NCBI GenBank assembly: GCA_045536365.1
Contig: JAZSNL010000030.1
Span: 91,748 to 155,747, forward strand
DNA: 64,000 nt
From: Bacilli bacterium
GTDB lineage: Bacteria > Bacillota_I > Bacilli_A > ML615J-28 > CAG-313
Direction of reading: 5' to 3'
Part shown: one piece after another, positions 1-64,000 of the stretch
How positions within the stretch are numbered: the stretch's first letter is position 1
How the letters are laid out: every line of letters starts with the position of its first letter
Translations under genes and position numbers: made by a program
The notes under the pieces: model-generated
What the model was told of the DNA's origin: nothing
What the model saw: the letters and a program-made list of their open reading frames with translations, nothing else
The model's database searches: none

Positions 1-2
1 CT

Positions 3-242
3 AAAAAGTATTTAGAAGAGCATAATTTTGGAAAGTATTTGTCACTAGGTGGTGATTTACCAACTTACTTGCATAACATAGACAAGCAAGCTGATGAGAT
101 TTATGAAGTAATGTATAAAAACCTATCAGCTAAATCTGAAAACAAAAAGACAGAAGATTTCTTAAAAAATGTGCAAATTGAGAATTCAATCCAAAAAGAA
201 ATTGAAGAAGTCATATTAAATGAATTAATATATGTAGAATAG
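3..242 (+). CDS. tnpV: TnpV-family transposon-encoded protein (5' partial)
   Basis: Frame is open from base 3: KKYLEEHNFGKYLSLGGDLPTYLHNIDKQADE...EEVILNELIYVE, matching the TnpV pattern YL.EH...Y..L..G.L..YL..ID.QA.E...E.V.NELIY. Confidence 0.7.
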   Translation, partial: KKYLEEHNFGKYLSLGGDLPTYLHNIDKQADEIYEVMYKNLSAKSENKKTEDFLKNVQIENSIQKEIEEVILNELIYVE

Positions 243-256
243 GAGAAATTTAAAAA

Positions 257-466
257 ATGGAAATCGCAGTAATAGATCAAGTAGATACTTTAGAAAAACT
301 ACACGAAATTAGATACAGACTAGGGAATGAATTTTGTTCACCACATGAAATGGACATATATTTATTAGCAGTAGAGATTGTAGATAAAGAAATAACTTCA
401 GTAATAGCTGAATTAAAAAAACTAGTTAATAAAGATGAAGGAGAAGAAAAAAATGAAAGTAATTAA
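257..466 (+). CDS. Hypothetical protein (mobile element)
   Basis: 69-aa ORF with RBS AGGAGA at 241-246. Confidence 0.55.
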   Translation: MEIAVIDQVDTLEKLHEIRYRLGNEFCSPHEMDIYLLAVEIVDKEITSVIAELKKLVNKDEGEEKNESN

Positions 467-569
467 AGCATTAGGATTTATAAGTAAAATTGGAATTATG
501 TGTTTAGCAATAGTTTGTAATATAATATTAAATTTAGCAGCATTATTTGTAAGTGCAATAGTAAAATAG
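453..569 (+). CDS. Small hydrophobic peptide, 38 aa (MKVIKALGFISKIGIMCLAIVCNIILNLAALFVSAIVK); not in the ORF track
   Basis: RBS AGGAGA at 439-444; start overlaps the previous ORF; next RBS follows the TAG stop. Confidence 0.5.
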   Translation: MKVIKALGFISKIGIMCLAIVCNIILNLAALFVSAIVK

Positions 570-581
570 GAGGAATAAGTT

Positions 582-815
582 ATGCCAAGAAAAGAAGATA
601 CACCACTAAGAAATGCTAGAAGAAGTTATGAAGAAAGAAATAAGGAAGAAAGATTAAAAGCTACTACTCAGTTTAATACTAGACTTCCAAAAGAAAAGTA
701 TGATGAGATAAATGAGTTTCTTGAAAAACATAATATTAGAAAAATTGATTTAATTTATGCAGGCTATGAAGCGTTAAAAGAAACTTGTCGCAATTTGTCG
801 AATAGCACTAAATAG
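582..815 (+). CDS. Small basic protein, possibly ribbon-helix-helix DNA-binding
   Basis: RBS GGAGG; FNTRLPKEKYDEINEFLEKHNIRKIDLI resembles the strand-helix-helix pattern of RHH proteins. Confidence 0.45.
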   Translation: MPRKEDTPLRNARRSYEERNKEERLKATTQFNTRLPKEKYDEINEFLEKHNIRKIDLIYAGYEALKETCRNLSNSTK

Positions 816-905
816 CTTGATTTAGGGGAGATGAAATCCCCTTTTATTGACCAATTATAGTTAAGGCTCTTGTAGAAGGCTACTATATGGAAGACATCAA
901 AAAGA

Positions 906-947
906 TGGAAACGTATAGTAGAATATACAAAAAAATATACGTTTCCA
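906..947. repeat. Perfect 12-bp inverted repeat TGGAAACGTATA / TATACGTTTCCA with 18-nt spacer
   Basis: Arms at 906-917 and 936-947; an extra AAACGTATA half-site at 966-974. Confidence 0.8.
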
Positions 948-967
948 CAACATTAAAGAGGAGGTAA

Positions 968-1312
968 ACGTATATTAGAAAAAGTAAAATAACTCAAATC
1001 GTAAGTAGTTATTTTAGTGAAAAAGAAGAAACAGAAGACAAAGTTATAGAAACAAAAGTAGAAGAAGTAATAGAAGAGAAACAATTATCTAGAAAAGAAC
1101 TACTTGAAATTTATTCAAAGAAGGTTTATGAAAATGAACCGATTGATCTAGACAAGTTATCAAAGGAAGATAGAAACTTATGTTATTATGCGATACAATT
1201 GGGATGGTTAAATTATCTAAAGGAAATAGATAAAATTACTCAAGTTGAATATGATAAAATAAAAAATTATCTAATGAATAAATTTAAGATTAAACCAAAA
1301 CTAAATTTATAA
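968..1312 (+). pseudogene. ORF with C-terminal SHOCT-like segment and no canonical start codon
   Basis: Open frame 968-1312 ending YYAIQLGWLNYLKEIDKITQVEYDKIKNYLMNKF..., similar to small genes found upstream of element recombinases. Preceded by GGAGGT (960-965) and an in-frame TAA (965-967); only ACG/ATT candidate starts. Confidence 0.5.
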
Positions 1313-1357
1313 AGAAGGGAGAGTATAATATTTAACTATATTATACAAGTTTAAAAT

Positions 1358-3157
1358 ATGAATAATAATGTTAAAGTAATTAAGGCAAGTGTTGCACCTA
1401 GAGATAGAAGAAAAATAAATCAACTAGGTGAATTGAGAGTAGGAGCATATTGTAGAGTATCTACTGATACTGAAGACCAATTAAATAGTTATAATTCTCA
1501 AGTTAAATATTATACTGACCTTATTAATAGTAAAGAAGAATGGACTTTAGTCGATATTTATGCAGATGAGGGAATTACTGGAACGCAAGTTGGAAAAAGA
1601 GAAAGCTTTCAAAGAATGATTAATGATTGTGCTGAAGGTAAAATTGATATGATTATTACTAAATCAATATCAAGATTTGCAAGAAACACAGTTGATACAT
1701 TACAATTTGTTAGAAAGTTAAAAGAAAGAAATATTGCAGTATTTTTTGAAGAAGAAAATATAAATACATTAAGTATGGATGGAGAGTTATTACTTACTAT
1801 TTTAAGTTCAGTCGCACAACAAGAAGTAGAAAATATTTCTGCAAATGTTAAAAAAGGTTTAAAGATGAAAATGCAACGAGGAGAAATGATAGGTTTCAAA
1901 GGTTGTTTAGGTTATGATTATGATCCAGTTACAAAAAATTTAATAATAAATGAAAAGGAAGCTGAAGTTGTTAGATTTATATTTGATAAATATATTGAAG
2001 GATATGGTTCTTTTACAATTTCAAGATTATTAAAAGAAAAAGGATATTCATCTAAAGGTGGATGCAAAAATTGGCCTGTATCTACAATTATTACAATATT
2101 AAAAAATGAAAAATATAAAGGGGATTTATTATTAGGAAAATCTTTTACATCAGATCCAATTAATAAAAAGAAAGTGATTAATAATGGTGAAGAAGATAAA
2201 TATTATATTAGTAATCATCATGAACCAATTATTAGTGCAGAAACTTTTGATATGGCACAACAAATAATGAGTAAAAATAGTGAATCATTTAAAAGTTCTT
2301 TAAAGACAGATGGATTTAGACCTGCAAAGTATACATTTAGTCAAAAGATATATTGTGCATATTGCGGTCATAGATTTCAAAGAAGAGGAATTAATGAAAG
2401 ATGTCATAATAATTTAGTTGGTTGGAATTGTACAACTGCAGTGAACAAAGGTAAAAAAGCATGTATTGAAAGTAGATTTGTAGAGCAATCAATTATAGAA
2501 AGTGGATTCATTGATGCTTTGAATAAAATTAAAAAGACTGGTATATTAGATGATTTTGTTTATAATTTAAAGACTATGTTAAATGATAAATCTCCAGAGA
2601 GAAAAGCTGATGAATTGGTAAAAGAAATAAATGTATTAGAAAATAAAAAAAGACAATTACTTGAAATTAGACTTGAAGGTATTATAACTAAGGAAGATTT
2701 TGAAATACAATATAAATCCATAAGTGAAAAAATAAAAACTAAAAATGAACAATTATCAAAAGTCAATTCAGAGATTACTAATAAAGATGTAATTGCTATT
2801 AGGATAGAAGATTTAAGAAAAATTATATCAATTAAAACGATTGAAAGATTTGATAGTGATACATTTGAATTACTAATAGATAAAATAATTGTTGGTGGAT
2901 ATGATGAAAAAGGTAAACCAGATCCTTACTTACTAGAATATAAGTTTAAACTAAATTATAATTATAAAATCAATGGTCAAGCAATTAAAAAAAAATACAC
3001 AGTGTGTCAAAATGAGTCGAATGATTTAGGTGCTATGACTACTTTTTGTCAGTTACGTACAACTCAGGTGCGTCGAAACATTGAGTTACATAGCACTGAC
3101 ACATTTTCTGAAATCGATAAGTCTTCTAGTAAGGCTTATTTTTTTTGCATTTTATAG
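1358..3157 (+). CDS. Large serine recombinase (resolvase + recombinase + Zn-ribbon/coiled-coil)
   Basis: AYCRVST catalytic motif, IITKSISRFARNTVD, GYDYD recombinase domain, HEPIISAETF, CAYCG...C...C zinc ribbon. Confidence 0.95.
   Translation: MNNNVKVIKASVAPRDRRKINQLGELRVGAYCRVSTDTEDQLNSYNSQVKYYTDLINSKEEWTLVDIYADEGITGTQVGKRESFQRMINDCAEGKIDMIITKSISRFARNTVDTLQFVRKLKERNIAVFFEEENINTLSMDGELLLTILSSVAQQEVENISANVKKGLKMKMQRGEMIGFKGCLGYDYDPVTKNLIINEKEAEVVRFIFDKYIEGYGSFTISRLLKEKGYSSKGGCKNWPVSTIITILKNEKYKGDLLLGKSFTSDPINKKKVINNGEEDKYYISNHHEPIISAETFDMAQQIMSKNSESFKSSLKTDGFRPAKYTFSQKIYCAYCGHRFQRRGINERCHNNLVGWNCTTAVNKGKKACIESRFVEQSIIESGFIDALNKIKKTGILDDFVYNLKTMLNDKSPERKADELVKEINVLENKKRQLLEIRLEGIITKEDFEIQYKSISEKIKTKNEQLSKVNSEITNKDVIAIRIEDLRKIISIKTIERFDSDTFELLIDKIIVGGYDEKGKPDPYLLEYKFKLNYNYKINGQAIKKKYTVCQNESNDLGAMTTFCQLRTTQVRRNIELHSTDTFSEIDKSSSKAYFFCIL
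3089..3103 (+). other. Predicted attR half-site; ACA core at 3101-3103 inside the recombinase coding sequence
   Basis: Encodes HSTDT in the recombinase frame; 14/15 identical to 17930-17944. Confidence 0.6.
3118..3146 (+). terminator. Rho-independent terminator just outside attR
   Basis: TAAGTCTT-ctagt-AAGGCTTA followed by a T8 run. Confidence 0.55.
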
Positions 3158-3418
3158 GGTATTTTAGCTAGTTTTAGTTAGAATACCTTATTTTTTCATT
3201 CATTTATGAAACATTTAGATTTAAAGACTAGGTGAGACTGACCACGGACTCGAACCATTTACTTACGGGTATCGAACATTTAGTTCTGATGGGACTCGAA
3301 CCTATAAGAGATAATGGTGGAATAATAAACAAAAATGTGATAAAATATTTTTATAGTTGAAGAAAAAACAGCATAAATTTTGTCTTATTATATGAAGAGA
3401 TATTTATAGGAGTACTTT

Positions 3419-3940
3419 ATGGACTATAATGATAAACTTAAAAAATTTATTAAAGAGAATAACAAAGCTAAAATAGACGATCTATTTGAAGAGATTTATT
3501 ATTCATATAGGAAGTTAGTGAGTTTTATTATTGCTAAATATGTAAATAACCATATGGATGTTGAGGACTTAACTAGTGATGTTTTTATTAACTTTTATAA
3601 GAAAATTCATGTCAGTGAAATTAATAATATAAAGTATTATTTAGTCACATCAGCTAAGAATTTAGCAATCAATTATTTAAATAAAAAAGAAATATATATA
3701 GAATTTGATGATAATTTTGTTTATGAATGTGAACAATATAATGGTGGATTAGATAAATATTATGAGTTAATAGATTATTTAAAAACGCTTGTTTCTGAAT
3801 TTGAACTCGAAATTATATTGAAACACTTAGTTTATGATTATACTTTTAAGGATTTATCAACGCTTTACGACAAACCTTTAAAGTCAATATACTCTATATA
3901 TTCTCGTGCAATAAAAAAAATAAAAAAAGGAGTAAAGTAA
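3419..3940 (+). CDS. ECF RNA polymerase sigma factor
   Basis: DVEDLTSDVFINFY (region 2), YLVTSAKNLAINYL, and a region 4 HTH (YTFKDLS...KSIYSIYSRAIKKIK). Confidence 0.9.
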   Translation: MDYNDKLKKFIKENNKAKIDDLFEEIYYSYRKLVSFIIAKYVNNHMDVEDLTSDVFINFYKKIHVSEINNIKYYLVTSAKNLAINYLNKKEIYIEFDDNFVYECEQYNGGLDKYYELIDYLKTLVSEFELEIILKHLVYDYTFKDLSTLYDKPLKSIYSIYSRAIKKIKKGVK

Positions 3941-3941
3941 T

Positions 3942-5423
3942 ATGTCAAGAAAAAAAGATATCAATAAAATACTTTCTAATTTCGAATTTGATTACAATAA
4001 TGATTTTGACGATATAAAAAAAGAACTACATATTTCTAATAATAATCAACCTAGAAAAACACATAGTTTTAAATATGCTTATTCAATTTTAATGACTGTT
4101 TTAGTTATTGCATTATCAATAGTTGTTATTAATATGAATGGCAAAAATGAAATGAATCAAAAGTATAATTTAGAAGTTATAGATAATTTTAATTATATTA
4201 TAGATCCTTTACAAGAGACATATGTCGCAGGAGAAGAAGTAACAGTGACATTAAAGACAACATTACCTGAAATAAATGGTATTAGATTAAATAATGTAGA
4301 TTATTATAGTGAATATGATAATTCTAAAAATCAAAGTATTGTTAAATTTAACATGCCTAATAAAGATTCTAAACTATATACTATTTCTAATGAATACATA
4401 GATAAAGCTTGTAATAATGAAAATCATGAATGGATTGAAGAAGACGAGTTATATGAAATTAAAAGTTTAGGTATAACAGAAAAATGCTTCATTTGTTCTA
4501 AGTGTGGAGAAAAGAAAAGTATACCATTTGAATTAAATTCTTATAATGCTACAGTTTTGGTTGAGTCAATTAATGTTAAGATAGACGACAATACTAAAAA
4601 TGAGTTTAAGGTTATTAAATCAATGGCTGAAGCCAATTCTTTTATAGAAAATATTAATAAATATAATGATAAAAAAATCGAATGTCCAAGCTATATTAAT
4701 GATGAGTATTTCCAAGAATACTATTTATATATTAATTACCAATTAGCTCAAGATCCCTATAGAGAAAATACTTATTATAAAGTAAATGAGGACAATTCAT
4801 TAGAACTTTATTTGATTAAAGATTTTCCAAACAAATATTTATTATCTGAATTTAATTTTGATGAATATCAATTAGGTATAAAGCCTACCTTAGTATCTAT
4901 AGTTAAAGTTAAAAAAGAAATACTTGATTCAACTGATAATATATTTGTAAAAACAATAATTAATTTATCAATTGAAATTCTTGATATTCATCCAATCATT
5001 GGATTTATACCAAAGTCAAATTTTCAAATTAATACTAATAATTTTATTTGTGATAATAAAATTTCTTTTACATCTAATATTATTAGATCTGTAGAAGAAT
5101 TAAATATATTTAAACAATACTTTGATATTCCAGATGAAGCTTATACTAAATATGATGAGGAATATTTTAAAACTAATTCGTTAGTGGTTTTCAAGGATAT
5201 AATAAAAAAACAGTTATATCAGTATGCTATGGATATAGTTAATTTCGAGATCTCAAATGGAAAAATTTATTTTTACTACAAAAAAACAGTTAAATACAAC
5301 CTTAGTAATTCAGATGTTTCAGAAGAAAATATATACTTATATAAGTTGATTGAAGTGCCGAATAATACTTTACAAGAAAAAGAAAACGTAGAGTTTGTTG
5401 AAATAGTCTCTTTATTTGATTAA
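3942..5423 (+). CDS. Putative anti-sigma factor (single TM, large extracellular region)
   Basis: Starts 1 nt after the ECF stop; short N-terminal cytoplasmic part, TM YAYSILMTVLVIALSIVVI, Cys/His cluster, two Y..EYF repeats. Confidence 0.7.
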   Translation: MSRKKDINKILSNFEFDYNNDFDDIKKELHISNNNQPRKTHSFKYAYSILMTVLVIALSIVVINMNGKNEMNQKYNLEVIDNFNYIIDPLQETYVAGEEVTVTLKTTLPEINGIRLNNVDYYSEYDNSKNQSIVKFNMPNKDSKLYTISNEYIDKACNNENHEWIEEDELYEIKSLGITEKCFICSKCGEKKSIPFELNSYNATVLVESINVKIDDNTKNEFKVIKSMAEANSFIENINKYNDKKIECPSYINDEYFQEYYLYINYQLAQDPYRENTYYKVNEDNSLELYLIKDFPNKYLLSEFNFDEYQLGIKPTLVSIVKVKKEILDSTDNIFVKTIINLSIEILDIHPIIGFIPKSNFQINTNNFICDNKISFTSNIIRSVEELNIFKQYFDIPDEAYTKYDEEYFKTNSLVVFKDIIKKQLYQYAMDIVNFEISNGKIYFYYKKTVKYNLSNSDVSEENIYLYKLIEVPNNTLQEKENVEFVEIVSLFD

Positions 5424-5435
5424 TTTATAAAAAAA

Positions 5436-5470
5436 TGTCACCTTTTACTATTTTAAATTGTTTTATATAT
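5436..5470 (+). promoter_or_regulatory. Candidate ECF-type promoter, copy 1 (TGTCAC-N-TTGTTTTATATAT)
   Basis: 32/35 identical to 6914-6948; both copies lie upstream of lipoprotein genes. Confidence 0.6.
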
Positions 5471-5606
5471 ATAAGATTAAAAGTTCTCTTATAAAGAGAT
5501 GGTATTCTAGTGCAGATTTTATAATTATGTATTATAATATAAATAAGTAAAATAGTTCCAAAAAAATTTACTTTTATTTGTTATATTAATAGGAGGTATA
5601 ATTTAT

Positions 5607-6821
5607 ATGAAGAAAATATTAGTTAGTATGCTTTTATTAGTATTCGGATTATGTTTAGTAGGGTGTGCTCTTGTAGAAAGCAAAACATTTACTATAGCCT
5701 TAAGAGATGGTTTATATTCTGGACAATATAACGATATTTATGATATATATATTGAATTTGATAATATTTCCATAAATGAATTTGTTAAAACACAAACAGG
5801 AAACTGTATGAAAGATTTATATACTAAAGATGAAAAATATTATACACCATACGATGTACACATTATAATTACGTCTGCTGCTTATAATGAAAAAATATAT
5901 AATACAAGAATTAGATTTAAGGATATGGTTGCAATTAATAATCAAACTACAACAACGTATAAGCTTTCAAATATTACTGATGATGGTTCGTATGATATAT
6001 CCAAATTTAATATAGAATTAGTGGATACTGACAATGATTTAGTTGCAGATAAGTTGAATTTAGATATTGAAAGTAAGTTTATTAATGGGGAATGTGAATT
6101 AGTTTATCATCCAGAAAGCGGATCAGAAGATTTACACAGTATTCAAATGGTAAATTATTCTTTAACATATGATGAGAATTTGGTTGTAGAAGTTGGACAT
6201 TATGAAAACTCAAAAACTGTTATTGCAGGATATAAACTTGTATTTTATGTTAAATCATCAAGTATTGATAAGGAAGTACTAATGTATATTAATAATGAAC
6301 AAGTTGGGCATCCTCAAATATCAATATTTCACGGTGATGAGTGGTACGAGTATGAATATATAATTGGGTATAGTAATGTTGATATAAGATTTGAAGAAGT
6401 GCCAATATTTCATGAACATGAATACATTGATGGTTTATGTGAATGTGGTGAATTCGATAGTGTTTGGTTACATGAAAACTTTAGATTATCAGATGAACAA
6501 ATATTATTTAAAGGTAGTGTTGATGACGAATTCAATTGTAATGTCATTCTATTAACTTTAAAGCATACAACAACATATATTGAATTATCAAAAAGACATT
6601 TTAAATTAGATGAAATAACTGAAGTAGTATATATAAGTTCAACTCCCCCAAGTCATTTCTATGAACCTGGTAATGAAGACAAGTTAAATAATTTTCATCA
6701 AATTGTATTTTTATATGTTGATGTTGAAACAAAAGAAGAGATTATTGAATTAATAATAGAATTAGAGAAATTACCATTTGTTGAAAGCGTAGGCCCTAAT
6801 TCTATTGAACATGGAGAATAA
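5607..6821 (+). CDS. Lipoprotein of unknown function
   Basis: Lipobox LCLVG-C; HEHEYIDGLCECG module; RBS AGGAGG. Confidence 0.75.
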   Translation: MKKILVSMLLLVFGLCLVGCALVESKTFTIALRDGLYSGQYNDIYDIYIEFDNISINEFVKTQTGNCMKDLYTKDEKYYTPYDVHIIITSAAYNEKIYNTRIRFKDMVAINNQTTTTYKLSNITDDGSYDISKFNIELVDTDNDLVADKLNLDIESKFINGECELVYHPESGSEDLHSIQMVNYSLTYDENLVVEVGHYENSKTVIAGYKLVFYVKSSSIDKEVLMYINNEQVGHPQISIFHGDEWYEYEYIIGYSNVDIRFEEVPIFHEHEYIDGLCECGEFDSVWLHENFRLSDEQILFKGSVDDEFNCNVILLTLKHTTTYIELSKRHFKLDEITEVVYISSTPPSHFYEPGNEDKLNNFHQIVFLYVDVETKEEIIELIIELEKLPFVESVGPNSIEHGE

Positions 6822-6827
6822 CCAATC

Positions 6828-6861
6828 AAGCTAGCTAACTCAAAAAGTTAGCTGGCTTTTT
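6828..6861 (+). terminator. Rho-independent terminator
   Basis: AAGCTAGCTAACT / AGTTAGCTGGCTT hairpin followed by Ts. Confidence 0.75.
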
Positions 6862-6913
6862 AAATAGTAGAAATAAATGAAGAAATGTGGTACAATTAAA
6901 ATATAAAATTTTT

Positions 6914-6948
6914 TGTCACTTTTTACTAAGTTAAATTGTTTTATATAT
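6914..6948 (+). promoter_or_regulatory. Candidate ECF-type promoter, copy 2
   Basis: 32/35 identical to 5436-5470. Confidence 0.6.
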
Positions 6949-7004
6949 GAAAGGTTCAAAAAAATTTTATAGTTATTTGTTATATAGATAGGAGGTAAAC
7001 TTTA

Positions 7005-7778
7005 ATGAAAAAAATATTATTAATGATATTAGCATTTTGTTCTTTATTAATTTTAAGCGGATGTTTTTTATATGGAGAAAAAGAAGAAACTACTGTTGGA
7101 GACCTAGTATATTTACATGTTAAGACTAACAGTGATGAATATTATAGTGTTATTGGTTTAAGTGAAGAAGGAAAATTAAAAAGTAGAATTACTGTTCCAG
7201 CAGAAGTTAATGGACTTTCAGTAAAGAAAATAGGATTTTTGAGGTCTAAAACTCGTGTCGGATCAATAACAAGTGATAAACTTGAGATAATATATTTGGA
7301 AAAATATATAGAATTTGCCCATACTGATTTTTTTATAGATTGTCCAAATCTTGAAAAAATTATTTGTTTAGAATTTGAAGATAAATTTGAAGAATTTTAT
7401 GATTATCGAGAGCAATATGTTAAATATAATCTAAATACAGAAAATGAGCAAATAAGACGTTTACCTATATATGTTTATCCATCAAAAGATTTTGTAGAAG
7501 ATAGTCAAGATAATTTATACGTCTACGCCAATATTATATATTACAATGATAATAATGCAGTTTATTATATAGATTATAGTGCTAGTAATAAAATAGAAAA
7601 ATTACCCGAAGAACCTGTACGTGAAGGATATAAATTTTTGGGATGGTATAAAGAACCAGATTGTATTAATGAATGGAATTTTGCTGAAGACAATTTAAAT
7701 GAGATTATCAATTTAGAATATTCAGTTCAATTTAATGTGAATAAACTATATGCAAAATGGGAGGAAGTCGCTGATTAA
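7005..7778 (+). CDS. Lipoprotein with C-terminal InlB B-repeat (Listeria-Bacteroides repeat)
   Basis: Lipobox LILSG-C; PEEPVREGYKFLGWY...KLYAKW. Confidence 0.8.
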   Translation: MKKILLMILAFCSLLILSGCFLYGEKEETTVGDLVYLHVKTNSDEYYSVIGLSEEGKLKSRITVPAEVNGLSVKKIGFLRSKTRVGSITSDKLEIIYLEKYIEFAHTDFFIDCPNLEKIICLEFEDKFEEFYDYREQYVKYNLNTENEQIRRLPIYVYPSKDFVEDSQDNLYVYANIIYYNDNNAVYYIDYSASNKIEKLPEEPVREGYKFLGWYKEPDCINEWNFAEDNLNEIINLEYSVQFNVNKLYAKWEEVAD

Positions 7779-8001
7779 AGGATTTAAAAAATATTTTATT
7801 GGTATTATATTTATCTTCGTTTTAACCTTAATAATAGGGAATTTTGAAGTTAAAGCTTCGTCCCAGATTTGGGTAAATTATAAATATTCAGACACTGATT
7901 TATATGATTTAACAAATACATATAATTATGATAAAATAACAATAGAGGAATTATACGCAAAGGAAAATGGTGAATTAGCAACTAGGGATTATAACTCATA
8001 G
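7750..8001 (+). pseudogene. Truncated secreted/membrane protein
   Basis: Signal-like hydrophobic stretch ending VKA-S, then an early stop with coding-like sequence continuing out of frame. Confidence 0.4.
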
Positions 8002-8099
8002 TATTTTAATATGAGTCAAAAAATAATGAAGTTGTTACTACAAGTCAACTCACAGAAATCAAACAATCAAAAATTAGATTAAAATGGCCCATTTAAACA

Positions 8100-8176
8100 A
8101 AAAAGTGCGAAATATGTTGAAAACTCCCTATAAAAAAGTGCACATTTTACTTGAAACTCGATATAAAAAGTGTATA
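8100..8176 (+). repeat. Three direct repeats AAAAAGTG at 32-33 bp pitch
   Basis: AGTG cores at 8104, 8137 and 8169. Confidence 0.65.
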
Positions 8177-8197
8177 AAATAATCAGAGGTGAGATTT

Positions 8198-8305
8198 ACG
8201 TTTGAAAGAAAAATTTATAATGACATTATTTCTTGGCATGAATCTTTAAAAATTAAAAAAAGAACTCTAATCATAAAAGGTGAATATCCAAAATATTACT
8301 TGTAA
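8198..8305 (+). pseudogene. N-terminal relic of an AAA_14/DUF4143-type ATPase
   Basis: RBS GAGGTGA, then ACG (probable mutated ATG) and FERKIYNDIISWHESLKIKKRTLIIKG; breaks exactly where the Walker A GARQVGKT would start. Confidence 0.6.
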
Positions 8306-8560
8306 AAAATAGCTGCTAATGAGAACATTAATTTGTTTAAATTAACAGCTTTTATTTTATTTGTTATCCAGGAGCACACATTCCCCCTTTTGTTATATTA
8401 CCTGACTTTTTTTATATGTCCGAAACATAGGGGGTATTTTAATAAATGTTAGCTGACTTTTTATGTAGCAAATATTTTCAAAAAAGATTATAATATTATT
8501 ATAAAATTGTGGGAACCTTTTTATAACTTTTGCAACTATATAAGTGAAGAGGTAAAAAGT

Positions 8561-10159
8561 ATGAATAAAGATGAGTTAAAAGAAAAAGTAGTTGATTATG
8601 CCAGTAAAGTATTTTTTTATTGCGTTAAAAGATGTAATAGCAGAATAGATGCTGAAGACTTATCACAAACAATACTTCTAGAAATAATCCAAAATATCGA
8701 TAAAGGTGCACGTATTGATAATTTAGATTATTATATTTGGGGTGTATGTAAAAATCAATATAATATGTATTTAAGAAAAACTATCAAAGATAGAAATAAT
8801 CTTGAGTATAAAGAAGAAATTGATGAAAAAGATGAATCTCCCTCAGCACTTGATGAAATGTTAAAAGATGAAAAGATTAGAAGAATGAATCAAGCTATCA
8901 AACTATTGAGTAAGGATTATGCACAAATACTTTATGCTTATTATGTAGAAGATAAAACTCTAAAGTTCATTGCAGAAGAATTAAATATGCCTCTTGGAAC
9001 AGTAAAGAAAAGACTGTTTACTATTAGACAAAAGTTAAAGGAGTATTTAGCTATGGAAAAATTAAATGGAAAAAAAGCATACATACCAAAGAACTTTCAT
9101 GGAATAATGGCGAATGAAGGAGAATTGGATTTTAATCCTGATTATGAAATTGAACCATTATTGATTAAAAACTTACTATTTCACTCATATAATAATCCTT
9201 GTTCTTTAGAGGATTATTCAATAGAATTAGGTATATCTATCGTGTATATTGAAGATTATGTTAGACGACTTGTAGAAAAAGATTTCTTAATAAAACAGGA
9301 AAATGGTAAATATTTAACAAATATAGCTTTTGTAGATAAAAAAACAAAACGAAAGATTTTTGATTTAGTAAGAGAAAATATAGATATTATTCAAAAACCA
9401 ATTATTGAATTTTGTAAAGAAAATATAGAATATTATCGTTCTTTATTATTGAATGATGTTAATAATGATGAATTATTAATGTGGTCATTAATTTATATTG
9501 TTGAAGTAGCTATGAGAAAAAGTGAATCGGGTACGAGAACTAAAAAATGCAAAAATGGTTCGTGGGATTACTGTATGGCTGAATTGACAAATGATCATGA
9601 ATATGATGAATATTTTATATCACACAATACATCATCAGTTGATGAGTTTAACGCAAAACTTGTTGCGTGGCCCTCATCTGTAGATAATCCTAATTTTAAA
9701 GTTGGGTATAGAACATCTTGGCATATTGCAGCTAATGCTAGAGAAGATTATCGATTATTTTCTCTTGTTTTAGATAAAAAATTAAAATATAGTGAATTAG
9801 ATGCTGAAACAAAAATATTTGTAGATGAATATAAAAATAAAAATTATTTAAAAATTGAAAATGATATTGTTGAAATTGTCCCTCCTATTATTTCAGAAAG
9901 TAATTTTTTTAAATTATATAATTTTATTAAAAATGATATTGATCTTCAAAAGGCTTTAAATGAATATTCTACTAATGTGTATAAAGAAGTAGAAAAATTA
10001 TTTCCTGCATATTTACATAATCAAATTGAATTCATTGTTTCAGCTTTCACTAACACTGAGCGTTCAATAATAATTAATTATGCTTATAATCAAGGATTGT
10101 TATCTTTAGATGAAGAACATGAATATTTTGTTTATAATATGGTAATAGTAAAAAAATAA
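8561..10159 (+). CDS. ECF sigma factor with a long C-terminal extension
   Basis: DAEDLSQTILLEI, YIWGVCKN, region 4 TLKFIAEELNMPLGTVKKRLFTIRQKLK; about 360 extra aa. Start moved to ATG 8561 after GAGG; candidate own promoter GGAACC...GCAACTA at 8511-8538. Confidence 0.85.
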   Translation: MNKDELKEKVVDYASKVFFYCVKRCNSRIDAEDLSQTILLEIIQNIDKGARIDNLDYYIWGVCKNQYNMYLRKTIKDRNNLEYKEEIDEKDESPSALDEMLKDEKIRRMNQAIKLLSKDYAQILYAYYVEDKTLKFIAEELNMPLGTVKKRLFTIRQKLKEYLAMEKLNGKKAYIPKNFHGIMANEGELDFNPDYEIEPLLIKNLLFHSYNNPCSLEDYSIELGISIVYIEDYVRRLVEKDFLIKQENGKYLTNIAFVDKKTKRKIFDLVRENIDIIQKPIIEFCKENIEYYRSLLLNDVNNDELLMWSLIYIVEVAMRKSESGTRTKKCKNGSWDYCMAELTNDHEYDEYFISHNTSSVDEFNAKLVAWPSSVDNPNFKVGYRTSWHIAANAREDYRLFSLVLDKKLKYSELDAETKIFVDEYKNKNYLKIENDIVEIVPPIISESNFFKLYNFIKNDIDLQKALNEYSTNVYKEVEKLFPAYLHNQIEFIVSAFTNTERSIIINYAYNQGLLSLDEEHEYFVYNMVIVKK

Positions 10160-10315
10160 AAATAATAGTTTGTTAACTGACATTTTAAGAAATAGAATTA
10201 TTTTGCTTTTTGTTATAATATAATTGTAAATTTCAATTCAACCAATGAGCGAGAAAAAAAGTAAAAACTCAACTTTTAATATCTGGTTTTCAACTATAGT
10301 GGATGATATAATGTT

Positions 10316-10337
10316 AATAGAAACTTAAGTTTCTATT
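10316..10337. promoter_or_regulatory. Perfect 22-bp palindrome AATAGAAACTTAAGTTTCTATT, candidate XRE operator
   Basis: Directly downstream of the extended -10 TGATATAAT upstream of the XRE gene. Confidence 0.45.
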
Positions 10338-10384
10338 TGTAATACTTGCAAGATTACTATAATATAAATCAAGGAGAAAAGTTT

Positions 10385-11173
10385 ATGAATTTTAAATTAG
10401 CAGAAAATTTACAATTATTAAGAAAACAAAAAGGAAAAACTCAAGAAGAACTAGCTGAAATATTTGGCGTATCTAGCCAAAGTATTTCTAAATGGGAACT
10501 AGGCATTAATTGTCCTGATATTACAATGTTACCTAAACTAGCAGATTATTATAGGATATCAATTGATGAATTGTTAGGATATAAACCGATGTCATCGATT
10601 AATAGTATTTATATTGATGTGAAGTCGCTAATAGAATCATCGGATAATAAAATAGATGATGCGTACAAAATTGCCAGACTCGCTGTGGCTTCAATTCATG
10701 ATAAAGAAAGAAAACAAGCAGAAAGATTGTTAGTAGGTAAAAGGGATTATAGTTTAGCATATGGCCAAGAAAAGACAGGTCTAACAATTTGTTCAGATGA
10801 AAGTGTATTTATTTGTTCATTTGTTGATTTAAGAGATTATGATATAACAACAATTAGAAAAGTGGCTAATTATTTAAACAAAATTAGTGATTTAAATACA
10901 CTTAAAGTTATATTTGGCTTATTTAATTTACATGTAAAAAATAAAGAATCAAATTCTTTTAGTATCGATGAAATTATGGAAGAAACTAAATTAGATTATA
11001 ATTGTGTTAATAAAGTATTAAATAATATTGATGTAGTCTTTGACAGAGATGAATACAATAAAACGGGTGTTGAGAAATATACATTATCACATTTAGATCA
11101 AATACCACTACTTATAACTTTATTGGTTCCTACAATTGATAAATATAATTACAATCTTAAAGATGTAGATTAA
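10385..11173 (+). CDS. XRE-family HTH transcriptional regulator
   Basis: LRKQKGKTQEELAEIFGVSSQSISKWELG..PDITMLPKLADYYRISIDELLG; start set at ATG 10385 after GGAG. Confidence 0.9.
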   Translation: MNFKLAENLQLLRKQKGKTQEELAEIFGVSSQSISKWELGINCPDITMLPKLADYYRISIDELLGYKPMSSINSIYIDVKSLIESSDNKIDDAYKIARLAVASIHDKERKQAERLLVGKRDYSLAYGQEKTGLTICSDESVFICSFVDLRDYDITTIRKVANYLNKISDLNTLKVIFGLFNLHVKNKESNSFSIDEIMEETKLDYNCVNKVLNNIDVVFDRDEYNKTGVEKYTLSHLDQIPLLITLLVPTIDKYNYNLKDVD

Positions 11174-11291
11174 TTGTTTGAAAAATCTGTATAATTAATA
11201 TATAATATGAATATTAAAAAATTAATTAATTAAAAATTTATATATTGGGAAAATTATAGAGTCTCTAATATTTAGATTAAAGGAGAAAATA

Positions 11292-12995
11292 ATGAAAAAT
11301 AGATATTATTTATGGATAGTCATCATTATATTATTAAGTTTAACAGGATGTAAAACTCCTGAACATATTCATCATTATGTTGATGGTAAATGTGATTGTG
11401 GAGAAGTAGAACCAAAAAACACTTATACCTTAACTTTTGATACCGATGGAGGTAGTGAGATTGATACAGTTGTCTTGTTTGCGGGATCTACTATTGTTGT
11501 ACCTGCAGATCCTGTAAAAGAAGGGCATGAATTTTTAGGATGGAGTCCAAACTTACCTGAAGTTATGCCTGATGATAATGTTGAAGTTAAAGCTCTTTGG
11601 AAAGTTAAGACATATGAAATTATATTTAATACAAATGGTGGAACTTCAGTTAAAAATTGTAATGTTGCCTATGGTGAACAAATCAATATTCCTACTGATC
11701 CAAGTAAAGAAGGATATAAATTTTTAGGATGGTATTATAATGATCAACCCTGGGATTTTAAAACTAATGTTACTAGTGATTTAGAGTTATATGCTAAGTG
11801 GGAAGAATTAACAAAACATGCGGTAGTGTTTAAAGATGATAATGATATTATTTGGGAAATAGATTTTTATTGTGGAGAAAAAATTATTTTTGATTTAAAA
11901 AACGTTATTGATTTGAATTATCTTGTAATCACAGAAATTGGTGAATTTCCAAAGTATATGCCTGATAGTGAGGTAATAGTTCCTGTTAAATGTTATGATA
12001 TTAGAGATGTTTTTACTTTATCAGATGATGGACAAGGTATTAGTAGTTATTTAGGTAATAGTAAAGATGTCATTGTTCCTAGTGGTTATTATTGTGATAA
12101 TGATTTTATTGAAATTAGTCGAATTGAATCATGGTGTTTTGACGGAAATAAAGAAATTGAAAGCGTTGAGTTACCTAATACTATTAATACAATTGGTCGT
12201 GAAGCTTTCAATAATTGTTGGAATTTAAAAACTGTTAATATTCCGTTTGGAGTAGAAGTGATTAATTATAAATCATTCAGTGATACATCAATTGAAGAAA
12301 TAACTATACCCGACAGTGTGACTACAATTGTTAATTCAGCGTTTTCAGGATGTGAAGAGTTAAAATCTATTGTTATTCCTAATAGTGTAAAAGAAATTGG
12401 CGATAGTATATTTATTAACTGCACTAGTTTAGTAAGCGTTAGTATTCCTTTTACTGGTAATAGATTAGAAAATCCGACTAATACATATTTTGGATATATC
12501 TTTGGAGATTTAAAGTATAATAAAGGTTATAGTTCATCTATTCCAATGTCGTTAGATCAAATAATTTTAACTAATACAGTTGATATTGCAGATTCAGCTT
12601 TTGAAGGGGTTAAATATGTTAATGAAATTATTCTTTCCGAAGGTTTAAAAACAATAGGTGAATATGCTTTTGCGGATTGTGATAATTTAAGAAGTATTGA
12701 AATGCCTTCAACATTAGAAGAAATTAAAAAACATGCATTTAGTAGTTGTAACGAATTAAGTGAGATTATCTTAAATGAGGGATTAAAGAAAATTCAAAAT
12801 GTTATATATTCAGGTAGTAAATTAATGAGTATTGTTATTCCAGAAAGTGTCGAATATATCGGAAGTTGCGCTTTTGGAAATGAAAATATGACTATTTACT
12901 GTAAAGCAGAAGAAAAACCAAGTGAGTGGGAAAATGATTGGAATTTGATTTATGGTGCTGACTATATTGATGTAGTATGGGGTTATGAAGAATAA
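11292..12995 (+). CDS. Surface lipoprotein with InlB B-repeats and BspA-like LRR_5 repeats
   Basis: Lipobox LSLTG-C; two TF.T.GG...P.KEG..FLGW repeats; multiple IPxSV..IG..AF..C..L repeats. Confidence 0.9.
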   Translation: MKNRYYLWIVIIILLSLTGCKTPEHIHHYVDGKCDCGEVEPKNTYTLTFDTDGGSEIDTVVLFAGSTIVVPADPVKEGHEFLGWSPNLPEVMPDDNVEVKALWKVKTYEIIFNTNGGTSVKNCNVAYGEQINIPTDPSKEGYKFLGWYYNDQPWDFKTNVTSDLELYAKWEELTKHAVVFKDDNDIIWEIDFYCGEKIIFDLKNVIDLNYLVITEIGEFPKYMPDSEVIVPVKCYDIRDVFTLSDDGQGISSYLGNSKDVIVPSGYYCDNDFIEISRIESWCFDGNKEIESVELPNTINTIGREAFNNCWNLKTVNIPFGVEVINYKSFSDTSIEEITIPDSVTTIVNSAFSGCEELKSIVIPNSVKEIGDSIFINCTSLVSVSIPFTGNRLENPTNTYFGYIFGDLKYNKGYSSSIPMSLDQIILTNTVDIADSAFEGVKYVNEIILSEGLKTIGEYAFADCDNLRSIEMPSTLEEIKKHAFSSCNELSEIILNEGLKKIQNVIYSGSKLMSIVIPESVEYIGSCAFGNENMTIYCKAEEKPSEWENDWNLIYGADYIDVVWGYEE

Positions 12996-13010
12996 TTAAA
13001 TTTAAAATAA

Positions 13011-13040
13011 AAAAGAGGACTCAGTAGTCCTCTTTTATTT
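13011..13040 (+). terminator. Rho-independent terminator
   Basis: AAAAGAGGACT / AGTCCTCTTTT hairpin. Confidence 0.75.
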
Positions 13041-13182
13041 TATAAATATAAGTATATTAAAGATTTAAATTATAATAAGAACCGAATCAAAATAATTATT
13101 GCATAACTTTAATGATTATGATATAATGGATATTGAGTTTTAAAAGAAAATTATTATAATGTAAAATAAAGGAGTGAATTAT

Positions 13183-13689
13183 ATGAAAAAAATATTAGTT
13201 AGTATATTTTTATTAATACTTTGTTTATGTTCAACATCTTGTATCAAAAAAGGAATAGATTTTAAAGTTTCATATGATAAAGAAGGTGCTTTTGGTTTTA
13301 AAGAACCTAATGGCGGACTTAAGCTTTTTGGTAATGCGTATTTAACTTCTAAAGATCAATTAATTTCTTTATGTGATGAATGGGGAAACAAATCATTTGA
13401 TGAAAATGAAGAATACTATAATTCGGATTTAGCAAAACTATTAAGAACATATGATGATGAATATTTTAAGTTGAATAATTTACTGATTATAGAATTTGAG
13501 ACTGGAAGAGGTATTGATTCAAAAGTACACAAGATAAGCACTGAAGAAAGTAATTTAGTAGTAACTATTAAACAAAAAGAATTAAATGGGGTGTGGACTA
13601 CAGAGGCTTTTGGATGGTTGATGATAGTTGAAGTATCAAAAGAAGGTACTAAGGGAACTTCCGAATTAGTAGTCAACTTAAAAAAATAA
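13183..13689 (+). CDS. Lipoprotein, PrcB C-terminal-like domain
   Basis: Lipobox LCSTS-C; YDDEYFKLNNLLIIEF...TTEAFGWLMIVEVSK. Confidence 0.65.
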   Translation: MKKILVSIFLLILCLCSTSCIKKGIDFKVSYDKEGAFGFKEPNGGLKLFGNAYLTSKDQLISLCDEWGNKSFDENEEYYNSDLAKLLRTYDDEYFKLNNLLIIEFETGRGIDSKVHKISTEESNLVVTIKQKELNGVWTTEAFGWLMIVEVSKEGTKGTSELVVNLKK

Positions 13690-13864
13690 AAATATACAAA
13701 GAGAACTTGTTCAAATAATGAAAGATAATAAAATGAAGGAAAGAAGAAGATAATAGATAGTGAATGTGACAATAAAAATAGGTAGAAAAATTGATTCAGT
13801 ATCATTGATTTTATTAAAAAAAAGGTATATAATAATATTGTAAGAAATTAATAGGAGGCTTATT

Positions 13865-15013
13865 ATGGCAAATAGATTTGTATTAAATGAAACATCATAT
13901 CATGGAAAAGGTTCTATTGAAATGATCGTAAGTGAATTAAAGGCAAGAGGTTTAAAGAAACCAATGGTTTGTTCAGACCCTGATTTAGTTAAATTTAAAG
14001 TAACAGAAAAAGTAACTAAATTATTAGATGAAGCGGGAATTGAATATACTTTAAATACTGATATTAAACCAAATCCAACAATTCAAAATGTTCAAAATGG
14101 TGTTAAATTATATAAGAAAAATAATAATGATTCAATTATTGCGGTAGGCGGTGGTTCATCAATTGATACTGCAAAAGCTATTGGTATTATTATTACTAAT
14201 CCAGAATTTGCAGATGTAAGAAGCTTAGAAGGTGTTGCACCTACTAAAAATCCTTGTGCTCCAATTATAGCTGTACCTACAACAGCAGGAACTGCAGCAG
14301 AAGTTACTATTAACTATGTAATCACAGATGAAGAAAAGAACCGTAAAATGGTTTGTGTAGATGTACACGATATTCCAGTTGTTGCGGTAGTTGATCCTGA
14401 TATGATGTCAACTATGCCAAAAGGTTTAACAGCAGCAACAGGTATGGATGCTTTAACACATGCAATTGAAGGATATATTACTAAAGGTGCTTGGACATTA
14501 TCTGATATGTTCCATTTAAAAGCAATCGAAATTATTGCAGAAGCTTTACCTAAAGCAGTTAATAATGATCCTGAAGGTCGTGAAGCAATGGCGTTAGGCC
14601 AATATATAGCAGGTATGGGATTCTCTAATGTAGGACTTGGTATTGTTCATTCAATGGCTCATCCTCTTGGTGCTTTATATGATACTCCTCATGGTGTTGC
14701 AAATGCGATTATTTTACCTACAGTTATGGAATATAATGCGCCATACACAGGTGAAAAATATCGAGATATTGCTATTGCGATGAAAGTTCAAGGTGTAGAA
14801 AATATGTCCATTGAAGAAGCTAGAAAAGCAGCTTGTGATGCCGTTGCCGCATTATCAAAGGAAGTAGGTATTCCTCAAGATCTTAAAGAAATTGTTAAAG
14901 AAGAAGATTTAGATTTCTTATCTGAATCTGCATATGCAGATGCTTGCCGTCCAGGTAACCCTCGTGAAACATCAGTAGAAGAAATTAAAGAATTATATAA
15001 AAAATTATTATAA
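13865..15013 (+). CDS. fucO: Lactaldehyde reductase (Fe-containing alcohol dehydrogenase)
   Basis: MANRFVLNETSYHGKG start, GGGSSIDTAKAIG, PTTAGTAAEVT, GMDALTHAIEGY, HSMAHPLGA.YDTPHGVANA. Confidence 0.92.
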   Translation: MANRFVLNETSYHGKGSIEMIVSELKARGLKKPMVCSDPDLVKFKVTEKVTKLLDEAGIEYTLNTDIKPNPTIQNVQNGVKLYKKNNNDSIIAVGGGSSIDTAKAIGIIITNPEFADVRSLEGVAPTKNPCAPIIAVPTTAGTAAEVTINYVITDEEKNRKMVCVDVHDIPVVAVVDPDMMSTMPKGLTAATGMDALTHAIEGYITKGAWTLSDMFHLKAIEIIAEALPKAVNNDPEGREAMALGQYIAGMGFSNVGLGIVHSMAHPLGALYDTPHGVANAIILPTVMEYNAPYTGEKYRDIAIAMKVQGVENMSIEEARKAACDAVAALSKEVGIPQDLKEIVKEEDLDFLSESAYADACRPGNPRETSVEEIKELYKKLL

Positions 15014-15016
15014 TTA

Positions 15017-15052
15017 AAAACATCAAACGAAATATTCGTTTGATGTTTTTTT
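15017..15052 (+). terminator. Rho-independent terminator
   Basis: AAAACATCAAACGAA / TTCGTTTGATGTTTT hairpin followed by Ts. Confidence 0.8.
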
Positions 15053-15154
15053 GTTTTAATTTTTGTTATTTATATAAGTAACAAAAAACACATTGACTAA
15101 TTACGGAAACTATGATATCATATAGGTAATAAAACTTAAATGAAGGAGGAAATT

Positions 15155-16663
15155 ATGAAAAAACAATTAATGCTTATAGTTTTAATATTATTTTCTTGCT
15201 TTTTAACAAGCTGTGTAAAAAATCCAAAAAACAATGACATACCTATGTATTTACACGGAAGTTATCAGGGAGAATGTTTATATGAAAATCCAGCATTTTC
15301 ATCAATGATATTAGAAAAAGAATTTGTATTTGAAGAAAATAAATATAATGATGTAATTGCTGAAACAAAGACAAAAATTAATAATTTCTTTGCAAATGTT
15401 TCTTCTAATACTTTACCTCTTGATGATTTAAAAGAATGTAATCTTATTAACTTTTATGTTTTAGGAATCAAAGATGGATTAAAAAAAGGTATCTATGTAT
15501 TTAAAATAAATGGTGAATTATATTTATTTGAAGCTAATTATTTTGATAGTAAATATATTGTTCAAAGAGGATATAAATTAGAAAAAGTGGGATCTGTTAA
15601 CAAAAATACTGTTATAAATACATCTAAAAATGATACGTTTTTCCCAACTGAAAAAAACGATTTTCACAAAGAAGAATTAATTCTTTTGTTTGATAAATAT
15701 ATAAATGAACAAAAACCAAGTTTATCACAACTAGGTGAATATGAATTATCTTGTTATACAAGTGAAGAAATATATAATAAATATCAACTTGATATCTTTG
15801 AAGTAAGTTTTGGAGATAAAATATATTATTATATTAAACATCTAGATGATATATATTTAATTGTTCCTTTTGATTTAGGTGCTCCAAACTCTTGTTGTAT
15901 TACTCATTTTGCAGTAACAGATATAAATAATGATGGATGTATAGAAATTTTATCATCTGTTGTGTCCTTTGCTGATAGAGGATATTATTATTATTGTAAT
16001 TCGTTTATAACTGTTATTGATACTAAAACTAAAAAAGGAATAGATCTTTATGGTAAACATAATGGTGTTACTTATTTCAAAGAAAATGAAGATGGTGTTA
16101 TTTCTCTTTATAGCACTGGTGAAGTAAAACCAGTAGTAGAAGATTTAAATAATGGTAAATTAGATGAAAAATATTATGATTATGCAACTGAACTAGAAAG
16201 AGTTCCGGTATTAAATGTTGCTAATTATCGATTTGATTCTAAATACATAGAAGCTTCATGTGATTTATTTGATGTGGAAATGACAATTGATGATGAAAAT
16301 ATTCTATTCCCTTATATATTTGATAGTGCTTCAATATATCCTCATTTTGATATTAATGTTAAAATGAGATACCTAGGTAGTACTTTTACTTATACTTCTC
16401 CAGATGGATATTTAGATTCTGCGATAGTTAAATTTGTTAATACTGAACATCAAATCGGTTTTGAATCTTTTGGTACAATAACAGTACTAACTAAATTTAC
16501 TGTATATAATGGAATGATCATTGAACGAAATTACCGATTTAATGAAGGATTACAACGAATAAATGAGCCTGGCGTATATGATATGGTTATTGAATATGTA
16601 AATGAAGAAACAGGTATAAGTGATAAAATAGTAATTAAAGAATTTTTAAAAATAACAAGATAA
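15155..16663 (+). CDS. Lipoprotein of unknown function
   Basis: Lipobox FLTS-C; DINNDGCIEI calcium-binding-like motif; start set at ATG 15155 after GGAGG. Confidence 0.7.
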   Translation: MKKQLMLIVLILFSCFLTSCVKNPKNNDIPMYLHGSYQGECLYENPAFSSMILEKEFVFEENKYNDVIAETKTKINNFFANVSSNTLPLDDLKECNLINFYVLGIKDGLKKGIYVFKINGELYLFEANYFDSKYIVQRGYKLEKVGSVNKNTVINTSKNDTFFPTEKNDFHKEELILLFDKYINEQKPSLSQLGEYELSCYTSEEIYNKYQLDIFEVSFGDKIYYYIKHLDDIYLIVPFDLGAPNSCCITHFAVTDINNDGCIEILSSVVSFADRGYYYYCNSFITVIDTKTKKGIDLYGKHNGVTYFKENEDGVISLYSTGEVKPVVEDLNNGKLDEKYYDYATELERVPVLNVANYRFDSKYIEASCDLFDVEMTIDDENILFPYIFDSASIYPHFDINVKMRYLGSTFTYTSPDGYLDSAIVKFVNTEHQIGFESFGTITVLTKFTVYNGMIIERNYRFNEGLQRINEPGVYDMVIEYVNEETGISDKIVIKEFLKITR

Positions 16664-16772
16664 TAAAAACTAGTTGATTTTTCAACTAGTTTTTTTTATT
16701 TGATGTTATATAAAAAATATTGACAATAAACTAAGAATTAATATATACTATAACTAGTAAAGGAGATATATT

Positions 16773-17195
16773 ATGAATAAAAAAACAACATTTTTTCTTA
16801 TATTTAAAATTATTGGTTTTCTATTTATTATACTAAGCATATTTGGATTTATATTATCAGCAAAAGGATTTGGTGATTTTGAAACTAATAATTTTATGAT
16901 TGGAGCTGTTCTTGGAACTGTTGGATTATTTATTGGAATCACTTGTTTGATGATAGGATTTAGAACTGAATTGGCAAAAATAGCGATTAAATCAGCAAAA
17001 CATATTCAAGAAGAAAATAAAGAAGATTTAAAAGATATTGCGGATACATCAGCAAAGATTACTGGTGATGCGGTAAAGGTAACGACAAAAAATATTAAAG
17101 AAGGATTAAAAGAAGAAACTATTTATTGTAAACATTGTGGATTGCTAATAGATGCTGATTCTATATTTTGTAGTCAATGTGGTAAAAAACAATAA
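16773..17195 (+). CDS. Membrane protein with C-terminal zinc ribbon
   Basis: Two TM helices; YCKHCG...FCSQCGKKQ. Confidence 0.8.
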   Translation: MNKKTTFFLIFKIIGFLFIILSIFGFILSAKGFGDFETNNFMIGAVLGTVGLFIGITCLMIGFRTELAKIAIKSAKHIQEENKEDLKDIADTSAKITGDAVKVTTKNIKEGLKEETIYCKHCGLLIDADSIFCSQCGKKQ

Positions 17196-17582
17196 TAATA
17201 GACTAGTCAAGACATGTGTTGACTATGGAGTTGATGTCCTTAATTTAGATGAAAATAATATAAAAATAGGAAATTTAGTGTATAAATATAGATATTTAGC
17301 TTATGTAGTATGTCCAAAAGGATATAGATATATAGAGTGAAGGTATAGAACTAATATAGTCTTAAGTATTAACTTCTACACTACTAAAAGTTGGAATTTA
17401 TGAAAAATGAGTTTAATTTAGTAATTTATAGTTTTTTGAACATTAAAAAATGATTATATAAAAATAAGGTAAATAAAATTATTTATCAATTCGGAAATAC
17501 CAACTTTTATTGCCAACTCATATAATAATAAAGTTGGTAATAAAATATAAAATGTATGTTTAGAAAATATGTGTTTAATAAG

Positions 17583-17661
17583 GTTGGAAAAATGAAAAAA
17601 TTAAAGTTCTTTATGGTTGTAAAAATGCAATTTTTGTGGTGTAATATAGTTGGAAAAATGC
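17583..17661 (+). repeat. Three direct repeats GTTG(G/T)AAAAATG at 33-bp pitch
   Basis: Starts at 17583, 17616 and 17649. Confidence 0.75.
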
Positions 17662-17674
17662 AAGAGGTGATAAT

Positions 17675-17794
17675 GTGTTATTCAGAAAAGCATATAAAGA
17701 CATAAAAAAATGGTTTGATTCTACTAATAAAAATGCGTTATTAATTGATGGAGCAAGTCAAATTGTAAACATTGATATTAGTGCTTTAAAGTAA
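17675..17794 (+). pseudogene. N-terminal relic of an AAA_14/DUF4143-type ATPase
   Basis: RBS GAGGTGA, GTG start, LFRKAYKDIKKWFDSTNKNALLIDGASQI; degenerates within the Walker A (GARQVGKT) motif. Confidence 0.65.
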
Positions 17795-18021
17795 GAATTA
17801 AAGGTGGACTTAAATATGTATTTTAAGTCCATTTTTTACTCAAAGTAATAGTATTAAACTAGGTTAAAATGAAAATTAACAACTTATTGTCAAGTCCATA
17901 GTGTACGGGTATTATAAAACTTACAATCGCATAGTACTGACACACCTTGACAAGTCTATTTTATTAAAACATTTACTTTTTTATTAAAATATTGTATAAT
18001 ATGTATATAAGGAGATGCTTT

Positions 18022-18702
18022 ATGATGAATAATATAAGCTCTAAAAAAGAAGATTTAGTTAATATTTTTAAACCGTATTTATTATCTAAAAGTTATAACT
18101 ATACAATTAATGATAATATATCAAAAGAATTGATAAAAGATATTATTATTCATAAAAGTTTTCTTGCATCATTTACTTATGAAATAAGAAGCAAAAAAAT
18201 GAAATATATTAATATTCTAACCGCAATTATAAATTTAACGAATTCAATATATAAATATTTAACAAGTGATTATTTAAATAGTTTTAATGAATATGATAAA
18301 TGGCTAGAAAAGATAGGAAAAGAATTTTTAAAAGATTGTTTAAATTATCGAAAATTTGAATTCGGTAAAGCTCAAAAAATGATAAATATCACAATGAAGC
18401 ATTTATATTGTTATAATGTATCTGAAGAATATTTTAGATATTGTCATATCGCGTTAGATAGTATGACTTATACAGGTAGAAAAACTAATTCATTATGTGG
18501 CGGCTTTTATAAAAATGAAGTAAATGAGTTTGCCAAAACTAAAAGTTTTTCTAATTTAACATATGATGAATATATATTAATTCAAAAAGAAATGAGAGAA
18601 TATCTTTTAAAAGGAAAACATGAATATATTGATAATAAATTAAATATTATTCTCTCTCCTTTTAAAGCTGAATTTTATATATGGCCTAAATATAAAAAAT
18701 AA
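18022..18702 (+). CDS. Conserved-type hypothetical protein (FGKAQKMINITMKHLY...HIALDS)
   Basis: Intact ORF with RBS GGAG; motif pattern of a real protein family, function not assigned. Confidence 0.6.
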   Translation: MMNNISSKKEDLVNIFKPYLLSKSYNYTINDNISKELIKDIIIHKSFLASFTYEIRSKKMKYINILTAIINLTNSIYKYLTSDYLNSFNEYDKWLEKIGKEFLKDCLNYRKFEFGKAQKMINITMKHLYCYNVSEEYFRYCHIALDSMTYTGRKTNSLCGGFYKNEVNEFAKTKSFSNLTYDEYILIQKEMREYLLKGKHEYIDNKLNIILSPFKAEFYIWPKYKK

Positions 18703-18729
18703 ATTGCTTTTATACAGGAAGGAAAATAT

Positions 18730-19245
18730 ATGAAAACAAAAGGGGTTATTATATTTATAATTACATTATTTTTATTTACTCAAACAAGTTGTAAAAAAGA
18801 AGTAGTTTTTAAAGCAGAAAAAACAGAAATTACTTTAGGTGTTAAAGATGAATATATACCTAATTTAATAATTGAAAATATTAAAAAATATGAATTAGAA
18901 TACATATGTAGTTCTGATATTCTTAAAATAGAAAATGGGGTTATTCGTTGTTTATCAGAAGGAAAATGCGATGTTATCATTTCCATTAAAGATCGAAATG
19001 ATATAATTCCTATCATTTTAAACATAAAAGTAGTAAATAAAGTACCTAGTAAAATAATATGTGATAAAGAAGTAGAAGTTATTATTAATCAAACATATAA
19101 ATTAAATCCAAATTTATCACCAACAACTGCTGTAACAACATTACTGTATTCATCTAATGATACTAGTATTGTAACTGTTGATGAAAATGGATTAATTAAA
19201 GGAGTTTCTGAAGGAAGAAAAAGAATATATATTTGTCTTCTTTAG
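18730..19245 (+). pseudogene. Lipoprotein with Ig-like (Big_2) domain, apparently C-terminally truncated
   Basis: Lipobox TQTS-C; LLYSSNDTSIVTVDENGLIKGVSEG, then abrupt end. Confidence 0.6.
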
Positions 19246-19351
19246 TTTTGGATTAGTTGCCATAATTCAAAAATGGATTGAAAATGATTGTAAAGATGAA
19301 ATTCCTAAAATGGCAGAATTTATTAAAAATGTTATTGGATATCATAATTAA
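19223..19351 (+). pseudogene. C-terminal relic of a TetR-family regulator
   Basis: Alternate frame reads EYIFVFFSFGLVAIIQKWIENDCKDEIPKMAEFIKNVIGYHN*, with no start codon. Confidence 0.5.
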
Positions 19352-19434
19352 AAAATAAAAAGGTAATACCTTTTTATTTTTTTACTTTATTATCTAATTT
19401 TATGATATAATAATAGTACATATCGGAGGTAACT

Positions 19435-20937
19435 ATGAGTAAATTAATAATTGCGGTAGACCAAGGAACAACAAGTAGTAGAGCAATCGTCTTTAACGAA
19501 GAAAGTGAAATTATTGAATCTAGTCAAATGGAACTAGGTTTAATATGTCCTAAAAGCGGATGGGTTGAACAAAGTCCTAAAGAAATATGGGAAACAGTTT
19601 ATCAAACATTAAAAGAAGTTATTATAAGTCCTAAAGTAAATGAAAAAGATATTGTTACTATTGGTATTACTAATCAAAGAGAAACAACAGTTATTTGGAA
19701 TAAAGAAACAAAAGAACCTATTTATAATGCGGTAGTATGGCAATCAAGACAATCACAAGATATTTGTGAGGATTTGATTAATAAAGGTTATAGTGATTTA
19801 GTGAAACAAAAAACAGGATTGATTATTAATCCATATTTTTCAGCTACTAAAATTAAATGGATTTTAGATAATGTTAAAGATGCAAGAAAACTTGCAGATG
19901 AAGGAAAATTATTATTTGGTACTGTTGATACATATTTAACATGGTGTTTAACAGAAGGAAAGCTTCATATAACTGATTATACTAATGCTTCTAGAACAAT
20001 GTTATTCAATATTCATGAATTAAAATGGGATGAAGAATTATTAGATATACTTGGAATCAATGAATCAATGTTACCAAAAGTCGTTAATTCAAGTGAAAAC
20101 TATGGTATTGCGACTGCATTAAAAAAGATTGATAGTAGTTTAAATATTCCTATTTGTAGCCTTGTTGGTGACCAACAAGCATCACTTTTTGGACAATGTT
20201 GTTTTGAACAAGGTGAGGTTAAAAACACATATGGAACTGGTTGTTTTATGTTAATGAATACAAAAGAAAAACCAATTGATTCTAAAAATGGCCTTCTTAC
20301 TACTATTGCGTGGGGAATAGATAATAAAATAGAATATGCTTTAGAAGGCTCTGTTTTTATCGGAGGATCAGCTGTTCAATGGTTAAGAGATGGAATGAAA
20401 ATGATTGATAAATCAGGTGATGTAATTAAATATAGTGATATGGATGAAATACCTGGTAGTGCTGGTGTTTATGTTGTTCCTGCATTCGTAGGTCTTGGTA
20501 CTCCATACTGGGATAATGATGCGCGTGGAGCGGTGTTTGGATTAACACGAGCAACGAAAAAAAGTCATTTTATTAACGCTACTGTTGAGTCTATAGCCTA
20601 TCAATCTAAGGATGTTATGGAAGTGATGAAAGAAGATTCCGGTATCGAAATAGCTAGTATTGGTGTTGATGGCGGAGCAAGTATTAATAATTATTTAATT
20701 CAATTTCAATCTGATATTTTAGATTGTAAGATTGTGAGACCTAGTTGTTTAGAGACAACTGCCCTTGGTGCAACATATCTTGCAGGTCTTGCGGTAGGTG
20801 TATGGAAGGATAAAAATGAGCTTAAAAAGCTTCAAAAAGTTAATCAAATTTTCTTACCAAGAATGAATAATTTAACAAGAGAGAAGCTTTATTCTGGATG
20901 GAAAAAGGCTGTTGAAGCAACAAGAGTATTTAAATAA
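19435..20937 (+). CDS. glpK: Glycerol kinase
   Basis: DQGTTSSRAIVF, GITNQRETTVIW, PYFSATKIKWILD, GDQQASLFGQ, KNTYGTGCF. Confidence 0.97.
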   Translation: MSKLIIAVDQGTTSSRAIVFNEESEIIESSQMELGLICPKSGWVEQSPKEIWETVYQTLKEVIISPKVNEKDIVTIGITNQRETTVIWNKETKEPIYNAVVWQSRQSQDICEDLINKGYSDLVKQKTGLIINPYFSATKIKWILDNVKDARKLADEGKLLFGTVDTYLTWCLTEGKLHITDYTNASRTMLFNIHELKWDEELLDILGINESMLPKVVNSSENYGIATALKKIDSSLNIPICSLVGDQQASLFGQCCFEQGEVKNTYGTGCFMLMNTKEKPIDSKNGLLTTIAWGIDNKIEYALEGSVFIGGSAVQWLRDGMKMIDKSGDVIKYSDMDEIPGSAGVYVVPAFVGLGTPYWDNDARGAVFGLTRATKKSHFINATVESIAYQSKDVMEVMKEDSGIEIASIGVDGGASINNYLIQFQSDILDCKIVRPSCLETTALGATYLAGLAVGVWKDKNELKKLQKVNQIFLPRMNNLTREKLYSGWKKAVEATRVFK

Positions 20938-21146
20938 ACCAAGATTATCTTGGTTTATTTTTTATTTATAATAGGAAATAATCATTAAGTAAATAGCGTT
21001 GATAATTTATTTTTTTGAAAAAAATCAAGTAAAAAAGTCCTTTTTATTAAATTTTACTTGCTTACTCTTACCATTTGTGGTATAATATATTGAGTATAAT
21101 GGACTATTATTAATTATTAATTTTTGGGTGAAAATAGGCGATATAG

Positions 21147-21686
21147 ATGAAAAAGACAATTAAAAAAGTATTTCAAATTATTCTAATATCATTTATTAGT
21201 TTAGTTTTAATTATATTTATATCTCTATGGAATATTAAAAGTTTAAAAAGTGAAGTTCTTCCTATGCCATTTGATATGGCAATGGCTGTTATTTTAACTG
21301 ATAGCATGGAAAAAGAACTAAGTGTTAATGACTTAGTAATTATTAAAAAAACAAATGATTATACTATTGATGATGTTGTCGCATTTGATGCGGGGGATAA
21401 AATAGTAGTTCACCGTATTATTAGAATTGATGATAATGGAATTATCACTACTAAAGGTGATGCAAATGAGGATGAAGATCCTTCAATTAGTGTTGATAAA
21501 ATAAAAGGTGAAGTTATTAAATCATATCCTAAAATTGGATTAATGATTAGAACGGTTAAAAGTCCAGCAGGTAGTATAATATTACTAGTAACATCAGTGT
21601 TATTATTAATTATTTCTTTTCTTGCAGAAAGAGAAGAAAATAAAGAATTAGAAAATAGAAAGGAGCCTGAATATGCAAAAGAGTAA
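21147..21686 (+). CDS. sipW: Signal peptidase I, SipW/ER-type (S26B)
   Basis: Ser-His catalytic pair: VILTDSM...VVHRII...TKGDAN; N- and C-terminal TM helices. Confidence 0.85.
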   Translation: MKKTIKKVFQIILISFISLVLIIFISLWNIKSLKSEVLPMPFDMAMAVILTDSMEKELSVNDLVIIKKTNDYTIDDVVAFDAGDKIVVHRIIRIDDNGIITTKGDANEDEDPSISVDKIKGEVIKSYPKIGLMIRTVKSPAGSIILLVTSVLLLIISFLAEREENKELENRKEPEYAKE

Positions 21687-22989
21687 AGTTACAAAAATTG
21701 TTTATCGAATTGCAGCGGCATTAATTATTTTAACATTAATTACATCTTTACTTGCATCAGGTCTACTTGCAAGATTCTTAAGTACAGATGATAATAATGA
21801 TGCAGCGAGAGTTGCTTATTGGAATGTTAAAGTTGTTGATAAAGAAGGTAGCGATATTGGATTAAATCAAGGTACAACTCATTTAGATGCTGATGATTCA
21901 GGAAATAGTTTTTTCCAAGTAAGTAATAAATCTGAAGTTGCAGCAATGTTTAGTGCTGATTCAAGCATTTCATTAAAGTTTACAGCAGATACATTTAAAG
22001 CTACTACTGAAATTTCAAGTTGGAATTTCTTAAAAAACGGTAGTGATGTTGTTAATAATCCTGTTGAATTTAATGTTTATATTTATAACTGCAAAGTTAG
22101 TGAATTAAATGACTATTTAACTTATACAAACAAAACTGATTCAACTGATGTAAAGAATTTAGCTGATTATAACGCATTAACTGATGAACAAAAGAAATTA
22201 TACACTGAAGATGTTGTATTACCATCTGATTCATCAATAAAAGAAACTTTAGTTATGAGCACAACTGATAATACACTTGTTGTAACAAAAGAAATTATAG
22301 ATGGTGTTCCTTATTTTTACTTAACTAAAAAAATTGCAAATGCACAAAATTACACTTTCCCTGTTGGAAGTGGTGATTATACTTTTAGAATTGAATGGAA
22401 AGTTAGTGGATCAGCTGATTTGGGTGGATCTTTTAATACTAAGTTTAATGCTTATTATGTAATTGAATCAAAGGATTATAATACTACTGATTATACAGGT
22501 TTAGTAAAAAATGATGGTACTCATACAGCGTCTGCAACAGCAACAACAGCAGGTTATTCTTCAACTTTTAATGTTAAAGATGAAGGAGTAACAAAACAAA
22601 AAACTTTCGTTATTGCTTATAAAGAATGCGACTATTTTGAATATTTAATTTATACATCTAGTTTAGGTGGACAACCTACATTTACTGATTTAGATTTTGT
22701 TTATGATGAAATTGAAACAAGAAGTAGTGGTATTTATAAAACTGATTATTCAAAATTAACAGATGCTGCTTTAACTGAGATTAATGCTAGAACTTGGGAT
22801 GATGCAAAAAATGGTTCAACTGCAGGAGTTAGTTATAATACAATTATGAAGTATCGTGAAAAATTACAAGCAGTGGCTTATAGTGATTTCTTAGGTTCAA
22901 GAGATGCTTTTGAAAATAGTTTAGGTTATTTATCAATTGGTTTAGATTGTTCAATTGTTTATAATTTAAAGGTGGTTCAAGTTGACTAA
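21673..22989 (+). CDS. SipW-type secreted fibre/pilin-like subunit (438 aa)
   Basis: Signal ending GLLA-RFLS, followed by DAARVAYWNVKV, the motif shared with 54387-55028; no membrane or wall anchor. Confidence 0.7.
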   Translation: MQKSKVTKIVYRIAAALIILTLITSLLASGLLARFLSTDDNNDAARVAYWNVKVVDKEGSDIGLNQGTTHLDADDSGNSFFQVSNKSEVAAMFSADSSISLKFTADTFKATTEISSWNFLKNGSDVVNNPVEFNVYIYNCKVSELNDYLTYTNKTDSTDVKNLADYNALTDEQKKLYTEDVVLPSDSSIKETLVMSTTDNTLVVTKEIIDGVPYFYLTKKIANAQNYTFPVGSGDYTFRIEWKVSGSADLGGSFNTKFNAYYVIESKDYNTTDYTGLVKNDGTHTASATATTAGYSSTFNVKDEGVTKQKTFVIAYKECDYFEYLIYTSSLGGQPTFTDLDFVYDEIETRSSGIYKTDYSKLTDAALTEINARTWDDAKNGSTAGVSYNTIMKYREKLQAVAYSDFLGSRDAFENSLGYLSIGLDCSIVYNLKVVQVD

Positions 22990-23500
22990 GTCGAAAATTG
23001 TTTTTAAGATAACTAAAGGTGTTATATTTACTGTAACGTTAGTTATTGTATTAATATTATCTACATTTATATTAAGTAGATTGTTTAATAAAAATAATTA
23101 TTCAAAAGTATTTGGGTATAGTTTATTTGAAGTAACTTCAAATAGTATGTATCCAAAACTTGAAACAGGAGATTTAATTTTAGTAAAAGAAAGAAAAAAT
23201 AAAGATTATCAAGTTGGTATGATTATTACATATCAACCTAAGATGGGAACAAAGCCTGTGACTCATGAAATAATTGTTCGTGATGGTGATGTGATTATTA
23301 CAAAAGGTATTGATAATGATTATAACGATGATCCTATTAATGTTGATGATATTATAGGTGAAGTTATTGATGTTTATGAAGGATATGGAAAAGTTGAAAA
23401 GTTTATTCAAAATCCGATTGGATTAGCAATGATTTTCATTGGGGGATTATTAATATTTGAAGTTATTAATTTATTAGAAAGAAAAATTAATAAAGAATAA
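22982..23500 (+). CDS. sipW: Signal peptidase I, SipW/ER-type
   Basis: FEVTSNSMYPKLETGDLILV...VTHEII...TKG. Confidence 0.85.
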   Translation: MTKSKIVFKITKGVIFTVTLVIVLILSTFILSRLFNKNNYSKVFGYSLFEVTSNSMYPKLETGDLILVKERKNKDYQVGMIITYQPKMGTKPVTHEIIVRDGDVIITKGIDNDYNDDPINVDDIIGEVIDVYEGYGKVEKFIQNPIGLAMIFIGGLLIFEVINLLERKINKE

Positions 23501-23525
23501 AAATAAAAGAAGCAAGGAGGCAGTT

Positions 23526-24164
23526 ATGAAAAAAAGATTTATTTATTTTGCGGTATATATGATATTCGCTTCTTTTATGTTATTAGCAGCCGTTACTCTT
23601 GCAAGATATGTTCATACAGGAACAACTGAAATTGGATTCCAAGTAGGTACTACATTATTCTTTGATTATCAAAGACATGAATTATACCGTAATGATCAAT
23701 TAATCGTTGGTGTTGAAACTGAATATGAAGAAGATGGTCAAACATTCCAAAGAATTGAAACTATGAACGTTGTTCCAGGAGATAGTTTAGTTTATCATTT
23801 CTATGTTAGTAATTTTGATAATGTTACAGGTGAAATGAATGCGGTAAATGGATTATTTTATCCTAACGCAAAAACTACATTATCTTTACCTATGAAAGGT
23901 AAAGTTTATGATGTTGACTGTACAATTCAATATAGACAAGTCCCTTATGGAACAGATGATACAACTACTCCTGAAAATGGTGTATGGAATAATCTAGTTG
24001 CTGATGGATATATTGATTTACCAGCTGTAACTGACAAAAAAGTTAAATATGAATTTAAAGTATCAGTATTAATTGATGACCAAGTAGAAAATACAACAAG
24101 TGAAGATTATTTTGATGCTGTATTAACTATTAAGTTATTTATTAATGCTGCAAGTGATAACTAA
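23526..24164 (+). CDS. SipW-type secreted subunit (212 aa)
   Basis: Signal ending VTLA-RYVH; beta-rich mature domain. Confidence 0.65.
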   Translation: MKKRFIYFAVYMIFASFMLLAAVTLARYVHTGTTEIGFQVGTTLFFDYQRHELYRNDQLIVGVETEYEEDGQTFQRIETMNVVPGDSLVYHFYVSNFDNVTGEMNAVNGLFYPNAKTTLSLPMKGKVYDVDCTIQYRQVPYGTDDTTTPENGVWNNLVADGYIDLPAVTDKKVKYEFKVSVLIDDQVENTTSEDYFDAVLTIKLFINAASDN

Positions 24165-24191
24165 AAATTATCTATGAAAGGAGGAAGTTTC

Positions 24192-25382
24192 GTGGATAAA
24201 AAACAATTTAAGAAACGGATCTTTGCTTTAGGATCGATATTTTTGTGCTTAACAGTTATATATCTATTTAGTACGGGACTTCTTACAACGATAAGTAGAT
24301 ATATTCGAAGAGAACAAGATGAAATTAAAGCGTATTATACATCGCTGTATTTTGATACAGATGGAAGAGGAAAATCTGTTGCAATAGAAAATAATATTGG
24401 ATATGTTGAATTTAATCTTATGAATTATATTGGTGAAGATGTAACTCAAAGAGATATTGAATATACAATTGTAAAACCTTCAACATTCTATGATGAAGAT
24501 GGTGATCCAATTGCAACTGCTGATCTTGCAAGTGCAGAAAAACTTCATGTGCTTGATGTTTGGGGTAAGCCTCAAGAGGTTGCGAAAAGTACTTATTTAT
24601 ATACAGTTAATGTGTTAAGTAATACAGGTGATACTGCTGGTAGTGGTAACTATGAATTTAAATATGAAAAATTAGGTACTTCAGCTGTTGGTAAAACACA
24701 TCATATTAACTTAGAGTTAACACGTGCTGGTAGTGATTTAGAAACAGATGAAGATATTTCAATCGTAGTTCAATTAATTAAACCATATAGAGAAGTATTT
24801 ATTATTAATATGAATGCTTCTAGTAGAATTATTACTTTCTCTCAAGCAACAACTAATAAATTTGATATTAATTTTGATGAATTACATATTCAATCAGCTG
24901 ACCTTTATGGATATTTTAAAAATGGCAATGTAAGACAGAGTGTTGAATATGGTGAGGAACCAAATAAATATCAAGATACATTTACATCAAAAGCTATAAA
25001 ATTGACAATTGATTGGACAGGATTTATTTTAGATGAAATGTTATTAGAAGATTTACATAATGGAACAAATGGATCTCCTGATACGGGAACTGGAGGTTCT
25101 AATGTGAATACTGATGAAACATATGTTGATATTACTAAACCTACTATTGCGTCTATTAAAGCAACAGGAACAACTGGTCAATTAGTAATATTTGTTCCTC
25201 AAAGTTCGGATTTCAGTTTATTCTTCTTAAGAAAAGCTGATACAGGAACAGTAAAAGTTAAAATAGAAATTTATGTATTAAATGATCAAACAGATACATA
25301 TGGATATGCATTATATAATGATAGATATCGTGGATATACATATGATTCAAACAGTCAATATACAGTAATTGACAAAAAATAA
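24192..25382 (+). CDS. SipW-type secreted subunit (about 396 aa)
   Basis: GTG start after GGAGG; signal ending TTIS-RYIR; beta-rich mature region. Confidence 0.6.
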   Translation: MDKKQFKKRIFALGSIFLCLTVIYLFSTGLLTTISRYIRREQDEIKAYYTSLYFDTDGRGKSVAIENNIGYVEFNLMNYIGEDVTQRDIEYTIVKPSTFYDEDGDPIATADLASAEKLHVLDVWGKPQEVAKSTYLYTVNVLSNTGDTAGSGNYEFKYEKLGTSAVGKTHHINLELTRAGSDLETDEDISIVVQLIKPYREVFIINMNASSRIITFSQATTNKFDINFDELHIQSADLYGYFKNGNVRQSVEYGEEPNKYQDTFTSKAIKLTIDWTGFILDEMLLEDLHNGTNGSPDTGTGGSNVNTDETYVDITKPTIASIKATGTTGQLVIFVPQSSDFSLFFLRKADTGTVKVKIEIYVLNDQTDTYGYALYNDRYRGYTYDSNSQYTVIDKK

Positions 25383-25401
25383 TTGAAAAGGAGGAGCAAT
25401 T

Positions 25402-28400
25402 ATGCAAGAAGGCTCTAACAGAATTAAGAAATATTTACTAAATGCAGTTAAAGTGATTCTTATTGTTTTAATTGCAACTACTTTAGCAATTAATATTTTT
25501 AAAACAGATAAAACACTTTCTGCTGGTGAACATACTATTACAGTTAATAAAGTTTCAACAGTATCTGTATATTTATCAGGTCCTGGTGTAATTCTAGAAT
25601 CAAGTAATAAAGATAAAGATGTTTACAAAGTGGATACAGGTACAACAGTTACTTTCCACGCGGTAAATGAATCAAGAATATTTACAGGTTGGTCAATTTC
25701 AAATGGAACAACAGTTGTTAATGATGATACAACTTCTGTTACAACACAAACTGTAACTTCAGATTTAACAGTTTCTGTAACAAGAAAAGATGCGACAACC
25801 GCTGATTATGGTAAATATATGTTAGACAGATTTGTTATAAGTGACCAAGAAGAACTTATAGCATTACAAAATATTTTAGCTGGTTCAAATGCGAATGCTG
25901 ATTTCGCTCATTTCTATAGTGCTCAAACTGATTATGATACACCAGATGAAAAAAATGTTTTAAGAGAAAACTTAAGAACTGGTTACTTCTTAATTGCAAA
26001 TAACTTCGTAGTATTTGATTCAAAATTTGTTGGAATAGGTACAGCTGGTAAACCTTTTGAAGGTGTAATGTGTGGATTAAATAATGGTGTTGTCTCATCA
26101 CTTTTTGTTACATTAAGTACAACTGAAGTAGGCGGCACTCAATCTTATGGGCTATTTAAATATTTAGGTCCTAATGCGGTAATAAGAAACTTAAAAGTAG
26201 TTACTACAATAGGTATGAAAGAAGCAGCTGCAAATGTTACTAACGGTATTCAATATATAGGTGGTTTAACTGGCTATATGAATGATAGTTTGTTAATAAA
26301 TGTTAATGTTGAAAGCAAAATGGGCATTAGTGTTCAAAACTCAGTTTTACACGTAGGTGGTGTTGCAGGTATTACAACATCAGGTACTGGATTTGAATCT
26401 GTTGGTAATGTTGAATATAATGGTGATGGTACAAGTTGGACTATTCAATCTAAATCAGGATCTCAAATTAACGCAGGTTTAATCGCAGGTTCTGCTACTA
26501 ATACATATGTTAATAGTTTAAATATTAATGTAACTGATTCAGTAGTTGACTTAAAAGCTGATGGTAATTCTACACTTACGCTTGGTAATGTATTTGGTAA
26601 TTATACTTGTACAACAACAACAACTTTACAAAATATTAATATTGTTGGTTCGAAAGGACAAATATTAAGAACAGTTGCACAAACTGGTGAAAGTAACGTT
26701 GGTGGCTTAATTGGTAAAATTAGCGATGACCCAGAAGCAACAGATCGAGCTGTAAGCATTGGTAAAGTTGACTTTAATGTTCTTGGTTCAAAGAGTACAT
26801 ATATTTCAACTACAGCAGGTACTTCTAGTACAGCAAACTTATATACAGGTGGTTTAATCGGCCAAGTAAGTTCAGCTGCTATTTGTAACGCATTAGATTC
26901 ATTTAAAAATAGATTATCAGAAGTTACAGTTGATGAATCTAAAGTTAAAGTATTTGATTATTTATTTGAAGGTGATTATGAAATCACATCAGTTCAAAAT
27001 GGTACTGAAACATCAACATCTAATACAAAATCAATTGCTGGTGGTTTAGTTGGTAATGGTATTATGAATATTAACGGTACTAGCGATACTGCAAGAAGTA
27101 GCTTAGTATTTGCAAGTCCAACAAGTTCATTAAAAATTAATGCTACACAATCTAAATTGTCTTCAATAAATGGTACTAGAAATGATAAAGAACATGCTTG
27201 TGCTGGATTAATTTATGGTACAGTTGGTTCAGCAAGTATAAATATTAATAATTTTGATATTTATTCAAATAATACTACTATTGAAACACTTCGTGAAATT
27301 GGTTCTAAAGCGTTAGGTGATTTACATACAGGTGGTATTGTTGGTTTTATTGAAGCGAGTACAATTCAAAATGTTGGAATATATTTAAATGATTCTTCTA
27401 TAATGGCTAGAAGTTTATCTTATGAAAAAACTAATACTAACGAAGATACAAATAGTGCTTATTGTGGTGGTGTCGTAGGACAAGCTACAAATAATAGTAC
27501 TATTGATAATGTTATTTTTGCTGGATATAATATTTCAAATGCAAGTATGGTAGGAACAACTACAACAATGGAATCAATTCAAAATACAATACCAGGTGGT
27601 GGTAACTACCGTGGTGAAAACTATATCGGTGGTTTAGTTGGTAGAATGCAATATACTAAAGTAAGTAATTGTAAATATATTGGTTCTGAAGGAAGTTCTG
27701 ATTATATTAAAATGAGTGGACATGAATCTCCAGACAGTGCATTCTGTGGAGGTATCGTAGGTATAGTTAGAACAGCAACAAATGGTGTTCCTTCATCAAT
27801 TCAAAATTGTGAAATTGTTAATGCATATATATATGCAACAGCTACAAACGTTAAAAGATATAATGACCCTGATATTTATGTAGGCGGTATTTTAGGAGCT
27901 GCTTACATGCATGATACTAATAGTACTTTAGAAATATCTGGTTGTCATGTTTATAATACTGATATATATGGTTTAGGTAATGACCATATGGCAGTATATG
28001 TAGGTGGTATTTTAGGTGGGGCAACATGGGAAAATGATAGTGTTACTATTTCAGACTCATATGTAGTTAATAGTAATATTACAGCTAATTTAGTGGCTTC
28101 CCCGGATGCTGATTATCGTAGAAGTGATAATAATAATACTAATGAAATTGAAAGTGCTGCAAGTGGAATTGCAGCAGCGGCGATTTATAATGCTAATATT
28201 TCAGTAGTTAATTGTGCGGTTATTGATTCTGTAGTAAACGCTCATACTAACTATGTAGATACTGCAACAAATGCTGAGTATATGAGTCAATTATCTTCAT
28301 ATGCAGCTGGATTTGGAGCATATTTAGAAAATTCGACATCCTTCTCTGTTACAAATAGTTACTCTAATGCCATAGTAAGTTCTCTTGCAGAATTCAATTC

Positions 28401-31400
28401 TACAACAAGACAAAATGATAAAGATCATGATTATTCTATCGCGATGAGAGGGAATATTAATGATACTGTAGAAGAAATTCCTACAGGTGAAACAACTGAA
28501 GAAAAGATAAATTCTATTTCTGTCGGGTCATATACTTATACTATTAATTGGAATGAAAATCAATGTACAATAAATAGAGAAGGTAGAACTGATAGATATA
28601 TTGCGGTTGGCAATAATGGCAATATTAATACTAATAATAATGTAAATGTAGGTGGAGCAACTACTTTTACATTGGATGAATCTACAGGTTATTTGTATTG
28701 TACAATTGATGGAATAACTCGCTATTTGAGTAGAAATGGAAATTCGTGGTCAACATCTACTTCTAATGCTAATGCAGTTGATTTTATTCAAACAGTTAAT
28801 GTTATTGAAACAAGAGTAACTAACGGAACATATTACTTATCTCAAAATGTCAATTCAGAATTTACGATGGGAACTGCAGTTCCTTCTACTGGCTTCAAAG
28901 TAGTTACAGGAACACCAGTAAATATTTATAATACCTTAAGCTCACCATTATTTAATACAGCAGATGGATATGGTCAAAAAATGTATTTTGACCCTCTAAG
29001 TAGTGATTTTATATCGACAAGAACAGTTGGTGCTTTATCAACAATTCATTGTAATGATATGACTCAATATCATTCAGCTTTAGTTAATGTATGGGTTAAC
29101 GCAAAAGAAAATGGTGACACAACAACATTTACAGGTTCACCTTTAGATTATTATGGCTCAATGGAAAAAGCAAATAATGCAGGATGGTTTATTTTTGACA
29201 CTGTTATAGTTAACAATGGTGTTACTGCAAATGTTAGTTCAACAACTATTTCTAAAGTAGATAGTGACTATGTAGATATTTCTGGTTCTAAATATGAATA
29301 TTCAGAATATGAAAACTCTGAATCTGAAAAAGTTACAATAGTTACAAAAGATAATGATGAAACAGATAAAATTGAAGATAGATATTTTGAATCTAAAGAA
29401 TCAGGTAACTATAAATATAGACTTAGAGTATATGATGATATGTTAAGTCTAAGACTTAATATAACATTTGCTCAAGTTGCTGATTATAATATGGTAATTT
29501 CTGAAGAAGATGATTTAAGTAATCCAATTAATTTAGCTACTGCAAATAGTAATTATGGAACTCTAGAGTTCTTTGTTGAAAATAATGGTTATGTTTTAGT
29601 ATTTGATCCTAAAGAAGATATAGAAACAAATCAAACATTCTATATTGGATTTGAAATAGGAGATACTGGAACTTATGTTTCTAATAGAATTGTTATTGAA
29701 TTAATTCATAATGAAATTCATATTGTTGGTGTAACTTATGCGGATTATACTCCACCGCTAAATTATTATATAACTAATGGTTCATTAGGAACAACAGAGG
29801 AACCTTATCAAGTATATGTAGAATCAATTACTAAGTTTATTCCTATGATTGAGAAAACTAATGATCCTCATAATAGAACATACGCTTTAGAAGAATATAT
29901 TGAAAGATATAACTATACTATAGAAACAGAAACAGGAAATGTTGGTACTATTTACAGTAGTGGTGAACTTGTAGCAAGTGCTAATGCAAATAGTAAAGGT
30001 ACTCTTACATTAACAGATAAGATAAATGGAAAATCTGCAACTGTTCATCTTAAAACTGTAGCACAATATACTGTTACATATAACATAACAGGTGCTGATA
30101 CAGAAGGTTTAACTTATGCAACTAGTTCAACTGATTTCTACTTTGAACAAGTATTAAGATCTAACTATAGTGGCGTTCCTACTACTGCAACAATTACAAT
30201 TAATGGAAATAGTCATAATTTAACTAGTAGTCCAAGTTATAGTAATGGTAATGTAGCAATTAATGTATATGAAATATATCAAGATGGTACAAGATCTGCC
30301 GACCCTATTACTTCATGGGATGCTGATGCACATGGATACGTATTCTATGTTTCAGGTGTTACTGGCAATATAGTTGTTAATTTTACATATCCTATTGTTT
30401 ATACTATTACATTTAATTTACAATGTTCAACATTTAATAGCGAGTATACAGAGGTTGTTAAATATAAAGTTCCTGCAAATACAACTTTTGTTGATTTCTT
30501 TAAAAAAGATCAAACTGGTTCAGTTTATAATGAAGTTATGAATTGGGCAAATGACGCTACAATTTTTGGTTATGTATTTAAAGGATTCTATATGGTTGAC
30601 TTTGCAAGTTCAATGACTACTTATGGTATATCATTTGATGAGTTAGCAGTTTCTACAAATCCTGTTACTGCATCAATTACTTTATATGCTAGATGGTCAT
30701 TCTTGGTTGAATTAATTGAAGCTCCTGGTACAACTATTGTTTCAAGTTTCCCTAGTTCATTTATGGAAGAACACTATGAAGAAGATAAGTTTAATAGAGC
30801 TATTCAAATTCCTATTAACTTAAATGAAGGTTATGTATTTACAATTGAAAAAGATTCAACATTTAAAGGCGAAGCTAGTGTATCTGCATATAGTGTTCAA
30901 AAGAATGGTGATTCACATATTATTACTGAAATTGTTTTAGAAAAATATCATGATAATATGTATTTATATTATGTATTGCCTGAATATATTACAGGTTATT
31001 TAGTTATTGTAACTTCAGTAAGTAATTCAGAAATTATTGTAGGTGAAAATACTTCGTCAGTTGCTGAAGAAATTTTACCAGAAGATGGTGTATCAACATT
31101 TAAATATATTGTTAACCATAAGAATATTCCTGCTTCTGGTGATACACCTGCAGAAACATCATATATCTTTAATAGTGGTAAAGATATTGATAATGATGGT
31201 GATTTTAATGATGATAAATTATATAATTTATCTGTAACTAGAGATTACCGTTTATATTTCTACAAAGAAGTTTATTCAGCAGGAACTATTACTAAAGTTC
31301 CTAGAACTCTTGCAATAGGTACAGAAATTAAGATTTATTATACTGTATATTATAATGACGATAAGAATACAACTAAGAATATTGTAGCTGTATATCGTGT

Positions 31401-32607
31401 TACTAATAATGATACAAGTTATGTTAGTATTAATGATTTTACATTAATGGATTTATATACTCCTGCATTCACTCCTGAAACGTTTGGAACTTTTATGGGT
31501 TCAAATCAAGTTGTTTCTGAGATCTTCTATTCTGTAGTTACTCCTCCTAATGGGCTTTCAGATCAAGTTCATAACGAGGTTGTGAACTATGTTATTGAAG
31601 GTGGCTTCTATGATGCGAATTATACAAATCACGCAAATCATATTGATAATAGTGGTTGTTGTGATAAATTTGTTAGTGGTATTAGAAGTGGTAATGAACT
31701 AGCGAATAAAGATGATTTAGATTTTGATGATGTTCAAAGCTTATTAATTGAATCAAGTGGCGAAAGTAAAGTATTTGCGGTAACTCCTTCAAGAGTAACT
31801 AATGTTACTAAATCAGGTGATACTTATACATTTACTGATAAACTTACATTTGAATTATGTCAAGTTATATTTACTCAAACTGATATTCATGGTGATTATG
31901 TTCCTTTATATGATGATACTAGACAAAGTACAATAGAGTCAACTGAATTAAAATTCGACATTAAAGAGTTAAGATTATCTTTAGGTTATGGACTTGGTAA
32001 GGTTCGTATATATGGCCTTAAAGGTGGAGAATGGATACCAATTGAAGAAATTGAAGTTGAAAGTGCTGTTTATACTGAATATAAAGTAAGTTTCATGTCT
32101 GATACTTATAATGGATTCAAGATTGATAATATTTCTACTAACGAAATAAGAATGAATAAACTTGATATTGTAAGTAGAAGTAATGGTTATGTTTATTCAA
32201 CTACATCAGATCACTTAAAAGAAGTATCTAGTGTTGATAATGTTCATACATATTCATTATTAGAACATGTTGTAGGTGATACTAGACATGATAGTAAATC
32301 ATTTATGTTAGCAGTTCAATTTAAAGATGATAGTGATAATATTGTTGAAAATATTGAAGGTAGTGTTTATATTACTGTCAATGAAACTAATTATTATGCT
32401 TTAATAGATCAAACTGGAACTATTAATTATGGTAAAACTACCGCATTTATTAATTTAACAAGTATTGCTGATATCTTACTTACTGAATCATTTGATTTCA
32501 CATTAACTATTCCTTCAGGTTATACAATTCACACTATTCAATTAATTGAAAGTGACAATAGTAATAAACCTGCAATGGGTGAAGTTAGAATAAAAGATAT
32601 TAAATAA
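25402..32607 (+). CDS. Giant secreted adhesin-like protein (2401 aa) with GLUG-like beta-helix repeats
   Basis: N-terminal signal; at least ten xGG(L/I/V)xG repeats (YIGGLTG, NVGGLIG, YCGGVVG, YVGGILG and others); one InlB-B-like repeat (FKGFY...ITLYARW); no C-terminal TM or LPXTG. Confidence 0.75.
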   Translation: MQEGSNRIKKYLLNAVKVILIVLIATTLAINIFKTDKTLSAGEHTITVNKVSTVSVYLSGPGVILESSNKDKDVYKVDTGTTVTFHAVNESRIFTGWSISNGTTVVNDDTTSVTTQTVTSDLTVSVTRKDATTADYGKYMLDRFVISDQEELIALQNILAGSNANADFAHFYSAQTDYDTPDEKNVLRENLRTGYFLIANNFVVFDSKFVGIGTAGKPFEGVMCGLNNGVVSSLFVTLSTTEVGGTQSYGLFKYLGPNAVIRNLKVVTTIGMKEAAANVTNGIQYIGGLTGYMNDSLLINVNVESKMGISVQNSVLHVGGVAGITTSGTGFESVGNVEYNGDGTSWTIQSKSGSQINAGLIAGSATNTYVNSLNINVTDSVVDLKADGNSTLTLGNVFGNYTCTTTTTLQNINIVGSKGQILRTVAQTGESNVGGLIGKISDDPEATDRAVSIGKVDFNVLGSKSTYISTTAGTSSTANLYTGGLIGQVSSAAICNALDSFKNRLSEVTVDESKVKVFDYLFEGDYEITSVQNGTETSTSNTKSIAGGLVGNGIMNINGTSDTARSSLVFASPTSSLKINATQSKLSSINGTRNDKEHACAGLIYGTVGSASININNFDIYSNNTTIETLREIGSKALGDLHTGGIVGFIEASTIQNVGIYLNDSSIMARSLSYEKTNTNEDTNSAYCGGVVGQATNNSTIDNVIFAGYNISNASMVGTTTTMESIQNTIPGGGNYRGENYIGGLVGRMQYTKVSNCKYIGSEGSSDYIKMSGHESPDSAFCGGIVGIVRTATNGVPSSIQNCEIVNAYIYATATNVKRYNDPDIYVGGILGAAYMHDTNSTLEISGCHVYNTDIYGLGNDHMAVYVGGILGGATWENDSVTISDSYVVNSNITANLVASPDADYRRSDNNNTNEIESAASGIAAAAIYNANISVVNCAVIDSVVNAHTNYVDTATNAEYMSQLSSYAAGFGAYLENSTSFSVTNSYSNAIVSSLAEFNSTTRQNDKDHDYSIAMRGNINDTVEEIPTGETTEEKINSISVGSYTYTINWNENQCTINREGRTDRYIAVGNNGNINTNNNVNVGGATTFTLDESTGYLYCTIDGITRYLSRNGNSWSTSTSNANAVDFIQTVNVIETRVTNGTYYLSQNVNSEFTMGTAVPSTGFKVVTGTPVNIYNTLSSPLFNTADGYGQKMYFDPLSSDFISTRTVGALSTIHCNDMTQYHSALVNVWVNAKENGDTTTFTGSPLDYYGSMEKANNAGWFIFDTVIVNNGVTANVSSTTISKVDSDYVDISGSKYEYSEYENSESEKVTIVTKDNDETDKIEDRYFESKESGNYKYRLRVYDDMLSLRLNITFAQVADYNMVISEEDDLSNPINLATANSNYGTLEFFVENNGYVLVFDPKEDIETNQTFYIGFEIGDTGTYVSNRIVIELIHNEIHIVGVTYADYTPPLNYYITNGSLGTTEEPYQVYVESITKFIPMIEKTNDPHNRTYALEEYIERYNYTIETETGNVGTIYSSGELVASANANSKGTLTLTDKINGKSATVHLKTVAQYTVTYNITGADTEGLTYATSSTDFYFEQVLRSNYSGVPTTATITINGNSHNLTSSPSYSNGNVAINVYEIYQDGTRSADPITSWDADAHGYVFYVSGVTGNIVVNFTYPIVYTITFNLQCSTFNSEYTEVVKYKVPANTTFVDFFKKDQTGSVYNEVMNWANDATIFGYVFKGFYMVDFASSMTTYGISFDELAVSTNPVTASITLYARWSFLVELIEAPGTTIVSSFPSSFMEEHYEEDKFNRAIQIPINLNEGYVFTIEKDSTFKGEASVSAYSVQKNGDSHIITEIVLEKYHDNMYLYYVLPEYITGYLVIVTSVSNSEIIVGENTSSVAEEILPEDGVSTFKYIVNHKNIPASGDTPAETSYIFNSGKDIDNDGDFNDDKLYNLSVTRDYRLYFYKEVYSAGTITKVPRTLAIGTEIKIYYTVYYNDDKNTTKNIVAVYRVTNNDTSYVSINDFTLMDLYTPAFTPETFGTFMGSNQVVSEIFYSVVTPPNGLSDQVHNEVVNYVIEGGFYDANYTNHANHIDNSGCCDKFVSGIRSGNELANKDDLDFDDVQSLLIESSGESKVFAVTPSRVTNVTKSGDTYTFTDKLTFELCQVIFTQTDIHGDYVPLYDDTRQSTIESTELKFDIKELRLSLGYGLGKVRIYGLKGGEWIPIEEIEVESAVYTEYKVSFMSDTYNGFKIDNISTNEIRMNKLDIVSRSNGYVYSTTSDHLKEVSSVDNVHTYSLLEHVVGDTRHDSKSFMLAVQFKDDSDNIVENIEGSVYITVNETNYYALIDQTGTINYGKTTAFINLTSIADILLTESFDFTLTIPSGYTIHTIQLIESDNSNKPAMGEVRIKDIK

Positions 32608-32610
32608 AAT

Positions 32611-32642
32611 AAAACCGGATAGATGTCTATCCGGTTTTTTTT
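32611..32642 (+). terminator. Rho-independent terminator closing the fibre operon
   Basis: AAAACCGGATAGA / TCTATCCGGTTTT followed by Ts. Confidence 0.85.
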
Positions 32643-32700
32643 AAAAGTAATATATATTATAAAAATGAATATACTAATAGTGATTAAAAAATTTTGAACA

Positions 32701-32753
32701 ATGTCAAGTAAAATTAAAAAATACTTGACATAAAGATTGTTTTTGAATATAAT
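32701..32753 (+). promoter_or_regulatory. Sigma70 promoter overlapped by a 10-bp inverted repeat (candidate AbiEi operator)
   Basis: ATGTCAAGTA (32701-32710) / TACTTGACAT (32722-32731); TTGACA-17 nt-TATAAT. Confidence 0.7.
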
Positions 32754-32788
32754 TATATTAGAAAATTATGAGAAAGGAGGACATGAAT

Positions 32789-33505
32789 ATGGAAAGTAAT
32801 AATGTCATTCGCCATGTTTTAACGCACTATAAAGAAAATGAAATTATATTTGCTAGTAAGTTATATAAATCAGAATTGCATAATTTAATTAGTGAAGCTG
32901 CTTTTTATAAATCTCTTGAAAGAATGTGTAAAACAGGAGAACTTATAAAAATTGCAAAAGGTACATATCATTTACCCAAATTAAGTAAATATGGACTCGT
33001 TCCGCCTTCAGAAGAAGAAATTATTTCAGCTTTCATAAAAAATAACACAGGAACAGTTATTGGATATTCGTTATATAATTCATTAAATTTAACAACTCAA
33101 ATTTCAAAGTCAATAGAAGTTATGTCCTCAGTTCCTGATAGTCATACTAAAAACGTTCGAAATATTTCGGTATATCAAGTACAAATAGATTATTCTGAAA
33201 CAGTAAGGTCGATAATTCATGGATTAGAAGTATTACAAAATTATTATAATATTCAAGATATTAATAATTTTGCTTTTTTAGAATTCGCAGAAAAATTGGC
33301 TGATGAATATAATGAAGAAATTTTTGAAAAAGTAATCTCAAAAATTAAATACAAAAAATCTACAATAGCATTCTTACGAGAAATTTTGAATTTTTACGGT
33401 AAAGAAAATAATTTGAATAGATATTTATCAAGTCTTTCAGAATATAAATATCCTAAAATGGAGGAAATATATGAGATTACACGAAGATTTACTATATACC
33501 AATGA
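32789..33505 (+). CDS. Type IV TA antitoxin-like protein (AbiEi/DUF6088-like)
   Basis: N-terminal wHTH (AFYKSLERMCKTGELIKIAKGTYHLPK), GTVIGYSLYNSLNLTTQI; start set at ATG 32789. Confidence 0.75.
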   Translation: MESNNVIRHVLTHYKENEIIFASKLYKSELHNLISEAAFYKSLERMCKTGELIKIAKGTYHLPKLSKYGLVPPSEEEIISAFIKNNTGTVIGYSLYNSLNLTTQISKSIEVMSSVPDSHTKNVRNISVYQVQIDYSETVRSIIHGLEVLQNYYNIQDINNFAFLEFAEKLADEYNEEIFEKVISKIKYKKSTIAFLREILNFYGKENNLNRYLSSLSEYKYPKMEEIYEITRRFTIYQ

Positions 33506-33577
33506 AAACAAAACTTTGATGATGTTTTGAACACTTTCGAGAGAATCAGTGAAATTTTTGCTGAAATTGGTGAATAA
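33471..33577 (+). pseudogene. Internally deleted AbiEii-type toxin gene
   Basis: RBS GGAGG and start overlapping the antitoxin 3' end, MRLHED; after a frameshift it reads FDDVLNTFERISEIFAEIGE*; about 100 nt remain. Confidence 0.6.
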
Positions 33578-33673
33578 AAATATAATAAAATAATAGGGGG
33601 TTAATTATTAAAGGAAAATAAATTTATAAACTATTTTATAGAAATTAAAAAAGAGTTCAAAGAAACTCTTTTT

Positions 33674-34615
33674 TTAATTCTTTCCTAATGTTAAAAATAA
33701 TGATTTTTCTGGAATTGTTTCATAATCTAATTCTTCATCAATTGTGAAAATAACTTTATGGAAATCAGTAGTAAATATTCTAACGTATTCATTAGCTCTT
33801 TCTAAATTATCATATGTATCATAAGTATCTAACCATCTTGCGGTATTAGTAATAATAACATAATCGGCTTTTAAATAGTTACATAGTTTATCTGTATTTG
33901 TTCCTCCACCACCATGGTGACAAGATTTATATAAATTAATTTTATTAATATCATATTTAAAATAAATTCGATCTAACATTTTAATTGATAATTCTTTTAG
34001 GTTTTCTATATCAGTTTTAGAACAAGTAACATCAGCTCCTAAGAAGATTGATTGGTTATTATATTTAATAAATAATCCCGCACAATTAAAGTTTTCATTA
34101 AATTTTTTTTGTTGGTAGAATTCAGATTCTGGATTAGAATACATTTCATATAATCTATTACTAATGTCATACGCATCAATTAGGACATCTTCAAATTGAA
34201 TTGTCATTGAATCAAGTTCTGTATGTTCTAAATCATCAATAAAAATAATATTAACATTATGGTTTTTTGCTGAATCTAAAATATTATAATAGTTTTTAAA
34301 TTCATTTTCAATATATTCTTCATTTGAAGCGTATCCACTAGATGTAGTGCCATCTAATCCGTAATAGTGTTTTAAGTATAGTGTTTTAACTTGATAATTA
34401 TTGATAATGTTTTTTACATTTCCATAATGATCATTATGAAAATGAGTTAAAAAGATAAAATCAATAGTTTTTATATTTAATTTTTCTAAATATTCTTCAA
34501 TCATAGGATAGTAAAAAGAACTACCTGTATCGATAAACGCAAAGTGATTGTTCTTTTCTAAGAGTATTGCGTCTGACCATATGGTGTTTAAAAAGTGTAT
34601 TTTGAATTTATTCAT
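33674..34615 (-). CDS. MBL-fold metallo-hydrolase (ComEC/Pce-like)
   Basis: DAILL...IDTG, THFHNDHYG, LGAD, HHG motifs. Confidence 0.88.
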   Translation of the reverse strand: MNKFKIHFLNTIWSDAILLEKNNHFAFIDTGSSFYYPMIEEYLEKLNIKTIDFIFLTHFHNDHYGNVKNIINNYQVKTLYLKHYYGLDGTTSSGYASNEEYIENEFKNYYNILDSAKNHNVNIIFIDDLEHTELDSMTIQFEDVLIDAYDISNRLYEMYSNPESEFYQQKKFNENFNCAGLFIKYNNQSIFLGADVTCSKTDIENLKELSIKMLDRIYFKYDINKINLYKSCHHGGGGTNTDKLCNYLKADYVIITNTARWLDTYDTYDNLERANEYVRIFTTDFHKVIFTIDEELDYETIPEKSLFLTLGKN

Positions 34616-34706
34616 GTTTTCACCTCAAATATATTATATCAAATTATTTAAATAATTGAAATAATAATAAATAATTTGATATAATTTTATATATGAGGTA
34701 TTTATT

Positions 34707-35294
34707 ATGAAAAGTATTAAAATATTATTTATAAGTATATTAAGTTTAATATTATTACTTACATCAAGTTGTGATTCAAGAAAAATATATAAAGTTACAT
34801 ACCGTGATTATGATGATAGTGTTCTTAAACAAGAAGAAGTATTGGTGAATAAATCATCTACTCCTCCTAGTGATCCTGTAAGAGATGGATATATTTTTAT
34901 TGGATGGAGTGAAGATATTTCTAAAATAGAAAAGGATTTAACTGTATATGCACAGTATGTTAAGAAATTAATTGATTTAGATGAAGCGGTTGAATTATTT
35001 TTAGAATTAGATTATTTTTCTTATTTAATTGATAATAGTTTTCTAGATGAAGCAGGTATTACTGATTATGTTGGGATTTTTGTTGCTGAGGAAAAAGATT
35101 ATAGTGATTTTATAATTGGTATTTGTTTTAAAAATAGTGTTTTTACAAATATTAATAATGACACAGCAATGGAATTTTTAAAACAAGTAGTTAAACTTGA
35201 TAAACCTGAATATGTTGATGATGTTGTTTATGTTAAAGAACAACAATGGATATATGTTGGTACAGAAGAAATGATTAATATTTTTAAGAAATAA
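34707..35294 (+). CDS. Lipoprotein with InlB B-repeat
   Basis: Lipobox LTSS-C; PPSDPVRDGYIFIGWS...LTVYAQY. Confidence 0.8.
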   Translation: MKSIKILFISILSLILLLTSSCDSRKIYKVTYRDYDDSVLKQEEVLVNKSSTPPSDPVRDGYIFIGWSEDISKIEKDLTVYAQYVKKLIDLDEAVELFLELDYFSYLIDNSFLDEAGITDYVGIFVAEEKDYSDFIIGICFKNSVFTNINNDTAMEFLKQVVKLDKPEYVDDVVYVKEQQWIYVGTEEMINIFKK

Positions 35295-35328
35295 TTGGAA
35301 AATTATTTCTTTTTATTAAGAGGTGTAT

Positions 35329-36543
35329 ATGTTAAAAGTTTATAAGAACCATATATTAAGTATATTTAATGAAACTAGTCCATTAATTAAAGAATTACCA
35401 GTTGATATTATTAATAATATGGATAGTGATTTTAATACTAATAATTATTTATTATTTTATGAAAATGATACTGATTCAATGATTTTAGTTAAATCAATTA
35501 AATCTAATAGAATGTATTTATATGGTAGTGTAAAATTAGTACCATATGCGGTAGGGGAAATAATATCATTAGGTCTTAGTTTTGAAGAATATGAAATGAG
35601 CAATGAATTATCAGTTGTTTTTGATAAATATTATAAAAAACATTTAAAAGGATCATTTGATGTTTTATATCAAGATGATAAAAAAGTTATTAAAAAATAT
35701 TTGTCTGATAATATTCAAACTGTTGTTTTAGCTGGGGGATGTTTTTGGTGTATGGCTAAACCATATTATGAGTATGATGGCATTGTTCATGTATATTCAG
35801 GTTATTCTGGAGGAAGTGAAATATTTCCGAAATATGAACAAGTTAAGGGGCAAAATACGACTCATAAAGAGTGTGTAAAGTTAGTATATGATAAGTCGAT
35901 TATTTCATTAAAATCGATTTTAGATATCTATTTTGACGTCATAGACCCTTTTGATGATGAAGGACAATTTATTGATCGTGGTGATAGTTATACTACCGCA
36001 ATGTATTATCATAATGAAAATGATTATTTAATTATGAAAGAATATATTCAAAAACAAGAAGAAAAGTATCATCAAAAAGTTGTTGTTAAGTTATTAAAAG
36101 AACAAATTTTTTATAAAGCTGAAGAATTTCATCAAGATTATTCAATCAAAAATAAAAAAGAAATGGAAGAAGAAATGAGTTCTTCAGGTAGATTAATTGA
36201 TGATGACTATTATTTAAAAATATCAACAATGTCATATAAAACAGATGAAATTGTTAATAATAATATGGCAACAAGTAACTTAGAATATAAGTTACAAGAG
36301 GGGTTAATTTTCAAATTTGATTATCAAAATACTTTAGATGAAGAAGATTTTTGTATTATCAAAAAGGTTAAAAAAATAAAGGATTCGATTATTGTTATTA
36401 TTAATTTACCTAAGAGAAAAGAAGATATTATTCTTACTTCAATTGAAGAATATAAACATCAACATACAAATAAATATGTATCTTTTTATGAGAATAAAGA
36501 AAGTTATTATTGTTACTTTATAAATATAATTAAAAAACAATAA
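35329..36543 (+). CDS. msrA: Peptide-methionine (S)-S-oxide reductase MsrA with extra N- and C-terminal domains
   Basis: LAGGCFWC, SGYSGG, GQFIDRGDSY, AEEFHQDY. Confidence 0.85.
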   Translation: MLKVYKNHILSIFNETSPLIKELPVDIINNMDSDFNTNNYLLFYENDTDSMILVKSIKSNRMYLYGSVKLVPYAVGEIISLGLSFEEYEMSNELSVVFDKYYKKHLKGSFDVLYQDDKKVIKKYLSDNIQTVVLAGGCFWCMAKPYYEYDGIVHVYSGYSGGSEIFPKYEQVKGQNTTHKECVKLVYDKSIISLKSILDIYFDVIDPFDDEGQFIDRGDSYTTAMYYHNENDYLIMKEYIQKQEEKYHQKVVVKLLKEQIFYKAEEFHQDYSIKNKKEMEEEMSSSGRLIDDDYYLKISTMSYKTDEIVNNNMATSNLEYKLQEGLIFKFDYQNTLDEEDFCIIKKVKKIKDSIIVIINLPKRKEDIILTSIEEYKHQHTNKYVSFYENKESYYCYFINIIKKQ

Positions 36544-36643
36544 TAGGAAATATTTATCTAATAAAAAAATAAAATAAAGCAAATCATTATTCTTTATTTA
36601 AAAACATTTGATATAATTATATCGTAAGAAAGAAGGTGTGTTT

Positions 36644-37975
36644 ATGAATATAGATAAACAAAGAGCATTTGAAACATTAAGTAAATTAAGTTTTGAAAGA
36701 ATAGCAGGTACAAAAGAAGAATTAGCAGCTGCAGAAATGTTAGCTGAAGAATGTTTAAAAGTAGGAGTAGATGTTGTAATTGAAGATTTTGAAATCGATA
36801 CTCCTGAAGTTGAATATGCTGAATTTAAAGTAAGCAAACCATTTGAACAAAAAATTCATTGTATCGGTATTGGTAGAAGTGGTAATACTCCTGAAGAAGG
36901 TATTAGTGGACCATTATGTTATATTGAAAACGGCTTAGATGCTAATTTATTAGATGTAAAAGGTAAAATCGTTTTAATCACTGGTGGAGCTCCTAATACG
37001 ATGGAAAAATTACAAGCTGCTGGTGCAATTGGTTATATTTCTACACACGGTTCATTATTTGATCCTGAAGAAATGATTCCTGAATTAAGAACACGTAATG
37101 CGTTTAAAAAACCAGGTGATGAATCTAATTTCCCTGGTGTAGTTATTCACATTACTGATGCACAAAAGTTATTAAGAATGAATCCAGAAGAAGTAACAAT
37201 TGTTTTAAAACAAAATCCTGATAAAAAATCAACAAGTCATAACGTTGTTGCAACAATAGAAGGAACAGAATTCCCAGAAGAAATCATTACTTTCTCTGCT
37301 CACTATGATTCAGTTATTTATTCATCTGGTGCATGGGATAATGGAACAGGTTCTATTACTATTTTAGAATTAATGCATTATTTTAATGAAAATAAACCTA
37401 AAAGAACAGTTAAATTCATATGGTGTGGTAGTGAAGAAATTGGTTTAGTTGGTTCACGTGAATATTGTAAAAAACATCAAGATGAAATGGAAAAAACATT
37501 ATTTAATATGAATGTTGATATGACAGGTACATTACTTGGATTTGATATTGCGGTATGTGCATGTAGTGATAGCGTAGCTAAATACATTGATTTCTTTGGT
37601 AAAATCGAAGGATTCCCTATTTCAACTAAAGTAGATACATATTCATCAGATTCTACTACATTTGCTGCAAACGGTGTTCCAGCATTAACATTCGCAAGAC
37701 TTGCTCCTCGTGGTGGTGCTGAAATCCATTCACGTCGTGATATTATGGATCATTTAGATCCTGATAAATTCATTCAAACAGTTGAATTCTGGGCTAAATT
37801 ATCTGATAAACTTATCAACGCAAAAGTATTCCCAGTTCCTCGTGAATTCCCTAAGGAAATTCAAGATAAACTAAGTGCGATGAAAGCAAGACAAGAAGAA
37901 ATGGAAAAAGCTAAAAAAGCAGCTGAAGAAAAGAAATTAGCTGAAGCGAAAGAAGAAGAAAAGAAAGAAGAATAA
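36644..37975 (+). CDS. M28-family aminopeptidase with PA domain
   Basis: RIAGTKEE, SAHYDSV, GAWDNGTG, GSEEIGLVGS, NVDMTG, SDSTTF. Confidence 0.88.
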   Translation: MNIDKQRAFETLSKLSFERIAGTKEELAAAEMLAEECLKVGVDVVIEDFEIDTPEVEYAEFKVSKPFEQKIHCIGIGRSGNTPEEGISGPLCYIENGLDANLLDVKGKIVLITGGAPNTMEKLQAAGAIGYISTHGSLFDPEEMIPELRTRNAFKKPGDESNFPGVVIHITDAQKLLRMNPEEVTIVLKQNPDKKSTSHNVVATIEGTEFPEEIITFSAHYDSVIYSSGAWDNGTGSITILELMHYFNENKPKRTVKFIWCGSEEIGLVGSREYCKKHQDEMEKTLFNMNVDMTGTLLGFDIAVCACSDSVAKYIDFFGKIEGFPISTKVDTYSSDSTTFAANGVPALTFARLAPRGGAEIHSRRDIMDHLDPDKFIQTVEFWAKLSDKLINAKVFPVPREFPKEIQDKLSAMKARQEEMEKAKKAAEEKKLAEAKEEEKKEE

Positions 37976-38077
37976 AAAGTAAAACGGTAAAATATTTTTA
38001 CCGTTTTTATTCATATTAATAAGGTTTGACATTAAAAAATAAATATGTTAAACTTATGTATATAAAGGAGAATTATT

Positions 38078-38518
38078 ATGGAAATCAGTAAAAAACAAGT
38101 TATACAATTATTAGAAGTATTTAGACAACAATCATATGATGAATTATTAGTAATAGCAGCTACATCTGCATCTAAATTATTACCAGTTTTTCAAAGAGTA
38201 ACAGGTAGTACTCAAGAAGGGATGACATGTTTAATTTTATTTATTGGAACTAGTCTTGCTTCAGATGGCAAATTATCAGAATTAGAAGCTAAGTTTGTAA
38301 GTGATTTGTTAGGTGTATCTGAAAATCAAATTAATACTTTAGTTGAAAGTATGAAAGAAAATACTACATATGTAGAAGTTGTTGATAAAATATTTGATGC
38401 GTGTATGTATGAATTAGCAGATGAGTTATTAAAATTCTGTTGTTGTATACTTGCAATAGATAAAGATTTAGATGAAAAAGAAGTTAGATTTGTTAAAAAA
38501 CTTCTTGATTATGAATAA
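38078..38518 (+). CDS. TerB-like protein (paralog 1 of 6)
   Basis: SLASDGKLSELEAKFVSDLL and AIDKDLDEKEVRFVKKLL pseudo-repeats. Confidence 0.7.
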   Translation: MEISKKQVIQLLEVFRQQSYDELLVIAATSASKLLPVFQRVTGSTQEGMTCLILFIGTSLASDGKLSELEAKFVSDLLGVSENQINTLVESMKENTTYVEVVDKIFDACMYELADELLKFCCCILAIDKDLDEKEVRFVKKLLDYE

Positions 38519-38608
38519 AAAATTTTATTTAAGCATTTCACTGCAATAAAAAAACAAAATATGTTATAATATGCATAATAGTATATTTTTATAAAAAGAG
38601 GTATCATT

Positions 38609-40051
38609 ATGGCTAATATTAAGTTTTTTAAAGAAGAAAATTTACCTTTAGAATTTCATAAAGTAAGAATAGTACAAAAATTACATTTATTACCAATTGA
38701 AAAAAGATTAGAAGCAATTAAACAAGCCGGTAATAATACATTTTTATTAAGAAATATTGATGTATATTTAGACATGTTAACTGATAGTGGAACAAATGCG
38801 ATGAGTGATCGTCAATTATCAGCAATGATGATTGCGGATGACTCATATGCAGGTAGTGAAACATATTATCGCTTAGAAAGAAAAGCGTTAGAATTTTTTA
38901 ATAAAAAATATTTTATCCCTGCTCACCAAGGAAGAGCATGTGAACATATTCTTGCACGCACACTAGTAAAACCTGGTGATGTTGTTCCTATGAATTATCA
39001 CTTTACTACTACTAAAACTCATATTTCATTAATGGGTGGACGTGTTGAAGAATTATATACTGAAGAAGCAGTTAAAACTACTAGTGATGTATTATTTAAA
39101 GGTAATATGGACTTAGATAAATTAGAAACAATGTTAAAAGGAAAAGAACATGTTCCATTTGTAAGAATTGAAATGGGGACTAATCTTATAGGTGGTCAAC
39201 CTGTAAGTTTAGAAAATGTTGAAGCTGTTTCTAAATTATGTAAAGAATATAATACTCCATTAATGATAGATGCTTCATTATTAACAGATAATGTTTACTT
39301 TAATAAAGTTAGAGAAGAAAAATGTAAAGATATGTCAATTCAAGAAATTGTTCATGCGATAAGTAATTGTGCTGATATTATTTACTTTTCTGCAAGAAAA
39401 CTAGGATCTGCTAAAGGCGGCGGTATCGTAGTTAATGATAAAAATTTATTTGATCAAATGAAAGTATTAATCCCAATTTATGAAGGTTTCTTAACATATG
39501 GTGGTATGTCTACAAGAGAAATGGAAGCTGTTACTATTGGTTTAGAAGAAGCTTTAGATATTGATATGATTTCTCATGGACCTGAATTTATTGAAGAATT
39601 TGGTAGATTACTACAAGGATATGGTATTCCTATTGTTACTCCTACAGGAGGTTTAGGTTTACACCTTAACGCCAGAGAGTTTGTAGGCCATATTCCTGCT
39701 GATCAATATCAATCTGCATCACTTGTTGCTGCAATATATTTAGTAAGTGGATGTCGTGGTATGGAACGTGGAACATTAAGTGAAGAAAGAAATCCTGATG
39801 GAAGTGAACATATTGCTGAATGTGAACTAGTTCGTTTAGCTTTACCTCGTAGAGTATTCACTTTATCACAAATCCGTTTTGTTGCTGATCGCCTTGCGTG
39901 GTTATATGAGAACAGACATTTAATTGGTGGTTTAAGATTCGTTGAAGAACCTGAAGTTATGAGATTCTTTATTGGAAGATTAGAACCAGTAAGTGATTGG
40001 CAAGAACAATTAATGAAAAAATTCAAAGAAGACTTCGGAGAAAGTCTATAA
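38609..40051 (+). CDS. tnaA: Tryptophanase-family PLP beta-eliminating lyase
   Basis: DMLTDSGTNAMS, DDSYAGS, HQGRACE, PLP-lysine motif YFSARK, RLALPRRVFT. Confidence 0.85.
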   Translation: MANIKFFKEENLPLEFHKVRIVQKLHLLPIEKRLEAIKQAGNNTFLLRNIDVYLDMLTDSGTNAMSDRQLSAMMIADDSYAGSETYYRLERKALEFFNKKYFIPAHQGRACEHILARTLVKPGDVVPMNYHFTTTKTHISLMGGRVEELYTEEAVKTTSDVLFKGNMDLDKLETMLKGKEHVPFVRIEMGTNLIGGQPVSLENVEAVSKLCKEYNTPLMIDASLLTDNVYFNKVREEKCKDMSIQEIVHAISNCADIIYFSARKLGSAKGGGIVVNDKNLFDQMKVLIPIYEGFLTYGGMSTREMEAVTIGLEEALDIDMISHGPEFIEEFGRLLQGYGIPIVTPTGGLGLHLNAREFVGHIPADQYQSASLVAAIYLVSGCRGMERGTLSEERNPDGSEHIAECELVRLALPRRVFTLSQIRFVADRLAWLYENRHLIGGLRFVEEPEVMRFFIGRLEPVSDWQEQLMKKFKEDFGESL

Positions 40052-40063
40052 TAGGAGAAACAT

Positions 40064-40483
40064 ATGGCATTAAGAGAATTATTACAAGAATTTGTAGATA
40101 AAAGCTATGAAGAATTAGTTAATTTAGCTACTTTTACTTTAGTAGAATTATGTAAAGAAATTGAAAAATTATCACCTGAACATGCAGAAATAAGTTCTAT
40201 GGTTGTATCTAGTTATTTAGCATCTAGTGTTGCAGCAGATGGTAAAATTACTGAGTTAGAAACTAAATTCTTAAATGAAATATTAAAAATGGATAGTGAA
40301 ATGACTGATTTCTTATTAGTATTAGGTAAAGACTCTAAACAAATTGAATTACTAGATCAATTATTTGATTCTGCACCTGACGATTTTAAAAAACTAGCAT
40401 TAGTATTCTGCTTATCTTTAATCGCAATTGATGAAACTATTAATCGTGATGAAGTTGCTTTTATTGAAAAATTATTAAATTAA
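40064..40483 (+). CDS. TerB-like protein (paralog 2)
   Basis: VAADGKITELETKFLNEIL / AIDETINRDEVAFIEKLL. Confidence 0.7.
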   Translation: MALRELLQEFVDKSYEELVNLATFTLVELCKEIEKLSPEHAEISSMVVSSYLASSVAADGKITELETKFLNEILKMDSEMTDFLLVLGKDSKQIELLDQLFDSAPDDFKKLALVFCLSLIAIDETINRDEVAFIEKLLN

Positions 40484-40495
40484 TAAGGAAAAAAT

Positions 40496-40912
40496 ATGAC
40501 AATTAACGAAGTATTAAAACGATTCGAAGAAAAGAGTTATGAAGAATTAGTTATAGTTGCAGAAGGAGCTTTAGCTAGTCTTTATACTGAATTAGAAAAA
40601 GTATCTGATAATGTTCAAATTGTTCCTCACGTAATTATTGGCTATCTAGCTGCTAGTGTTGCGGCAGATGGAAAATTATCGAATAAGGAAATGCAATTTT
40701 TAAAAGATGTGTTAGGTGTTGATAATGAAAAGGCAAATATAATATTATCACTTGGAAAAGATCCTCAACAAGTTGCTACTTTAGATTTATTATTTGATAT
40801 GGGTTCTAAGGAATTTAGAGAAATTGCTTTAGTATTTTGTTTATCTTTAATTTCGATTGATAAGGAAGTTAATCGTAAAGAAAGAGATTTTATAGAAAGA
40901 TTGGCAAATTAA
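40496..40912 (+). CDS. TerB-like protein (paralog 3)
   Basis: VAADGKLSNKEMQFLKDVL / SIDKEVNRKERDFIERL. Confidence 0.7.
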   Translation: MTINEVLKRFEEKSYEELVIVAEGALASLYTELEKVSDNVQIVPHVIIGYLAASVAADGKLSNKEMQFLKDVLGVDNEKANIILSLGKDPQQVATLDLLFDMGSKEFREIALVFCLSLISIDKEVNRKERDFIERLAN

Positions 40913-40913
40913 T

Positions 40914-41324
40914 ATGAGTTTAAAAACAGTAATTGAAGGTTATATTAACACTGAATATAATGAATTAGTTGGTACCGCAAAACTTTCTTTACAAGTTGTT
41001 TATCCACTTTTAAAGAATGTTTTTGAAGAACAAGCATCGTTTATTTTTATTTCATTCTTAGGTGCTGGTGTTGCGGCAGATGGTTCTTTTTCTGAAAAGG
41101 AAAAGAAGTTCTTAAAAGATGTTTTCAATTTTAATGATGATATAAATGAAGATATCTTTAAATTAGGATCAAATGAAGAAGTTGTTTCTTTAGTTGATAG
41201 AGTTTTTGATATTTTAGATGGTGAATCTAAAATAGCGTTATTAAACTTATGTTTATGTTTAATAGCAGTGGATAAAAATGTTGAATTAGTTGAAACAGAG
41301 TTTATCCAAAAATTATTAAATTAG
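40914..41324 (+). CDS. TerB-like protein (paralog 4)
   Basis: VAADGSFSEKEKKFLKDVF / AVDKNVELVETEFIQKLL. Confidence 0.7.
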   Translation: MSLKTVIEGYINTEYNELVGTAKLSLQVVYPLLKNVFEEQASFIFISFLGAGVAADGSFSEKEKKFLKDVFNFNDDINEDIFKLGSNEEVVSLVDRVFDILDGESKIALLNLCLCLIAVDKNVELVETEFIQKLLN

Positions 41325-41377
41325 GTAAAATGCGAAGAATCGCTTTTATATAAAAAAAACAAAAGGAGAAAATTAAA

Positions 41378-41794
41378 ATGGGTTTACAAGAAATTTTACA
41401 AGATTACGTTAATAAGGATTATCAAGAATTAGTTAGCTTAGCAGCTCAATCATTCGATGTATTATATCCTGCTTTCGTAGAAGCTTTCGGTAAAGACGAT
41501 GCTACATTAATGGTTGCTTCATTTATGGCTTCATCTTTATCAGCAGATGGTAGTTTATCTCAAAAAGAAATTCAATTCATCTGTGATTTATTAGGTGCAG
41601 ACGCTAGCTTTGCTCAAAATTTATACAACTTAGATGGTCAAGGTCAAGCTTCTGAATTAGCTGATAAAATCTTTGATTCAGTTCCTGAACAATTCAAATC
41701 TCATTTATTAAATTTATGCTTATGCTTCCTTGCATGTGATGAAACTATTTCACGTACAGAAGTTGCATTTATTGTTAGATTATTAGAACAATAA
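41378..41794 (+). CDS. TerB-like protein (paralog 5)
   Basis: LSADGSLSQKEIQFICDLL / ACDETISRTEVAFIVRLL. Confidence 0.7.
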   Translation: MGLQEILQDYVNKDYQELVSLAAQSFDVLYPAFVEAFGKDDATLMVASFMASSLSADGSLSQKEIQFICDLLGADASFAQNLYNLDGQGQASELADKIFDSVPEQFKSHLLNLCLCFLACDETISRTEVAFIVRLLEQ

Positions 41795-41802
41795 GATAAT
41801 AA

Positions 41803-42222
41803 ATGGATATCAAGATTCTACTTAATCAATATACTAATCTTTCATATGATGATTTAATTAAATCTTCTAAAGAATCATTAGAATACATTATTCCTCAATT
41901 AAAATTAGTATTAAATTCAGAAGAAGATGTATCGCAAGTATTAATATATTTTACGTCTGTATTATTGTCTGCGGATTCTACCGCAACTGAAAAAGAAATA
42001 ATGTTTTTATCTGATTTATTTTCTTTATCAAATGATGAAATTAAAGCTATGTATAAGATTGGTTTAGTTGATGAAATTACAATTGTTATTGATCATTTAT
42101 TTGATTCATTAAATCCTGGTTTAAAAACACATTTATTAAATTATTGTTTGTGTTTTATGGCCGTAGATGGAAATATTGATAATAAAGAAATAGCATTTGT
42201 TGAAAAATTAGTTTCTGAATAA
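41803..42222 (+). CDS. TerB-like protein (paralog 6)
   Basis: LSADSTATEKEIMFLSDLF / AVDGNIDNKEIAFVEKLV. Confidence 0.7.
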   Translation: MDIKILLNQYTNLSYDDLIKSSKESLEYIIPQLKLVLNSEEDVSQVLIYFTSVLLSADSTATEKEIMFLSDLFSLSNDEIKAMYKIGLVDEITIVIDHLFDSLNPGLKTHLLNYCLCFMAVDGNIDNKEIAFVEKLVSE

Positions 42223-42255
42223 AAAATGTATCAAGTTATACTTGATACTTTTTTT
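42223..42255 (+). terminator. Rho-independent terminator after the TerB-like array
   Basis: GTATCAAGT-t-ATACTTGATAC near-palindrome followed by Ts. Confidence 0.65.
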
Positions 42256-42321
42256 ATTATAAAAATATAAAAAAACAATAAATTATGATATACTAAAAAT
42301 ATATAACTAAAGGAGTCGATT

Positions 42322-45300
42322 ATGAAACTAGTCTTTGTATCATCAACATTTAAAGATATGCAATTTGAAAGAGATATGTTACATACCCATGTAATACCAC
42401 TTCTTGATTCAAAACTAACAAGATACGGTGAATCAGTAAGATTTGGTGATTTAAGATGGGGAGTAAATACAACTGAATATTCTGAAGAAGAAAGTTCAAA
42501 AAAAGTATTAAAAGTATGTCTTGATCAAATTGATGATTGTAAACCATATATGATTGTCTTTATCGGTGAAAGATATGGTTGGATTCCCTCACAAGATTTA
42601 ATTAAAAACGCCGCTATCTTAAAAGGAATAGATCATGTAGAAAATGACATTTCGGTTACCCAATTAGAAATTGAATATGGAGCTTTATTAAACCCTGACT
42701 ATGAAGGAAGAATATTATTCTATTTCCGTGAACTTGATAAAGAAGGAATGACTCCAGAAGAAAGAAAAATATATGAAGCTGAAAGCAGTCTTCATGAAGA
42801 AAAAATAAAAATCTTAAAAGAGAAAATATATAATTTATATCCTAATTATGTTAAAACATATCAAGCAAAATGGAATAAAGAAACTAAAAAAGTAGAAAAT
42901 TTAATTCCATTAATGGATCAAATAAAAGAAGATTTAGAAAAAATCTTTATTTCTGATATAGAACAATATAATTCACTTGACTGGCAAGAAAGAGCCTTAC
43001 TTGCAAGTCATGAATACTTTAAAGAAAAAGCTAAAGTATATGTAAATACTAAGACAATTCATACTAAAATAAAACAATTAAATCAAAGTGTTTCATTGTG
43101 GATGTCTCCTAATTCTCCTTGTTCATTTGAATACTATGTTGGTAAAGAAGGAACTGGTAAAACAACAAGAGTGGCATATGAATATATGAGTCACTATCAT
43201 AATTCAATTAATAAAAATGATGGTAAAATCCGTGTTGTTATTCCTTTCATTTATCAAATAGATGAATATACATCAGTTTTAGAAAATTTATATTATATTA
43301 TAATTTATCATTTAGAAAAAGCTTTAGGAATAAAACATAAAAAATATGATTATAAAGATCATAAATATTCTAATCCACCAGAAGCAGTAATTGATTATTT
43401 ATTATCATTAATTAAAAAAATAAAAAATAAAAATATTTTTGTTCAAGTAGTAATAGATAATATTAAAGTAAATGATTTCTTTACAACATTTAAAATAATG
43501 GAAGAAAAATTAAATAATTTTGAAAAGAAAACATTCTATGAAAATTTACCTATCTTTTTTACCTTTGGTATAAATGAAGAATATTTACCACCTAATACTC
43601 CATTTTTTGATATATCTGAATCATTTCCTTTAGATAAATTATATAAAGAAGAAATTGAAGAAATAATTTATAATATTTTAAAATTCTCAAGAAAAGAATT
43701 ATCAAAAAAAGTAATTAATCATTTATTATCAAAAGAACAAGCAAACGATCCATATTATTTATCACTTGTAATTAATCGATTATTAATGTTAGACTCTGAA
43801 GATTTCCAAAACATTAGAAATCTTGGAGATGGCATGGATGCGATAAACGAGTATATGATTATGATAGTAGATCAAGTAGGAGATAATGTTAAAGATATCA
43901 TTAAAGAAATAGTTAAAGAAACAGCACAAAGAATTGATTTTGATTATGTATGTAAATTCTTATCTGTAACTGTATATACAAATCTATGGTTAAAATTATC
44001 AGAATATGAAGATATCTTTAAATTTGCAAATTGGGAATATAATGAGTTAAATACTTCATTATTATTAAATAATTTAAAATATATCTTTGAAAAAAGAGAT
44101 AATAATTCAGAATATAAGATTACTAATAAAGAAGTATTAAAAGGAATAAAAGAATTTATTATTGAAAATAAATATGATTATGTATTAGATATTTTATTCA
44201 AATATTTAGATAAATTACCTAAGAATCATGAATTAAAAAATTATAGTTTACATTTTGCGATGTCAACTCATAATGGTAATTTTATTGCGGAATATTATTT
44301 AAAAAATACTAATATTGAAAAAATTAAAAAAGATGATTTAGAAACATATAAAATATATAGTGATTTTATTACAAAATTAGTAAAAGAAAAAGAATATGAT
44401 GTCTTAATTGATTTCTTTAAAACATTATGTAAGAAAAATGTTTCAGTTAGTCATTATTATTTATTATCAGCTTTAACTAAAAATAAATTAAATAAAGAAG
44501 AATACAAAGAATTTGTTGATTTCACTATCGATTTACATACATGGTTAGTTGAAAATAAACAAATTGATAATGAATTTAAAGATACAATCTTTATTTGGTT
44601 ACAACTATCTACATGTATTAATTTAGCAGAGTTAGAAACAATGATATCATTTGAAAGAGCTTTGATTATATATAACTATTGTAGTTTTAGTAAAAATAAA
44701 TTACCAAGAGAATTATTAGCAGAAGGATCAATTTTATTATTAAGAACAACATTAAGAAATATGAATGTTTTTGATAACTATGAAGTTGTTAAAAATTATT
44801 TTGAAGAAATGATTGATTTTAATGCTGAATCATTAGAAAAGGTTGTATTTAAAGATTATTATAAATATATAATTAAAGGCTATATTGCAAATTTAATTAA
44901 TAAATTAGCTTATAAAGTTAATGATGATATATATAAAAAATACCTTGCGGTATATGAAAGAACATTAAATAGTGGATGTAAGAATAATAGTTTTATTAAT
45001 ATGAATTCAATTGTTCAGGAAACATACGCAATAGGTTATTTCCATCATGCATATTTATATGTTAATTTTGATGATAGTGATTATTTAAAATCAATTATTA
45101 ATTATATTTATTCAGATAATGTATTACCATTATTAAATGATATTGATCAATGTATCTTTTCAGTAGAATATTATGATTATAAAAAAGAAGATGATGTTGA
45201 AAATATGTTATTTAGAGGATATAAAAAGACTTTGTTTTTAAATAATTATTATGATGGATATAAGAAAAATGTTTTTGTTATTATTTCAATGATTCTTGAA

Positions 45301-45819
45301 AGATTAAGTACACTTAATAGTGAAGTATTAGATGAAATATCTAATTCATTAGAAGAATTATTTATTCAAATTATTAATCATTATAATTTAGAATTTGAAA
45401 ATGGTAGTGATGAATTTATTTCTTCTGCCGCAATGGATAGTTTAGAATATTTTTCATATATAATTTCTCAATTATATTTATTTGATGAAACTGAAAGTAT
45501 TAAAAGAATATTAAATAATGTTTTAGTTTCTATTAATAATAGTTTAGAAGAATCTAATCCTTATATTAATATGATTCTTTATACTTTACTATATTCTTTC
45601 ACTGATTCTACAGATGAAGAAGACGAAGTGTATACTGATGAATTTGTGAAAAATTATGAGTTAATGGATAAAGAAAGTGATTTATATAAAAATTATAAAA
45701 AATTAATTAATGCGTGTTTATTATATATAACTGGTAGTGTTTCATTTGAAGAATATAATGAATATTTATATGAAATATATTGTTTGAAGTTTGATACTGA
45801 TAGAGTAGTTAATGGATAA
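42322..45819 (+). CDS. DUF4062-domain P-loop NTPase (NACHT/STAND-like), 1165 aa
   Basis: VFVSSTFKDMQFER, DLRWGV, FIGERYGWIP, SVTQLEIEYG (DUF4062); Walker A GKEGTGKT; Walker B VVIDN; long helical C-terminus. Confidence 0.82.
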   Translation: MKLVFVSSTFKDMQFERDMLHTHVIPLLDSKLTRYGESVRFGDLRWGVNTTEYSEEESSKKVLKVCLDQIDDCKPYMIVFIGERYGWIPSQDLIKNAAILKGIDHVENDISVTQLEIEYGALLNPDYEGRILFYFRELDKEGMTPEERKIYEAESSLHEEKIKILKEKIYNLYPNYVKTYQAKWNKETKKVENLIPLMDQIKEDLEKIFISDIEQYNSLDWQERALLASHEYFKEKAKVYVNTKTIHTKIKQLNQSVSLWMSPNSPCSFEYYVGKEGTGKTTRVAYEYMSHYHNSINKNDGKIRVVIPFIYQIDEYTSVLENLYYIIIYHLEKALGIKHKKYDYKDHKYSNPPEAVIDYLLSLIKKIKNKNIFVQVVIDNIKVNDFFTTFKIMEEKLNNFEKKTFYENLPIFFTFGINEEYLPPNTPFFDISESFPLDKLYKEEIEEIIYNILKFSRKELSKKVINHLLSKEQANDPYYLSLVINRLLMLDSEDFQNIRNLGDGMDAINEYMIMIVDQVGDNVKDIIKEIVKETAQRIDFDYVCKFLSVTVYTNLWLKLSEYEDIFKFANWEYNELNTSLLLNNLKYIFEKRDNNSEYKITNKEVLKGIKEFIIENKYDYVLDILFKYLDKLPKNHELKNYSLHFAMSTHNGNFIAEYYLKNTNIEKIKKDDLETYKIYSDFITKLVKEKEYDVLIDFFKTLCKKNVSVSHYYLLSALTKNKLNKEEYKEFVDFTIDLHTWLVENKQIDNEFKDTIFIWLQLSTCINLAELETMISFERALIIYNYCSFSKNKLPRELLAEGSILLLRTTLRNMNVFDNYEVVKNYFEEMIDFNAESLEKVVFKDYYKYIIKGYIANLINKLAYKVNDDIYKKYLAVYERTLNSGCKNNSFINMNSIVQETYAIGYFHHAYLYVNFDDSDYLKSIINYIYSDNVLPLLNDIDQCIFSVEYYDYKKEDDVENMLFRGYKKTLFLNNYYDGYKKNVFVIISMILERLSTLNSEVLDEISNSLEELFIQIINHYNLEFENGSDEFISSAAMDSLEYFSYIISQLYLFDETESIKRILNNVLVSINNSLEESNPYINMILYTLLYSFTDSTDEEDEVYTDEFVKNYELMDKESDLYKNYKKLINACLLYITGSVSFEEYNEYLYEIYCLKFDTDRVVNG

Positions 45820-45929
45820 TGATATTAACTTATAGTTGTTATTTTTAATATATTTGACTAAAACATTAAAATATAGTATAATATTAAGCAATATGTAATA
45901 AAGTAAAAAAAGGAGTTGAAGTTTGTTAT

Positions 45930-46961
45930 ATGTTGACGTCGTTAAGTGATCCTGCCGGGCCTTTGTCCTGGTTAGTAATTGTAGGTTTAGTTTTTTTATC
46001 TGCATTCTTTTCTGGTTGTGAAGTTGTGTATAATTACGCAAACAGATATAAAATTAAAATTTGGGCAGATGACGGTAAAAAATCAGCTAAGCTTGCGATA
46101 AAAGTAATAGAGATGATTGATAATACGGTTATTGCAATATTAATAGGTAATAATATTGTAAATATCGCATCTTCTATTCTTGCATCTACGCTATTAATAG
46201 CGTTAATAGGTCCATATGGATCTGTAGTTTCTACAATATGTTTAACTATTGTAATTTTTATATTTGGTGAAATATTACCAAAGAATATTGCGAGGGCAAA
46301 TGCTAATAAATTAGCATTGGTTTTATCTTATCCAATATTCTTTTTAATGATTGTTTTTACACCTTTAACATTGGTATTTAAATTTATTGTTTTTGTTGTT
46401 TCAAAAATGTTTAGATTAAAGGAAAATACAGAAGAAGTTTTAACAGAAGATGATTTCCAAGATATCATTGAAAAGATTAGTGATGATGGAATTATTGATG
46501 AAGATGAAGGTGAAATCATTATAGCAGCGATAGACTGGGGAGATACTTTAGTTGGTGAAGTGTTAACTAAAAGATCTGATATTGTTGCGATAGATATTAA
46601 AAATTGTAATGAAAAATATATTAATGAGTTTATTGTTGAAAACTCATATTCTCGTATTCCGGTATATGAAGGTTCAATTAATAATATTATTGGAATATTA
46701 CATGTTCGTATGTATCTAAAGGAATTATTTAATAATAAAAAAGTAAACATAAAAGACATTCTTTTAAAACCATATATAGTAAGTCCTAAAATTAAGATTG
46801 ATGAAATCTTTGAAGGATTTAAGGAACATCAAACTCATATTGCAATTGTAAAAGAAAAGAATAGAACAATTGGTATGGTTACGATGAAAGATATTTTAGA
46901 GGAATTAGTTTCAAATATTGACGAAGCTAACACTTCTGATGAAGAAGGGGGTGCTGAGTAA
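45930..46961 (+). CDS. CNNM/DUF21-CBS (hemolysin-III/TlyC-like) transporter
   Basis: SAFFSGCE, ILIGNNIVN, FGEILPK, YSRIPVY, CBS pair. Confidence 0.9.
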   Translation: MLTSLSDPAGPLSWLVIVGLVFLSAFFSGCEVVYNYANRYKIKIWADDGKKSAKLAIKVIEMIDNTVIAILIGNNIVNIASSILASTLLIALIGPYGSVVSTICLTIVIFIFGEILPKNIARANANKLALVLSYPIFFLMIVFTPLTLVFKFIVFVVSKMFRLKENTEEVLTEDDFQDIIEKISDDGIIDEDEGEIIIAAIDWGDTLVGEVLTKRSDIVAIDIKNCNEKYINEFIVENSYSRIPVYEGSINNIIGILHVRMYLKELFNNKKVNIKDILLKPYIVSPKIKIDEIFEGFKEHQTHIAIVKEKNRTIGMVTMKDILEELVSNIDEANTSDEEGGAE

Positions 46962-48238
46962 TGCCAAGTTGGGGAATTATTGCAATAATAGCAATTGTTT
47001 TATTAGTAGCATTATCTGCGTTCTTTTCAGGAACAGAAACAGTTTTTGCAAATGTCAATAAGATTAAATTAGAAAAACTTGCAAAAGAGGGTAATAAAAA
47101 AGCAGATCTTGCTAATAAATTAGCAAATAATTATCCTTCTTTAATTTCAACTATTTTAATTGGTAATAACTTAGTTAATACTGCAGCGGCTACAATAGCT
47201 GGTGTATTATGTACAGCGATATGGCAAGATAAAGGTGATGTTATCGCATTGTTTGGTATGACTTTAGTTGTATTAATATTTGGTGAAATTTTACCTAAAA
47301 ATATTACCGCAAAATATAGTAATTCATTATCATTAATTCTTGCAGTACCTATTAAATTATGTGAATTAATTTTTAAACCAATTGTTTTTGTTATAACAAA
47401 AGCAATTGATAAATTATCACCTATTTGGACTCCTAAAGAAGAGGATGAAGAAACTGTAACAGGTGAAGAATTAATAAACATGATTGAAGAAATTGAAGAA
47501 CAAGGTTTTATTGATGATGATACAAGTGAACTTGTTCAATCAGCGATTGAATTCAAAGATACAACTGCTCACGAAATAATGACACCAAGAGTTGATATTT
47601 TTGCTTATAACTTAGAAGATGATATTAATGAATTAATTCATTCAGAAGGTTTATTTGATTTTGCAAGAGTAATAGTTTATGAAGAATCAATTGATAATAT
47701 TAAAGGATTCATTTCAACAAGAAAATTATTAACATTAAAATTAGAAAATAAAGAAATTAATTTAGATGAATTAATAACACCTGTTATTTTAGTTCATAAA
47801 ACTAAATCAATAAGTGATTTACTTACAACATTTAAAGAAACAAAAACTCATATTGCAGTTGTTGTTGATGAATACGGAGGCACTTTAGGTATCGTTACAT
47901 TAGAAGATATTTTAGAGGAAATCGTTGGTGAAATCTGGGATGAAACAGATGAAATCGAAGAAGAGTATGTTGAAAAATCAGATACAGAATTTATTATTGA
48001 TGGTGATATGAATATCTATGATATGTTTGAACTTATCGGATTAGATGAAGAATTAGTTGAATCTGATTATGAAACAGTAGGTGGATGGTGTACGGAAATT
48101 TTAGATGATTTCCCTAAGGAAAATGATACTTTTGAATTTAGAAATTTAAAAGTTACTATTTTAAAAGTTGATGGAGTTCGTGTTGAAAATATTAGAGTTG
48201 AAGTAATTAACTCTGAAGACGAAGAAAAAGAAGAATAA
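46961..48238 (+). CDS. CNNM/DUF21-CBS-CorC_HlyC transporter
   Basis: SAFFSGTE, FGEILPK, IMTPRVD, VVDEYGGTLGIVTLEDILEEIVGEIWDETD. Confidence 0.92.
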   Translation: MPSWGIIAIIAIVLLVALSAFFSGTETVFANVNKIKLEKLAKEGNKKADLANKLANNYPSLISTILIGNNLVNTAAATIAGVLCTAIWQDKGDVIALFGMTLVVLIFGEILPKNITAKYSNSLSLILAVPIKLCELIFKPIVFVITKAIDKLSPIWTPKEEDEETVTGEELINMIEEIEEQGFIDDDTSELVQSAIEFKDTTAHEIMTPRVDIFAYNLEDDINELIHSEGLFDFARVIVYEESIDNIKGFISTRKLLTLKLENKEINLDELITPVILVHKTKSISDLLTTFKETKTHIAVVVDEYGGTLGIVTLEDILEEIVGEIWDETDEIEEEYVEKSDTEFIIDGDMNIYDMFELIGLDEELVESDYETVGGWCTEILDDFPKENDTFEFRNLKVTILKVDGVRVENIRVEVINSEDEEKEE

Positions 48239-48323
48239 AAAAGGCATAATATTTATGCCTTTTGTTACTTTTCCCTTTGAAAATTTTAATAAATAAATAA
48301 AACTTTACGTAAGGAAAGAAAAT

Positions 48324-48839
48324 ATGATAGTTCTAATAACTGGGGCATCACACACCGGCAAAACTACACTTGCTCAAAAGTTGCTCGAAAAATATAAATA
48401 CCCATATCTTTCAATCGATCACCTTAAAATGGGATTAATTCGTAGTGGAAATACTAAGCTTACTCCAATGAGTAGTGATAAAGCTTTGACCGCATACTTA
48501 TGGCCTATTGTTAGTGAAATAATTAAAACAGCTATTGAAAATAAGCAAAATTTAATTATTGAAGGCTGTTATATTCCGTTTGATTGGCAAAAAGATTTTG
48601 ATTTTGAATATCTAAAAAATATCAAATATTTCTGTCTTGTAATGAGTGAAAAATATATCAAAAACCACTTTGTTGATATAAAAAAATATGCAAACAATAT
48701 TGAAAATCGTGTGGATGATGAACATTGTACATTAGATAGTGTATTAGCAGATAATGCTGAATTCCTTTTTCTTGCGAAAAAGTATAATGTAAATTACATA
48801 CTTATTGATGATAAGTATGAAGTTAATATCGAATTATAA
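48324..48839 (+). CDS. P-loop kinase-like protein (nucleotide/2-phosphoglycerate kinase-like)
   Basis: LITGASHTGKT, SIDHLKMGLIRSG, LIIEG. Confidence 0.75.
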   Translation: MIVLITGASHTGKTTLAQKLLEKYKYPYLSIDHLKMGLIRSGNTKLTPMSSDKALTAYLWPIVSEIIKTAIENKQNLIIEGCYIPFDWQKDFDFEYLKNIKYFCLVMSEKYIKNHFVDIKKYANNIENRVDDEHCTLDSVLADNAEFLFLAKKYNVNYILIDDKYEVNIEL

Positions 48840-48880
48840 TGTGAATATGGATTTATCAATTTGTTTTAAAAGAAGAATAA

Positions 48881-48918
48881 AAAATGCATAATACGAATAT
48901 TCGTATTATGCATTTTTA
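48881..48918. terminator. Bidirectional terminator palindrome
   Basis: ATGCATAATACGAAT / ATTCGTATTATGCAT between convergent genes. Confidence 0.75.
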
Positions 48919-49184
48919 TTTTTATTATTTATAATCCCTTTTATAAATGAATTTAATTCAATTTTATTTTCATTTCTATTAGAATCGTTTAATGCTTCGA
49001 TTAATAAAATAGCTTCTTGAAGTTTTTCCATAGTTTCTTCATATAATTCAACACTCATAATTACCATATCACTATATCCGTTTTTGGTAATAATGATAGG
49101 TGTTTCGCTTTCTTTACAAATTTTTGAAATGTTCGCAGTATTTTTCAATTCGTTGATTGGCAATATTTTTGGTAGTATTTGCAT
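48906..49184 (-). CDS. Phd/YefM-family antitoxin (orphan)
   Basis: ILPINELKNTANISKICKESETPIIITKNGYSDMVIMSVELYEE. Confidence 0.85.
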   Translation of the reverse strand: MQILPKILPINELKNTANISKICKESETPIIITKNGYSDMVIMSVELYEETMEKLQEAILLIEALNDSNRNENKIELNSFIKGIINNKNKNA

Positions 49185-49338
49185 GTTAACCCCCTCATAT
49201 TTAATTGTATTTTTATACCATAATTATACCATAATTAATATCTGATATCAATAGAATATTGTGATAAAAATTTTTAAAATATTGAAAAAAATGTTATTAT
49301 TTTCTTGACAAATTCATAAAATTAATATATAATAGATA

Positions 49339-49356
49339 GGTAAGCTAAAGCTTACC
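49339..49356. promoter_or_regulatory. Palindromic metal-regulator box upstream of feoA (DtxR/Fur-like candidate)
   Basis: GGTAAGCT-aa-AGCTTACC right after the -10 box; a second palindrome AAATTAGT-ttaat-ACTAATTT lies at 49589-49609 before feoB. Confidence 0.5.
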
Positions 49357-49377
49357 ATTTAAAGAAAGGTGATTTTA

Positions 49378-49590
49378 ATGAATTTAACACAAGCTGAAAT
49401 TGGTCAAGAATATATCATTAAAGAAATTAAAACTGATGATGAAGAATTAAATTCATTTCTATTTTCTTTAGGTTGTTATTCTGGAGAACCTATCACTGTT
49501 ATTTCTCATATAAATGGTGGGTGTGTAATTGTTATTAAAGATGCTAGATATAGTATAGATAAGGAATTAGCAGAAGCAATTATAGTATAA
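49378..49590 (+). CDS. feoA: Ferrous iron transport protein A
   Basis: FLFSLGCYSGEPITVIS...IKDARYSIDKELAEAIIV. Confidence 0.9.
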   Translation: MNLTQAEIGQEYIIKEIKTDDEELNSFLFSLGCYSGEPITVISHINGGCVIVIKDARYSIDKELAEAIIV

Positions 49591-49654
49591 ATTAGTTTAA
49601 TACTAATTTTATTTTTGAATAATTAGTAAGCCTTTGCTTACAGGAGGAAGATAT

Positions 49655-51787
49655 ATGATAATAGCATTAGCCGGTAATCCTAATAGTGGAAAAACAACAA
49701 TGTATAATGCCTTAACTGGTAAAAATGAAAAGATTGGTAATTGGGCCGGAGTTACTGTTGAAAAAAAACAATCTTTAATTAAAAAAGGTTTTGTTAAAAA
49801 TGTATCTGAAGAAGTTATCGTAGTTGATTTACCAGGAGCTTATTCAATGTCTCCTTTTACATCAGAAGAAAGTATAACAAGTTCATATGTTAAGAATTCT
49901 AATCCTGATGTAATTATTAATATTGTTGACGCAACTAATTTAAGCCGCAGCTTATTCTTTACTACACAATTATTAGAACTTGGCATTCCTGTAGTTGTTG
50001 CGTTGAACAAGACAGATATTAATGAGAAGAAAGAAACTGAGATTGATGTTGATAAGTTATCAAAGAGTTTAAATTGTTTTGTTGTTGAAACTGTTTCAAC
50101 ATCTTCAAAGGGATTAAAGAAACTTATTGAAACTGCTATATCAATAAAGGGTAAAGAACAAGTAGCTCCTTATAAACAAGCTGATATTGATTTAACTAAT
50201 AAAAATGAAGTAGAAATTGAGGATAGAAAAAGATTTGAGTTTGTTAATAAAGTTGTTAGTGAAGTTGAAACTAGAAAGGTTTTAACTAAGAATACTACTT
50301 TCCAAGATAAACTTGATTCAATTTTAACTAATAAATGGTTAGGTATTCCTATTTTTGCGGTAGTGATGTTCTTGGTATTTTGGATTTCTCAATCTGGTCC
50401 AGGGTTATGGATTGCGGAAGGTTATGAATTTGCAAATGGAAGTAGTATTCCTGGATTAGTTGGATTATTAGAAATGTTTAGTGAATGGGTTGCTGGATTA
50501 TTAGATAATGCTAGTCCTATTTTACAATCTATATTAATTGATGGTATTTTAGGTGGATTTAGTGCTGTTGTTGGTTTCTTACCTCTTGTTATGGTAATGT
50601 ATTTCTTAATTGCTTTACTTGAAGATTGCGGTTATATGGCAAGGGTTTCTGTTGTGCTTGATCCTATTTTTAAAAAGGTTGGTTTATCTGGTAAATCTGT
50701 TATTCCTTTTGTAATTGGTACTGGATGTGCCATTCCTGGGGTAATGGCATGTAGAACAATTAGAAATGAAAGAGAAAGACGTGCTACTGCAATGCTTGCT
50801 CCTTTTATGCCTTGTGGTGCAAAACTTCCGGTTATTGCGTTATTTGCGGGTGCATTCTTCCCTGAATCTAAATGGGTTGGGGTAACTATGTATTTTGCGG
50901 GGATTGTTATTATTTTCCTTTGTGCTTTATTAATTAATGCGATAACAGGGAATAAGAATAAGAAGTCTTATTTCATTATTGAATTACCTGAATATAAAGC
51001 TCCTAGCCTTTTAAGATCAGCTAAATCAATGTTAGAAAGAGGTTGGTCTTATATTGTTAAAGCTGGAACTATTATTTTAGTATGTAACTTTGCGGTTCAT
51101 TTATTACAATCATTCTCTTGGAGTTTTGAATTCTTAGATTATGGTAGTATTATTGATGCTGCTTATGCACATTTAGAGTCACTAGAAGCAGCTGGTGCTC
51201 CTTTAACTGGTGATGCGTTAAATGTTTATTGGGCAAGTGTTAACCAAGAAGTTGCTGCTTTAGCTGATAAATCAATGTTACATAGTATTGCAACTCCTAT
51301 TGCGTATATTATTGCACCAGTAATTGGCACTGTTGTATGGCAACTTGCTGCTGCTGCTGTAACTGGTTTTATTGCAAAAGAGAATGTTGTTGGTACTATT
51401 GCAATTTGCTTTGCAATTCCTAATTTAATTAATACAACTGATTTAGAAGCAATAGGTGAAGCTTCTAGAATCGCAACAGCGATTGGTATTACTGCTCCTG
51501 CAGCTCTTGCGTTCTTAATGTTTAATTTATTTACGCCTCCTTGCTTTGCAGCAATAGGTGCGATGAATTCAGAAATTAAGAGTAAAAAATGGCTATTTGC
51601 TGGTATCGGTATGCAATTTGCAGTAGGATTTGTATTATCATTCTTAGTATTCTTCTTTGGAACACTACTAACTAAAGGTAATTTAGGTGATCCTTGGATG
51701 CCAATACTTGGATGGGTAATTACAGCTATTTGTATAGGCATTGCGGCAGCATTAGTATTAAGACAAAATAAGAAATTAAAAGCTTAA
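49655..51787 (+). CDS. feoB: Ferrous iron transport protein B
   Basis: GNPNSGKTT, GNWAGVTVE, DLPG, LNKTD GTPase motifs; PFMPCGAKLPV; start set at ATG 49655. Confidence 0.95.
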   Translation: MIIALAGNPNSGKTTMYNALTGKNEKIGNWAGVTVEKKQSLIKKGFVKNVSEEVIVVDLPGAYSMSPFTSEESITSSYVKNSNPDVIINIVDATNLSRSLFFTTQLLELGIPVVVALNKTDINEKKETEIDVDKLSKSLNCFVVETVSTSSKGLKKLIETAISIKGKEQVAPYKQADIDLTNKNEVEIEDRKRFEFVNKVVSEVETRKVLTKNTTFQDKLDSILTNKWLGIPIFAVVMFLVFWISQSGPGLWIAEGYEFANGSSIPGLVGLLEMFSEWVAGLLDNASPILQSILIDGILGGFSAVVGFLPLVMVMYFLIALLEDCGYMARVSVVLDPIFKKVGLSGKSVIPFVIGTGCAIPGVMACRTIRNERERRATAMLAPFMPCGAKLPVIALFAGAFFPESKWVGVTMYFAGIVIIFLCALLINAITGNKNKKSYFIIELPEYKAPSLLRSAKSMLERGWSYIVKAGTIILVCNFAVHLLQSFSWSFEFLDYGSIIDAAYAHLESLEAAGAPLTGDALNVYWASVNQEVAALADKSMLHSIATPIAYIIAPVIGTVVWQLAAAAVTGFIAKENVVGTIAICFAIPNLINTTDLEAIGEASRIATAIGITAPAALAFLMFNLFTPPCFAAIGAMNSEIKSKKWLFAGIGMQFAVGFVLSFLVFFFGTLLTKGNLGDPWMPILGWVITAICIGIAAALVLRQNKKLKA

Positions 51788-51805
51788 AAATTATAAGGAG
51801 GACAT

Positions 51806-51970
51806 ATGGTTGATGATATAATTATTATAGTAGTAATAGTATTAATAATCGGATTTTCTATTCTTTATTTAATTAAACAAAAGAAAAAAGGAAGAAAATG
51901 TATTGGATGTCCTTATTGTGATTCTTGTGATAAAAATAAATGTACTCCTAAAAAGAATAAAAAAGTTTAG
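51806..51970 (+). CDS. FeoB-associated Cys-rich membrane protein (54 aa); not in the ORF track
   Basis: RBS AGGAGG; TM helix then KCIGCPYCDSC. Confidence 0.85.
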   Translation: MVDDIIIIVVIVLIIGFSILYLIKQKKKGRKCIGCPYCDSCDKNKCTPKKNKKV

Positions 51971-52129
51971 ATGAAAATCTAGACTTTTTTATTACTAAAC
52001 ATTTGCTTTTTTATCTAAAAAGTGGTAGAATATTTAACTGTTATATAAGTTACATAATAAGCCTTTTGAAAAATTATTCTTCAAGACTCATAACTTACAT
52101 ATATTATATTTTCATGAAAGGGTGATTTT

Positions 52130-53428
52130 ATGATAATGACACAAACTGCAAGTATTATATTAAGTCTTTCTATTGCGTTACTTGCAGGTTTATTATTATC
52201 AAGATTAGTTAAAATAATAAAACTACCTGCAGTAACTGCTTATTTAATTGCAGGTATATTAGTAGGACCTTTTTGTTTAGGTGCTTTAAATATTCCGGGT
52301 ATTGGAATAACTAAAGAAGAAATTAATAATTTAGGTTTCATTTCTGATTTAGCTTTAGGATTTATTGCTTTTGCGATGGGAAATGAATTTAGAATATCTC
52401 AACTTAAAAAAATTGGTAAACAAGCTACAGTTATAGGTATTTTCCAAGCTGTTTTTACAACTATTATAGTAGATGCTGTATTAATAGGATTACACTTTAT
52501 AATGCCAGATAAATTACCACTTTCTGTTGCGGTAATTCTAGCATCTGTTGCAACTGCAACAGCTCCAGCAGCAACATTAATGGTAGTTAAACAATATAAA
52601 GCTAAAGGAGCAGTTACAGATGTATTATTACCTGTTGTTGCATTAGATGATGCGGTTGGTTTAATTGTTTTTGCAATATCATTTGGTATTGCTAAATCAT
52701 TAAATGTAGGCACTGTTGATGCTTTTTCTGTCATTATTGAACCATTATTAGAAGTAGTATTATCATTATTGTTAGGATTTTTGATGGGAGTATTATTTAC
52801 AATATGTGAAAAATATTTCTTTTCAAGATCGAAAAGAATGGCAGTTTCTGTAACATTCGTAATGATGACAGTTGCGTTATCATGCATGAAATTTCAAATA
52901 GGTAATATCCATATTGGATTTTCATCACTTCTAACATGCATGATGTTAGGAACAGTCTTCTGCAACATGTGTGAAGTATCAGAAGAATTAATGGATAGAG
53001 CTGATAGATGGACAGCGCCTATATTAATCTTATTCTTTGTTATAAGTGGAGCTGAATTAGAACTATCAGTATTTACTGATTTAGCAGTTGTAATAATTGG
53101 TATTGTATATATTATTTCTCGTTCATTTGGTAAATACTTTGGTGCAAACTTAAGTTCTAAAATGGTTAAAGCAGATTCTAATATTATTAAATACTTAGGT
53201 ATTACTTTATTACCTCAAGCTGGTGTTGCTTTAGGTATGGCAAGTAAAGCAATGGAGTTAGGACCTGATGGAAATATCGTTAGAAATATAACTTTATTTG
53301 CTGTTTTAATCTATGAAATAATCGGGCCATTCCTTACTAAGATTGCTTTAACAAAAGCGGGAGATATTAAAGAAGAAGGGCGTACTAACGCAAGAGAAGA
53401 ACATTTATCAAAAAAACAAATAGCTTAA
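52130..53428 (+). CDS. Cation:proton antiporter (CPA2 family)
   Basis: AYLIAGILVGP, ATATAPAAT, ALDDAVGL, FFVISGAEL, LLPQAGVALG. Confidence 0.9.
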   Translation: MIMTQTASIILSLSIALLAGLLLSRLVKIIKLPAVTAYLIAGILVGPFCLGALNIPGIGITKEEINNLGFISDLALGFIAFAMGNEFRISQLKKIGKQATVIGIFQAVFTTIIVDAVLIGLHFIMPDKLPLSVAVILASVATATAPAATLMVVKQYKAKGAVTDVLLPVVALDDAVGLIVFAISFGIAKSLNVGTVDAFSVIIEPLLEVVLSLLLGFLMGVLFTICEKYFFSRSKRMAVSVTFVMMTVALSCMKFQIGNIHIGFSSLLTCMMLGTVFCNMCEVSEELMDRADRWTAPILILFFVISGAELELSVFTDLAVVIIGIVYIISRSFGKYFGANLSSKMVKADSNIIKYLGITLLPQAGVALGMASKAMELGPDGNIVRNITLFAVLIYEIIGPFLTKIALTKAGDIKEEGRTNAREEHLSKKQIA

Positions 53429-53628
53429 AAAGATTTGGTTTTCCAAATCTTTTTTATTTGGAAAAATTCGCTTAACAAAAAATAAATATACATAACAAAT
53501 TTTCCCAATTACCCTTTATAACGCCCTTAAAACATATCTTTTGTTTGACATTTGTGAAAAATAATAGTATAATATGATTAATGTTACAATGGGAAATTTC
53601 TATTACCCATTGTACAAAGGAGTAAAAT

Positions 53629-54291
53629 ATGGAAGAAAAACAACTAAATCAAAAAAAGTTTAACCTTTCTAAACTTGATATTGCTGGTATTATACTAGTT
53701 CTTGTATTCTTGCCGATCATTATTATCAACTCTATTATAGTTATTAAAGGTATGGTAAACCCTGAAAAAGTTCCTACAGTATTTGGTTATGGACCACTAC
53801 TAGTAATCTCAGATTCAATGGACATTGAATATGGAGATCCAGGCGCTTTCAATAAAAATGACCTTATCATAATTAAAGAAGTAGATGTCAACGATTTAAA
53901 AGAAAATGACATTATTACTTATATTGGAAAAGATAAAAAATTCGTTACACATAGAATAAAAAGATTTGAAGAAATTGATGGAGTTACTGTTATAAGAACA
54001 AAAGGTGACTTCTCAGTAAGTGAAGACGAACCAGTATACTTTGATCAAGTTCAAGGTATCTACGTAACTAGAATCCCAGGAATGGGTAAACTAGTTGACT
54101 TTATTCAAAAACCAGTAGGTGTTATTATCCTGCTAGGTATCCCAATTTTAATTTATCTTGCAATAGACTTCTTCTTAAAGAGCAAAGATAAAGAAAAAGT
54201 CGATGCAAAAAATGCCGAGCTTGAAGCTGAAATCGCAAGATTAAAAGCTGAACAAGCTGCAAAAGAAGAACAAAGTTCTTCTAATAACTAA
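53629..54291 (+). CDS. sipW: Signal peptidase I, SipW/ER-type
   Basis: LLVISDSM...FVTHRI...RTKGD. Confidence 0.85.
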   Translation: MEEKQLNQKKFNLSKLDIAGIILVLVFLPIIIINSIIVIKGMVNPEKVPTVFGYGPLLVISDSMDIEYGDPGAFNKNDLIIIKEVDVNDLKENDIITYIGKDKKFVTHRIKRFEEIDGVTVIRTKGDFSVSEDEPVYFDQVQGIYVTRIPGMGKLVDFIQKPVGVIILLGIPILIYLAIDFFLKSKDKEKVDAKNAELEAEIARLKAEQAAKEEQSSSNN

Positions 54292-54386
54292 GGTAATAAC
54301 TGGCCACACAGTATTACAAATATATATAATTTTCGAAAAAAATTAAAAGCTTTTTACATAAAAAATTCGAAAGGAGAAAATTTAAA

Positions 54387-55028
54387 ATGAAAAGAAATAA
54401 ATTATTTTTATTAGGTTTATTCGTAGTTTTCGCTGCAGTTTTATCTTTATCTCTAGTTTCTAGTACATTTGCAAAATATGTAACAACTTCTGAAACTGCT
54501 CAAGACTCTGCAAGAGTAGCTAAATGGGGAGTAAATGTTACTACTTCATCAAGCGCTTTTGAAAGAGAATATGAAGCTGATGATGATACTGCAGGAATTA
54601 CTAATTCTGTTGTAGCAGCTGAAGACGTTCTTGCTCCTGGTACAGAAGGACAATTAGTTGAAGCTACAATTTCTGGTACTCCTGAAGTTGCCGTTGCTGT
54701 TGCCGTTACTGTGGATTTAGAATTAGGCGAAAATTGGAAAGTTGGCGATCCAGCTACTGAATATTGCCCATTAGTGTTCACAGTTAATGGAGTTGAATAC
54801 AAAAAAACAGGTACTATTGCAGAATTAGAAACAGCTGTTGAAAATGCTATTAAAGCCGCATTAGGCGAAGGAAACAAAGAAGCAGGAACAGATTTAGCAA
54901 AGACATTAGAAGTTACTTGGGAATGGGCATTTGCAGGTGACGATGTTAATGATACTTTATTAGGTAATGCTGTTGCAGTTCCTACTATTGATTTTTCATT
55001 ACAAATTTCTGTAACTCAAATCGACTAA
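54387..55028 (+). CDS. TasA-like/SipW-dependent major fibre subunit (213 aa)
   Basis: Signal ending SSTFA-KYVT, then DSARVAKWGVNV; acidic, beta-rich; no anchor. Confidence 0.75.
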   Translation: MKRNKLFLLGLFVVFAAVLSLSLVSSTFAKYVTTSETAQDSARVAKWGVNVTTSSSAFEREYEADDDTAGITNSVVAAEDVLAPGTEGQLVEATISGTPEVAVAVAVTVDLELGENWKVGDPATEYCPLVFTVNGVEYKKTGTIAELETAVENAIKAALGEGNKEAGTDLAKTLEVTWEWAFAGDDVNDTLLGNAVAVPTIDFSLQISVTQID

Positions 55029-55135
55029 TCAATATTGACTAATAAAAAAAAGATTAAATTTAATCAAAATTAGCCACAAATAATATAAACAAAGTAAGGG
55101 CAGATTGTGGCCTGCCCTTATTGTTTTATATTTAT

Positions 55136-55184
55136 CATTTATTTATCAAAGTATAATAATTTGTTATGTTTTGATAAATAAATG
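55136..55184. repeat. Perfect 15-bp inverted repeat enclosing a TATAAT box
   Basis: CATTTATTTATCAAA (55136-55150) / TTTGATAAATAAATG (55170-55184). Confidence 0.75.
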
Positions 55185-55208
55185 AGGGGGAAATAAGAGG
55201 TAAAAAAT

Positions 55209-56060
55209 ATGAAGAAGGATGTAGAAGTTTTTGTAAGAGAATTACAGTGGATTCATGTTTTTGGCAAAGTTAAAACTAAAAGTGGTGAAGTAGTAGCTGT
55301 TATTAAAAATCATCGTGTATTGACTTCATCTGATGATTTTATAAAGTCTTTAATTCCTACTGATACTACTAAGAGATATAGATTACCTGATGTATATAAT
55401 AATAAGAATTTGTATGATGTTATTGATACTAGAAGTAATAGTGTTATTGCTTATATGGATAAGTATCGTAATGTGTATGATGTTGATGGTTATTATATTG
55501 GTACTTTAGGTAATGCTGGTTATTTGAATTATGCCTTACATATTTTGACTGTATTAACTATAATTGCTGTTATTCTTGCTGCAATATCTTTACGTGAATC
55601 TGCTAGTAGAGATGTTGATAGTACTATTACTATTGTTGAACGTGATGGTACTGTTGCAGAGGAGGTTTGGAATATTTTTGGGGCTGAAAAGGCTGATAAG
55701 ATTTTATTCCCTGGCAGAAATTATATTTATCATTTTACTGTTATAAATGATCATGATGTTGATATATTATTTAATATTTCATTTACGGCTGATAATAATG
55801 CTGATGTTCCTATCAGATATAAGTTAGAAAGTCCTAGTGGATATTTATTTGGTAGTGAATTATCATGGGTTGATTTATTTGATATGAATGTTGAGAATAT
55901 TAGTATTCCTGCAAATTCTAGTGTTACTTTTGCTTTGCATTGGATGTGGAGAAGTGAGTCTGATAGAAAGGATACTATTATTGGTAATTTAGATGATACT
56001 CATTATACTATTTATGTAGAGTATTCTTCTACTATTGATGATGGTGTTGTAAATGGCTAG
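55209..56060 (+). CDS. Membrane-anchored fibre-associated protein (cytoplasmic N-domain, internal TM, extracellular beta-domain)
   Basis: TM YALHILTVLTIIAVILAAISL near aa 110; C-domain with ILFPG.NY.Y.FTV.N and FALHWMW, resembling the subunit folds. Confidence 0.6.
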   Translation: MKKDVEVFVRELQWIHVFGKVKTKSGEVVAVIKNHRVLTSSDDFIKSLIPTDTTKRYRLPDVYNNKNLYDVIDTRSNSVIAYMDKYRNVYDVDGYYIGTLGNAGYLNYALHILTVLTIIAVILAAISLRESASRDVDSTITIVERDGTVAEEVWNIFGAEKADKILFPGRNYIYHFTVINDHDVDILFNISFTADNNADVPIRYKLESPSGYLFGSELSWVDLFDMNVENISIPANSSVTFALHWMWRSESDRKDTIIGNLDDTHYTIYVEYSSTIDDGVVNG

Positions 56061-56598
56061 AAAGATTTATAATATAATAACAAAAACAATTTTTGTTTTT
56101 GTTATTTTAATAGTAGGACTTCTTTTATATTATGCTGGTAAAAGATTAATTACAAAAGATAAAACAGCTAGTATTTTTGGATATTCATTTTATCATGTTT
56201 CTACTGATAGTATGGTTCCTGTTATTAATGGTGGGGATTTTATTATTGTTAAAGAAAGAAAAGAATATCGTGTTGGTATGGATATTACTTATCAATTAGA
56301 TAAGAATTCTACTCCTATTACTCACCGTATTGTTGAGATTAATGGTAATACTGTTATTACTGAGGGTGTTAATAATAATGGTAGTAAAGATGATCCTTTT
56401 GATATATCTTGTATTGTTGGAGAGGTTGTCTTTGTATGGAGAAATTATTATCAGTTTATTAATTTTGTTTCTTCACCAATGGGAATTATTTTAATAGCTG
56501 TTGGTGTATTTGGCGTTATTGAAGTAATTAGTTTAATTGATAAATTAATTGAAAAAATGGAAAATAAGAAAAAAGAAAATGTTATTGAAAACTCCTAA
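56053..56598 (+). CDS. sipW: Signal peptidase I, SipW/ER-type
   Basis: YHVSTDSMVPVINGGDFIIV...ITHRIV. Confidence 0.85.
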   Translation: MARKIYNIITKTIFVFVILIVGLLLYYAGKRLITKDKTASIFGYSFYHVSTDSMVPVINGGDFIIVKERKEYRVGMDITYQLDKNSTPITHRIVEINGNTVITEGVNNNGSKDDPFDISCIVGEVVFVWRNYYQFINFVSSPMGIILIAVGVFGVIEVISLIDKLIEKMENKKKENVIENS

Positions 56599-56721
56599 TA
56601 AATTAGGAGTTTTTTAATATTTATTTTAGAAAGCATTTTAGAAAGCAATAAAATTGCTTTTAGGCGAAAATAGGAGTATACTTATCAAGTAATATAAATA
56701 AAGAAATGGAGGTGCCAAAGA

Positions 56722-58497
56722 ATGGTTTTCGGAAAACATATTAATAAATACTATAAAAAGTATTTTTGGTATTTTGTTTTTGGTATATTAACATTAATAT
56801 TTGTTGACTATATTCAATTATTTATTCCTAAGATTGTTGGTAGTATTGTTGATACTTTAAAAGAAAATGGTATTGGTGAAAATAATTGGACTTTCCTTAT
56901 TACGCAAGTTTTATATATAGTTACAATAGGATGTGGAATGTTTTTTGGTAGATTTTTATGGCGTATCTGTATTTTTGGTGAATCAGTTAGAATTCAAGCT
57001 GATTTAAGAAGAGATATGTTTGAAAAAACTGAAGTTTTAACACAAAGATTTTATAAGAAAAATAAAACAGGTGCTTTACTTGCATATTTTAGTAATGACT
57101 TAGAAACTTTAGAAGAAGCACTAGGTTTTGGTATTGTTCAATTAGTTGATGGTGTTTTCTTACTTATTATGTCAATCATTAAAATGGTTGGTATTAATAG
57201 AAACTTAACTTTTATTGTTTTAATACCTCTTGGATTACTAGGTATTTCTGCTTTCTTTATTGATAGAATAATGGAAGCTAAATATGAAAAACGTCAAAAA
57301 GCGTATGAAGATATGAGTGATTTTGCACAAGAAAGTTTTACTGGTATAAGAGTAGTTAAAGCTTTTGTTAAAGAAAAGAAAGAATTACATCAATTTGCAA
57401 AACAAGCAAAGAAGAATAAAGATGCTAATATTGGATTTGTACGTACTTCATGTGCATTAGATGTTATTTTTGATGTATTAATTTATTTAGTATTTGGTAT
57501 TATTTTATTCGGTGGAAGTTATTTAGTATATTTATATATTTCATCTAAAGGAGACGCTGGTATAAGCGTAGGTAAATTAGTTGAATTTGTTGGATATGCT
57601 GATACTTTAATATGGCCAGTATTTGCACTTGCGAGTGTTATTAATTTAATAGCACGTGCAAGAACATCATATAAACGTATTTCATCATTACTTGATGAAG
57701 AAGTTGAAATTGTTGATGATCAAGTTGTTATTCCTGATGAAATTAAAGGATCAATTGAATTTAAAAATTTCAATTTCGCTTTCCCTGATGATCCAGAAAA
57801 TAATGTATTAAAAGATATTAATATTTCTATTAATGCAGGAGAAACAATTGGAGTTGTTGGTAAAATAGGTAGTGGTAAATCAACATTAGTAAATATGTTA
57901 TTTAGATTATATAATGTTGAAGAAAATACATTATTTATTGATGGATATGATATTATGCATTTACCAGTTAAATTAGTACGCGAAGTAATTGGTTATTGTC
58001 CACAAGATAATTTCTTATTCTCTGATACAGTAAGAAGTAATATAGCTTTTTCTAATCCAAATATTGAACAAGAAAAAGTAGAAGCTGCTGCTGAGTTTGC
58101 TTGTGTTAAAGCAAACATTGAAGACTTTTCTAATAAATACGATACTTTAATCGGTGAAAAAGGCGTATCTTTATCAGGTGGTCAAAAACAAAGAATCTCA
58201 ATTGCAAGAGCAGTAATTAAAGATCCTAAAATCTTAGTATTAGATGACTCTGTAAGTGCAGTTGACGTTAAAACAGAAGAAGAAATTTTACATAATATTA
58301 AAACTCAAAGAAAAGGTAAAACTACTATTCTTCTTGCATCTCGTGTTTCAACAGTAAAATCTTTAGATAAGATTTTAGTATTAAAAGATGGAAAAGTAGA
58401 TGCATTTGGTACTCATGATGAATGTTTAGAAAAATCAAGAGTTTACACAAGAATGGTTGAACTCCAAACTTTAGAGAAAGAATTGGAGGGTGAATAA
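56722..58497 (+). CDS. ABC exporter, fused permease/ATPase (heterodimer subunit 1, YheI/MdlA-like)
   Basis: GKIGSGKST, LSGGQKQRISIARA, LVLDDSVSAVD (degenerate site). Confidence 0.93.
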   Translation: MVFGKHINKYYKKYFWYFVFGILTLIFVDYIQLFIPKIVGSIVDTLKENGIGENNWTFLITQVLYIVTIGCGMFFGRFLWRICIFGESVRIQADLRRDMFEKTEVLTQRFYKKNKTGALLAYFSNDLETLEEALGFGIVQLVDGVFLLIMSIIKMVGINRNLTFIVLIPLGLLGISAFFIDRIMEAKYEKRQKAYEDMSDFAQESFTGIRVVKAFVKEKKELHQFAKQAKKNKDANIGFVRTSCALDVIFDVLIYLVFGIILFGGSYLVYLYISSKGDAGISVGKLVEFVGYADTLIWPVFALASVINLIARARTSYKRISSLLDEEVEIVDDQVVIPDEIKGSIEFKNFNFAFPDDPENNVLKDINISINAGETIGVVGKIGSGKSTLVNMLFRLYNVEENTLFIDGYDIMHLPVKLVREVIGYCPQDNFLFSDTVRSNIAFSNPNIEQEKVEAAAEFACVKANIEDFSNKYDTLIGEKGVSLSGGQKQRISIARAVIKDPKILVLDDSVSAVDVKTEEEILHNIKTQRKGKTTILLASRVSTVKSLDKILVLKDGKVDAFGTHDECLEKSRVYTRMVELQTLEKELEGE

Positions 58498-58498
58498 T

Positions 58499-60379
58499 AT
58501 GGCAGAACATGTATATGAACAACAAGATAGACATATGTCCGATTCTGAGATATTAAAAAGAACATGGGTTTATATTAAACCACATGCGTATAAATTATTC
58601 TTAGTTTTACTTGTTTTAATAGTAATGATTTTTATTAACCTTGCAACAAGTATTTTACCTGGGGTAATAACAAGTTCACTTGGTTCTATATCAGATCAAT
58701 TTAAAGATCAAACAATTACATTAGATGATATGAAACCAATATTTACAATATGTATTATCTTAATCAGTTTAAATCTTACTAACTCAGCATTTATATATAT
58801 AACAACAATGTCATTACAAAGAATAGGACAAGGTATTATTTATGATTTAAGATTAATGGTATTTGATCATATATCAAATATGTCAATATCACAAATTAAT
58901 GAAATACCAGTTGGTTCTTTAGTAACAAGAGTTGCTTCTGATACAAATACATTAAGTGATTTATTTACAAATACAATTGTAAACTTAATTAAAAATGTAA
59001 TTATGTTAGTAGCAGTTATCGGTATAATGTATGCGATAGACTGGAGAATAGCAAGTGTATTAATGGCATTTATTCCAATTATTGGTATTAGTTCATTAAT
59101 ATTTAGAAAACTATTAAGAAATAACTATCGTAAAGTAAGACATAGTTTTTCAGTAATGAATGCCTTCTTAAATGAAAATATTTCTGGTATGAAAATAACA
59201 CAAATATTTAATCAAGAAGAACAAAAATTAAATGAATTTGATCGTTTAAATAATAATATTGTTACCGCAAGAAAAAGAGATATTAAACTCTTCGCAACAT
59301 ATCGTCCATTTATAACATTTGTTTATTATTTAGCACTTGCGGCAGTATTTGGATTTGGAACATACTTCTGTGTTGCACACGGAGTAGTTACAAGCCCATC
59401 ACTTGAAAAAGCTATTTCATTATTTAATGCCGGAGCTGGTTTAACAGTAGTTGGTATTATTCATATATTCTATACTTTAATTGGTAGATTCTTTAATCCA
59501 ATCCAACAATTAGCTGACCAATTAAATTCACTACAAAGAGCATTTACATCATGTGAAAGATTATATAATTTATTAGATATTAAACCTGATTTCCATGATA
59601 CAGAAGAATCAGTTGATGTAGAACACTTTGAAGGAGATATTGAATTTAAAAACGTATGGTTTGCATATAAAGAAGGAGAATGGATCTTAAAAGATGTATC
59701 TTTCCATGTTAAACCAAAAGAAGTTGTTGCTTTCGTTGGAGCAACAGGGGCTGGTAAAACAACAATCTTACAATTAATAGTAAGAAACTATGAAATCCAA
59801 AAAGGACAAATCCTAATAGATGGTAAAGATATTAGAACAATTAAAATAAAATCATTAAGAAAAGGAATTGGTCAAATGTTACAAGACGTATTCCTATTCT
59901 CAGGATCAATTAAATCTAATATCACATTAAGAGATGATACAATCTCCGATGAAGAAGTTTTAGAAGCATGTAAATATGTTAATGCTGATCAATTCGTTGA
60001 TAAATTACCAAATGGATTAAATGAAGAAGTTCAAGAAGGTGGTAATAACTTCTCAAGTGGTCAAAGACAATTATTGTCTTTTGCACGAACAGTAGTACAT
60101 AAACCACAAATCTTAATCCTTGATGAAGCAACAGCTAATATTGATACAGAAACAGAAAAAATCATTCAAGATTCACTTGAAAAAATGATGAACATTGGAA
60201 CAATGTTAATAGTAGCTCATAGACTATCAACTATTCAACATGCTGATAATATTATCTGTTTACAAAAAGGACAAATCATTGAACAAGGTAATCATCAAGA
60301 ATTATTACATCAAAAAGGATACTATTATAATTTATATCGATTACAATATCAAGATCAAGAAGAAGGATTTGAAGAATAA
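58499..60379 (+). CDS. ABC exporter, fused permease/ATPase (heterodimer subunit 2, YheH/MdlB-like)
   Basis: GATGAGKTT, FSSGQRQLLSFAR, ILDEATANID, IVAHRLSTI; start set at ATG 58499. Confidence 0.93.
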   Translation: MAEHVYEQQDRHMSDSEILKRTWVYIKPHAYKLFLVLLVLIVMIFINLATSILPGVITSSLGSISDQFKDQTITLDDMKPIFTICIILISLNLTNSAFIYITTMSLQRIGQGIIYDLRLMVFDHISNMSISQINEIPVGSLVTRVASDTNTLSDLFTNTIVNLIKNVIMLVAVIGIMYAIDWRIASVLMAFIPIIGISSLIFRKLLRNNYRKVRHSFSVMNAFLNENISGMKITQIFNQEEQKLNEFDRLNNNIVTARKRDIKLFATYRPFITFVYYLALAAVFGFGTYFCVAHGVVTSPSLEKAISLFNAGAGLTVVGIIHIFYTLIGRFFNPIQQLADQLNSLQRAFTSCERLYNLLDIKPDFHDTEESVDVEHFEGDIEFKNVWFAYKEGEWILKDVSFHVKPKEVVAFVGATGAGKTTILQLIVRNYEIQKGQILIDGKDIRTIKIKSLRKGIGQMLQDVFLFSGSIKSNITLRDDTISDEEVLEACKYVNADQFVDKLPNGLNEEVQEGGNNFSSGQRQLLSFARTVVHKPQILILDEATANIDTETEKIIQDSLEKMMNIGTMLIVAHRLSTIQHADNIICLQKGQIIEQGNHQELLHQKGYYYNLYRLQYQDQEEGFEE

Positions 60380-60823
60380 AGAATCTGTAACTATACGTTA
60401 CAGATTTTTTATATTATTGAAAATATTCTTTTTTAATAATAAATAGTGTATTAAAATATACTATAAAGAATAATATAAATCATTGTTTTGAAAATTTAAC
60501 AATTTATATTTTCACAAAAATGTGAAATTGTGCTCTAATTTTTTTACAAAAATGTGAAATTTCATTCTTTTTTGCATACAAAAATGTGTGTAAAAAACTT
60601 GATATTCATTACTTAAAAGATTTTTTAAGACACAGAATATATAAAATGGAGATAGTTTTATAATAAAAAGTGTTATTTTAAACTTAAAAAAGTATTAAGT
60701 AAAAATATAAATAAACATAAGATGTTATATACGAAGTGACTAGAGCTATTACGTCAAAAAAGATATTATTATAATTTATATCGATTACAATATCAAGATC
60801 AAGAAGAAGGATTTAAAGAATAA
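60303..60823 (+). repeat. 77-bp direct repeat of the ABC gene 3' end (60303-60379 and 60747-60823; 73/77 identical)
   Basis: Direct alignment; each copy is followed by its own terminator hairpin. Confidence 0.9.
60514..60588 (+). repeat. Three direct repeats ACAAAAATGTG at exact 32-bp pitch
   Basis: Starts at 60514, 60546 and 60578. Confidence 0.8.
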
Positions 60824-60889
60824 GACCTACAATGTAGGTCTTTTTTGTTTAAATATTGAAAAAAATAATAATTTATGATATAATTAGAT

Positions 60890-61015
60890 CGGTCCACTCA
60901 TACGACCTTAAACATGGAGTGTGGAAAGGAAACGACTAGAAAACCGAGTACTGTAATTTTTATAATAGGTATCGTTATTCCATTATATTAAAAAAGACCA
61001 TTTGGTCTTTTTTTC
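60890..61015 (+). ncRNA. Candidate small non-coding RNA (family unassigned)
   Basis: TTGAAA-17 nt-(TG)TATAAT promoter at 60856-60884, GC-richer body with pairings (TCGGT/ACCGA, CCACTC/GAGTGTGG), terminator AAAGACCA/TGGTCTTT followed by Ts; no ORF with an RBS. Confidence 0.4.
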
Positions 61016-61095
61016 TTTTACTATAAAATCGACAAAATATTTTAATTTGTTATATAATATATGAGTAGTTTCAATATATACAAGGAGGATGACTT

Positions 61096-62166
61096 ATGTA
61101 TTTACAAAAAGTACAACATGATGAATTTAAAATGATATATGAAGAAATGGAAAAAAACTTTGTTTTAGAAGAAAGAAGAGACTATAAAGAAGCATATGAA
61201 GTATTAGATAATAAATTATTTAATCTTTTTCATTTAATTGAAAATGATGAAAAAGTAGGATTTATATCAATATGGGAACTTAAAGGATTTGCTTTTATTG
61301 AACACTTTGTAGTATATGAACAATATCGTAATAAAGGTTATGGTAAACTTGCGATAGAATTATTAAAACAAAAATACGATAAAATGGTATTAGAAGCAGA
61401 AACACCTAAAGATCAAATATGTATTAGAAGATTAAATTTTTATCAAAGACTAGGATTTAATATTAATACTCAATATTATTATCAACCATCATATCGAGAA
61501 AACGGTGAAGGAACTGAACTTCATATATTAAGTTATCCTACTTTACTTGATAACTTTGAATATGTAGTATATCAATTATATAGTAAAGTATATAAAATAA
61601 ACAGTATTATTAGACCTTTAACATTAGAAGATGATTTAGATCAAACTGCTAAATTAATATATGAAACTGATCCATATATTTATCCTTATTTATTTAATGA
61701 CAATAAAGAAGAAGGAATTAAAGTATTAAAACAAATGATTTTGAATGATACTATTTATAATTATAAAAATATCATAGTAGCATCATTTGAATCAAAAATA
61801 GTAGGAATAGTTGTTTTAAAGAAAACACCTATTAAAATATCATTAGAAGAAATGGCAAATAGTTTCATTGAAGCAGGCGCCATTATTGATGAAAGATTTA
61901 AAAGAGTATTTAATGAATATTATTTACCAATGGAATCAATTGATTCAGGAACATATATTGCAAATGTATGTATCGATGAAGCATACTATGGATGTTCAAT
62001 ATCTAAATATATGTTAAAACAAATATTAAAAGATGATGAAACATATCATCTAGAAGTTATTATTGCAAATAAAGTTGCGGTAGGATTATATCAAAGCTTA
62101 GGATTTGAAATAGAATATGATTATCCAGGATTCTTTGATGTACCATGTTATAAAATGAAAAAATAA
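61096..62166 (+). CDS. Tandem (two-domain) GNAT acetyltransferase
   Basis: FIEHFVVYEQYRNKGYG...RRLNFYQRLGF and YIANVCIDEAYYGCSI...AVGLYQSLGF. Confidence 0.85.
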   Translation: MYLQKVQHDEFKMIYEEMEKNFVLEERRDYKEAYEVLDNKLFNLFHLIENDEKVGFISIWELKGFAFIEHFVVYEQYRNKGYGKLAIELLKQKYDKMVLEAETPKDQICIRRLNFYQRLGFNINTQYYYQPSYRENGEGTELHILSYPTLLDNFEYVVYQLYSKVYKINSIIRPLTLEDDLDQTAKLIYETDPYIYPYLFNDNKEEGIKVLKQMILNDTIYNYKNIIVASFESKIVGIVVLKKTPIKISLEEMANSFIEAGAIIDERFKRVFNEYYLPMESIDSGTYIANVCIDEAYYGCSISKYMLKQILKDDETYHLEVIIANKVAVGLYQSLGFEIEYDYPGFFDVPCYKMKK

Positions 62167-62185
62167 AGAAACGAGGATAATTAAA

Positions 62186-63526
62186 ATGGGAAATATCGAT
62201 TTATTTATAAGCTACGAACATGAATCAAAAATAATAGCAGATAATATCTGCTCTGTATTAGAATCAAAAGGAATCCGTTGTTGGTACGCTCCTAGAGACG
62301 TTAGAGGCGATTATGCAACATCAATAGTTGAAGCAATCGAACACTGCAAAGTTTTCGTTTTAGTACTAAACCCTGCAGCATCTGAATCTCCACATGTTTT
62401 AAACGAAGTAGAAATGGCATATCAACGTATTTTAAAAGGAGAAATTACAATTGTTCCTTTTAAAGTAGAAAATGGTGTTTTCTCTAAAGCAATGGAATAC
62501 TATGTAAAAAGATTACATTGGATAGATGCCGCAAGTGATTCACTTGATAAAGCGATCTTAGAATTATATGAAAAACTAATACCAGTATTAGGAATTGAAA
62601 GAGTAACAACTAATGAAAATAATAATGATGAAAATCATGAAACTAATTTAAAAAGAAAAGTGAATCAATATTATTCAGCTGATGACTTAGTAGAAGTTAA
62701 AAGATTATATGGTGAAGAAGCATTCTTATATGATATTGAAAGACCATATTATGATCGATTATTCTATAATAAAGAAAAAGCAGTTGTTTTAGATTTTAAT
62801 GTACTTTGTCCTTATCATGCGGTAAAGAAATTTGCAGATCGTACAGAAGTATCAAAAGTAGCTTATTTAACATACAGTGAAGCTTCAGTAATGGAAGGAA
62901 ATGAAATGTTAAAACAAAATGGCGATAATGAAAATAAAAAATTCTTCCTTTTTGATCAATCTACAACAAAAGTAGAAGAAGCTTTACCTAAAATCTTAAA
63001 TGAATTAAACGCAACAGGATTTGATTTCTTAAATCTAACAATGTCAATAATGGACTTTGGAAACCCATTCAAAATCTTAAATAAAATTAAAAAATTCTTA
63101 AATCCCGGAGCAGTTGCATTTATAAGAGACGTTGATGATGGTGTAGTATTTGCATATCCTGATGAAAAAGGCTTATTTAAAGAAGTTCAAAACTTCTATA
63201 AATATGATACATTAAGTGGATCAAGAGAATCAGGAAGACAAATCTATGATTTAATGAAAAAACTAGGCGCAATCGATGTAAGATTAGAAAGATGTGGTAT
63301 TAATACAACAGGAATGGATTATCATCGTAAACACCTTGTATTTGAAAGTTGGTTTGGTTTTATTCCAAATGATTTTAAAATCATGTTAGAACGTGATCCT
63401 CAAGATAAAATTGCGAAAAAGATAGTTGAATGGTTAGATGAACATTATGATGATTTAGAAGAACAATTCTCACAACCTAATTTTATCTTTAATTCAGGAT
63501 ATGTTATTTATACAGTAAGATTTTAA
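62186..63526 (+). CDS. TIR-domain protein fused to a class I methyltransferase-like domain
   Basis: LFISYEHES...GIRCWYAPRD...VFVLVL...SPHVLNEVEMA (TIR_2 with Glu); C-terminal FDFLNLTMSIMDFGNPFKILNKIKKFLNPGAVAFIRDVDDG resembles MTase post-motif II/III. Confidence 0.8.
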   Translation: MGNIDLFISYEHESKIIADNICSVLESKGIRCWYAPRDVRGDYATSIVEAIEHCKVFVLVLNPAASESPHVLNEVEMAYQRILKGEITIVPFKVENGVFSKAMEYYVKRLHWIDAASDSLDKAILELYEKLIPVLGIERVTTNENNNDENHETNLKRKVNQYYSADDLVEVKRLYGEEAFLYDIERPYYDRLFYNKEKAVVLDFNVLCPYHAVKKFADRTEVSKVAYLTYSEASVMEGNEMLKQNGDNENKKFFLFDQSTTKVEEALPKILNELNATGFDFLNLTMSIMDFGNPFKILNKIKKFLNPGAVAFIRDVDDGVVFAYPDEKGLFKEVQNFYKYDTLSGSRESGRQIYDLMKKLGAIDVRLERCGINTTGMDYHRKHLVFESWFGFIPNDFKIMLERDPQDKIAKKIVEWLDEHYDDLEEQFSQPNFIFNSGYVIYTVRF

Positions 63527-63589
63527 ATAAAAATGGTAGTTTTCTACCATTTTTTCATTTATATGGTATAATATATTAAGGAGGTATAT

Positions 63590-64000
63590 ATGTTAGAAGA
63601 CAATAGAAAGAAACTATATAATGTAATATTCCCGATATGGTTTATAATGTTATTTCCAGTTGCCTGGCTAGTTATTATACCTTGTAATTTTTTAATAGAT
63701 AGCTTAGTTTTAATATTAAGTATGCTTATTTTAAAAATTAATAATCGAAAAGAAGTGTATAAAAAATCAATTATTAAAATTGTTTTATTTGGTTTTTTAG
63801 CAGATATTATAGGTGCTGGTTTATTATTATTAGTAAGTTACTTATTTGAATTAACAGATGAAATATATATTACTTTACCTGCAATGATTATATCAGCTAT
63901 TTTAATTTTTATATTTAATTATTTTATTACTTTTAAAAAGTTTGATAAAAAGAATAGATTAAAATTATCAATAATTTATATGGTTGTAACTGCACCATAT
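63590..64000 (+). CDS. Multi-pass membrane protein (3' partial); not in the ORF track
   Basis: RBS AGGAGG, ATG 63590, MLEDNRKKLYNVIFPIWFIMLFPVAWLVIIPCNFLIDSL..., open to the window end. Confidence 0.75.
   Translation, partial: MLEDNRKKLYNVIFPIWFIMLFPVAWLVIIPCNFLIDSLVLILSMLILKINNRKEVYKKSIIKIVLFGFLADIIGAGLLLLVSYLFELTDEIYITLPAMIISAILIFIFNYFITFKKFDKKNRLKLSIIYMVVTAPY

Follow-up and report, generated by a model that had tools for sequence, protein, structure and literature searches.

Among described systems, the closest to the locus reported here are the streptococcal ICEs inserted in rumA, in every one of which the serine integrase gene contains attR (Ambroset et al., 2016; PMC4701971). In these ICEs the 3' parts of rumA and of the integrase gene are exchanged, and the excised form of the integrase differs in length and in its C-terminus; CTn5 of C. 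difficile is a member of the same rumA-targeting group (PMC4701971). Ambroset et al. cite Mx8 and suggest that the two integrase forms may differ in function (PMC4701971), a difference raised in 2016 for which we found no published test. In Mx8 intP/intX, attP lies within the integrase coding sequence, and after integration the gene has a new 3' end and the protein another C-terminus (PMC6070905, PMC4383910); 13 residues take the place of 112, and the activity was measured to change (as cited in PMC4701971).

The arrangement with an att site inside the integrase gene was published for serine integrases in 2016, and the recombinase gene in our window, that is, the whole 64,000-nt stretch of Bacilli bacterium DNA that was analysed, is a divergent member with seemingly intergenic targets. 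We consider, at a probability of roughly 0.7, that an att site lies inside the last codons of this large serine recombinase (LSR) gene in a layout shared with the rumA clade, and that the variable tail of the protein is a passive consequence of this layout. The features concerned are as follows.

1-3103, + strand: right-hand part of an ICE; the window starts inside the element, with a TnpV fragment at 39-242 (Pfam) and small ORFs at 257-466 and 582-815
849-3103, + strand: exchangeable recombination module, swapped between otherwise identical ICE backbones (comparison with L169)
1358-3103, + strand: element-encoded part of the LSR, codons 1-582 without a stop codon (Pfam, 3G13, AF2)
3038-3103, + strand: putative right-end recombination site (P arm and inner sequence), overlapping the last ~22 codons (~561-582)
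3101-3103, + strand: ACA core, Thr-582, the only sequence common to attL and attR of the mini-element; all relatives part from the window here
3104-3157, + strand: flank-encoded tail and stop, FSEIDKSSSKAYFFCIL, 17 codons (583-599) and then TAG at 3155-3157; non-element DNA
3116-3146, + strand: AU-rich hairpin (3116-3140) and U8 (3139-3146), part of the translated tail, 9 nt ahead of the stop
3154-3197, + strand: second terminator-like hairpin and T-run, 17 pairs, beginning one base before the TAG and overlapping the stop (terminator scan)
17212-17944, + strand: non-autonomous mini-element, left end ACA then TGTGTTGACTATGG, right end CATAGTACTGAC then ACA

The recombinase and the conjugative element

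The ORF at 1358-3157 (+) encodes 599 aa and, judging from its domains and from the genes around its relatives, is an intact LSR, encoded at the right-hand end of a conjugative element. Pfam assigns Resolvase to residues 30-176 (PF00239, E 4e-33), Recombinase to 199-307 (PF07508) and Zn_ribbon_recom to 327-389 (PF13408), and the nucleophilic Ser is S35 in the motif YCRVSTD, invariant across the family alignment. The AF2 model places coiled-coil helices at 412-491 (412-439 and 445-491), and the protein has the resolvase domain with the Ser, and the Recombinase and zinc-ribbon domains with an embedded coiled coil, that characterise LSRs. The best solved-structure match of the catalytic domain is PDB 3G13 (E 3.7e-79), whose title is 'putative conjugative transposon recombinase'; an exact-protein look-up with the window LSR gave no match. 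The model is confidently folded to about residue 530, and residues 533-582 have pLDDT <50; this C-terminus is predicted to be disordered, and the tail would be attached to a disordered region. A sliding-window synonymous/non-synonymous comparison between the window LSR and that of the relative L089 gave a strongly mosaic pattern.

On related contigs, a T4SS pilin, a VirB4-like AAA_10 protein, a VirD4/TraG coupling protein and a primase-polymerase are encoded upstream of the LSR, which places the LSR gene at a conjugative element's right-hand end. The hosts of related elements are uncultured gut 'Bacilli bacterium' MAGs. Positions 1-3329 of the window are 97-99% identical to three related contigs (L001, L085 and L086), and near-identical copies, found in many samples, occupy two different targets. 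In L169, 98% identity to window positions 1-848 is followed by an unrelated 559-aa LSR (27% identity) that has its own stop and adjoins proC; the L169 backbone extends into a 3066-aa gene, which puts the element at more than 30 kb.

The left end of the window's ICE was searched for in several ways. A walk from L001 via a 396-aa protein (21 kb from the LSR end, scaffold gap) gave no left end, and in an onward walk with a truncated primase ORF as the query all matches were at most 63% identical. A scan for the P' motif in the loci of relatives, including twelve loci of close relatives, gave left ends in L003/L004 only; among small relatives, searched with the rumA-type P' motif, right-hand junctions alone were found. 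The metagenome scan for the ICE left end returned the mini-element copy L168 and not the ICE. A scan of viral contigs for the element's right end gave no match; LSR relatives on viral contigs are only 36-49% identical, and those on plasmids at best 46%.

The junction at ACA and the attachment site

Homology to the window ends at 3104-3106 in five independent relatives: L003/L004 (86% identical in nucleotides), L087 (98% in the LSR), L089 and L090 (83%) and L175 (75%). After ...CACTGACACA, L087 and L089 continue with TTAGAATGTGTCTATAAGTC and the window with TTTTCTGAAATCGATAAGTC. L003 continues past the junction with an element left end, TGTGTTGACTACG, and the same left-end motif opens the mini-element at window position 17212. 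The window, L001, L085 and L086 represent the same target; their similarity extends to about 3329 (3325-3330) and then ends, and the flank at 3104-3329 is 88-89% identical (L001, L085) versus 97.3-98.9% for the whole alignments. The divergence of the five relatives at 3104-3106, together with the lower identity of the flank, sets the junction at the ACA of Thr-582 within about 1-2 nt. The initial annotation had taken this ACA, the Thr codon of HSTDT inside the recombinase ORF, as the core, and the alignments confirm it. Its reading of the integrated enzyme's tail as non-element sequence also holds, since the flank is replaced in L087 and L089 and the LSR of L087 is still 98% identical.

Attachment sites of LSRs are short, imperfect inverted half-sites flanking a central dinucleotide. 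The attB of the mini-element, reconstructed as AGACTAGTCAAGA-CA-CCTTGACAAGTCT, is symmetric about CA at 11 of 13 positions, and from this symmetry and the overlap of attL and attR in ACA only we infer that CA (3102-3103) is most likely the crossover dinucleotide. Junctions of the attP type have the half-sites CATAGCACTGAC-ACA-TGTGTTGACTAYG, and the attP-like junction in L003 is catagcactgacACAtgtgttgac; the candidate half-sites are inverted round the central dinucleotide, as in LSR sites generally. In LSRs generally, attB half-sites have the zinc-domain motif about 5 bp nearer the centre than attP half-sites do. Here GATGTC is at +19..24 in P' and GATAAGTC at +13..20 in B', a suggestive offset in a reading of the sequence at few sites.

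The P-arm stretch at 3038-3103 has two direct 12-nt repeats, TTACGTACAACT (3053-3064) and TTACATAGCACT (3086-3097). Three mini-elements (window 17880-17944, L168 and L003) keep these ~65 bp in right ends that are non-coding, and the window has exactly two copies of the motif CATAGYACTGACACA, at 3089 and 17930. Because the last ~65 bp are conserved where they encode nothing, the final codons of the LSR would double as a cis site; the pattern points to selection on the DNA site rather than on the peptide.

The mini-element at 17212-17944 is inserted in the terminator palindrome of a zinc-ribbon gene (16773-17195) and derives by deletion from a 1.95-kb element, of which a full-length copy with a 451-aa ORF is found at L168 835-2788. 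It is the sole example of a P' arm in the window. Read in the LSR frame, this arm gives CVDYGVDVLNLDENNIKIG..., 41 aa; read in the rumA frame it gives HVLTMELMSLI followed by a stop (17213-17248), which looks like a vestigial replacement for the RumA C-terminus. The four left ends read in the LSR frame give 41, 10, 61 and 40 aa, and a 1-nt indel breaks this frame between the window mini-element (41 aa) and its L168 homologue (10 aa). In L003 an LSR ORF that is 86%-related to that of the window reads directly into the left end of a neighbouring element, with 61 codons to the stop. This agrees with the earlier suggestion that the element's left end would close the excised ORF, and the excised-state tail of the window LSR is inferred by us from the mini-elements and from this tandem L003 junction of an 86%-related element.

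The flank-encoded tail and the open frame in the family

Beyond the core, the ORF runs through the AU-rich hairpin and the T8 run before it reaches its stop, as the initial annotation had described. The hairpin has a 10-bp stem and a folding energy of -9.7 kcal/mol (z -2.5; 3/200 shuffles fold equally well), and a simple terminator scan did not call the AU-rich stem at 3116-3140; the scan found 2 sites versus 0.2 expected, among them the second hairpin with its T-run, at 3154-3191. Hairpins with differing sequences are present at the same place in every copy of both targets (L001, L086, L003 and L087 were folded). The 5' arm of the hairpin, GATAAGTCT, is the conserved, putative attB' motif, and TC-N-ATAAGTCT is found at an equal distance from the core in the window, L087 and L003; located in this arm, it is probably the attB' recognition motif. 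Searches for tRNA, tmRNA and Rfam families gave no match, so 3233-3322 is not an RNA gene.

The tails of close relatives follow their flanks. In L085, L086 and L001 the flank is diverged and the tails are FSEIYRSSEKRIYFLFL and similar, and in L087 and L089 the flank is wholly replaced and the tail is LECVYKSLDL. In its second target the window element (98-99% LSR identity) reaches a stop after 10 codons, and no terminator lies ahead of that stop. The layout with a terminator before the stop is a property of one insertion site, not of the element. It is possible that some transcripts end in the U8, 9 nt before the stop, and give a non-stop mRNA, in this target only.

We surveyed 80 relatives from species-representative genomes, 78 of which have complete ORFs. 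All 78 are open through a conserved (D/N)T, with tails of 1-188 aa (median 12). Thousands of proteins that are 45-55% identical show the same feature, being conserved to ...CSxHSxDT and completely divergent afterwards; protein matches of the LSR family range over 576-1001 aa and include host domains fused C-terminally (ABC ATPase, permease, acetyltransferase and others). A tail of a single residue is found in 17 of the 78 relatives, whose flank reads NGT TGA, the flank of others being NGT GGA; one base at the second tail codon, GGA versus TGA, thus decides between a tail of at least 8 aa and one of 1 aa. L175, with a +1 frameshift, has its own stop codon, a TAG inside the P arm.

Many relatives have one conserved right flank, TGTGGAGACGGTGGTATTGATGTC, which in frame +1 reads VETVVLMSR and corresponds to the C-terminal end of RumA-family methyltransferases; in L119, an intact PF05958 ORF has the ending HHVECVSLLQRETI. 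Relatives with the rumA 3' end as their right flank are 46-52% identical to the window LSR. That the right flank conserved across the wide family consists of tandem P' ends was considered and ruled out, because the sequence is the rumA 3' end. Two further family assignments were rejected: the N-terminal sequence of Cp36 (Durrant et al.) is unrelated, and the IME_Rho_tet recombinases end at a stop of their own, 81-90 bp inside the element.

Readings of the tail and comparison with known systems

In our main reading, the ~65 bp of the right end (3038-3103) would serve both as the cis site of the recombinase and as codons ~561-582, with the crossover in the ACA of Thr-582. Since the right end has no element stop codon, translation in the integrated state would continue into the neighbouring DNA to the first in-frame stop, after 17 codons here and 10 in the other target; upon excision, the left end (P' arm, ACA then TGTGTTGAC...) would close the reading frame. 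The layout was most likely inherited from single serine integrases that insert in the 3' end of rumA, a clade in which the P arm would mimic rumA DNA and the left end would bring a replacement rumA C-terminus. The tail is most likely a passive outcome of the overlap between gene and site, added to an already disordered C-terminus; given the pLDDT <50 at 533-582, it would extend a disordered end. Both forms of the LSR would have to be active, since the attR-fused one serves in excision and the attP-closed one in integration.

The initial annotation had proposed a built-in directionality and expression switch, in which the integrated form may be made from a non-stop, tmRNA-tagged mRNA. Spelled out, the integrated form would be unstable or weak, and the excised form stable and integration-proficient. 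That the swap of tails is such an evolved switch seems unlikely to us. The frame is open through the core in 78/78 relatives, the hairpin and U8 lie ahead of the stop in each of the four hosts with the window target, the activity of the Mx8 integrase is altered by a changed C-terminus (PMC6070905, PMC4701971), and the LSR frame stays open for 41 and 61 codons of AT-rich DNA in 2/4 left ends. However, integrated tails range anywhere between 1 and 188 aa with no sequence in common; in its second target the same element meets a regular stop 10 codons on, with no terminator ahead of it; a 1-nt indel breaks the left-end frame in the L168 homologue, leaving 10 instead of 41 aa; L175 terminates within the element; and the tail is joined to a region predicted to be disordered. 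The hairpin itself is weak (-9.7 kcal/mol) and uncalled by the scan, and a stronger terminator-like hairpin follows it, overlapping the stop.

A related reading, which we hold to be a little more doubtful still, is that the open frame is kept on purpose, so that neighbouring DNA would set the level of the integrated LSR in a state-sensing control through the gene's own 3' end. If this were true, in targets beside terminators most transcripts would end before the stop, the LSR would be tmRNA-tagged and degraded, and excision would be held low, and the circular form would give a cleanly terminated, stable LSR. An open frame over ~50 fast-evolving, predicted disordered codons in 78/78 relatives fits neutrality poorly, and selection on the C-terminal peptide, or on translation through the site, may have had a part. 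It is because the frame is open through these variable codons in every relative that we retain a functional reading at a low probability.

It is highly improbable that the window copy is a decaying, immobile element whose read-through reflects the loss of an original stop codon. The LSR is frameshifted in L003/L004, and MAG assemblies give no view of activity, but the 582-codon frame of the window copy is intact with all three domains present, near-identical copies are found in two targets and many samples, and an element-encoded stop at the normal position is absent from every member of the family. An element boundary beyond 3300, which would make the stop at 3155 the recombinase's own and 3104-3329 element DNA, had been set beforehand as the outcome that would count against the initial annotation; it was checked and has practically no chance of being right, because, even though the window, L001, L085 and L086 are similar to ~3325-3330 and diverge only afterwards, five other relatives part from the window at 3104-3106, L087 combines a 98% identical LSR with a different flank, identity in the flank is 88-89% versus ~99% inside the element, and a homologue of 3177-3355 sits 9 kb from the LSR in L089.

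Under our main reading, the annotated recombinases of this LSR clade that come from integrated copies carry arbitrary host tails or whole fused host domains (576-1001 aa), and non-native C-termini are to be expected for the clade in catalogues of enzymes for genome engineering. The conserved ...(D/N)T codon marks the crossover within 1-2 nt, so that insertion sites and attB preferences can be read from the ORF in thousands of genomes. The two natural targets of the window element, one of them with a terminator inside the tail, offer a natural contrast for comparing the two protein forms. The finding is otherwise biologically ordinary, a divergent member of a described architecture.

As in the rumA ICEs, the att crossover of the window element lies within the integrase ORF, and the C-terminus would differ between the integrated and the excised form, with the excised form as read at L003; as in those ICEs, a single LSR with PF00239, PF07508 and PF13408 stands at the right end of the ICE. 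Unlike in the rumA ICEs, the flank in the window is a hairpin/terminator region that gives no RumA-like reading, the P arm is without the rumA-like TGTTCC motif, and the window subfamily uses at least two seemingly intergenic, hairpin-associated targets that share TC-N-ATAAGTCT and coexists with non-autonomous mini-elements and tandem arrays.

The TnpV/TnpX context of Tn4451/Tn4453 is known (PMC3158075), and, like TnpX, the window recombinase is a large serine recombinase with a tnpV neighbour. The similarity of the window LSR to TnpX is weak (2MHC, E 1.6e-4). LSRs of the TnpX/TndX type have a C-terminal DUF4368 domain and the core dinucleotide GA, and in Tn4451 the circular joint forms the tnpX promoter, so that the state of the element changes the expression of the recombinase. 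The change in Tn4451 is at the 5' end (the promoter) with a GA core, whereas that in the window is at the 3' end of the coding sequence. Membership of the multi-targeting TnpX/TndX clade was rejected, since DUF4368 gave no match even at E up to 10 and the core is ACA/CA.

Among tyrosine recombinases, the classical precedents are Mx8 and SSV (PMC6070905, PMC4383910). In SSV1-type fusellovirus integrases the recombinase ORF extends across attP (PMC4383910). The window recombinase ORF crosses attP likewise. The SSV1-type enzymes are archaeal tyrosine recombinases, and integration splits their gene into two non-functional parts. In mycobacteriophage BPs, attP lies inside the repressor gene, and integration alters the C-terminus and stability of the repressor by removing an ssrA-like degron. 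BPs differs from the window in that its recombinase is a tyrosine integrase, the gene hit is the repressor, and the window tail has no defined degron. The analogy to att sites inside genes, drawn in the initial annotation, therefore stands in general, with BPs as the weaker comparison and Mx8 intP/intX as the closer one; the window differs from Mx8 in that its enzyme is a serine and not a tyrosine recombinase, and in that a short extension is added to a predicted disordered end, whereas in Mx8 part of a folded protein is replaced.

Repeats at the right end of the LSR gene

Near the 3' end of the large serine recombinase (LSR) gene, the DNA at 2984-3024 (ATTAAAAAAAAATACACAGTGTGTCAAAATGAGTCGAATGA) is nearly invariant even between LSR genes whose overall identity is only 83-86%, and it includes a palindrome, ACACAGTGTGT (2997-3007), resembling the att core ACACATGTGT. 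This stretch is missing from the mini-elements described below and therefore lies outside the minimal cis site. The right end itself carries a 12-nt motif as two direct repeats placed 33 nt apart, TTACGTACAACT (3053-3064) and TTACATAGCACT (3086-3097), which are perfect in the related loci L003 and L089; CATAGT is present twice in the right ends of mini-elements too. The LHST and CS peptide motifs are repeated in the LSR because the motif is repeated in the DNA, and this sequence arrangement hints at two putative recombinase-binding sites on the right-end arm.

Among the relatives seen, an element-encoded stop was found only in L175, where an apparently complete ICE bears an LSR with 75% identity. 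Roughly 40 nt from the end of this gene its reading frame shifts by +1 and reaches a TAG within the P arm (part of the right-end site), 7 nt before the junction (L175 11690-11745).

Mini-elements and tandem arrays

The ends of the LSR element are shared by smaller elements, and units of this family were also found in tandem, with an attP-like junction between neighbours that reads right end-ACA-left end.

Window 17212-17944, + strand: non-autonomous mini-element of 733 bp, with ends matching the LSR element
L168 835-2788: full-length copy, a 1.95-kb element with a 451-aa ORF
L168 2770-2830: tandem array, mini-element followed by another left end
L003 5552-7388: tandem array, frameshifted LSR element followed by a 1.8-kb element

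The 733-bp mini-element is inserted in the terminator palindrome directly 3' of a zinc-ribbon gene (16773-17195), and it is an internal-deletion derivative of the 1.95-kb element, whose ORF gave a single weak YraN-like match (NCBIfam). Its mobilisation is presumably effected in trans by the LSR. The 1.8-kb element of L003 carries a SLFN_AlbA_2/HATPase_c_4 gene. The formation of such arrays suggests that left ends already resident serve as targets for incoming elements.

The flank beyond the junction

Two tRNA-3'-end-like fragments (GGTTCGAGTCC motifs, minus strand) were found at 3233-3329, just preceding the position (about 3325-3330) where the window and the three loci with the LSR element in the same attB (L001, L085 and L086) all lose synteny. 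Neither ARAGORN nor Rfam found an RNA gene at 3233-3329. In L089, homologous sequence forms a block 9 kb away from the LSR. Other integrating elements may use this segment as an insertion hotspot.

Window 3419-3940 and 8507-10159: sigma-70/ECF-like genes, downstream of the junction

Within 3419-12995, such genes are interspersed with lipoprotein-like ORFs having signal-peptide-like N-termini; the 3419-3940 ORF, the one to which Pfam was applied, matched Sigma70_r2, and the remaining assignments come from ORF translations. This region is not alike between contigs having the same attB.

Exchanged recombination modules

Window 1-848 and L169 17534-18381 belong to one ICE backbone (98% nucleotide identity), on which L169 and L171 carry a recombination module wholly different from that of the window. 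The backbone breakpoint is at about 848, directly after a terminator-like hairpin (824-842). Inserted immediately upstream of a proC-like gene, the alternative module consists of a 559-aa LSR that is 27% identical to the window LSR and has its own stop codon.

Follow-up and report, generated by a model that had tools for sequence, protein, structure and literature searches.

A DUF4062-STAND Gene From a Gut Bacillota Genome as a Candidate Single-Protein NLR-Like NADase Sensor-Effector

Introduction

What could be the function of a large, extremely AT-rich gene that lies directly downstream of an array of TerB-like genes in a Bacilli genome? The gene occupies positions 42322..45819 (+) of the window, by which we mean the whole 64,000-nucleotide stretch of DNA that was analysed, and encodes an NLR-like protein of 1165 amino acids in which a NIR (DUF4062) head is followed by a STAND module and a C-terminal alpha-solenoid, as judged from its translation, Pfam, an AlphaFold (AF2) model and Foldseek. 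DUF4062 has been established by experiment as an anti-phage NADase effector in three preprints of 2026 (on Swarozyc; on Evangelion; on NIR, PsAvs2, Vulcan and Vesta), which report the domain also on Avs and other NLR-like proteins and demonstrate DUF4062/NIR-dependent NAD+ depletion and abortive infection, with an Avs2 among the cases. For the human NIR proteins NWD1, NWD2 and NPHP3 NADase activity was not seen.

[quoted passage not shown] Briefly, the resting protein would be autoinhibited. A phage-derived protein would be bound by the clade-specific C-terminal alpha-solenoid, whereupon the STAND module, consisting of P-loop domain, helical domain and winged helix, would bind or exchange nucleotide and oligomerise, and the ensuing depletion of NAD+ would arrest the infected cell. 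The homology to PsAvs2, Swarozyc, Vulcan, Evangelion and TEP1 is the basis on which activation by oligomerisation and the role in defence are proposed.

Reading Frame and Upstream Signals

The frame contains 0 internal stops, and its GC content of 0.20-0.24, as compared to a window mean of about 0.27, agrees with the original prediction of a very AT-rich coding sequence; the bin 44001-46000 has the lowest GC content of all bins in the window. Could the frame look intact and the function have been lost? A decaying or inactive relic would be in keeping with a truncated DUF4062 remnant of 166 residues in the same genome and with the loss of Walker A/B residues in 11 of 52 family members. However, the 3.5-kb frame is open in DNA of a composition in which stops are frequent, the catalytic and Walker residues are all intact, and the orthologue in a near relative (L010) is 78% identical, in line with 68-94% for the flanking genes, and reaches 91% over residues 1-100 of the head. 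As frame and motifs are intact, the pseudogene or relic reading was rejected, and we give it hardly any credence.

The upstream array is closed by an intrinsic-terminator-like hairpin (GTATCAAGT-TAT-ACTTGATAC) with a T-run at 42228..42257 (+). With a folding energy of -13.5 kcal/mol the hairpin (42228-42248) and its T-run are far more stable than expected (z = -6.65; 0 of 200 shuffles were equally stable), in agreement with the terminator that had been proposed to separate array and gene, and at the equivalent position L010 has another perfect hairpin of different sequence. Downstream of the terminator follow an extended -10-like promoter element, TGATATACT, at 42286..42294 (+) and a ribosome-binding site, AAGGAG, at 42310..42315 (+), 6 nt 5' of the ATG, of which GGAG is kept in L010. 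The orthologous spacer in L010 has kept the 14-nt string with the -10 element, TATGATATACTAAA, without a change, whereas the remaining spacer and flanks have diverged. The promoter-like sequence that the gene was said to own is thus upheld by the conservation of this string but gains nothing from hexamer statistics, as promoter-like hexamer pairs occur in this AT-rich DNA at chance level (75 found, 70.8 expected); a clear candidate for a -35 element was not found upstream of the frame. The DUF4062-STAND gene is a transcription unit separate from the TerB array.

The DUF4062 Head Domain

Residues 1-240 (42322..43041, +) form the NIR/DUF4062 NADase-type effector domain according to Pfam, a match to TEP1 and a domain model with a pLDDT of 89.1, which shows an alpha/beta core (1-140), a beta-hairpin (177-192) and a helical stalk (195-237). 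DUF4062 (PF13271) matches residues 4-119 with an E value of 2.6e-13 and 50.4 bits (cut-off 24.7), and a whole-genome scan concurs. The head retains the motifs SSTFKDMQFERD, DLRWGVNT, GERYGWIP and SVTQLEIEYGAL, each of which varies little or not at all among 52-100 relatives. The nearest solved relative by sequence is the NADase domain of TEP1 (11gz_A), matched with an E value of 2.3e-13 by the single sequence and of 7.5e-18 by a profile (profile positions 4-208). Foldseek with the isolated head found no significant match in the PDB, and TIR domains were absent from the top 50, so that a TIR-like, three-layer alpha/beta fold of the head is suggested by the TEP1 sequence match and the preprints.

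The alignment with 11gz_A together with conservation points to Glu116 (SVTQLE116IEYG; codon at 42667..42669, +) as the catalytic glutamate. Glu116 pairs with the glutamate at position 115 of the chain, which corresponds to TEP1 E1008 provided that the 220 residues of the chain are made up of two leading residues and the construct 896-1113, and it is unchanged in 52 of 52 and in 100 of 100 relatives. The characterised NIR proteins have their catalytic glutamates at E97 (KpSwz), E108 (PsAvs2), E98 (Vulcan) and E1008 (TEP1). Judging by its characterised homologues (PsAvs2, Swarozyc, Vulcan, Evangelion and TEP1), the head would be expected to act as an NADase. Alternatively, the head might cleave another N-glycosidic substrate such as CMP, a dNMP or a nucleoside in place of NAD+, sensing and STAND switch being the same. 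DUF4062 is distantly similar to nucleoside 2-deoxyribosyltransferase-like (NDT) domains, and the PsAvs2 head was at first annotated as a CMP hydrolase. All DUF4062 domains that were active in assays used NAD+, though (KpSwz, PsAvs2, Vulcan, VstA, the Eva01 model and TEP1), and it is the TEP1 NADase domain to which this head is closest among solved structures, making a nucleotide or nucleoside hydrolase very unlikely.

The STAND Module

Is the central region indeed the nucleotide-operated switch of an NLR-like protein? The full-length AF2 model (pLDDT 85.6, pTM 0.81) places the DUF4062 head, a P-loop nucleotide-binding domain (NBD), a helical domain (HD), a winged helix (WHD) and the alpha-solenoid in this order. 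The P-loop domain comprises residues ~262-440 (43105..43641, +), assigned by motifs, Pfam matches of relatives and Foldseek, and contains the canonical Walker A motif GKEGTGKT (residues 274-281; nt 43141-43164, +) and the Walker B-like motif VQVVID (residues 374-379; nt 43441-43458, +). In the model a beta-sheet domain (269-437) is followed by helices (442-553) and a helix-helix-hairpin-helix unit (559-615), and the predicted secondary structure suggests that the helical domain (442-553) and a winged-helix-like domain (555-615, beta-hairpin 590-599), encoded by 43645..44166 (+), complete the NOD module. Beyond residue 442 the model is all helical for about 720 residues save for the one beta-hairpin. 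The original prediction had named DUF4062 motifs, Walker A and B and a helical C-terminus of about 700 residues, and all of these are found again in Pfam, motif conservation and the model.

For the protein itself no Pfam, NCBIfam or PADLOC STAND profile matched, and NACHT and NB-ARC were not significant. The top Foldseek matches are Avs3 (8dgc, terminase-bound), Apaf-1 (1z6t, 3sfz), CED-4 (2a5y), NOD2 (5irm) and NRC2 (8xuo), all with a probability of 1.00. Since the AAA+ proteins ORC/Cdc6 and RFC are likewise among the matches, the fold by itself would be compatible with a generic AAA+ protein. In relatives with an unbroken alignment to residues 1-640 (E value 2e-91 at 33% identity), the aligned region matches NPHP3_N (at 56.7 bits, exceeding the cut-off), nSTAND1 and NACHT; TPR Pfam domains are found in such relatives as well. 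The P-loop region aligns with the part of a relative (P0138) that is positive for NPHP3_N, nSTAND1 and NACHT. The STAND assignment thus rests on transitive homology and the predicted fold. Both Walker motifs are kept in 40 of 52 relatives. The position after the Walker B aspartate is asparagine in 48 of 52 and not an acidic residue, suggesting that ATP hydrolysis may be weak.

The C-Terminal Alpha-Solenoid

Residues 620-1165 (44179..45816, +) are modelled as an alpha-solenoid, the presumed clade-specific sensor, and the structure prediction that had been proposed for this region gave a confident result (all helices, pLDDT mostly 85-95). The solenoid has weak similarity of the importin-beta/karyopherin type, and a Pfam search with it matched no family. 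A restricted, word-based search for fusions of the solenoid to other effectors, a procedure that may be weak on low-complexity, AT-biased sequence, gave only 5 other proteins, all of them DUF4062-headed; in all, the solenoid was seen in no more than about seven metagenomic proteins. The wider family is large (more than 7000 cluster representatives), and the conserved module of more than 600 relatives stops at about residue 610-660. Effector and NOD are conserved and the C-terminus is variable, as in Avs/NLR families. Identity to the L010 orthologue likewise declines from 91% over residues 1-100 to 66-79% at the C-terminus. Faster evolution of the gene than of its neighbours was considered and rejected, as the overall identity of the orthologue falls within the range of the flanking genes and only the expected N-to-C gradient is seen. 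One could imagine that the solenoid constitutes a new sensor type, with a trigger peculiar to phages that infect uncultured low-GC Bacillota of the gut and different from those established for Proteobacterial systems (terminase, portal and others), but we regard this extension as unlikely.

Distribution and Genomic Context

How is the gene distributed? Universal, syntenic conservation in the lineage had been named as the finding that would speak against a defence role. Neither the 40 relatives nor the 398 other genomes of the class that were examined have a copy, the single carrier in both sets (1/41 and 1/399) being the window's own genome. Synteny is kept in one near relative only (L010), in which the TerB array adjoins as well, and homologues with 70, 57 and 54% identity lie in three other neighbourhoods that contain no TerB. 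The clade of 54-100% identity thus occupies at least four genomic contexts with no common neighbour. Among catalogued phages no homologue was found, and plasmids gave matches at the level of the DUF4062 domain only. A search for an empty site, a locus with the same flanks but lacking the gene, gave no usable case: for the protein encoded downstream, a CNNM protein, an exact look-up returned no record, and CNNM loci of other genera (L015) are too distant for a comparison of synteny. The gene is accessory and patchily distributed, and has no conserved partner gene. Several genomes hold 2-3 paralogues, and the truncated DUF4062 remnant in the window's own genome lacks the first strand.

The original prediction had implied a link to the TerB array. 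This link was rejected because among the homologues of 78, 70, 57 and 54% identity the nearest alone keeps TerB; in addition, the gene is transcribed separately, and TerB is not among the families seen in at least two of 129 neighbours at 34 further homologous loci. The adjacency bears on a further possibility, namely that the protein is a non-immune signalling ATPase that works together with the TerB-like/lyase operon upstream of it, such as a stress- or metabolite-responsive regulator of NAD+. It is kept in L010, and the local neighbourhood is not a defence island but mostly housekeeping and transport (CNNM/CorC, FeoB, MsrA, M20 peptidase). However, between the array and the gene lie the strong terminator and a conserved -10 box that belongs to the gene, the more distant homologues do without TerB, and none of the 40 relatives has the gene. 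We therefore judge a non-immune role to be highly improbable. In a bolder form of the new-sensor reading given above, likewise unlikely, the adjacency, kept in two species, would reflect a real coupling of an NLR-like NADase to a metabolite or stress pathway.

Does the protein act together with a partner? The 129 neighbours are mostly housekeeping genes by Pfam, and some are of defence type, matching models for TIR/ThsB, MADS, PARIS AriA, MzaA, viperin-like proteins and SoFic; these are plain counts from the homologous loci. TIR-domain genes are the commonest neighbour family (5 of 129), as might be expected if the NIR head made an NAD-derived messenger, similar to a cADPR isomer or derived from ADPR, for a separate effector as in Thoeris, NAD+ depletion being dispensed with. 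The NIR preprint (2026) itself raises functional diversification toward signalling. Yet the four contexts in which the close clade is found have no partner gene in common, the top neighbour families include neither RyR nor any other recurrent effector, and all characterised NIR systems produce ADPR and nicotinamide with bulk depletion according to the preprints, so that such a signal-generating NLR appears quite unlikely.

Comparison With Known Systems

The solitary sensor-effector proposed here has its closest counterpart in PsAvs2 of Pseudomonas chlororaphis (Le Mouellic et al., bioRxiv 10.64898/2026.09.04.749371), which has the same order of DUF4062/NIR head, STAND NTPase and C-terminal helical-repeat sensor, a catalytic glutamate in the head (E108 in PsAvs2, E116 here) and a single-gene organisation. 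In contrast to PsAvs2, the alpha-solenoid sensor is an orphan and matches no TPR family in Pfam, and nothing supports a resemblance to the sensor with which Avs2 binds terminase; the protein comes from gut Bacillota and not from Proteobacteria, is known from its sequence and a model, and matches no PADLOC Avs/AVAST model. Vulcan (a NIR-HEAT single protein) and Swarozyc/Evangelion (DUF4062 + AUX), described in 2026 preprints, share the NADase-type head, the organisation as a single gene and a helical C-terminal part that varies and is required for sensing. A small beta-sheet and a helical stalk come after the head of KpSwz, comparable to the hairpin and stalk helices of the present model. Unlike the protein studied here, in which NBD, HD and WHD span about 350 residues between head and solenoid, these systems contain no STAND NTPase.

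The eukaryotic DUF4062-NACHT-repeat proteins TEP1, NWD1, NWD2 and NPHP3 also carry the head N-terminal to the NOD, and relatives of the central domain match Pfam NPHP3_N and NACHT. TEP1 differs by its TROVE and WD40 domains, both missing here, where the sensor is an alpha-solenoid, and by its role in vault and telomerase RNPs. With bNACHT (Kibby et al., 2023) and Avs1-5 (Gao et al., 2022) the protein has in common the tripartite logic of effector, NOD and sensor and the patchy accessory distribution, and its best match at the level of the fold is Avs3, followed by Apaf-1, CED-4 and NOD2. It differs from them in having no significant NACHT, NB-ARC or PADLOC match.

How novel is the system then? 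The predicted NLR-like architecture of DUF4062 effector, STAND NTPase and helical sensor is supported by Pfam, the model and Foldseek, and, as anticipated for a novel system, PADLOC (2023 models; no family at E ≤ 0.01) and NCBIfam returned no match for the protein. Since no PADLOC family matched, the protein is not filed under Avs1-5 and is said only to work like an Avs or NLR-like protein. Of the proposal of an undescribed defence sensor-effector, the inference of defence is supported but "undescribed" fails at the level of the class, as the three 2026 preprints already report the DUF4062 NADase effector, also on NLR-like proteins. What remains undescribed is the present clade with its orphan C-terminal sensor. 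If confirmed, it would extend the NIR/DUF4062 NADase-NLR class to uncultured, small-genome gut and rumen Bacillota, the phage defence repertoire of which is to our knowledge almost unstudied, and would add one more sensor domain with no known relatives. For the gene itself the main use of the finding is annotation; present HMM sets for finding defence genes (PADLOC 2023) overlook it. In the wider family there is in addition a subclade that retained the catalytic glutamate and lost the residues of both Walker motifs, A and B, together, which offers a natural test of the ATP requirement of such switches.

Probable function of the DUF4062 protein and its published relatives

How might the protein encoded at 42322–45819 (+) of the window act? 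The reading that is best supported, and which we consider probable, is that of a solitary NLR-like sensor-effector that would drive the cell into arrest by hydrolysing NAD+. The tail would bind a phage protein, whereupon the NOD would oligomerise, the clustered NIR (DUF4062) heads would hydrolyse NAD+ through E116 and the infected cell would arrest. This reading builds on the architecture, the intact residues, the accessory distribution, the separate transcription unit and the lack of a conserved partner found here; its chemistry, mode of activation and role in defence are taken by analogy from three preprints of 2026 that were retrieved by full-text search for DUF4062. Osinski and colleagues described DUF4062 as a TIR-like NADase, showed NADase activity for TEP1 and named Swarozyc, a defence protein consisting of DUF4062 and AUX, with E97 in KpSwz and the phage portal as activator (Osinski et al., 10.64898/2026.05.01.722283). 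Evangelion is a single-gene defence family of DUF4062 and AUX (Ibarra-Chavez et al., 10.64898/2026.06.25.731849). Le Mouellic and colleagues renamed the domain NIR, identified it as the effector by which an Avs2 protein (NIR-STAND-TPR, E108) depletes NAD+ and added Vulcan (NIR-HEAT) and Vesta (Le Mouellic et al., 10.64898/2026.09.04.749371). Because of Swarozyc, Evangelion and NIR the class is already described, in preprints only and within the past year; the clade and the sensor of our protein are not. The original prediction of an undescribed defence sensor-effector therefore stands in architecture and likely role, and its novelty holds for clade and sensor but not for the class.

Head domain and predicted catalytic glutamate

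Pfam DUF4062 (PF13271) matches residues 4–119 (E 2.6e-13, 50.4 bits versus a cut-off of 24.7); no other Pfam family was found in the protein and no match in PADLOC-DB v2 or NCBIfam. Defence HMM sets of 2023 thus miss the gene, which makes it of interest for annotation and as an example of an orphan sensor in a group of hosts that has been little studied. The only solved structure matching the head by sequence is 11gz_A, 'Telomerase protein component 1' (E 2.3e-13 with the single sequence, E 7.5e-18 with the family profile). As the latter match spans profile positions 4–208, the conserved domain comprises about 210 residues, as compared to 82 positions in Pfam's DUF4062 model. E116 (SVTQLE-IEYG) is aligned to the Glu at position 115 of the 220-residue chain of 11gz_A, which would be TEP1 E1008 if the chain is the published 896–1113 construct plus two leading residues; mutation of E1008 abolishes the NADase activity of TEP1. 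E116 is invariant in 52/52 close and 100/100 broader relatives. A head that acts as a signalling NADase we regard as unlikely, and one that acts on a different N-glycosidic substrate as a little less likely again, the NIR systems characterized so far being NAD+-depleting.

Predicted STAND module and Walker motifs

The P-loop motifs reported in the original prediction are real, with Walker A GKEGTGKT at residues 274–281 and a Walker B-like VQVVID ending in D379, and its call of DUF4062, STAND and a helical C-terminus was right. AlphaFold2, supplied with 52 homologues, gave a confident model (mean pLDDT 85.6, pTM 0.81) that comprises an alpha/beta head (residues 1–140), a beta-hairpin (177–192), two long stalk helices (195–237), a P-loop alpha/beta domain (about 262–440), an all-helical domain (442–553), a helix-helix-beta-hairpin-helix element of winged-helix type (559–615) and an unbroken alpha-solenoid (620–1165). 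In a Foldseek search of the full model against the PDB the best match was Avs3 bound to phage terminase (8dgc, probability 1.00); Apaf-1, CED-4, NOD2 and NRC2 reached the same probability, as did generic AAA+ proteins (ORC/Cdc6, RFC), and the tail weakly resembles karyopherin and importin-type solenoids. The protein itself stays below threshold for every STAND Pfam model. Its relatives align continuously across residues 1–640 (for example P0138, 33% identity, E 2e-91), and in exactly this region they match NPHP3_N (above cut-off), nSTAND1, NACHT and, in one case, NB-ARC; the tails of these STAND-matching relatives contain TPR repeats. Since it is the relatives that match, the protein is assigned to STAND by transitive homology and predicted fold, with motifs and fold in agreement.

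The residue following D379 is not acidic but Asn in 48/52 relatives, and the switch may for this reason bind ATP yet hydrolyse it poorly. That the protein is an inactive relic is the most improbable of the alternatives, the frame and motifs being intact. In the alignment of the 52 family members the canonical Walker A register is gone in 11 (P0037, P0040, P0049, P0089, P0096, P0101, P0106, P0111, P0117, P0120 and P0072), mostly altered to GxGxG[AR]KT and in P0072 to GPT-MEITA. The Walker B Asp is lost together with it (to M, V, I, L or A) except in P0072, which keeps D379, and the catalytic Glu116 is kept in all 52, the Walker-altered ones included; the members of this subclade may have no need of ATP hydrolysis to function.

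Family and distribution

When 1.84 billion cluster representatives were searched exhaustively with phmmer, 7122 matched at E <= 1e-3, of which 662 reached E <= 1e-30. Nearly all of the strong matches cover the query from residue 1 to about 600–680, and the matched proteins are about 700 to 2016 residues long, the pattern of a conserved effector and NOD with interchangeable tails. Matches to the tail (640–1165) turned up in only five further proteins, every one DUF4062-headed; P0007 and P0008 align over the full length with 54% identity, and tail carriers total about seven. The named homologues derive from MAGs of gut and rumen assigned to Clostridia, Oscillospiraceae, Lachnospiraceae, Bacilli and Erysipelotrichaceae, several of which carry two diverged NIR-STAND paralogues on different contigs (loci L024/L031, L025/L033, L028/L047 and L077/L083). 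Whole-genome searches found the gene in 0/40 relatives from its family or order and in 0/398 other sampled genomes of the class. No relatives were found on catalogued phages, and plasmid matches are domain-level only.

The window's own genome (about 1.7 Mb, 36 contigs, about 26% GC) contains two further DUF4062 ORFs. One, on contig C4 (L003, 1–1866, −), is a second DUF4062-headed NLR-like gene with at least 622 residues visible of a 736-residue frame that reaches the contig end; its head is 35% identical to that of our protein over residues 4–121, its P-loop SPIATGKT has the first Gly substituted and its Walker B is NACHT-style (VLVAIDGFGDD). The other, on contig C30 (L002, 1528–2028, +; 166 residues), lies downstream of an ABC transporter gene and, as it begins with MQLERD, is without the first beta-strand (SSTF motif), so that it probably represents either a truncated leftover or a minimal head standing alone.

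Probable transcription unit and genomic context

The gene is one open frame of 1165 codons without interruption, as originally observed, and every large ORF nearby shares its strand. Its GC content is 0.20–0.24 versus about 0.27 for the window, bin 44001–46000 being the window minimum. After the last gene of the TerB-like array, which stops at 42222, come a perfect 9-bp hairpin (42228–42248; RNA fold dG −13.5 kcal/mol, z = −6.65, 0/200 shuffles folding equally well) and a T-run. An extended −10-like element, TGATATACT (42286–42294, +), and the ribosome-binding site AAGGAG (42310–42315, +) precede the ATG at 42322 (+). In the AT-rich DNA of the window promoter-like hexamer pairs occur at chance level (75 seen versus 70.8 expected), and terminator-like sites exceed expectation (6 versus 0.9). 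More informative than hexamer-pair counts for the promoter question is the orthologous spacer of L010, a metagenomic locus with a 78%-identical homologue: the 14-nt string TATGATATACTAAA is identical and the remaining spacer has diverged, and where the window has its hairpin, L010 (about 7898–7925) has another, likewise perfect one, GTGTTAAACGAAC-TTG-TTCGTTTAACAC, the structure of the post-array terminator being kept and its sequence not. Given the hairpin with its T-run, the conserved string and this comparison, the gene most likely forms a transcription unit by itself, as had been proposed. Further downstream, a near-consensus promoter (TTGACT-17-TATAAT, 11/12; 45854–45882) is seen upstream of tandem CNNM/CBS (CorC-like) genes (45930–48238), which no terminator-like site was found to separate from the DUF4062 gene.

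L010 is wholly syntenic (Flg_new, MsrA, M20 peptidase, TerB-like, lyase, five small paralogues, then the DUF4062 gene), and the divergence of its homologue fits that of the flanking genes (68–94% identity), identity within the protein falling from 91% in the head to 66–79% in the tail. The 70% homologues sit between genes for an LRR protein and MatE, the 57% homologue within a mur/fts cell-wall cluster and the 54% homologue next to APH and acyltransferase genes. As no neighbour is common to the contexts of the 78, 70, 57 and 54% homologues, nothing indicates a partner gene or the TerB link that the original prediction implied. Two genes on each side of 34 more distant loci (129 proteins) did not contain TerB twice. 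A TerB-linked non-immune role, to which the synteny of L010 would be congenial, is accordingly very improbable. The commonest Pfam families among these neighbours were TIR_2 (5), LRR_5 (4), DUF1963 (4), GNAT (3) and Metallophos (3), most matches being to single housekeeping families; PADLOC matched TIR/ThsB-type (3–4 proteins), MADS mad2/3/8 (2 each) and AriA (2), and once each MzaA, viperin-like, SoFic, PDC and MTase. Defence-type neighbours are thus present, which is a statement of presence and not of enrichment. In the window the surrounding genes are for transport and housekeeping; 9 kb upstream there is a DUF6088 antitoxin-like gene, and 16 kb downstream a double-GNAT gene precedes one for a TIR_2-domain protein (62186–63526, E 3.6e-18).

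The five small TerB-like paralogues themselves differ strongly between the window (40064–42222) and L010 (5403–7893). Copy 4 shares 72% and copy 5 63% identity with the copy in the same position, copies 1–3 only 31–49% with any copy, whereas the adjacent lyase is 94% identical, which suggests that members of the array have been turned over or replaced.

Follow-up and report, generated by a model that had tools for sequence, protein, structure and literature searches.

What might a TIR domain do when it is joined to a methyltransferase fold that seems to have lost its cofactor site, and when the gene just upstream encodes an acetyltransferase? The question is raised by a 446-amino-acid protein encoded at 62186..63526 (+ strand) of the 64-kb stretch of DNA that we analyzed (the window). 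Immunity in bacteria, plants, and animals depends centrally on TIR enzymes, whose known products continue to grow in number.

The TIR domain

The TIR domain covers residues 1-135 (62186..62590, + strand). Pfam's TIR_2 model matches residues 7-119 (E = 3.6e-18) with 66.7 bits, where 28 would suffice, and Pfam's TIR model also matches above its cutoff (2.9e-5; 24.4 bits, against 21.3). An earlier note on this DNA had placed the putative catalytic glutamate in LNEVEMA (residues 72-78), and our alignment of 94 homologues agrees: L72, N73, and E74 are invariant, E76 is nearly so, and E74 aligns with the glutamate of WCWDELEQAY in Cat1. His70 takes the place of the tryptophan of the WxxxE motif, and this histidine is nearly invariant across TIR domains of the window's type. 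The TIR head retains its catalytic glutamate and is predicted to be of the NAD-cleaving type.

The methyltransferase fold

After a linker (residues 136-165; 62591..62680, + strand), in which residues 140-148 have AF2 pLDDT below 50, the rest of the protein (residues 166-446; 62681..63526, + strand) has only sub-threshold matches in Pfam (18.4 bits for Methyltransf_23 and 16.3 bits for Methyltransf_31, against a cutoff of 27). The note had read this half as class I methyltransferase-like and had proposed structure prediction with Foldseek as a check. The check gave a confident methyltransferase fold: the AF2 model of the protein has a mean pLDDT of 93.3, the order of strands beta1 to beta7 is that of a Rossmann-like seven-strand fold, and the top Foldseek match is 3mgg, a structural-genomics protein from Methanosarcina mazei (E = 1e-12, target TM 0.70). 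There were 725 matches with E of 1e-3 or less, and the best 50 of these 725 are all methyltransferase-fold proteins. 3mgg is also matched by profile among PDB sequences (E = 2.9e-11); it has the same fold order, as do TleD, RebM, JHAMT, and PMT, and it shares the motifs D..G, P[ED], and GRQIY after beta5. As modeled, the C-terminal half is a 3mgg-like class I small-molecule methyltransferase fold.

Unlike the 3mgg-like methyltransferases, the window's fold has replacements at three positions on the SAM side. First, the glycine loop of motif I (E/DxGxGxG) is absent: at the end of beta1, the window's protein has VVLDFNVLCP (residues 199-208), where relatives of about 40% identity have VLDLGSNDGS or VLDVGCNDGK, so that LDFNVLCP stands in place of the LDxG(C/S)xxG of intact relatives. 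This replacement, which the note had pointed out, is clear in the alignment. Second, the acid at the end of beta2, which binds the ribose hydroxyls and is E or D in intact forms, is Thr226 here. Third, a histidine after beta4 that is found in 100% of intact forms (H290) is replaced by Asp290. The family-invariant residues that are retained (E170, R173, D315, D317, D318, P325, D326, G345, R347, R351, and W416) lie on the lid and the substrate side of the fold. We infer that the fold has lost its SAM site.

A single SAM-less clade in a large family

The family of this C-terminal domain includes about 367 clusters at 50% identity, and it is not described in the papers that we searched. It is a large, undescribed TIR-methyltransferase-fold family of gut anaerobes, and its spread is patchy, with members in Bacillota, Mycoplasmatota, Actinomycetota, one Bacteroides, and one methanogen. 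(In high-GC loci, open reading frames were called with a GC3-weighted caller and tblastn.) The domain carries various heads, namely two TIR lineages, a deaminase, and N-terminal domains of no known kind; there are also stand-alone methyltransferases and methyltransferase-GNAT forms without TIR, and some genomes have paralogous pairs.

In a tree of 187 sequences of the C-terminal domain, the SAM-less forms group in a single clade of 45 (support 0.999), with one stray outside it (P0176). This result scores Glu (in P0161) and P0212 as SAM-less; with His and Asp scored simply as they stand, a Fitch count gives four changes. Three linked changes mark the clade: loss of the glycine loop (G205 and G209), E/D to T/S/C at the end of beta2, and H290 to Asp. 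That the three SAM-side positions changed together, in a single clade, argues for the note's suggestion that the methyltransferase fold is catalytically dead. The 24 members of the window's type also form one clade (support 100/99).

TIR heads and C-terminal domains do not always travel together. P0156 is 23% identical to the window's protein in the TIR domain and 45% identical in the C-terminal domain, while the corresponding values for P0075 are 71% and 34%; swapped TIR heads, of the FISYRR kind, carry DWVRxE. The SAM-less fold arose once and was joined later to different TIR heads. It is also constrained like its intact relatives, rather than decaying: the ratio of methyltransferase to TIR divergence is 1.30 in the SAM-less clade and 1.27 in intact forms. 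Because the constraint equals that of intact relatives, it is reasonable to suppose that the fold retains a binding or regulatory role.

One such role, proposed in the note, would be that of a sensor: the dead fold would sense a ligand or a phage, its occupancy or oligomerization would switch on an NAD-depleting TIR domain, as in TIR-SAVED, TIR-STING, or Cat1, and the GNAT would be no more than a regulator or an accessory. The exchangeable heads on a constant C-terminal domain favor this explanation, as does the fact that most intact family members stand alone. The TIR domain also scores best against effector-type sequences: the matches include Cat1 (2e-6) and TIR-STING (5e-5), and PADLOC's SAVED_TIR model matches the window's protein at 5.8e-7, versus weak matches to ThsB models (9.7e-4 and 0.012) that are confined to the TIR region. 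We nevertheless consider this explanation somewhat unlikely, for reasons that involve the neighboring genes.

A two-gene unit with a double acetyltransferase

The gene upstream (61096..62166, + strand) encodes a 356-amino-acid protein with two GNAT domains: Pfam's Acetyltransf_1, Acetyltransf_7, and Acetyltransf_10 each match two stretches above threshold. Alignment, AF2 (pLDDT 93.0), and Foldseek also point to a confident GNAT fold. In domain A (roughly residues 1-165), which matches 3ey5 with a TM of 0.89, motif A is intact (YRNKGYGKLA). Domain B (roughly residues 172-356) resembles small-molecule N-acetyltransferases and belongs to a dedicated partner family (GNAT-B). Its motif A is deviant in the alignment, with YYGCSIS versus YRGxGVG in most partners, and because this is the acetyl-CoA loop (Q/RxxGxG/A), the catalytic competence of domain B is uncertain. 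Homologues of the double GNAT are few (just 34 in an index of 5.8 billion proteins), and the sizes of their contigs agree with those of matches to the TIR-methyltransferase protein.

Both the ORF calls and Pfam bear out the note's report of a double GNAT 19 nt upstream of the TIR gene (the gap is 62167-62185). On the 5' side, a terminator-like hairpin (60990..61013, + strand; a 10-pair stem, then a run of T) closes the upstream unit and bounds the pair. It is followed by a promoter-like site, TCGACA-18-TATAAT (61029..61058, + strand; an 11/12 match to the consensus only), and by the ribosome-binding site of the GNAT gene, AAGGAGGA (61082-61089, + strand). On the 3' side, another terminator-like hairpin (63529..63554, + strand) lies 3 nt past the stop of the TIR gene, and the next gene (63590..) comes with a TGnTATAAT box and a ribosome-binding site of its own. 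GNAT-B is directly upstream in all 24 loci of the window's type, at distances from a 55-nt overlap to 148 nt (by ORF calls). This constant linkage marks the GNAT as a real partner. The terminators that bracket the pair strengthen the earlier suggestion of cotranscription, and the GNAT and TIR-pseudo-methyltransferase genes are a predicted two-gene transcription unit. A 148-aa membrane protein encoded downstream was another candidate for an effector partner, which we discarded: its gene is cut off from the pair by the terminator and its own promoter, it has its own terminator as well, and none of the relatives has a homologue of it nearby.

More distant SAM-less lineages have transferases in varied arrangements. 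A GNAT is upstream in L083 and L084; members of another GNAT family are found in divergent orientation in L087 and in convergent orientation in L090 and L091; and in L089, the gene 21 nt upstream encodes an intact stand-alone methyltransferase that belongs to the family itself. One SAM-less member, L086, has no transferase neighbor. A predicted transferase gene thus adjoins members of the SAM-less clade almost everywhere, and the GNAT (once, the intact methyltransferase paralogue) seems to take over the function of the lost methyl transfer rather than to be a passenger. This association, which persists through deep divergence and changes of orientation, would be left unexplained if the protein were simply a sensor joined to its effector, and so would the methyltransferase-GNAT fusion proteins, whose GNAT belongs to a different family by Pfam; phmmer searches with GNAT-A and GNAT-B against the representative set gave no matches.

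Two points bear on how the association should be read. First, a first clustering had suggested that GNATs are limited to SAM-less forms, which we rejected: unrelated GNATs lie beside about seven intact forms. A broader jackhmmer search, with Pfam as a check, found GNATs among 7 of 86 ORFs within 500 nt of intact forms, versus 3 of 356 far away (odds ratio 10, p = 6e-4). The SAM-less-only association appears to hold for the dedicated GNAT-B family, not for GNATs at large. Second, the SAM site was lost and the dedicated GNAT gained on one and the same branch, so that finding the two together reflects a single event in evolution and not repeated independent evidence.

Could the pair instead be akin to a toxin and its antitoxin? 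Toxins are well established both among GNATs and among TIR NADases, and the unit is tight, with genes that overlap or nearly do; in L086, the gene is flanked by those for a 2816-aa protein on one side and for an RHS-repeat protein on the other. The TIR-pseudo-methyltransferase would then be a constitutive NADase toxin, restrained by a GNAT that acetylates the protein or its product, or the roles would be reversed. We think this improbable: the best 50 Foldseek matches of the GNAT are small-molecule and N-terminal acetyltransferases and include no tRNA-acetylating toxin, and intact TIR-methyltransferase relatives are mostly partnerless, which is hard to square with an unchecked toxin. In addition, there is no small antitoxin-type ORF beside the pair. 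The pair differs in these same respects from TacT/AtaT-type systems, which have a small cognate antitoxin and a tRNA-acetylating toxin fold.

Genomic context

Directly upstream of the pair is a strain-variable site (60380..60890, by strain comparison). In the window, this site consists of unique DNA (about 367 bp) and a duplicated end of an ABC gene; sister strains have nothing or a 4-kb cassette, which encodes a minimal nucleotidyltransferase and a 1058-aa TIR-TPR-GNAT protein and which, in a close strain, is immediately upstream of the pair. L084 lies in a TIR-rich island, and other relatives have TIR genes, RyR-domain proteins, AbiEii-like ATPases, WYL, or Cas1 as recurrent neighbors. Because of the adjoining strain-variable TIR-TPR-GNAT cassette and the TIR-rich islands of relatives, the context appears to be conflict-like. 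The examination of homologue neighborhoods that the note had called for gave a divided result: the linkage to GNAT stood, but the flanking genes are a mixture of defense-like and housekeeping genes, and neither PADLOC nor NCBIfam named a system for either gene.

Those housekeeping flanks fit a role in ordinary metabolism, in which a nucleotide or NAD-related compound would be tailored by a glycosidase and by methyl or acetyl transfer. So do the presence of the pair in all strain variants seen, while the adjoining cassette varies, and the stand-alone methyltransferase and methyltransferase-GNAT forms that lack TIR. However, the patchy distribution across phyla, the paralogous pairs, the recurrent conflict-type neighbors, and the shuffling with toxin-type heads make a purely metabolic role a long shot.

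The note's statement that there is no ThsA-type partner holds for the 64-kb window, which has no RyR, SLOG, or Macro partner, but not for relatives: RyR membrane proteins or SLOG-like proteins are adjacent in about a quarter of loci. Specifically, proteins of clusters c4, c31, and c11 are found in 16 of 58 loci, immediately adjacent in 11, and RyR proteins are also present at L084, L090, and L091. These are large membrane or multidomain proteins; the SLOG-like tail of the c11 protein was read by eye and has no profile match. In phages, proteins with RyR domains bind 2'/3'cADPR or cleave it (PMC13232231). The lack of an effector partner in the window is as expected for a protein that is sensor and effector in one, but no signal synthase lies beside the gene either: we found no CD-NTase or Cas10 in the window's flanks or in the sister-strain locus.

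Proposed function and comparison to known systems

The reading that we prefer, while rating it slightly below an even chance, is a two-gene TIR conflict module of anti-phage type. The dead fold would still bind the small-molecule ligand of the family, and the lost group-transfer step would be supplied in trans by the GNAT, with acetyl in place of methyl. The molecule acted on could be an NAD-derived product of the TIR domain, which would be tailored as a signal, or a ligand by which TIR activity is controlled. The likely readers of the product in relatives would be the RyR-domain membrane proteins; because no RyR protein is present in the window, the output here may be NAD depletion or may depend on a partner encoded elsewhere. 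A more specific proposal, which we consider doubtful, is that the family makes chemically tailored NAD-derived signals: an ADP-ribose-type TIR product would be bound by the methyltransferase fold, which would methylate it in intact forms or, in SAM-less forms, offer it to the GNAT for acetylation, and host RyR-domain membrane proteins would be its receptors. If true, modified nucleotides of this kind would form a new class of immune signals, and the cofactor would have been swapped from SAM to acetyl-CoA via a pseudoenzyme scaffold. Our preferred reading, a conflict module, predicts acetylated or methylated NAD-derived products, or NADase activity that is controlled by the transferase, and the unit, with just two genes, is compact and readily cloned.

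The pair resembles the TIR-based anti-virus systems, of which it would be an undescribed variant with two genes. Among the closest are the Thoeris systems (types I-XI; 10.64898/2025.12.03.692087), in which ThsB, a TIR protein with a catalytic glutamate, makes a signal for a signal-binding effector. About a quarter of related loci similarly have a neighbor with a domain of the type that binds nucleotide signals, and the family also occurs in TIR-rich islands. In contrast to Thoeris, the TIR domain here is fused to a methyltransferase fold, the constant partner is a GNAT, RyR-type partners are found only at related loci, and the ThsB models match weakly; the words methyltransferase, GNAT, and RyR are absent from the text of that preprint. 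TIR-SAVED (CBASS), TIR-STING, and Cat1 (CARF-TIR, of type III CRISPR) also combine TIR with a ligand-binding type of domain in one polypeptide, but here that domain is a class I methyltransferase fold and not SAVED, STING, or CARF, and no cyclase or Cas10 is nearby. The host proteins beside family members share their Pfam RyR domain with the phage RyDEP proteins, whose fold was recently shown to bind TIR signals (PMC13232231); the host versions differ in being large membrane or multidomain proteins. Overall, the family couples TIR heads with the methyl or acetyl transfer chemistry of small-molecule transferases, and often with RyR-domain proteins as well.

Retention of a methyltransferase fold for another job has a parallel in the SpnF cyclase, a non-methylating member of our Foldseek list. 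The SAM-less clade is a natural experiment: it has lost the cofactor site while selection has stayed as it was, and it nearly always has a separate transferase next to it. The dead fold beside an intact paralogue in L089 is like the known pseudoenzyme-enzyme pairs, although the usual partner in this clade is an acetyltransferase, whose fold is unrelated, and the dead domain is joined to a TIR domain.

A methyltransferase fold without its SAM site

The gene at 62186..63526 (+ strand) encodes the 446-aa TIR-pseudo-MT. The earlier note read it as a TIR_2 domain with a putative catalytic Glu, joined to a class I methyltransferase-like half whose SAM-binding glycine loop is replaced (VVLDFNVLCP), and each part of this reading was upheld. 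Pfam matches TIR_2 at residues 7-119 (E = 3.6e-18, 66.7 bits, cutoff 28). Across 94 aligned homologues, the invariant TIR residues are F7, S9, Y10, H12, C32-R37 (CWYAPR), S68, L72, N73, and E74. E74 lines up with the Glu in the Cat1 'WDELE' helix, which is the established catalytic position of TIR NADases; His70, four residues upstream, replaces the usual Trp. The closest solved structures are Cat1 (2e-6) and TIR-STING (5e-5), and the PADLOC scores are 5.8e-7 for SAVED_TIR and a weaker 1e-3 for ThsB. Judging from its sequence, the TIR domain appears to be catalytically equipped.

For the rest of the protein, Pfam matches fall below threshold (Methyltransf_23 at 18.4 bits and Methyltransf_31 at 16.3 bits; cutoff 27). 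The AlphaFold2 model, built from a 94-sequence alignment (mean pLDDT 93.3, pTM 0.70), has the predicted strand order of a class I methyltransferase: beta1 199-204, beta2 222-229, beta3 251-255, beta4 279-285, and beta5 305-316. The first Foldseek match in the PDB is 3mgg (E = 1e-12, target TM 0.70), followed by the small-molecule methyltransferases PMT, TleD, RebM, and JHAMT and by SpnF, a cyclase with a methyltransferase fold. Searching PDB sequences by profile recovers 3mgg as well (2.9e-11); past beta5, the two share 'D..G', 'P[ED]', and 'GRQIY'.

Intact relatives of about 40% identity carry the glycine loop at the place where the window protein lacks it: at the end of beta1 they have 'VLDLGSNDGS' or 'VLDVGCNDGK' and the window protein has 'VLDFNVLCPY'. 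It also differs from them at the end of beta2 ('YLTYSE' versus 'G(L/I)(E/D)') and past beta4 ('IMDFGNP' versus 'LLHLKNP'). When we compared 24 SAM-less with 36 intact full-length proteins, G205 and G209 were specific to the intact forms, residue 290 was His in 100% of the intact forms and Asp in at least 85% of the SAM-less ones, and Q177 -> E and C338 -> Y also separated the groups. SAM binding has probably been lost. Yet twenty C-domain positions hold the same residue, at least 90% conserved, across both groups, among them E170, R173, D315, D317, D318, P325, D326, G345, R347, R351, and W416. Relative to TIR divergence, C-domain divergence is 1.30 for SAM-less pairs and 1.27 for intact pairs, so constraint on the C-domain is unchanged and the dead domain is not decaying. 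Overall, the C-domain is a conserved but SAM-less small-molecule methyltransferase fold, in surroundings that are conflict-type mixed with housekeeping.

Origin of the dead fold and exchange of TIR heads

The trees give the dead fold a single origin. In a maximum-likelihood tree of 63 full-length proteins, the 24 SAM-less members of the window type form one clade (support 100/99) whose sister is a group of intact Atopobiaceae proteins. In a tree of 187 C-domains, 45 SAM-less domains form one clade (0.999), with one stray (P0176) outside it. Two lineages of TIR heads occur within the SAM-less clade: the window type (FISYEH..CWYAPRD..HVLNEVE) and 'FISYRRDGG..DWVRxEIE'. One homologue (P0156) is 23% identical to the window protein in the TIR domain and 45% in the C-domain; for another (P0075), the values are 71% and 34%. 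These lineages and identities argue that the dead fold is the constant unit and that the TIR is exchangeable.

Intact and SAM-less forms can share a genome. At L012:5264-11311, a tandem array encodes a c11 protein (RyR domain and SLOG-like tail), an intact TIR-methyltransferase, GNAT-A, GNAT-B, and a SAM-less TIR-methyltransferase; several other genomes have an intact and a SAM-less paralogue on different contigs (L009/L021, L010/L024, and L008/L027).

GNATs and other transferase partners

ORF calls and Pfam confirmed the double GNAT described upstream of the TIR gene: a 356-aa protein with two GNAT domains (61096..62166, + strand), whose stop lies 19 nt before the TIR gene's start. Judged by sequence, the two genes form a discrete bicistronic unit. 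Ahead of the GNAT gene are a terminator-like hairpin (60990-61013) and a promoter-like site (61029-61058); the gap between the two genes holds no terminator, and 3 nt past the TIR gene comes a hairpin with a run of T (63529-63554). The gene that follows (63590..), which in the sister strain encodes a 148-aa membrane protein, is served by an extended -10 box and RBS of its own. We rejected that membrane protein as a partner: besides being separately equipped, it has no homologue adjoining any relative. Within window positions 60856-61013, a strong promoter-like site (TTGAAA-17-TATAAT with TG) lies about 105 nt ahead of the terminator at 60990-61013.

The suggested GNAT linkage recurs among relatives. 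In 80 loci fetched from genomes, GNAT-B (a specific family of about 200 aa) is directly upstream on the same strand in 24/24 window-type SAM-less loci, at spacings from a 55-nt overlap to 148 nt (ORF calls). GNAT-A is either its own gene upstream or joined to GNAT-B (the window, L011, L038, L039, L043, and L056). The window GNAT is a dedicated partner, because it has just 34 homologues in an index of 5.8 billion proteins and their contigs match those of the TIR-methyltransferases in size. The more distant SAM-less loci have other arrangements: a double GNAT 1 nt upstream (L083), an overlapping upstream GNAT-B with a second GNAT downstream (L084), a divergent GNAT of another family 31 nt off (L087), or a third, convergent and overlapping GNAT type (L090 and L091). 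At L089:867-3065, a pseudoenzyme-enzyme pair replaces the GNAT pairing: the SAM-less P0213 has, 21 nt upstream of it, a stand-alone methyltransferase from its own family (211 bits) that is intact. L086 has no transferase among its neighbours. Both the loss of the SAM site and the gain of GNAT-B fall on a single branch, so the support comes from long retention and from the variety of replacements, not from independent origins. GNATs are also enriched near intact forms (7/86 ORFs within 500 nt versus 3/356 farther away; odds ratio 10, p = 6e-4).

Our tentative reading, to which we give somewhat less than an even chance, is that the dead fold would still bind the family's small-molecule ligand and that the GNAT would supply the lost group transfer. 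This transfer would act either on the TIR's NAD-derived product, yielding a tailored signal that RyR proteins would read in loci that have them, or on a ligand controlling NADase activity. Less probable, but still a serious alternative, is that the protein is a self-contained NADase gated by a ligand, the GNAT being an accessory.

In the AlphaFold2 model of the GNAT (pLDDT 93.0), domain A resembles 3ey5, an uncharacterised Bacteroides GNAT (TM 0.89, sequence E = 6e-21), and has a normal acetyl-CoA loop. Domain B has YYGCSIS at this loop, where most partners have YRGxGVG, and Foldseek relates its fold to small-molecule and N-terminal acetyltransferases (4m85, 1u6m, SpeG, AAC(6'), and puromycin NAT). 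A toxin-antitoxin-like pair would also be compact and two-gene, but we consider it improbable; the best 50 Foldseek matches for domain B include no tRNA-acetylating toxin.

Two further GNAT associations were seen. At L035:3977-9947, L036, and L052, a recurrent cassette beside intact TIR-methyltransferase genes encodes proteins of 700 aa, 296 aa (ParA/MinD-like, with a weak PDC-M28B match), and 783 aa, followed by a GNAT-B-like gene. At L025:11323-13908, a c4-type RyR-like membrane protein with a weak C-terminal GNAT match (Acetyltransf_7, 3.8e-4) is another physical link between a GNAT and the TIR-methyltransferase gene set.

RyR-domain neighbours

Three families of neighbours recur. Two of them, c4 and c31, are membrane proteins homologous to each other (hhalign, 99.4%); both have a RyR-like tail and an apparent GxGxxG Rossmann motif, the motif being seen by eye without a profile match. 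A third, c11, has a RyR domain and a tail that looks SLOG-like by eye, also without a profile match. Pfam RyR matches c11 (4.7e-11) and c31 (1.8e-5), and profile comparison links c4 to both. These proteins occur within the fetched flanks of 16/58 full-length loci and are immediate neighbours in 11; further RyR-type neighbours are found at L084 (c4-like), L090 (c31-like), and L091 (RyR-only). A 2026 preprint (PMC13232231) shows binding or cleavage of 2'cADPR and 3'cADPR by RyR-domain proteins of phages, which makes the host proteins, by analogy, plausible readers of a TIR product. The 64-kb window encodes no RyR-domain protein. The RyR-only protein (L091:4117-4401) has 94 aa, is 50% identical to the c31 tail, and is encoded two genes upstream of a SAM-less TIR-methyltransferase, in a stretch with small genes and an HTH regulator; it could be either a host module or a sponge of the phage type.

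Family forms, hosts, and novelty

An indexed search found 256 full-length homologues of about 435 aa each, and searching exhaustively with the C-domain alone gave 367 clusters (50% identity, E <= 1e-3), 235 of them with E <= 1e-10. Among 124 representatives of at least 270 aa from the 150 best matches, 65 match TIR_2 and 4 match Acetyltransf_1. Other forms are stand-alone enzymes (about 285 aa) whose G-loop is intact; five proteins (P0243, P0256, P0263, P0295, and P0298) whose C-terminal extension resembles, by eye, a GNAT plus a CxxC...CxC zinc ribbon (Pfam confirms the GNAT in P0243 and P0263); a dCMP/MafB19-type deaminase head on the methyltransferase module (P0162); and several with unassigned N-domains of about 200 aa. 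The distribution is patchy and transfer-like: gut lineages of Bacillota (Christensenellales-like MAGs, Scatosoma, and Coproplasma), Acholeplasmatales, Anaeroplasmatales, Atopobiaceae, one Bacteroides, and one Methanomethylophilaceae archaeon.

Searches of the full-text literature turned up no account of proteins that join a TIR to a methyltransferase, or of such proteins being linked to a GNAT or RyR, and the words methyltransferase, GNAT, and RyR are absent from the systematic TIR survey preprint (10.64898/2025.12.03.692087). New here are the three-position definition and single origin of the dead fold, its equal constraint, and the swapping of TIR heads; the variety of transferases that serve as replacements, the intact paralogue among them; the methyltransferase-GNAT and deaminase-methyltransferase fusions; and strain-level variation beside the window locus.

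Genomic context

The relatives' flanks are mixed: they include defence-type genes (a PycTIR-like effector, AbiEii-type AAA_21, WYL, and Cas1), and housekeeping genes are common too. Ordinary metabolism, which such genes would suit, is in our view about as improbable as a toxin-antitoxin-like pair.

Two sister strains (L081 and L082) are 98% identical to the window and collinear with it except for one 4-kb cassette (L081:4712-8692), between the ABC exporter and the GNAT gene, that encodes a 259-aa minimal nucleotidyltransferase (DUF4037/NTP_transf_2) and a 1058-aa TIR_2-TPR-GNAT protein. Window positions 60380-60890 are a strain-variable insertion site with three alleles in gut metagenome runs (Logan assembled contigs): empty (X2), the cassette (X1, an insertion of 3996 letters at 60881/60891), and that of the window (X10), a remnant (about 460 bp) that combines a duplicated ABC-gene end with about 367 bp of unique DNA. 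The strain variants seen, four in all, each keep the GNAT and TIR pair.

An island at L084:971-13320 has four further TIR genes. It encodes a TIR_2 protein followed by an Ion_trans channel, a c4-like protein, a GNAT with TIR-pseudo-MT and a second GNAT, a CAP12/PycTIR-like protein, and a 1541-aa TIR-Sel1 protein. In the window itself, a 1165-aa protein (42322-45819, + strand) with an N-terminal DUF4062 domain (E = 2.6e-13) is possibly another immune-type sensor.
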